From Flavobacteriales bacterium (GTDB lineage: Bacteria > Bacteroidota > Bacteroidia > Palsa-965), in contig JBEIPA010000051.1 of NCBI GenBank assembly GCA_040377305.1, positions 1 through 15,307 of the forward strand: DNA of 15,307 nucleotides. The letters run 5' to 3'. A program made the position numbers and the translations under genes. Under the pieces are notes generated by a model that made no database searches, was not told where the DNA came from, and saw only the letters and a list, made by a program, of their open reading frames with translations. Shown piece by piece: positions 1 to 15,307 of the stretch (the first letter of the stretch is position 1; every line of letters begins with the position of its first letter).

Positions 1-524
1 GTGTTGCTCACCGTATTGTTGCTGATCACTGGCGAAAATGCAGGGGGGAAATTCATGTAGCCACAAATCAGAAAGCCCGAATCAGTGGTGGCCACCGCTT
101 CTACTCCCCAATCGTAATTAGTTCCCCCGATTCCACTAGTCCAAATGAGCTGACCGTTCATGTCGAGTTTATTGATGTACACATCTGAATTTCCTAATCC
201 AGCACCATACGTATTTCCTAAAACGACAATAAAACTGTCTGCAGTAATTACAATTGATTGGCAAGAGTCATTACCCGTTGTACCAACCGCTTTACTCCAA
301 AGCACATTTCCGTTAACATCAAGACGTGTGATCATCATATCCTGACCGCCACTACCAAAGCCCTCAACCGAACCAGCGACAATAAGGCCTCCGTCTGCAG
401 TTAGGACAGAACTGCTAACGACATCAAACAAAGAAGCGCTCAGTGTTTTTTCGTACGACTGAGCGGATAATACAACTCCGGAAAATGCAAGGAGAGTGAA
501 AATCAGACGTGATATTGTTTTCAT
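1..524 (-). CDS. Secreted protein with beta-propeller-type repeats (typical of Bacteroidota T9SS cargo); 5' part only, runs off the window edge
   Basis: Not in ORF track; translated by hand from ATG at 524: MKTISRLIFTLLAFSGVVLSAQSYEKTLSASLFDVVSSSVLTADGGLIVAGSVEGFGSGGQDMMITRLDVNGNVLWSKAVGTTGNDSCQSIVITADSFIVVLGNTYGAGLGNSDVYINKLDMNGQLIWTSGIGGTNYDWGVEAVATTDSGFLICG..., open to base 1. Signal peptide ending in SA|Q; about three ~50-aa repeats of T.DGG.I.AG...D..I.KLD.NG...W...GG...D. A T9SS CTD cannot be seen. Confidence 0.85.
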   Translation of the reverse strand, partial: MKTISRLIFTLLAFSGVVLSAQSYEKTLSASLFDVVSSSVLTADGGLIVAGSVEGFGSGGQDMMITRLDVNGNVLWSKAVGTTGNDSCQSIVITADSFIVVLGNTYGAGLGNSDVYINKLDMNGQLIWTSGIGGTNYDWGVEAVATTDSGFLICGYMNFPPAFSPVISNNTVSN

Positions 525-578
525 AGTCGAGATTTATAAGGCAGGCTGCATGGAGACAGACGATGACGCATACGACGA

Positions 579-605
579 ATAACGATCTGTAAATAGAAAG
601 TTACA
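579..605 (-). promoter_or_regulatory. Candidate ECF-sigma promoter TGTAAC-N15-CGTTAT
   Basis: Minus strand reads TGTAAC tttctatttacagat CGTTAT, ~55 nt upstream of the ATG at 524; identical boxes and spacer length at 7720..7746; matches the general ECF -35 AAC / -10 CGT pattern. Confidence 0.55.
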
Positions 606-633
606 AACATTACTTAGAAAGACAAATTTGAAA

Positions 634-650
634 TGACGGTTTTGCCGTCA
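634..650 (-). terminator. Possible weak intrinsic terminator after paaE
   Basis: TGACGG-ttttg-CCGTCA 6-bp stem ~40 nt past the paaE stop, followed on the minus strand by TTTCAAATTTG; short stem and broken U-tract. Confidence 0.3.
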
Positions 651-691
651 CGGTGTGGCCCCGTAATTACAACGATCGCACAGTAATCAAA

Positions 692-1777
692 CTACGGCTC
701 ATCATAACTCACCACCAACGTTTCCGTGGCAGGATGCGCCTGACAAGTGAGAATGTAACCTTGCGCTACTTCTTCTTCGGTGAGTGCGTAGTTCATCTGC
801 ATCGTCGCACTGCCTTCGAGGACTTTCGCGCGACAAGTACAACACACGGCACCTTTACACGCGAACGGAACATCCATTTTCACTTTGATCGCTGTGTCGA
901 GAATCGTTGCTCCATCAGACGGAATATCGAACTTCTCTTCTGCTCCGTCAAGAATGATCGTCACTTTACTCACGAACTTTCCTGTTGGGGTGACTTGAGA
1001 TTTTTTCTCGGCTGCAGCAACCGCTTCAATCACGGCAGAAAAATATTCGATATGTGTACGATCTCCAGGTGCTTTCAGATCAGCGAGAACTTTCTTCACG
1101 TTCTCCATCATTGGCGTTGGACCGCAGATGAAATATTCGTTGTTGTCAGCAAGACCAACATGCTTGTCAAAAATCGCGCGAGCTTTCTCAGGCAATAGCA
1201 TTCCTGTGTACAACGCATCGGTTCCTGCCAGTGGGTTTTCCATCACGTGAATCACCACCAGACGCGACGAATTATTTTTCGCAAGCTCATCAATCTGCTT
1301 TTTGAAAATCGCCGATTGCTCATCGCGGTTTCCGTAAATTAAAGTGATGCGGCTGTTCGGCTCTGTTGCGAGAACGCTTTTCAGAATGGAAAACATCGGA
1401 GTGATTCCGCTTCCACCTGCGAACAACACGTAGTGCTTTTTATTTCCCGCATCGAGCTTCGAATAAAAATTGCCCATCGGTGTCATCACATCAACCGTTT
1501 CGCCAATGTTCAGCTTCTTGTTGATCCACGTCGAACCTTTTCCGTTCGTCACCATTTTCACGGCAACACGGAGTTCTTTATCGGTAACAGGGCTACTGCA
1601 CAATGAATACGAACGACGAATTTCTTCTCCGTCAATATTCATTTTCAAGGTCAGATATTGTCCCTGGATATATTGGTATTCTGACTTCAGCTCTGCCGGA
1701 ACATCGAACACAACCGACACACAATCAGCGGTTTCCTGTGTGATTTCTGCAACCTGAAGTGGGTGAAATTTTGCCAT
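692..1777 (-). CDS. paaE: Phenylacetyl-CoA epoxidase reductase subunit (FAD/NAD(P)H-binding domains + C-terminal 2Fe-2S ferredoxin)
   Basis: N-term FHPLQVAEI..ET; FAD motif RRSYSLCS; NAD motif FAGGSGITP; YFICGP; ferredoxin PFACKGAVCCTCRAK...ILTCQA; adjacent to paaABCD. Confidence 0.95.
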   Translation of the reverse strand: MAKFHPLQVAEITQETADCVSVVFDVPAELKSEYQYIQGQYLTLKMNIDGEEIRRSYSLCSSPVTDKELRVAVKMVTNGKGSTWINKKLNIGETVDVMTPMGNFYSKLDAGNKKHYVLFAGGSGITPMFSILKSVLATEPNSRITLIYGNRDEQSAIFKKQIDELAKNNSSRLVVIHVMENPLAGTDALYTGMLLPEKARAIFDKHVGLADNNEYFICGPTPMMENVKKVLADLKAPGDRTHIEYFSAVIEAVAAAEKKSQVTPTGKFVSKVTIILDGAEEKFDIPSDGATILDTAIKVKMDVPFACKGAVCCTCRAKVLEGSATMQMNYALTEEEVAQGYILTCQAHPATETLVVSYDEP

Positions 1778-1794
1778 GATTTTGAAATTCGGTG

Positions 1795-1802
1795 CGAAAA
1801 TA
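1795..1802 (-). promoter_or_regulatory. Bacteroidota sigma70 -7 box variant for paaE (TATTTTCG)
   Basis: Minus strand TATTTTCGCA, one mismatch to TAnnTTTG, 17 nt upstream of the paaE ATG. Confidence 0.5.
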
Positions 1803-1832
1803 CGGAATATGCGGGTAAGAAAACGTGGATCT

Positions 1833-1917
1833 AACGCTGCAAGGGTTTAACCCTTGAAGGGTGTCACCACAAAAATCAACGCCGCAAGGGTTTAACCCTT
1901 GAAGGGTGTCGCCACAA
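1833..1917. repeat. Two tandem 40-bp direct repeats (period 45), each with a 17-bp palindrome CAAGGGTT-T-AACCCTTG
   Basis: AACGCTGCAAGGGTTTAACCCTTGAAGGGTGTCACCACAA (1833..1872) vs AACGCCGCAAGGGTTTAACCCTTGAAGGGTGTCGCCACAA (1878..1917), 38/40 identical. Confidence 0.9.
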
Positions 1918-1929
1918 TGCCGAGTTCCC

Positions 1930-1941
1930 TGACAATTGTCA
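1930..1941. promoter_or_regulatory. Perfect 12-bp palindrome TGACAATTGTCA (TGA-N6-TCA, CRP/FNR-family-like operator)
   Basis: Perfect dyad ending 24 nt upstream of the paaA -7 box. Confidence 0.5.
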
Positions 1942-1965
1942 TTCTTAAACCCCGCATCAAATCGT

Positions 1966-1973
1966 TATATTTG
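1966..1973 (+). promoter_or_regulatory. Bacteroidota sigma70 -7 box for paaABCD (TATATTTG)
   Basis: Exact TAnnTTTG match 27 nt upstream of the ATG at 2001. Confidence 0.7.
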
Positions 1974-2000
1974 TTCATTCTAAAAGATTTCAGCCAAAAC

Positions 2001-2948
2001 ATGGAAAATTCGGTTCAATTCGAGGAAAATTTCAACGCAAAACTCGATAAAGGAGACTTTATTGAGCCCAAAGACTGGATGCCGGAGAAGTATCGCAAGA
2101 CACTCATCCGCCAGATTTCACAGCACGCGCATTCCGAAGTTATCGGTCAGCAACCCGAAGGAAACTGGATTACACGCGCCCCAAGTCTTCGCCGTAAAGC
2201 GGTGTTGCTCGCAAAAGTTCAGGATGAAGCCGGACACGGACTTTACCTCTACTCTGCTTGCGAAACAATGGGAATCAGTCGCGATGAACTTATCAATCAG
2301 CTTCACACAGGCAAAGCAAAATATTCCAGCATCTTTAACTACCCAACATTAACGTGGGCAGATATGGGTGCAATCGGCTGGCTCGTTGACGGAGCTGCAA
2401 TTGTAAACCAGGTGATGTTGCAACGTACTTCGTATGGTCCGTATTCACGTGCAATGGTTCGCATCTGTAAAGAAGAAAGTTTTCACCAGCGTCAAGGCTA
2501 TGAAATTATGGCTGTGCTTGCTGCTGGAACTGCCGAGCAGAAAAAAATGGCGCAGGAGTCACTCAACCGTTGGTGGTGGCCCTCGATCATGATGTTTGGT
2601 CCGCCCGATTCGGTTTCAAAAAATTCTGCTGATTCAATCCGCTGGAAAATCAAACGTGAAACGAACGACGAGTTACGTCAGAAATTTATTGATCGCACCG
2701 TTGCACAAGCTGAATTGATCGGACTTGTTCTTCCCGACAAAGATTTGAAATGGAACGAAGCACGTGGTCATTACGACTTCGGAACAATTAACTGGGAAGA
2801 GTTCAATACTGTTGTAGCTGGAAACGGTCCGTGCAACAAACAACGTCTTGCTCATCACAAAGCTGCGCACGATAATGGTGCATGGGTGCGTGAAGCGGCG
2901 GCAGCACACGCGAAGAAAAAAGCACAGAAAGCAACGATGGTTGCATAG
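2001..2948 (+). CDS. paaA: 1,2-phenylacetyl-CoA epoxidase catalytic (di-iron) subunit A
   Basis: [37 protein letters not shown], di-iron motifs QDEAGH and KEESFH. Start moved from the TTG at 1899 (inside the repeat, upstream of the promoter) to ATG 2001, preceded by an A-rich AAAAC. Confidence 0.97.
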
Positions 2949-3026
2949 TCAGACCTCGGTACGCCTGAAATCACGACTCAAGAATATCGTCGTTGCTACT
3001 CGGCCTGACAATACAACCATGAACGA

Positions 3027-3058
3027 AAATCATAAATATTAAATCGCAAATTATAAAT
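3027..3058 (+). repeat. Heptamer tandem array AAATnnn x4.5 ending in the paaB start codon
   Basis: AAATCAT AAATATT AAATCGC AAATTAT AAAT(G). Confidence 0.55.
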
Positions 3059-3347
3059 GAGTTCCGATTCACAATTCCCTCTTTGGGAAGTTTTCATTCA
3101 GGCAAAGTCAGGCACACCGCATAAACATGCAGGAAGTGTTCACGCAGTCGATAAAGAAATGGCCTTGCAGAATGCACGCGATATTTACACGCGCCGTAGC
3201 GAAGGCACAAACATTTGGGTTGTTCCTGCAGCAAATATCGTTGCATCAAGCCCGGAAGATCTCGGTCCTTTCTTCGAGCCGTCGAACGATAAGCCGTATC
3301 GTCACCCGACTTTTTACGAATTGCCGGAAGGCGTAAAATTCATGTAA
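3057..3347 (+). CDS. paaB: 1,2-phenylacetyl-CoA epoxidase subunit B
   Basis: PLWEVFI, HKHAGSVHA.D.EMALQNARDIYTRRSEG.NIWVV, DKPYRHPTFY. Confidence 0.97.
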   Translation: MSSDSQFPLWEVFIQAKSGTPHKHAGSVHAVDKEMALQNARDIYTRRSEGTNIWVVPAANIVASSPEDLGPFFEPSNDKPYRHPTFYELPEGVKFM

Positions 3348-3350
3348 GCG

Positions 3351-4109
3351 ATGAGCAACAATTCTGCTTTACTGGATTTTGTAATTCGTCTCGGCGATAA
3401 CAATCTTATTCTCGGTCACCGATTGAGTGAGTGGTGTTCACATGGCCCTTTTCTCGAAGAAGATATAGCCACTGCAAACATTGCACTCGATCATGTGGGT
3501 GCTGCACGATTGCTTCTTACATACGCCGGAGAAATTGAAGGTGGAAAGTCAGAAGACGATTACGCCTATCTCCGCGATCACGTTGAATTTAAATGCGCAC
3601 TGCTCGTTCAGCAACCAAATGGTGACTTCGGCGATACACAAGCCCGTCAACTGTACTATTCTTCATTCGCGTACATTCTTTACACAGAATTAAAGAATAG
3701 CAAGAACGAGCAACTGGCTGCGTTTGCCACAAAGGCAATCAAAGAAACTATTTACCACCTGCGTCACTGCAGCGAATGGGTTATTCGTCTCGGCGATGGA
3801 ACGGACGAGAGCAAACAGCGCATGCAGAAAGCATTAGATAATCTGTGGACATACACCGGAGATTTGTTTGCAACCACTGCGGGCGATGCGCAACTCGTGA
3901 AAGACGGAATCATTCCTGATGTTGCATCACTTCAATCAAAGTGGTACGACATGGTGAAAGAAGTTGTAACACGTGCAACACTTACAATGCCGGATGCAAG
4001 TGCATTCATGCAAAGCGGAAGTCGCGAAGGAAAACACACGGAACATTTGAGTTACCTCGTTGGAGAAATGCAATCGGTAACACGGGCGTTCCCTGGGGCG
4101 AAGTGGTAA
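3351..4109 (+). CDS. paaC: 1,2-phenylacetyl-CoA epoxidase structural subunit C
   Basis: RLGDNNLILGHRLSEWCSHGPFLEEDIA, QPNGDF, WVIRLGDGTDES, GKHTEHL, C-terminal PGAKW. Confidence 0.97.
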   Translation: MSNNSALLDFVIRLGDNNLILGHRLSEWCSHGPFLEEDIATANIALDHVGAARLLLTYAGEIEGGKSEDDYAYLRDHVEFKCALLVQQPNGDFGDTQARQLYYSSFAYILYTELKNSKNEQLAAFATKAIKETIYHLRHCSEWVIRLGDGTDESKQRMQKALDNLWTYTGDLFATTAGDAQLVKDGIIPDVASLQSKWYDMVKEVVTRATLTMPDASAFMQSGSREGKHTEHLSYLVGEMQSVTRAFPGAKW

Positions 4110-4248
4110 TATGCTAATGTGTTAATCTGCTAATTTGCTAAAAGCTCTGAGCGACGCAGGATTGAGGCTTTTGTCAACGACCAACAAACGTCTTTCTATT
4201 TTAAATACATTCTTTAGCACATTATCCCATTAGCATATTAGCACATTA
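4107..4248. repeat. Inverted pair of octamer tandem arrays (TAATnTGC x4 / GCAnATTA x4) filling the paaC-paaD gap
   Basis: Left TAATATGC TAATGTGT TAATCTGC TAATTTGC TAAAAG (4107..4144); right CTTTA GCACATTA TCCCATTA GCATATTA GCACATTA (4212..4248). Confidence 0.85.
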
Positions 4249-4250
4249 TC

Positions 4251-4757
4251 ATGGGAGAGATTCATAAGCTACCAACCGTTTCCAATGAGATCCTCGACAT
4301 TCTGAAGAGTGTAAGCGATCCGGAAATTCCTGTGCTGAGCGTAATTGACATGGGCATTGTACGTGATGTGATCGAAGGAAAAGAATCCGTTGAAGTTTAC
4401 ATTACTCCTACGTACAGTGGTTGTCCGGCAATGGATGCGATTTCGAAGGATATTGAACGCGCGTTATCACAGCGAGGTTTTTTACATGTAGTAGTCAAGC
4501 AGGTTCTTTCTCCAGCATGGACAACCGATTGGATTACCGAAGAAGGTAAACGCAAGCTCGAAGAATACGGCATTGCTCCTCCTCAAACTTCTACTGCTGA
4601 GAAAAGTGTTTTGTTTGGCGAACACAAAGCAGTTCGTTGTCCGCGATGCAAATCGGAGAACACAACCATGATTTCCAACTTCGGATCTACGGCGTGCAAA
4701 GCCTTGTGGAAGTGTGAAGATTGTAAGGAGCCGTTTGATTATTTTAAGTGTATCTGA
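4251..4757 (+). CDS. paaD: 1,2-phenylacetyl-CoA epoxidase accessory subunit D (DUF59-like + Zn ribbon)
   Basis: VSDPEIPVLSVIDMGIVR, TPTYSGCPA, LSPAWTTDWI, CPRC..FGSTACKALWKCEDCKEPFDYFKC. Confidence 0.96.
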   Translation: MGEIHKLPTVSNEILDILKSVSDPEIPVLSVIDMGIVRDVIEGKESVEVYITPTYSGCPAMDAISKDIERALSQRGFLHVVVKQVLSPAWTTDWITEEGKRKLEEYGIAPPQTSTAEKSVLFGEHKAVRCPRCKSENTTMISNFGSTACKALWKCEDCKEPFDYFKCI

Positions 4758-4763
4758 TCGAAG

Positions 4764-5216
4764 ATGAAAAGCTTTACCGCTTTCCTAATCTTGATTTTAT
4801 TATCGACAGGATGTGGTGTCACTTCAAGTTTGCTCTGCGTGAGTCAGCAACTTGGCCCTATTTATTTCATCGGTACTGATAAAGCGACACATACCAATGG
4901 ACTATGGTTATTGAAATACGTTTCGCCAAGAGATTCATTTAATAATTATCCCCCTCAAGCAGACTGGGCTTTAATATTTAAGGATATGGAAAGTGTGGGT
5001 TATGATAAAACATCTCTCATCGGTAGAAGGACGGGATACAAAAATCGGTTTGTCATCATAACATCGAATAACACTTCGATTGAGAAATTTAAATTTTATC
5101 GGGACAGCGTGGCTTTTCTAAAAGGCCGAACAGAACTAGGAGTTCCGGAATCAATCAATTTCAGCCCCGTACGTTACGAAGCCTTTGTACCGTGTCTCAG
5201 TGATACAGCTCGTTGA
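4764..5216 (+). CDS. Hypothetical lipoprotein
   Basis: MK + hydrophobic stretch + lipobox-like LSTG|C (Cys17); starts 6 nt after the paaD stop; no recognised domain. Confidence 0.7.
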   Translation: MKSFTAFLILILLSTGCGVTSSLLCVSQQLGPIYFIGTDKATHTNGLWLLKYVSPRDSFNNYPPQADWALIFKDMESVGYDKTSLIGRRTGYKNRFVIITSNNTSIEKFKFYRDSVAFLKGRTELGVPESINFSPVRYEAFVPCLSDTAR

Positions 5217-5314
5217 ATGGTGGGATTAATCTCTGCTCTAAGGAAACCGTGCGTTTTTCCTAATAAACCCATTGTATCACTTGAAGTTTATCCCTCTATC
5301 TTTCATATAATTAA

Positions 5315-5354
5315 CGGAAACCCATCGTGAAACATCGGAAACCCGTCGCGGAAC
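5315..5354 (+). promoter_or_regulatory. 19-bp direct repeat with 21-bp period, candidate activator site
   Basis: CGGAAACCCATCGTGAAAC (5315..5333) and CGGAAACCCGTCGCGGAAC (5336..5354), 16/19 identical, upstream of the -7 box at 5379. Confidence 0.55.
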
Positions 5355-5378
5355 TCTTTTTAGTGTGAAATACCGCTC

Positions 5379-5386
5379 TAAATTTG
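5379..5386 (+). promoter_or_regulatory. Bacteroidota sigma70 -7 box (TAAATTTG)
   Basis: Exact TAnnTTTG 10 nt before the TTG at 5397 (19 nt before the ATG at 5406). Confidence 0.6.
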
Positions 5387-5396
5387 CTTTACAAAC

Positions 5397-5594
5397 TTGA
5401 TTTCTATGATGATTCTTGCGTTTGTTTGCCCTGCGATTTTCGGAATTCCAATGGCCACTGCAATGATGGCAAAAGGTCAAGGCCGCAATCCGGTGCTCTG
5501 GTTTTTCCTTGCGTTCCTGCTTCCTGTTGTGTCGACACTAAGCTTGTTTTTCCTGCCGGAAGTTAAGCCCAAAGCAGAGCTCGCAGCAGAATAA
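5397..5594 (+). CDS. Small two-helix membrane protein (start may be ATG 5406)
   Basis: Two hydrophobic segments around AKGQGRNPVLWFFLAFLLP, resembling the common A..KGR....WF.LG...P small membrane protein pattern; has its own promoter box. Confidence 0.75.
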   Translation: MISMMILAFVCPAIFGIPMATAMMAKGQGRNPVLWFFLAFLLPVVSTLSLFFLPEVKPKAELAAE

Positions 5595-5642
5595 CGCATC
5601 TCAAAAATTGGTACTTTTAGTCTATTCTATTTCCCCGTTAGT

Positions 5643-5676
5643 ATCAACTAATCGGAAATTGGGAATCAACTAATCG
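5643..5676 (+). repeat. Perfect 12-bp direct repeat ATCAACTAATCG, period 22
   Basis: Copies at 5643..5654 and 5665..5676; the second ends 5 nt before the paaG ATG. Confidence 0.75.
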
Positions 5677-5681
5677 ATACC

Positions 5682-6461
5682 ATGTCTACATTCATTCTTT
5701 CCGAACACACAAACGGTGTTGCGATCATCAAACTCAACCGTCCCGATAAATTCAACGCGTTCAATCGCGAGATGTCGCTTCAATTGCACAAAGCACTCGA
5801 TGCTGCAGCTGCCGATGAATCTGTTCGCGCCATTTACCTCACCGGAGAAGGGAAAGGTTTCTGCGCCGGACAAGATCTCAGTGAAGCCATTGATCCGCAA
5901 GGACCGAGTTTGCTGCAGATTGTAACAGAACACTACAATCCAATCATCACACGTTTACGTTCTATTGAAAAACCAATCGTGTGTGCGGTTAATGGAATCG
6001 CGGCAGGTGCTGGTGCGAACATTGCTCTCGCATGTGATATTGTTGTGGCAACAGCTTCTGCGAGTTTCATCCAGGCGTTTTCAAAAATTGCGTTGATCCC
6101 GGATAGCGGCGGAACATTTATACTTCCGCGTCTCGTAGGATTCCAGCGTGCTGCTGCTTTAATGATGACAGGCGACAAAGTAATGGCTGCCGATGCGCAA
6201 CAGATGGGAATGATTTACAAAGTGTACGATGATGCATCATTCGCAGAAGAGTCCATGAAATTTACAATCGGACTTTCCATGATGCCTACAATCGGACTCG
6301 GATTGACGAAGCGCTTGCTCAATGAGGGAACAACGAATTCACTCGAACAACAACTCGAACGTGAAGCGGTGATTCAGGTTGAAGCAGCACAGTCGTACGA
6401 TTTCAAAGAAGGCGTTCAATCGTTTTTAGAGAAGAGGAAACCAGTTTTCAAAGGAAAGTAG
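5682..6461 (+). CDS. paaG: 2-(1,2-epoxy-1,2-dihydrophenyl)acetyl-CoA isomerase (crotonase family)
   Basis: LNRPDKFNAF, GFCAGQDL, HYNPII, AVNGIAAGAGANIALACD, LIPDSGGT (PaaG-type Asp), FLEKRKPVFKG; paa context. Confidence 0.93.
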   Translation: MSTFILSEHTNGVAIIKLNRPDKFNAFNREMSLQLHKALDAAAADESVRAIYLTGEGKGFCAGQDLSEAIDPQGPSLLQIVTEHYNPIITRLRSIEKPIVCAVNGIAAGAGANIALACDIVVATASASFIQAFSKIALIPDSGGTFILPRLVGFQRAAALMMTGDKVMAADAQQMGMIYKVYDDASFAEESMKFTIGLSMMPTIGLGLTKRLLNEGTTNSLEQQLEREAVIQVEAAQSYDFKEGVQSFLEKRKPVFKGK

Positions 6462-6465
6462 TGTC

Positions 6466-6502
6466 GATATGCAAATTTGCAGATGTGCAGATATGCAGAT
6501 GC
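6466..6502 (+). repeat. Octamer tandem array (G/A)ATnTGCA x4.5 after the paaG stop
   Basis: GATATGCA AATTTGCA GATGTGCA GATATGCA GATGC; no inverted partner in the gap. Confidence 0.75.
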
Positions 6503-6523
6503 TAAACTTGTTAAAAAGGATTT

Positions 6524-7699
6524 ATGAGTACACTTAATAATTCAGCTGTGATTGGTGTCATCGGTTCCGGAGCGATGGGCTCAGGGATCGCTCAGGTTGC
6601 AGCAACTGCTGGACACAACGTAATTATTTACGACAACAATTCGGCTCAACTTGAAAAAGCGAAAGCAGGTTTGCAGTCGACGATGAACAAGCTCGTGGAG
6701 AAAGGTAAATTCTCGAGAGAAACTGCTGATCAGATTGTGTCCCGAATTCAGTATGCGGATAAGCTCGACGAATTTTCCTCGTGCAAACTGGTGATTGAAG
6801 CGATCGTTGAGAATATCCAGGTGAAACAGGATATTTTCTCTCAGTTGGAAATGATTGTTAGCGAGAAAGCAGTTCTTGCTTCGAATACATCTTCTCTTTC
6901 GATTACTTCGATTGCATCTGCCTGCAAACATGTGAATCGTGTGATGGGAATTCATTTCTTCAATCCGGCTCCGCTGATGCCGCTGGTTGAAATCATCCCG
7001 GGATTGGCGACCGATGCTGCTTTAGTACCTGAAGTGAAAGCGCTCGTCGACTCGTGGGGAAAATCTACTGTGCTAGCTAAAGACACTCCCGGATTTATTG
7101 TGAACCGTATTGCGCGTTCATACTACGGAGAATCTATCCGCATTTACGAAGAAGGACTTGCTGATTTTGCAACGATCGACTGGGCCATGAAAACATTCGG
7201 TGGATTCAAAATGGGTCCTTTCGAGCTCATGGATTTCATTGGTAATGATGTGAACTACAAAGTGACCGAAACTGTTTGGGAACAGTTCTTTTACGACCCT
7301 CGTTTCAAGCCTTCGTTCACACAAAAGCGTTTGTACGAAGCAAAATTCTTCGGGAGAAAATCCGGTCGCGGCTATTACAACTACGCTGATGGAGTTGTGC
7401 CACCGCAGCCCAAAGAAGACAAAATTTTGGGCAATATTATTTTTGAACGGGTTCTTTCGATGCTCATTAACGAAGCAGTCGATTCTCTTTACCTCGGACT
7501 TGCAACACGCGATGATATAGATACAGCAATGACGAAGGGCGTGAATTATCCAAAAGGTCTGCTGAAATGGTGTGATGACCTCGGCGCCAGCTTTGTTTAT
7601 CATAACATGCACAACCTGTATATTGAGTACGGCGAGGACCGATACCGTCCAAGTGTACTGCTTAAACGCATGGCAAGATCGATTAATAAATTTTATTAA
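6524..7699 (+). CDS. paaH: 3-hydroxyacyl-CoA (3-hydroxyadipyl-CoA) dehydrogenase
   Basis: Rossmann GSGAMGSGIA, VIEAIVE, LASNTSSLSI, GIHFFNPAPLMPLVE, DTPGFIVNR, MGPFELMDFIG, and a second C-terminal 3HCDH domain (MTKGVNYPKG). Confidence 0.92.
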   Translation: MSTLNNSAVIGVIGSGAMGSGIAQVAATAGHNVIIYDNNSAQLEKAKAGLQSTMNKLVEKGKFSRETADQIVSRIQYADKLDEFSSCKLVIEAIVENIQVKQDIFSQLEMIVSEKAVLASNTSSLSITSIASACKHVNRVMGIHFFNPAPLMPLVEIIPGLATDAALVPEVKALVDSWGKSTVLAKDTPGFIVNRIARSYYGESIRIYEEGLADFATIDWAMKTFGGFKMGPFELMDFIGNDVNYKVTETVWEQFFYDPRFKPSFTQKRLYEAKFFGRKSGRGYYNYADGVVPPQPKEDKILGNIIFERVLSMLINEAVDSLYLGLATRDDIDTAMTKGVNYPKGLLKWCDDLGASFVYHNMHNLYIEYGEDRYRPSVLLKRMARSINKFY

Positions 7700-7701
7700 T
7701 C
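7681..7701. repeat. 21-bp AT-rich palindrome over the paaH stop codon
   Basis: GATTAATAAA-T-TTTATTAATC, perfect 10-bp arms. Confidence 0.6.
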
Positions 7702-7719
7702 TGATTCCGGACCCGCTCC

Positions 7720-7746
7720 TGTAACTTTACCAACTTACAGCGTTAT
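7720..7746 (+). promoter_or_regulatory. Candidate ECF-sigma promoter TGTAAC-N15-CGTTAT
   Basis: TGTAAC tttaccaacttacag CGTTAT, 18 nt before ATG 7765; same boxes and spacing as 579..605. Confidence 0.55.
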
Positions 7747-7764
7747 GCATGTAGCCTTGACCTG

Positions 7765-9234
7765 ATGAGAGCATTCCTGATTTCAGTTTTTGTATTGCTC
7801 ACCGCAACCGTGTACGCTCAAAGTAACGGCTACAACCGCGCGTTCTTTCTGCTGAACACCAATCACACCAAACCCGTTCAATATGTTAATGACGCTTCGT
7901 TTCCCGGAAGAACAGTGGTGTACATTTCCTGTCCGTTTGCCTCACCCACTTTTAATAATCCGGAAGCAGCCAAAGGGTTAAAAGGTTACGTGATTGAAAA
8001 AGTTCAGCTCGTTTACACCACATACCGTCAGGATGAATCATTCTCTCAGCAGAAGCTCAATCAGAATCGTTTGCGCAATCTCGAGTTGATTTTACCGGAT
8101 GCCTTCTCCTCTGCTCTCACCGAATGGCAGCTCGTAGGTCAAACCGGAGCAGCTACTCCAGAGGAAGGAAAAAATTATTTCCATGGATTTGTAATCACGT
8201 ATCGCAGTGCGCCTTCTCCGACTTTGATGAAAGAGGAAATTAAAAAACTCGATTCCGCTTTCATGGGCATTATCAAAGTGCGCAAACCGGGTGATACCAG
8301 TTTTGGCGGAGGAGCATTCGTGGAGGGAACACCACCGAAACTTGATCTGCTGCGCATGCCTGACGGAACATCCATCATCCTTCGTCACGACATTCCGGAA
8401 GATAGTCTTCGATTCTACTTACGTCCTTCTACGCCGGGTGCGTCGATTGGAACTGCGAGATACAAAGACACTTCACGCACAACCATTCTTGTTACGGAAT
8501 ATTTCGGTGGACATCGCATAGAACGCGAATGGAAACTGGAAGAACATCGGGAAGATCCAAAGGCGTTTGATTTTCTCGGAAAGAAATACCTCAACAATCC
8601 GGATTCGGTGGTGACGAGTGTTTTCCGACGCAACAACTGGAATAATTTTGTGATGGTGTGTGACGTGACTGGAAGTATGTCGCCATACACGGCACAAATT
8701 TTTGCGGTACTTCCCGCTGTAGTTGAGAATCGTCGTTGCAAAGGATTCATGTTCTTCAATGATGGTGACAAGAAACCTACAGCCGACAAAAAAGATCTCA
8801 AAGCCGGTGGTTTGTATTGGACACGTGCAATGCGTTTCGACAGTGCATATTTCACAGCGCGTAAATGCATGGCGAACGGAGACGGTGGTGATCTCCCGGA
8901 GAACAATGTTGAGGCGTTGATTGTTGCGGAGAAAATTAATCCCGGTGGAGAACTTGTGTTGATTGCCGACAACTGGGCATCGCCCCGCGATCTGAGTGAG
9001 TGTGATAAAATCAACTCACCTGTTCACGTTATTCTCTGCAGCGCAAGAAGCGGAGTGAATCCTGACTATTTGTTCCTCGCTCGTGTTACGAATGGCAGCA
9101 TTCACACGCGGGACCAGGATGTAACGAATCTCGGTTCAATGAAAGAAGGTGAGCAGGTGAAAATAGGAATACAGAATTTCTATCTGCACGATGATCACTT
9201 TATACCGCTGGAGAATTTTTCCCGGGATTTTTAA
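7765..9234 (+). CDS. Secreted protein with C-terminal vWA-like (MIDAS) domain
   Basis: Signal peptide MRAFLISVFVLLTATVYA|Q; beta-strand followed by DVTGSM (DxTxS MIDAS variant), GGDLPENNVEAL, LVLIADN, PVHVIL, FLARVTNG. Confidence 0.75.
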   Translation: MRAFLISVFVLLTATVYAQSNGYNRAFFLLNTNHTKPVQYVNDASFPGRTVVYISCPFASPTFNNPEAAKGLKGYVIEKVQLVYTTYRQDESFSQQKLNQNRLRNLELILPDAFSSALTEWQLVGQTGAATPEEGKNYFHGFVITYRSAPSPTLMKEEIKKLDSAFMGIIKVRKPGDTSFGGGAFVEGTPPKLDLLRMPDGTSIILRHDIPEDSLRFYLRPSTPGASIGTARYKDTSRTTILVTEYFGGHRIEREWKLEEHREDPKAFDFLGKKYLNNPDSVVTSVFRRNNWNNFVMVCDVTGSMSPYTAQIFAVLPAVVENRRCKGFMFFNDGDKKPTADKKDLKAGGLYWTRAMRFDSAYFTARKCMANGDGGDLPENNVEALIVAEKINPGGELVLIADNWASPRDLSECDKINSPVHVILCSARSGVNPDYLFLARVTNGSIHTRDQDVTNLGSMKEGEQVKIGIQNFYLHDDHFIPLENFSRDF

Positions 9235-9381
9235 CCACATAGAATCATAGCCCTTTGTTTTCTTGTTGGGCGAAAGAATTGCATAGTTCACAAGAGAATA
9301 TCGCTGTGCGATATAACTCATGTGCTCTATGATCGCGCAGCGCCTTAGCAAGAAACGCAAGCTATGATCCTATGTGGTTAA
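9231..9381. mobile_element. 151-bp symmetric hairpin element (MITE-like) with 21-bp terminal inverted repeats
   Basis: TTAACCACATAGAATCATAGC (9231..9251) / GCTATGATCCTATGTGGTTAA (9361..9381), 20/21; inner stems TTTCTTG/CAAGAAA, CATAG/CTATG and ATATCGC-tgt-GCGATAT, all centred on ~9306. Mobility is inferred. Confidence 0.65.
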
Positions 9382-9392
9382 TTCAGGGCCTA

Positions 9393-11675
9393 TTAATTCG
9401 CCCAATATTTCAACTGCTGCCTGCCATAAACCGCGTTGTGTTCATCAGCCGTAAGATCATCGTAAATGATATACGTTGTGCTTTTAAACGTATCGTAAGC
9501 CGGTGTGGAAGGATTTCTCTTTCCTGACTCCACTACAATCTTCGAATAGCCCGTTTCACTGGTGATCACCGCCTTCGAACCTGCGCCGGTTATTGATCCT
9601 TCCGGCACGTTATTATCGAGCGAAAGAATATAACCTTGCTTCGCGTCAATTGCACGTGGTGCCAGCATGGTTTCAAGCGAATCAATGATTACCTGTTTGT
9701 TGAGCATCTGTTTGCCGCTGTAGTAAACCAGGAATTCTTTCTCCAATCCAAGAACAGGATTTGCTGAAGGCTCTGTCTTGTCCATCGTCAAACCGTGCCG
9801 ACCAAAAAACGCTTTGATCTTGTTCAGGTTCGCGTCAGTGTACAGGGATTTGCTCAACACAAAGCAAGAATGGTAAATATCAAATCCGTCCTGCTGCTTG
9901 TACGTAGAATTCGCCTCGCACATATCGTATCCCGGCGTAAGCACATTCGTCATGGCTATTACTTTGTAAACGTAATTCTGAACGACAGAATCCGGAATTG
10001 TAACCGATGAATTACTCATCGTTGTATCCAGAAAATAATAGTGTAATGCCGGACCACGCACATTTTTCGCTTGTGTTTCTATACAAGTGGGTGCGTAAAA
10101 AGCCTGCAAATAAGTATCAGAATTCAGCAGCGTTCCGTTTTCAGAATACGCTTTCGGCTTTCCTCCTACTCCATTGCTATACGTATTCTCCCACTTCACA
10201 ATTCCACTCGAATAATACTCAACACAATTTCCGTTGCGTAAACCGTCTTTATAGTAGCACGACTTCTTGATTTTACCATTCGGAAACCATTCTGTCCATG
10301 CACCATCCTGCAAATCGTTTTTAAACGTTGCCTGAAGAATTTGTCCTCCGGTCGAATCGTAGTTCATGAGCAATCCATCCATCTTGCCCGCTTTCAAATG
10401 GACTTCCGATTTAAGCCGACCATTGAGCCAATACTCTTTGTACACCGTAGCCTTCAGATACAAATACTCTTTTGTCTCATTGCCATAATAAGCAACAGGC
10501 ATTTGTTCCCAGTTCATGGGTGTTGTACGATCGCGCAAGTTCAGCGATACCATTTTCCCATTCTGACTTCGGTAGCAAAGTGTGTCCGAAAATTCAACTG
10601 AATAGTTCATGAATTCTGTCACACGACCTTTGTCATCCCAACGCTTGTGAATTCCCAATGGCTTGTTCTGCGGATTGTAAGCCATTACGCTTTGCGGTTT
10701 TCCGTTCTCGTAAAATGCATACGTGAACATATCGCCTTTCGGTGAACGTACTTGTTCTGAGGCAATCGCTCCGTTCGCATACCAACTCGTAGAAGTCACC
10801 GTATACTCTTCGTAGGGCATGATGTTATAACCTTGAGATGGAGGCAATTTAATCTCAGCACCTTTCTTCTTGTAATTCGTTTTCGTTGCCAATGCACCAT
10901 TCGGATGATACGTACTTGACACCGCTGTGTACGCACCATTCACATACTCGTCGGTACGAATCAGAATTCCTTCCTGATTGTAGGTCTTCCAAACACCGCA
11001 ATGCTGATTGTAATAATTGTACACGCCTTTATTCTTCAAGCGATTTTCATACACACAATTGGTTCCTTCAGTCTGTAGCTTTCCGTTGTTATGGAAAGCC
11101 GCAGTATAACCTGTTGCCTCCTTCGTGCTGTGATATCCTGCGCTATCGTAATAAACATCCTGCTTGTAACTGTAATCCGTGAAGTCCCGTGTTTCACTTT
11201 TCGAGAAGAAACGGTAGTTCGTTACACCTGAAACTATAGCCTTCTTCTGGCCTTGCGTATTGTATCGGTAGTGATAGGTGTACACGCGCGCCCACTTGGT
11301 TTTCTTTTTATCGAGCCAGTGATATTCGTAGTACGTTGTATCACCATACGTCGGATCGAATGTAAAATACTCGTAGCAGATCGAATCATTCTTAAACCTT
11401 CCATGGTAATAGTACTGCGCGTAATACATCTTGCCGTTCTGAAAGTTCTTGTTGAACTGCAGCCGTCCGTTCACATAGCCTTGCAGATTCGTAGTATCCT
11501 TTTGATTGTAGTAGTTCAGGGTATAAACCTGCCCGGTATAGGGCTTGCCGGTTGAACGAAGATTGTGGATTTTCTTCTGCGAATCGTACTGAATATCAGC
11601 GATTGGGACGTTATTCTGGGCAGTTAGCGCGACAGAAGTCAGAAGTAGGAGGCCGAGGGCGTAGATGTTTTTCAA
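9393..11675 (-). CDS. Secreted MORN-variant / YwqK-like beta-hairpin repeat protein
   Basis: TTG start, signal peptide ending LTA|Q; many Y/W-x-x-NG-x-L/I repeats (FHNNGKLQTEG, YHPNGAL, WYANGAI, FYENGKP, YWLNGRLKSE, WTEWFPNGKIK, YKDGLRNGNCVEYYSSG). Confidence 0.85.
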   Translation of the reverse strand: MKNIYALGLLLLTSVALTAQNNVPIADIQYDSQKKIHNLRSTGKPYTGQVYTLNYYNQKDTTNLQGYVNGRLQFNKNFQNGKMYYAQYYYHGRFKNDSICYEYFTFDPTYGDTTYYEYHWLDKKKTKWARVYTYHYRYNTQGQKKAIVSGVTNYRFFSKSETRDFTDYSYKQDVYYDSAGYHSTKEATGYTAAFHNNGKLQTEGTNCVYENRLKNKGVYNYYNQHCGVWKTYNQEGILIRTDEYVNGAYTAVSSTYHPNGALATKTNYKKKGAEIKLPPSQGYNIMPYEEYTVTSTSWYANGAIASEQVRSPKGDMFTYAFYENGKPQSVMAYNPQNKPLGIHKRWDDKGRVTEFMNYSVEFSDTLCYRSQNGKMVSLNLRDRTTPMNWEQMPVAYYGNETKEYLYLKATVYKEYWLNGRLKSEVHLKAGKMDGLLMNYDSTGGQILQATFKNDLQDGAWTEWFPNGKIKKSCYYKDGLRNGNCVEYYSSGIVKWENTYSNGVGGKPKAYSENGTLLNSDTYLQAFYAPTCIETQAKNVRGPALHYYFLDTTMSNSSVTIPDSVVQNYVYKVIAMTNVLTPGYDMCEANSTYKQQDGFDIYHSCFVLSKSLYTDANLNKIKAFFGRHGLTMDKTEPSANPVLGLEKEFLVYYSGKQMLNKQVIIDSLETMLAPRAIDAKQGYILSLDNNVPEGSITGAGSKAVITSETGYSKIVVESGKRNPSTPAYDTFKSTTYIIYDDLTADEHNAVYGRQQLKYWAN

Positions 11676-11736
11676 AGCAATGGTATGATGCGCAGTTTAG
11701 AGGAATTCCATACAATTTAATGAAAAAGTTTACGGT

Positions 11737-11886
11737 TCCATGGGCTGAAGCCCGACGGTTATCATTTCGGCCTATTATCGAGAGGATCCAAAAATGATTT
11801 CATCACTTTTGGACGTCAAGTGCGAAGCACTTGCATTCCATCCACCTCGCCGGTTAAATGATAACCGTGCGGCTTCAGCCCACGGA
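11737..11886. mobile_element. REP doublet (REPIN-like): 31-bp inverted repeats with GGGCTGAAGCCC core and 88-bp spacer
   Basis: TCCATGGGCTGAAGCCCGACGGTTATCATTT (11737..11767) vs AAATGATAACCGTGCGGCTTCAGCCCACGGA (11856..11886), 28/31 complementary; each arm is itself palindromic. Confidence 0.75.
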
Positions 11887-11906
11887 TTGTGAAATCAAAG
11901 AACAGC

Positions 11907-11914
11907 TATATTTG
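11907..11914 (+). promoter_or_regulatory. Bacteroidota -7 box (TATATTTG), probable leaderless promoter of paaI
   Basis: TATATTTG-agt-ATG(11918). Confidence 0.65.
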
Positions 11915-11917
11915 AGT

Positions 11918-12343
11918 ATGAGTCCAGATGAACTATCGAAAGCGGTCGTAAACAAAATGATGTCCCAGGACTGGTTCTCCCAGTGGTTAGGAATCGAAGT
12001 GCTCGACATTCGTCCGGGAACGTGTACGCTGCGTTGTGTTGTAAAAAAAGACATGCTCAATGGCTTTGCGATCGCACACGGCGGAATTACCTATTCGCTT
12101 TCTGACAGTGCGCTGGCGTTTGCTTCGAACTCCCACGGAAAAATGGCTGTGAGTGTGGAGACTTCCATTTCTCATCTTGCTGCGGTGAAAGAAAATGATG
12201 TTCTGACTGCGGTTGCCATTGAAAAGAGTTGTTCGAACAAAATTGGCGTGTATGAAGTAGTGGTGACCAATCAATCGAATACCACTGTTGCATTGTTCAA
12301 AGGAACAGTTTACAGAAAATCGCAGGATTGGTTTCCGGTATGA
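11918..12343 (+). CDS. paaI: Phenylacetyl-CoA thioesterase (hotdog fold)
   Basis: DWFSQWLGI, DMLNGFAIAHGGITYSLSDSALAFASNS, YEVVVTNQ...ALFKGTVY. Start moved from 11858 (inside the REP arm) to ATG 11918. Confidence 0.92.
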   Translation: MSPDELSKAVVNKMMSQDWFSQWLGIEVLDIRPGTCTLRCVVKKDMLNGFAIAHGGITYSLSDSALAFASNSHGKMAVSVETSISHLAAVKENDVLTAVAIEKSCSNKIGVYEVVVTNQSNTTVALFKGTVYRKSQDWFPV

Positions 12344-12657
12344 AGCTGAGGTTTAGCCCGAAGTATTTTAAGATCCGAACAGGGGTCATCAGTTTTACGC
12401 TCGGAACAATCGGTCTTTCTGTACTCAGCTATTACATGGTTTGTGCGGCTATTACAGACCAGTCTGCCGACCGAATGGAAATAATGTGGATCACGATTGG
12501 AGTAATCAGCGGTACGTTGCTTTTTGGCTTCCTCGCCTATATCGCGTGGAAGTCATACGATGAAACTTTGCGTGAGAGCGACAAAATAATGTGGGCCGTG
12601 AGTAAGTGGAAAGTGATCAAACGTTGGCTGCTTGATCCATACCATTCGATCTGGTAA
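12340..12657 (+). CDS. Small two-TM membrane protein, translationally coupled to paaI
   Basis: ATG at 12340 overlaps the paaI stop (ATGA); hydrophobic segments VISFTLGTIGLSVLSYYMVCAAI and IMWITIGVISGTLLFGFLAYIAW. Confidence 0.7.
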   Translation: MKLRFSPKYFKIRTGVISFTLGTIGLSVLSYYMVCAAITDQSADRMEIMWITIGVISGTLLFGFLAYIAWKSYDETLRESDKIMWAVSKWKVIKRWLLDPYHSIW

Positions 12658-12730
12658 AACTTTACCCGCGTCAAAGTCCGCGTTAACCGCAAATAGATCA
12701 GCACGAACACTAACCCACATTTCCGGAAGT

Positions 12731-12738
12731 TACATTTG
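12731..12738 (+). promoter_or_regulatory. Bacteroidota -7 box (TACATTTG), probable leaderless promoter of the cyclase gene
   Basis: TACATTTG-tgt-GTG(12742); same geometry as at paaI. Confidence 0.55.
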
Positions 12739-12741
12739 TGT

Positions 12742-14829
12742 GTGCTGAAGTCTCTGCTACATATTTGTACTTGTGCTATCCTTTTTCTGATAGCAATTCC
12801 CGGTTATACTGACGAGCCGGAGAAGGGCAATCCCACAATCGATTCTTTGAAACGCGTTATTGAATTGCATCCTGCCGATTCACTTGGTGCGAAAGCGTAC
12901 ATCGGACTTGCTGGAGAGTTCCTGTTTGAGGATCCACATCAGGCAGAAATATATTGTAACAAGTCGCTGGAAGTTTCACGTCGTGCGAACTGGAAAGAAG
13001 GAATTGGTGAAGCTCTTGGGTGGATTGCCTATTTGCTTGAGCAGCGCGGCAAAGTTGATTCTGCTCTGAGCTATTACCAGGAAGCACTCGTGATTGCGCG
13101 TGACCTCGAGCAATTGAATGCACAAGGCACGATCATCAACAACATTGCTGCGATTTACAAAGACAAAGGTCTGATCGAAAAAGCATTGGAAATGTATGAT
13201 CAAAGCATCACGCTGAAAAAAGAAAGCGGAGATAAACACGGATTGGCATCCACCTACAACAACATCGGTTTGATTTATCAGAATCAGGGACAGATTGACG
13301 AGGCGTTGAGTTACTATAACCAAAGCCTACGAATCGACGATTCCCTTGGTAATATTCAGGGAATAAGTACGTCGTATCTGAATCTTGCTACAGTATATCA
13401 GGATCAAGGTGAATACGAAGTTGCGATGTTGTATGTGGACAGTTCGTTGACCTTAGCCGAGAAAAAACACGATTTATATAGTCAGGGATACGCACACGTT
13501 GTAATGGGCAATCTGTATAAGCTGATGAACAAACGCGATGAGGCGTTGAATCACTATCGCCTCAGTTTTGACCTGCGTGCGGCTATTGATGATCAGCAAG
13601 GAATGGCGTACTCCTTGAAATACATTGGAGAATTGTATGCGGATGAAGACAGTCTGAAGATGGCCTCCTCCTGTTTCGCGCAAAGTCTGAATCTTTTTAC
13701 GGTACTCGAAGATTCATGGGGAATGGCGAAAGTCCAATTCCTACTCGGTCAGATTTATTTACGCAACGAGGAACTCGATTCAGCACGCCTCATGGGTGAG
13801 CTTTCGCTGATGAATGCCCAATTGCTCGGTTATCCCTCAGACATTCGCGATGCGGCAAAACTTCTTGCGGATGTCTATCGCGCGCTCGGTAACTACAAAG
13901 TCGCATTGGAGATGAGCGATTTGTATATGCAGATGCGTGACAGCGTACTCAACGACGAAACGAAGAAGATTGCTCTGCTGAACAAATTCCAAAGTGAGTA
14001 CGACAAAAAAGCCGCGGTGTTGCAAGCGCAGAATGAAGCTTCTGTCAACGAGCAAAAATTGCAGCGGAATATGTTCATCGGCGGGTTCCTGCTGGTGCTT
14101 CTGTTAGCTATTGTTTTGTACAGTCGTTATCGTATCAAAACAGCATCAAACAAGGAACTTAACCAGAAGAATCTCATCATCTCCAACGAGAAGGAGCGAT
14201 CAGATAAATTGTTACTGAATATCCTGCCGCAGTATGTTGCGAATGAGTTGAAAGAAACGGGTTCCGCAAAGGCAATGAGTCACGACAGCGCAACGGTGAT
14301 GTTCACCGACTTTGTTGACTTCACAAAAATAGCAGAGCAGTTGTCGCCGGAAGAACTGGTGCGTGAAATCAATTTCTGTTTCAGTGCATTCGACAAGATT
14401 ATCGAGAAATACCGCATCGAGAAAGTGAAAACCATTGGTGATGCGTACATGTGCGCCGGTGGAATTCCACAAGGATACAACGGACATCCGGGTGAAGTGG
14501 TGAAAGCTGCCATGGAAATCCGCGACTTCATGAATGAATTGGCTGCCGAGCGTGAAGCGAAAGGAGAAAACTGCTTTAAGATCAGAATCGGAATTTCAAC
14601 AGGTCCGCTTGTTGCCGGTGTTGTTGGTTTGAAGAAATTCGCATACGACATCTGGGGCGATACGGTGAATGTAGCCGCGCGAATGGAAACCAATGGCATA
14701 GCGAACAAGATCAATGTTTCAGAATCGACTTACGAGTTGATCAAAGACCAATTTGCGTGCGAGTATCGCGGTGAGATTGAGGCAAAGAATAAAGGGAAGG
14801 TGAAGATGTATTTTGTGGAGAAGGTTTAG
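12742..14829 (+). CDS. Membrane-bound class III adenylate cyclase with extracytoplasmic TPR sensor domain
   Basis: N-terminal hydrophobic signal; TPRs (LASTYNNIGLIYQNQGQIDEALSYYNQSL etc.); TM MFIGGFLLVLLLAIVLY; linker EKERSDKLLLNILP; catalytic VMFTDFVDFT, KVKTIGDAYM, YDIWGDTVNVAARME (Lys/Asp pair indicates ATP specificity). Likely start GTG 12742 rather than TTG 12736. Confidence 0.93.
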   Translation: MLKSLLHICTCAILFLIAIPGYTDEPEKGNPTIDSLKRVIELHPADSLGAKAYIGLAGEFLFEDPHQAEIYCNKSLEVSRRANWKEGIGEALGWIAYLLEQRGKVDSALSYYQEALVIARDLEQLNAQGTIINNIAAIYKDKGLIEKALEMYDQSITLKKESGDKHGLASTYNNIGLIYQNQGQIDEALSYYNQSLRIDDSLGNIQGISTSYLNLATVYQDQGEYEVAMLYVDSSLTLAEKKHDLYSQGYAHVVMGNLYKLMNKRDEALNHYRLSFDLRAAIDDQQGMAYSLKYIGELYADEDSLKMASSCFAQSLNLFTVLEDSWGMAKVQFLLGQIYLRNEELDSARLMGELSLMNAQLLGYPSDIRDAAKLLADVYRALGNYKVALEMSDLYMQMRDSVLNDETKKIALLNKFQSEYDKKAAVLQAQNEASVNEQKLQRNMFIGGFLLVLLLAIVLYSRYRIKTASNKELNQKNLIISNEKERSDKLLLNILPQYVANELKETGSAKAMSHDSATVMFTDFVDFTKIAEQLSPEELVREINFCFSAFDKIIEKYRIEKVKTIGDAYMCAGGIPQGYNGHPGEVVKAAMEIRDFMNELAAEREAKGENCFKIRIGISTGPLVAGVVGLKKFAYDIWGDTVNVAARMETNGIANKINVSESTYELIKDQFACEYRGEIEAKNKGKVKMYFVEKV

Positions 14830-14839
14830 ACCGTCGCTA

Positions 14840-15063
14840 CGTCATCGCGAGGCACGAAGCGATCCCACGTAGCGAAACCAGCATAGAGAATACTCAAGAG
14901 CGTATAACTGCAGCTGTGACGGTCTAACAAGCGTGTGGATGCAAACGTTTTCGTCTACCGCTTGAGATCTTAGTCAAGCAAAAACGGACCAAACCATTCC
15001 TTGAACTAGATTTGTCTAACTGTGTGCTCCCTTCACGGGATCGCTTCGTGCCTCGCGATGACG
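14840..15063. mobile_element. Palindromic element with perfect 27-bp inverted repeats and 170-bp non-coding spacer
   Basis: CGTCATCGCGAGGCACGAAGCGATCCC (14840..14866) and GGGATCGCTTCGTGCCTCGCGATGACG (15037..15063), 27/27; between convergent genes. Mobility is inferred. Confidence 0.75.
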
Positions 15064-15141
15064 GTCGCCGTTTTTGGGTTTTCGCAAGCACGCGATGACG
15101 TTCCGTTTGCTTTCACGAATCTGCAGTGACTTTCGGATCAA

Positions 15142-15307
15142 TCACCGATCCAAGTCAGTTACCACACTAAATCGAATAATGTTCTTCTCCTTAAGTAAAT
15201 CAATAACTAATTCAATGTTGGGTGAAACAGAATACACATCACATTGCAAAGCGACATGACCATTCAGTTCTTCAGCCCCATGCAAGTCGATCAAAGATTC
15301 CAATTCA
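15142..15307 (-). CDS. 3' end of a gene entering from the right; ExbD/TolR periplasmic-domain-like C-terminus
   Basis: Hand translation ELESLIDLHGAEELNGHVALQCDVYSVSPNIELVIDLLKEKNIIRFSVVTDLDR*; pattern V.L..D......I..VID.LK..NI.R.S.VT resembles ExbD/TolR ends. Only 54 aa visible. Confidence 0.55.
   Translation of the reverse strand, partial: ELESLIDLHGAEELNGHVALQCDVYSVSPNIELVIDLLKEKNIIRFSVVTDLDR

Follow-up and report, generated by a model that had tools for sequence, protein, structure and literature searches.

How several short, gene-less repeats came to lie at successive gene junctions of one paa region is the question raised by the 15,307-nt stretch of Flavobacteriales DNA analysed here (the window; Table 1). 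A preliminary description had listed seven such elements (E1 to E7), and all seven were located where it had placed them. They are likely gene-less mobile leftovers. In its fuller form, our reading is that they are gene-less members of dispersed families, whose arms elsewhere flank one-gene cassettes and which are spread or replaced by the cognate protein acting on single-stranded hairpin arms, and this we consider quite probable. Below, G000 is the genome carrying the window, G015 its closest relative, and other G numbers denote further relatives; published work is cited from excerpts.

Table 1. Genes and repeat elements of the window
Feature	Position	Strand	Remarks
paaE-like reductase	692..1777	-	context gene
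E1: 30-nt REP-like palindrome, present twice in tandem	1833..1917		arm family also found around a RAYT-like HUH transposase gene
paaA, B, C, D, two small ORFs, paaG-like hydratase, paaH-like dehydrogenase	2001..7699	+	
Degenerate hairpin doublet	2946..3015		overlooked in the preliminary description; begins on paaA stop; 5 other copies
E2: single arm, four heptamers	3027..3058	+	ends at paaB ATG; IVP-flanking arm type in G015
E3: inverted octamer arrays	4103..4248		reaches from paaC stop to paaD start; arm family also found around IVP gene C46:102397-102744
Single repeat arm	5643..5681	+	overlooked in the preliminary description; ends at paaG ATG; 9 other copies
E4: single octamer arm	6466..6502	+	follows paaG stop; arm family also found around IVP genes C38:16204-16581 and C7:50803-51156
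vWA protein (+), MORN protein (-), PaaI-like thioesterase (+), 109-aa ORF (+), TPR-cyclase (+)	7765..14829		
E5: 151-nt nested hairpin	9231..9381		begins on vWA-gene stop; arm family of GxxExxY gene C53:26580-26987
E6: REP doublet (REPIN-like)	11737..11886		arms identical to those around L249, an HUH transposase gene of G015
E7: REP doublet with CGTC tag, and a third arm	14840..15103		right half matches C56 cassette flank; kept in G015

The elements differ considerably in architecture. E1 consists of two 40-nt direct copies (1833-1872 and 1878-1917; 95% identical), each self-palindromic, while inverted arms characterize E3 (31 nt, made of octamers; 4103-4133/4214-4244), E5 (21 nt; 9231-9251/9361-9381), E6 (31 nt; 11737-11767/11856-11886) and E7 (36 nt, 27 perfect; 14840-14875/15028-15063). 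The octamer array of E4 was called at 6466-6500, and the heptamers of E2 were seen by eye, their array lying below the Tandem Repeats Finder score. As had been proposed, none contains a real ORF, the only frame being a 55-aa chance frame in E7. Not all are unrelated in sequence, E3 and E4 being two related octamer families. The idea that all fold as hairpins requires amendment, given that E2 and E4 are partnerless single arms and E1 is a direct tandem; RNA fold z-scores were -3.9 for E1, -3.8 for E3, -2.8 for E4, -9.4 for E5, -9.7 for E6 and -7.3 for E7, and +0.2 for the paaA-paaB spacer with E2. The reported contacts with start and stop codons are accurate: E3 overlies the paaC stop (4107) and E5 the vWA-gene stop (9232), E4 starts 4 nt and E7 10 nt past a stop codon, and both E2 and E3 run up to the following ATG. 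The term "operon-embedded" suits only E2, E3 and E4, whose neighbouring genes run in the same direction; the genes beside E1 and those beside E6 diverge, those beside E5 converge, and E7 follows the last gene. No element matched Rfam at E<=1.

None of the seven is single-copy, as the preliminary description had anticipated. Profile searches of G000 yielded 5 to 62 loci per family (E1 40, E2 5, E3 49, E4 62, E5 37, E6 34 and E7 14), and the same profiles gave 0 matches in the reversed genome for all seven. Finding all seven families in the window is circular, because the window served to define them. Contact with genes recurs at the dispersed copies, with a stop codon overlapped by the arms at 17 of 37 E3 loci and 13 of 26 E5 loci.

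In each arm family, there is also a full copy that encloses a single small gene. E1 and E6 arms flank HUH tyrosine transposase genes, E7 arms a GIY-YIG/Ssn-like gene, E5 arms a GxxExxY gene, and E2 to E4 arms genes for a four-helix-bundle protein (IVP), which are exactly the kinds that had been predicted (IVP, GxxExxY, GIY-YIG and RAYT/IS200-like). The full copies of E2 and E6 are located in G015; no cognate gene for either was found among the 35 cassette-family genes of G000, and this lack of a local full copy weighs against the overall reading. Inverted flanks accompany 7/9 IVP and 8/8 GxxExxY genes in G000, and 23/30 IVP and 18/30 GxxExxY loci from genus searches, against 7/397 random ORFs, 0/30 dprA and 1/29 radC loci as controls. 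Arm profiles match the flanks of their own gene family, the exception being one weak stray E1 match near a non-cassette GIY-YIG gene. The notion of one poorly described class did not hold, since E1, E6 and E7 agree with the REPIN/RAYT/TIRtron and CGTC/Ssn systems already published. Literature searches, which covered papers apart from their supplements, returned no paper on IVP or GxxExxY repeat cassettes.

Systems of the kinds to which E1 and E6 (REPIN/RAYT) and E7 (CGTC/Ssn) belong have been described before. REPINs are non-autonomous, RAYT-linked elements (PMC3116915), and E1 and E6 share with REPIN/RAYT and TIRtron/TIRYT systems (PMC3116915, PMC5581495, PMC3733652) both short extragenic palindromes that occur singly, in doublets or in tandem arrays and the placement of arms around an HUH tyrosine transposase gene. 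Just 1 of 40 E1 loci and 0 of 34 E6 loci fall inside ORFs, and hairpin doublets number 10 for E1 and 19 for E6. E1 arms lie on both sides of the transposase gene C8:24096-24773 in G000, where C3 carries a second related transposase; E6 arms lie on both sides of L249, in which the HUH motif is present. Among 30 HUH loci searched with the two profiles, one two-sided E6 case was found. Unlike REPIN/RAYT systems, the E1 and E6 arm consensus has no terminal GTAG tetranucleotide, and to judge by sequence both would fit the TIRtron type rather than GTAG-tagged REPs. The E1 master also falls below the cut-off (80) of the NCBIfam RAYT model NF047646, the C8 and C3 transposases scoring 61.9 and 66.7 bits, which again counts against the overall reading. 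The E6 master is probably IS200-like, and its nearest G000 relative, the C1 transposase, passes the IS200 model and not the RAYT model. A further difference is that the spacer of E1 doublets carries a promoter-like motif.

E7 displays a CGTC tag, an AT-starting short stem and a CCCA tail, in the window (14840-14867) and in the consensus (compared with PMC3733652). These features and the inverted doublets are shared with the CGTC REPs/NTS-SRM of Ssn systems, which likewise flank a small single-domain GIY-YIG gene (PMC3733652, PMC11893778). E7-type repeats lie on both sides of such a gene at C56 in G000, whose 3' flank matches the right half of E7 (71% over 172 nt), and similar two-sided repeats border a GIY-YIG locus (L302) in G010. 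SsnA cuts hairpin repeats in single-stranded DNA and acts in transformation (PMC11893778); the main text of that paper holds 0 mentions of Bacteroidota, although its supplements may list Bacteroidota loci. Unlike known Ssn genes, the C56 master is frameshifted near its 5' end, another point against the overall reading, and carries a motif common to comEC and dprA. A single NCBIfam query over this gene returned no family.

The motif is 30 bp long and stands at a fixed 17-nt spacing before the Bacteroidota -7 promoter element. It occurs upstream of comEC in 14/20 relatives, of dprA at 12/19 loci in the genus, and of 15/35 cassette-family genes in G000 (background 92/4070), and the masters of E1, E6 and E7 are among the cassette lineages that carry it; it fills 8/10 E1 doublets. 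Neither the window nor any of the E3, E4 and E5 master genes contains it, which does not favor the overall reading. On sequence grounds, its presence on some full copies would tie cassette activity to natural competence. CRP-S/Sxy and ComX are competence regulons, and here likewise one promoter motif precedes comEC, dprA, ssb, radC and yraN. Unlike those regulons, the present motif has another sequence, is confined to part of one genus among those searched, is common to selfish cassette genes, and is missing at comM, comEA-like genes and recA (in G000, over the 300 nt upstream of the ORF itself). Literature searches found no competence site described in Bacteroidota and no report of competence control over RAYT or cassette genes. 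It is possible, if rather doubtful, that the motif is instead a general DNA-stress promoter site, or was merely spread by E1 doublets, and is unconnected with competence. Integrases, helicases, recJ, restriction, toxin-antitoxin and several unrelated genes also carry it, as do 20/40 E1 loci, whereas just 5/30 radC genes have it, and its absence at comM, comEA-like genes and recA points the same way; yet relatives retain it upstream of comEC and dprA where no E1 arm is near, its spacing to the -7 element is fixed, and ssb, yraN and DUF2851 are also preceded by it in more than one genome. An SOS box was rejected, as the motif is unlike both Bacteroidetes SOS motifs (GGA-N5-TCC or CTAA-N5-TTAG, before recA and error-prone polymerases; PMC8565304) and none precedes recA in G000.

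The E5 arms track a narrow group of nucleases: among homologs of the C53 GxxExxY gene, 5/6 of the closest have them and 0/22 of the more distant ones do. E5 is copied as a whole unit: 25/25 of its spacers have a similar partner, compared with 14/19 for E6, 3/4 for E7, 0/13 for E3 and 0/3 for E4. An IS630-type MITE has fixed ends with a TA target duplication, and this identity was rejected for E5 because the terminal bases vary among its 25 doublets. The E3 spacers are mutually unrelated, and therefore E2 to E4 are either not copied as whole units or old; the overall reading is weakened to that extent.

For E2 to E4, the genes inside the inverted arms encode IVP (four-helix bundle; PF05635, TIGR02436). 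The arm unit type follows the IVP protein clade, and E3/E4 arms are confined to one such clade. To our knowledge, IVP has no catalytic site, and a PDB search with the C46 protein gave one uncharacterised protein (2RLD). The 23S rRNA intervening sequences with S23p combine the same protein with inverted arms that form a long stem (PMC4990558). In contrast, IVP cassettes are flanked by protein-coding or tRNA genes rather than an rRNA gene, and their arms are 7-9-nt tandem arrays with a clade-specific unit and dozens of gene-less copies. Intergenic heptamer arrays of Xanthomonas/Nostoc (PMC4692102) and Beggiatoaceae/Bacteroidetes (PMC4679880) likewise occur near starts and stops, often as convergent pairs; the excerpts of those papers give no gene or mobile-element link, whereas here every unit has a cognate gene.

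Comparison of orthologous paa junctions bears directly on mobility. In G015, paaA-D are 83-92% identical and in the same order, yet 1/7 occupants is kept, namely E7; E1, for example, is absent from its junction there. Junctions that are empty or filled by other families had been foreseen and do exist, but no clean empty-site allele with exact junctions was recovered, because the G015 spacers are too diverged. Conservation at the same junction, which had been named as contrary evidence, is seen for E7 in G015 and for E3-type arms at paaC|paaD in G007, G008 and G023, so not every copy is recent, and this too speaks against the overall reading. In G008, a complete IVP cassette sits on the paaI stop; at that place G019 has a gene-less arm with the unit of the G008 cassette. 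It is conceivable, although fairly improbable, that the E2-E4 arrays are simple repeats which arose by slippage and which the host retains as RNA elements where genes end, and that IVP genes merely sit inside arms they do not move; the roles envisaged would be RNase III sites, stabilisers or translation tuners. RNase III does cut IVS stems (PMC4990558), and pre-start-codon heptamers have been interpreted as regulatory sites (PMC4679880). The unrelated E3 spacers, the many single arms and the presence of arrays at paaC|paaD in 13/22 genus genomes would agree with such an origin, but about ten different units fill one junction across relatives, and the unit type tracks IVP clade. Moreover, those arrays occur in 13/15 genomes with at least three IVP genes and 0/7 with two or fewer, although kin are not independent and the tree needs only 2-3 changes. 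Host-kept arrays would also leave E1, E5, E6 and E7 uncovered. To take the elements for ordinary terminators or operators of the paa region, each present only once, is scarcely credible, and copy number and turnover rule it out: they adjoin stops and starts and several fold strongly, but every one is multicopy, they are not conserved in G015 apart from E7, and the terminator/promoter scan was at chance level (18 terminator-like sites vs 16.4), with none at an element's main stem.

In the mobile-cassette reading that we prefer, the cognate protein would act on the arms as single-stranded hairpins, spreading or replacing elements at gene junctions; movement is deduced from comparison, none having been observed. 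For E1 and E6 (RAYT/IS200 type) and E7 (Ssn), hairpin recognition and cutting would follow the known systems, and by analogy GxxExxY and IVP proteins may play the same role. IVP, having no known catalytic site, would serve as a binding adaptor. Since several cassette lineages carry the comEC/dprA motif, their expression is predicted to coincide with the entry of transforming single-stranded DNA. More speculatively, four or five unrelated families (HUH transposases, Ssn, GxxExxY, IVP and DUF559) may have parallel arm-plus-gene systems that were repeatedly plugged into a host competence promoter, with junctions as refillable slots swapped during transformation and E1 doublets as portable competence promoters rewiring the regulon; we hold this only tentatively.

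The arm sequences of each clade are candidate substrates for GxxExxY and four-helix-bundle IVP proteins, two large families of unknown function, and the cassettes offer an origin for unexplained bacterial 7-8-mer arrays. For Bacteroidota, the promoter motif provides a candidate competence site; it also suggests, in a form open to testing, at what moment RAYT- and Ssn-type enzymes encounter a single-stranded substrate and how such non-duplicating genes persist.

Some minor observations complete the picture. Among contigs of four sequencing runs, those of X1 agree exactly with the window, which may derive from that run. One low-depth X3 contig skips 45 nt at E1, leaving one unit instead of two, a weak sign from a single contig; other apparent joints were cross-matches between repeat copies. 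The 841-nt paaC|paaD gap of G024 was rejected as a cassette, as the ORF inside is unrelated and not a cassette gene. Finally, the paaG|paaH gaps of G015, G002 and G011 hold a secreted-looking ORF of 182-186 aa.

The seven gene-less repeat elements of the window (E1–E7; see table) are real, and the preliminary description, which took them for empty forms of small single-gene cassettes, was largely right, part of the material belonging to known systems. All seven were found as described, E2 being recognised by eye only. They had been regarded as at least five unrelated types in one operon region; E3 and E4 proved to be related, E2 and E4 are single arms, and gene neighbours are co-directional only at E2–E4. 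The iterated profiles behind the locus counts gave zero matches in the reversed genome, and only three of all profile loci in G000 (the genome of the window; 5.18 Mb in 60 contigs, the window being the whole of C36) lie inside ORFs. Six elements fold more stably than shuffled sequence (z from −2.8 to −9.7), and the spacer holding E2 folds no better than its shuffles. Among scorable loci, a stop codon is overlapped at 17/37 for E3 and 13/26 for E5. Spacers are common to several copies of E5 (25/25), E6 (14/19) and E7 (3/4), and none are shared between copies of E3 (0/13) or E4 (0/3).

Repeat elements of the window, their abundance in G000 and the equivalent sites in G015, the closest relative found
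Element	Window position	Loci in G000	Site in G015
E1	1833–1917	40	E1 absent
Additional member, not in the preliminary description	2946–3015	5 other copies	
E2	3027–3058	5	Other REP-type element
E3	4103–4248	49	Other REP-type element
Additional member, not in the preliminary description	5643–5681	9 other copies	
E4	6466–6502	62	186-aa ORF
E5	9231–9381	37	Different GxxExxY-type hairpin
E6	11737–11886	34	Heptamer doublet
E7	14840–15103	14	E7 retained

Family searches of G000 matched nine genes for the four-helix-bundle protein IVP, eight for GxxExxY and eight for GIY-YIG nucleases, ten for Y1 (HUH tyrosine) transposases, and one for DUF559; leaving out two long GIY-YIG proteins and adding one further transposase gave a set of 35 cassette-family genes. 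At an alignment score of at least 26, inverted flanks were found at 7/9 IVP, 8/8 GxxExxY, 5/11 Y1 and 2/6 GIY-YIG genes, as against 7/397 random ORFs. Across the genus, among the best 30 loci per search (each set containing one G000 locus), they occur at 23/30 IVP and 18/30 GxxExxY genes. E1 arms lie on both sides of a transposase gene on contig C8, E3 arms flank the IVP gene of C46, E4 arms those of C38 and C7, E5 arms the GxxExxY gene of C53, and E7 arms a GIY-YIG gene on C56 that has a frameshift near its 5′ end. A stray weak E1 match lies close to another GIY-YIG gene. No full copy of E6 was found among the 35 genes; in G015, E6 arms flank an HUH transposase, and the E2 unit, its right arm short, encloses an IVP gene that has a tRNA-like gene on each side. 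The arms co-vary with their protein: E5-type arms accompany 5/6 homologs of 54–67% identity and 0/22 more distant ones (one locus without a match was left out), and the E3/E4 units appear in one clade of a FastTree phylogeny of IVP loci, 40 of which were hand-picked among 150 listed. Next to tRNA-like sequences lie the IVP gene L354 (G015:C217) and two small GIY-YIG genes of G000 (C49:161898–162158 and C21:114–386), the tRNA end being partly repeated at the latter two. A RelE-like ORF (family assigned by eye) sits inside E4-type arms at G000 C4:82313–82996.

Between G000 and G015, paaA–D are 83–92% identical and their order is unchanged, and the elements at the junctions have turned over as tabulated; E4-type and (by eye) E5-type elements also occupy junctions of G015 that are empty of them in G000. 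At the paaC–paaD junction of 22 genomes of the genus, 7–9-mer arrays of about ten kinds were found in 13, REPs in one and no element in eight (classes by eye), with E3-type arms also in G007, G008 and G023. The arrays occur in 13/15 genomes with at least three IVP genes versus 0/7 with fewer; this is weak evidence because the tree requires just two to three changes. Downstream of paaI, G008 carries a full IVP cassette whose start coincides with the stop codon; in G019 this position has an arm of that unit without the gene. A secreted-looking ORF of 182–186 aa lies between paaG and paaH in G015, G002 and G011 (loci L212, L215 and L218), where G000 (window 6462–6523) has a single E4 arm only; this arm may be the mark of a deletion. 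At L211, a HicAB-like pair (by eye) lies between paaD and the next ORF.

What this work adds to existing knowledge is a candidate competence promoter motif. An imperfect dyad of 30 bp, its core reading CCGTTT(A/T)CAAACGTTT, is common to the leaders of several cassette genes; it is present in G000 (for example at C24:70298–70327 and C11:91935–91954), with 87 sites in 65 loci at a score of at least 18, against 0–6 for column-shuffled matrices. When cassette sites were left out of the matrix, the motif was found within 250 nt of 15/35 cassette-family genes (IVP 3/9, GxxExxY 3/8, Y1 7/11, GIY-YIG 1/6, DUF559 1/1) versus 92/4070 ORFs. Forty of the 70 other downstream ORFs listed were scanned, and these include comEC, two ssb genes, radC, yraN, recJ, DUF2851, three helicases and two integrases, together with unrelated genes and 15 ORFs without a family. 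The motif also precedes dprA in G000, and was not found there upstream of comM, two comEA-like genes or recA. In G000, an XRE-type HTH gene (C11:146183–146491) is preceded by a perfect copy, and two tyrosine integrase genes with the motif upstream lie at C19:55804–56685 and C10:12124–13281; ORF6N genes have it in three genomes.

Among relatives, the motif lies ahead of comEC at 14/20 loci of the genus, of dprA at 12/19 (G000 counted; 0/11 outside the genus) and of radC at 5/30, with controls at 0/60 and 1/369. The genus counts for flanks, arm–protein co-variation, the paaC–paaD junction and this motif include the unpublished genome G012, on which no claim depends alone; leaving it out gives 13/19 for comEC and 11/18 for dprA. 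In six other genomes (38 of 75 downstream ORFs scanned), it lies upstream of comEC, dprA, ssb, yraN, DUF2851, exonuclease, YhcG, ORF6N and integrase genes, and also of transposase-like, GIY-YIG, GxxExxY and IVP genes. Its distribution among cassette genes of relatives is patchy (IVP 1/29 and 10/40; GxxExxY 7/29, one site being common with comEC; Y1 8/28), and in the IVP tree it is found in two clades, with a marginal score at one further place. The Bacteroidota −7 promoter element is reported as TAnnTTTG (PMC9723704), and a match lies exactly 17 nt after the motif at 12/30 non-E1 sites of G000 and 11/25 sites of relatives, versus at most two at any other offset. The strict pattern occurs in 15/24 genus genomes, in 2/16 class-level genomes (once each) and in 0/4 from two sister genera. 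The dyad, covered here in G000 and at loci L071–L150, is thus a candidate site for a competence regulon in the genus.

The motif fills 8/10 E1 doublets and lies near 20/40 E1 loci, with none near E2–E7 loci; it is present in the masters (full copies) of E1, E6 and E7, and absent from those of E3, E4 and E5 and from the window. At G000 C24:70231–70327, the motif is separated from the start of comEC by an E1 arm. G015 and G007 have no arm there and show the −7 element in its position; the arm may alter comEC expression. No E1 arm was found near the comEC, dprA or radC motif sites of relatives.

Multicopy arms, cognate genes, arm–protein co-variation, turnover, and the motif with its spacing are all observed. 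By published family behaviour, HUH and Ssn-type enzymes would act on hairpins in single-stranded DNA; by analogy, GxxExxY proteins would do likewise, and IVP would be a binding adaptor. Gene-less copies would arise through loss of the middle, as suggested by the right half of E7, which matches the C56 cassette flank, and would spread in trans. Operon-embedded cassette lineages are likely transcribed by read-through, and motif-bearing ones likely use a competence-type promoter; a link to competence is plausible because in Neisseria SsnA is reported to act on transforming DNA (PMC11893778). In their workings, E1 and E6 resemble REPIN/TIRtron elements and E7 resembles the CGTC/NTS repeats with Ssn; the arrays linked to IVP are not intervening sequences of rRNA. 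In the literature searched, no published description was found of IVP/GxxExxY repeat cassettes or of a promoter link between cassette genes and competence.

The window itself encodes paaE, paaABCD, paaG-like, paaH-like, vWA, MORN, PaaI-like and TPR-cyclase genes, and a T9SS sorting domain is encoded in G000, which points to a probable member of the Bacteroidota. Within paaG there is a 24-nt in-frame tandem duplication (window 6252–6298). A 109-aa ORF and the TPR-cyclase gene (window 12328–14829) separate paaI from E7; neither lies at this place in G015, where E7 directly follows paaI. The thioesterase-like gene that comes next in G015 is represented at the right end of the window by its last codons only.
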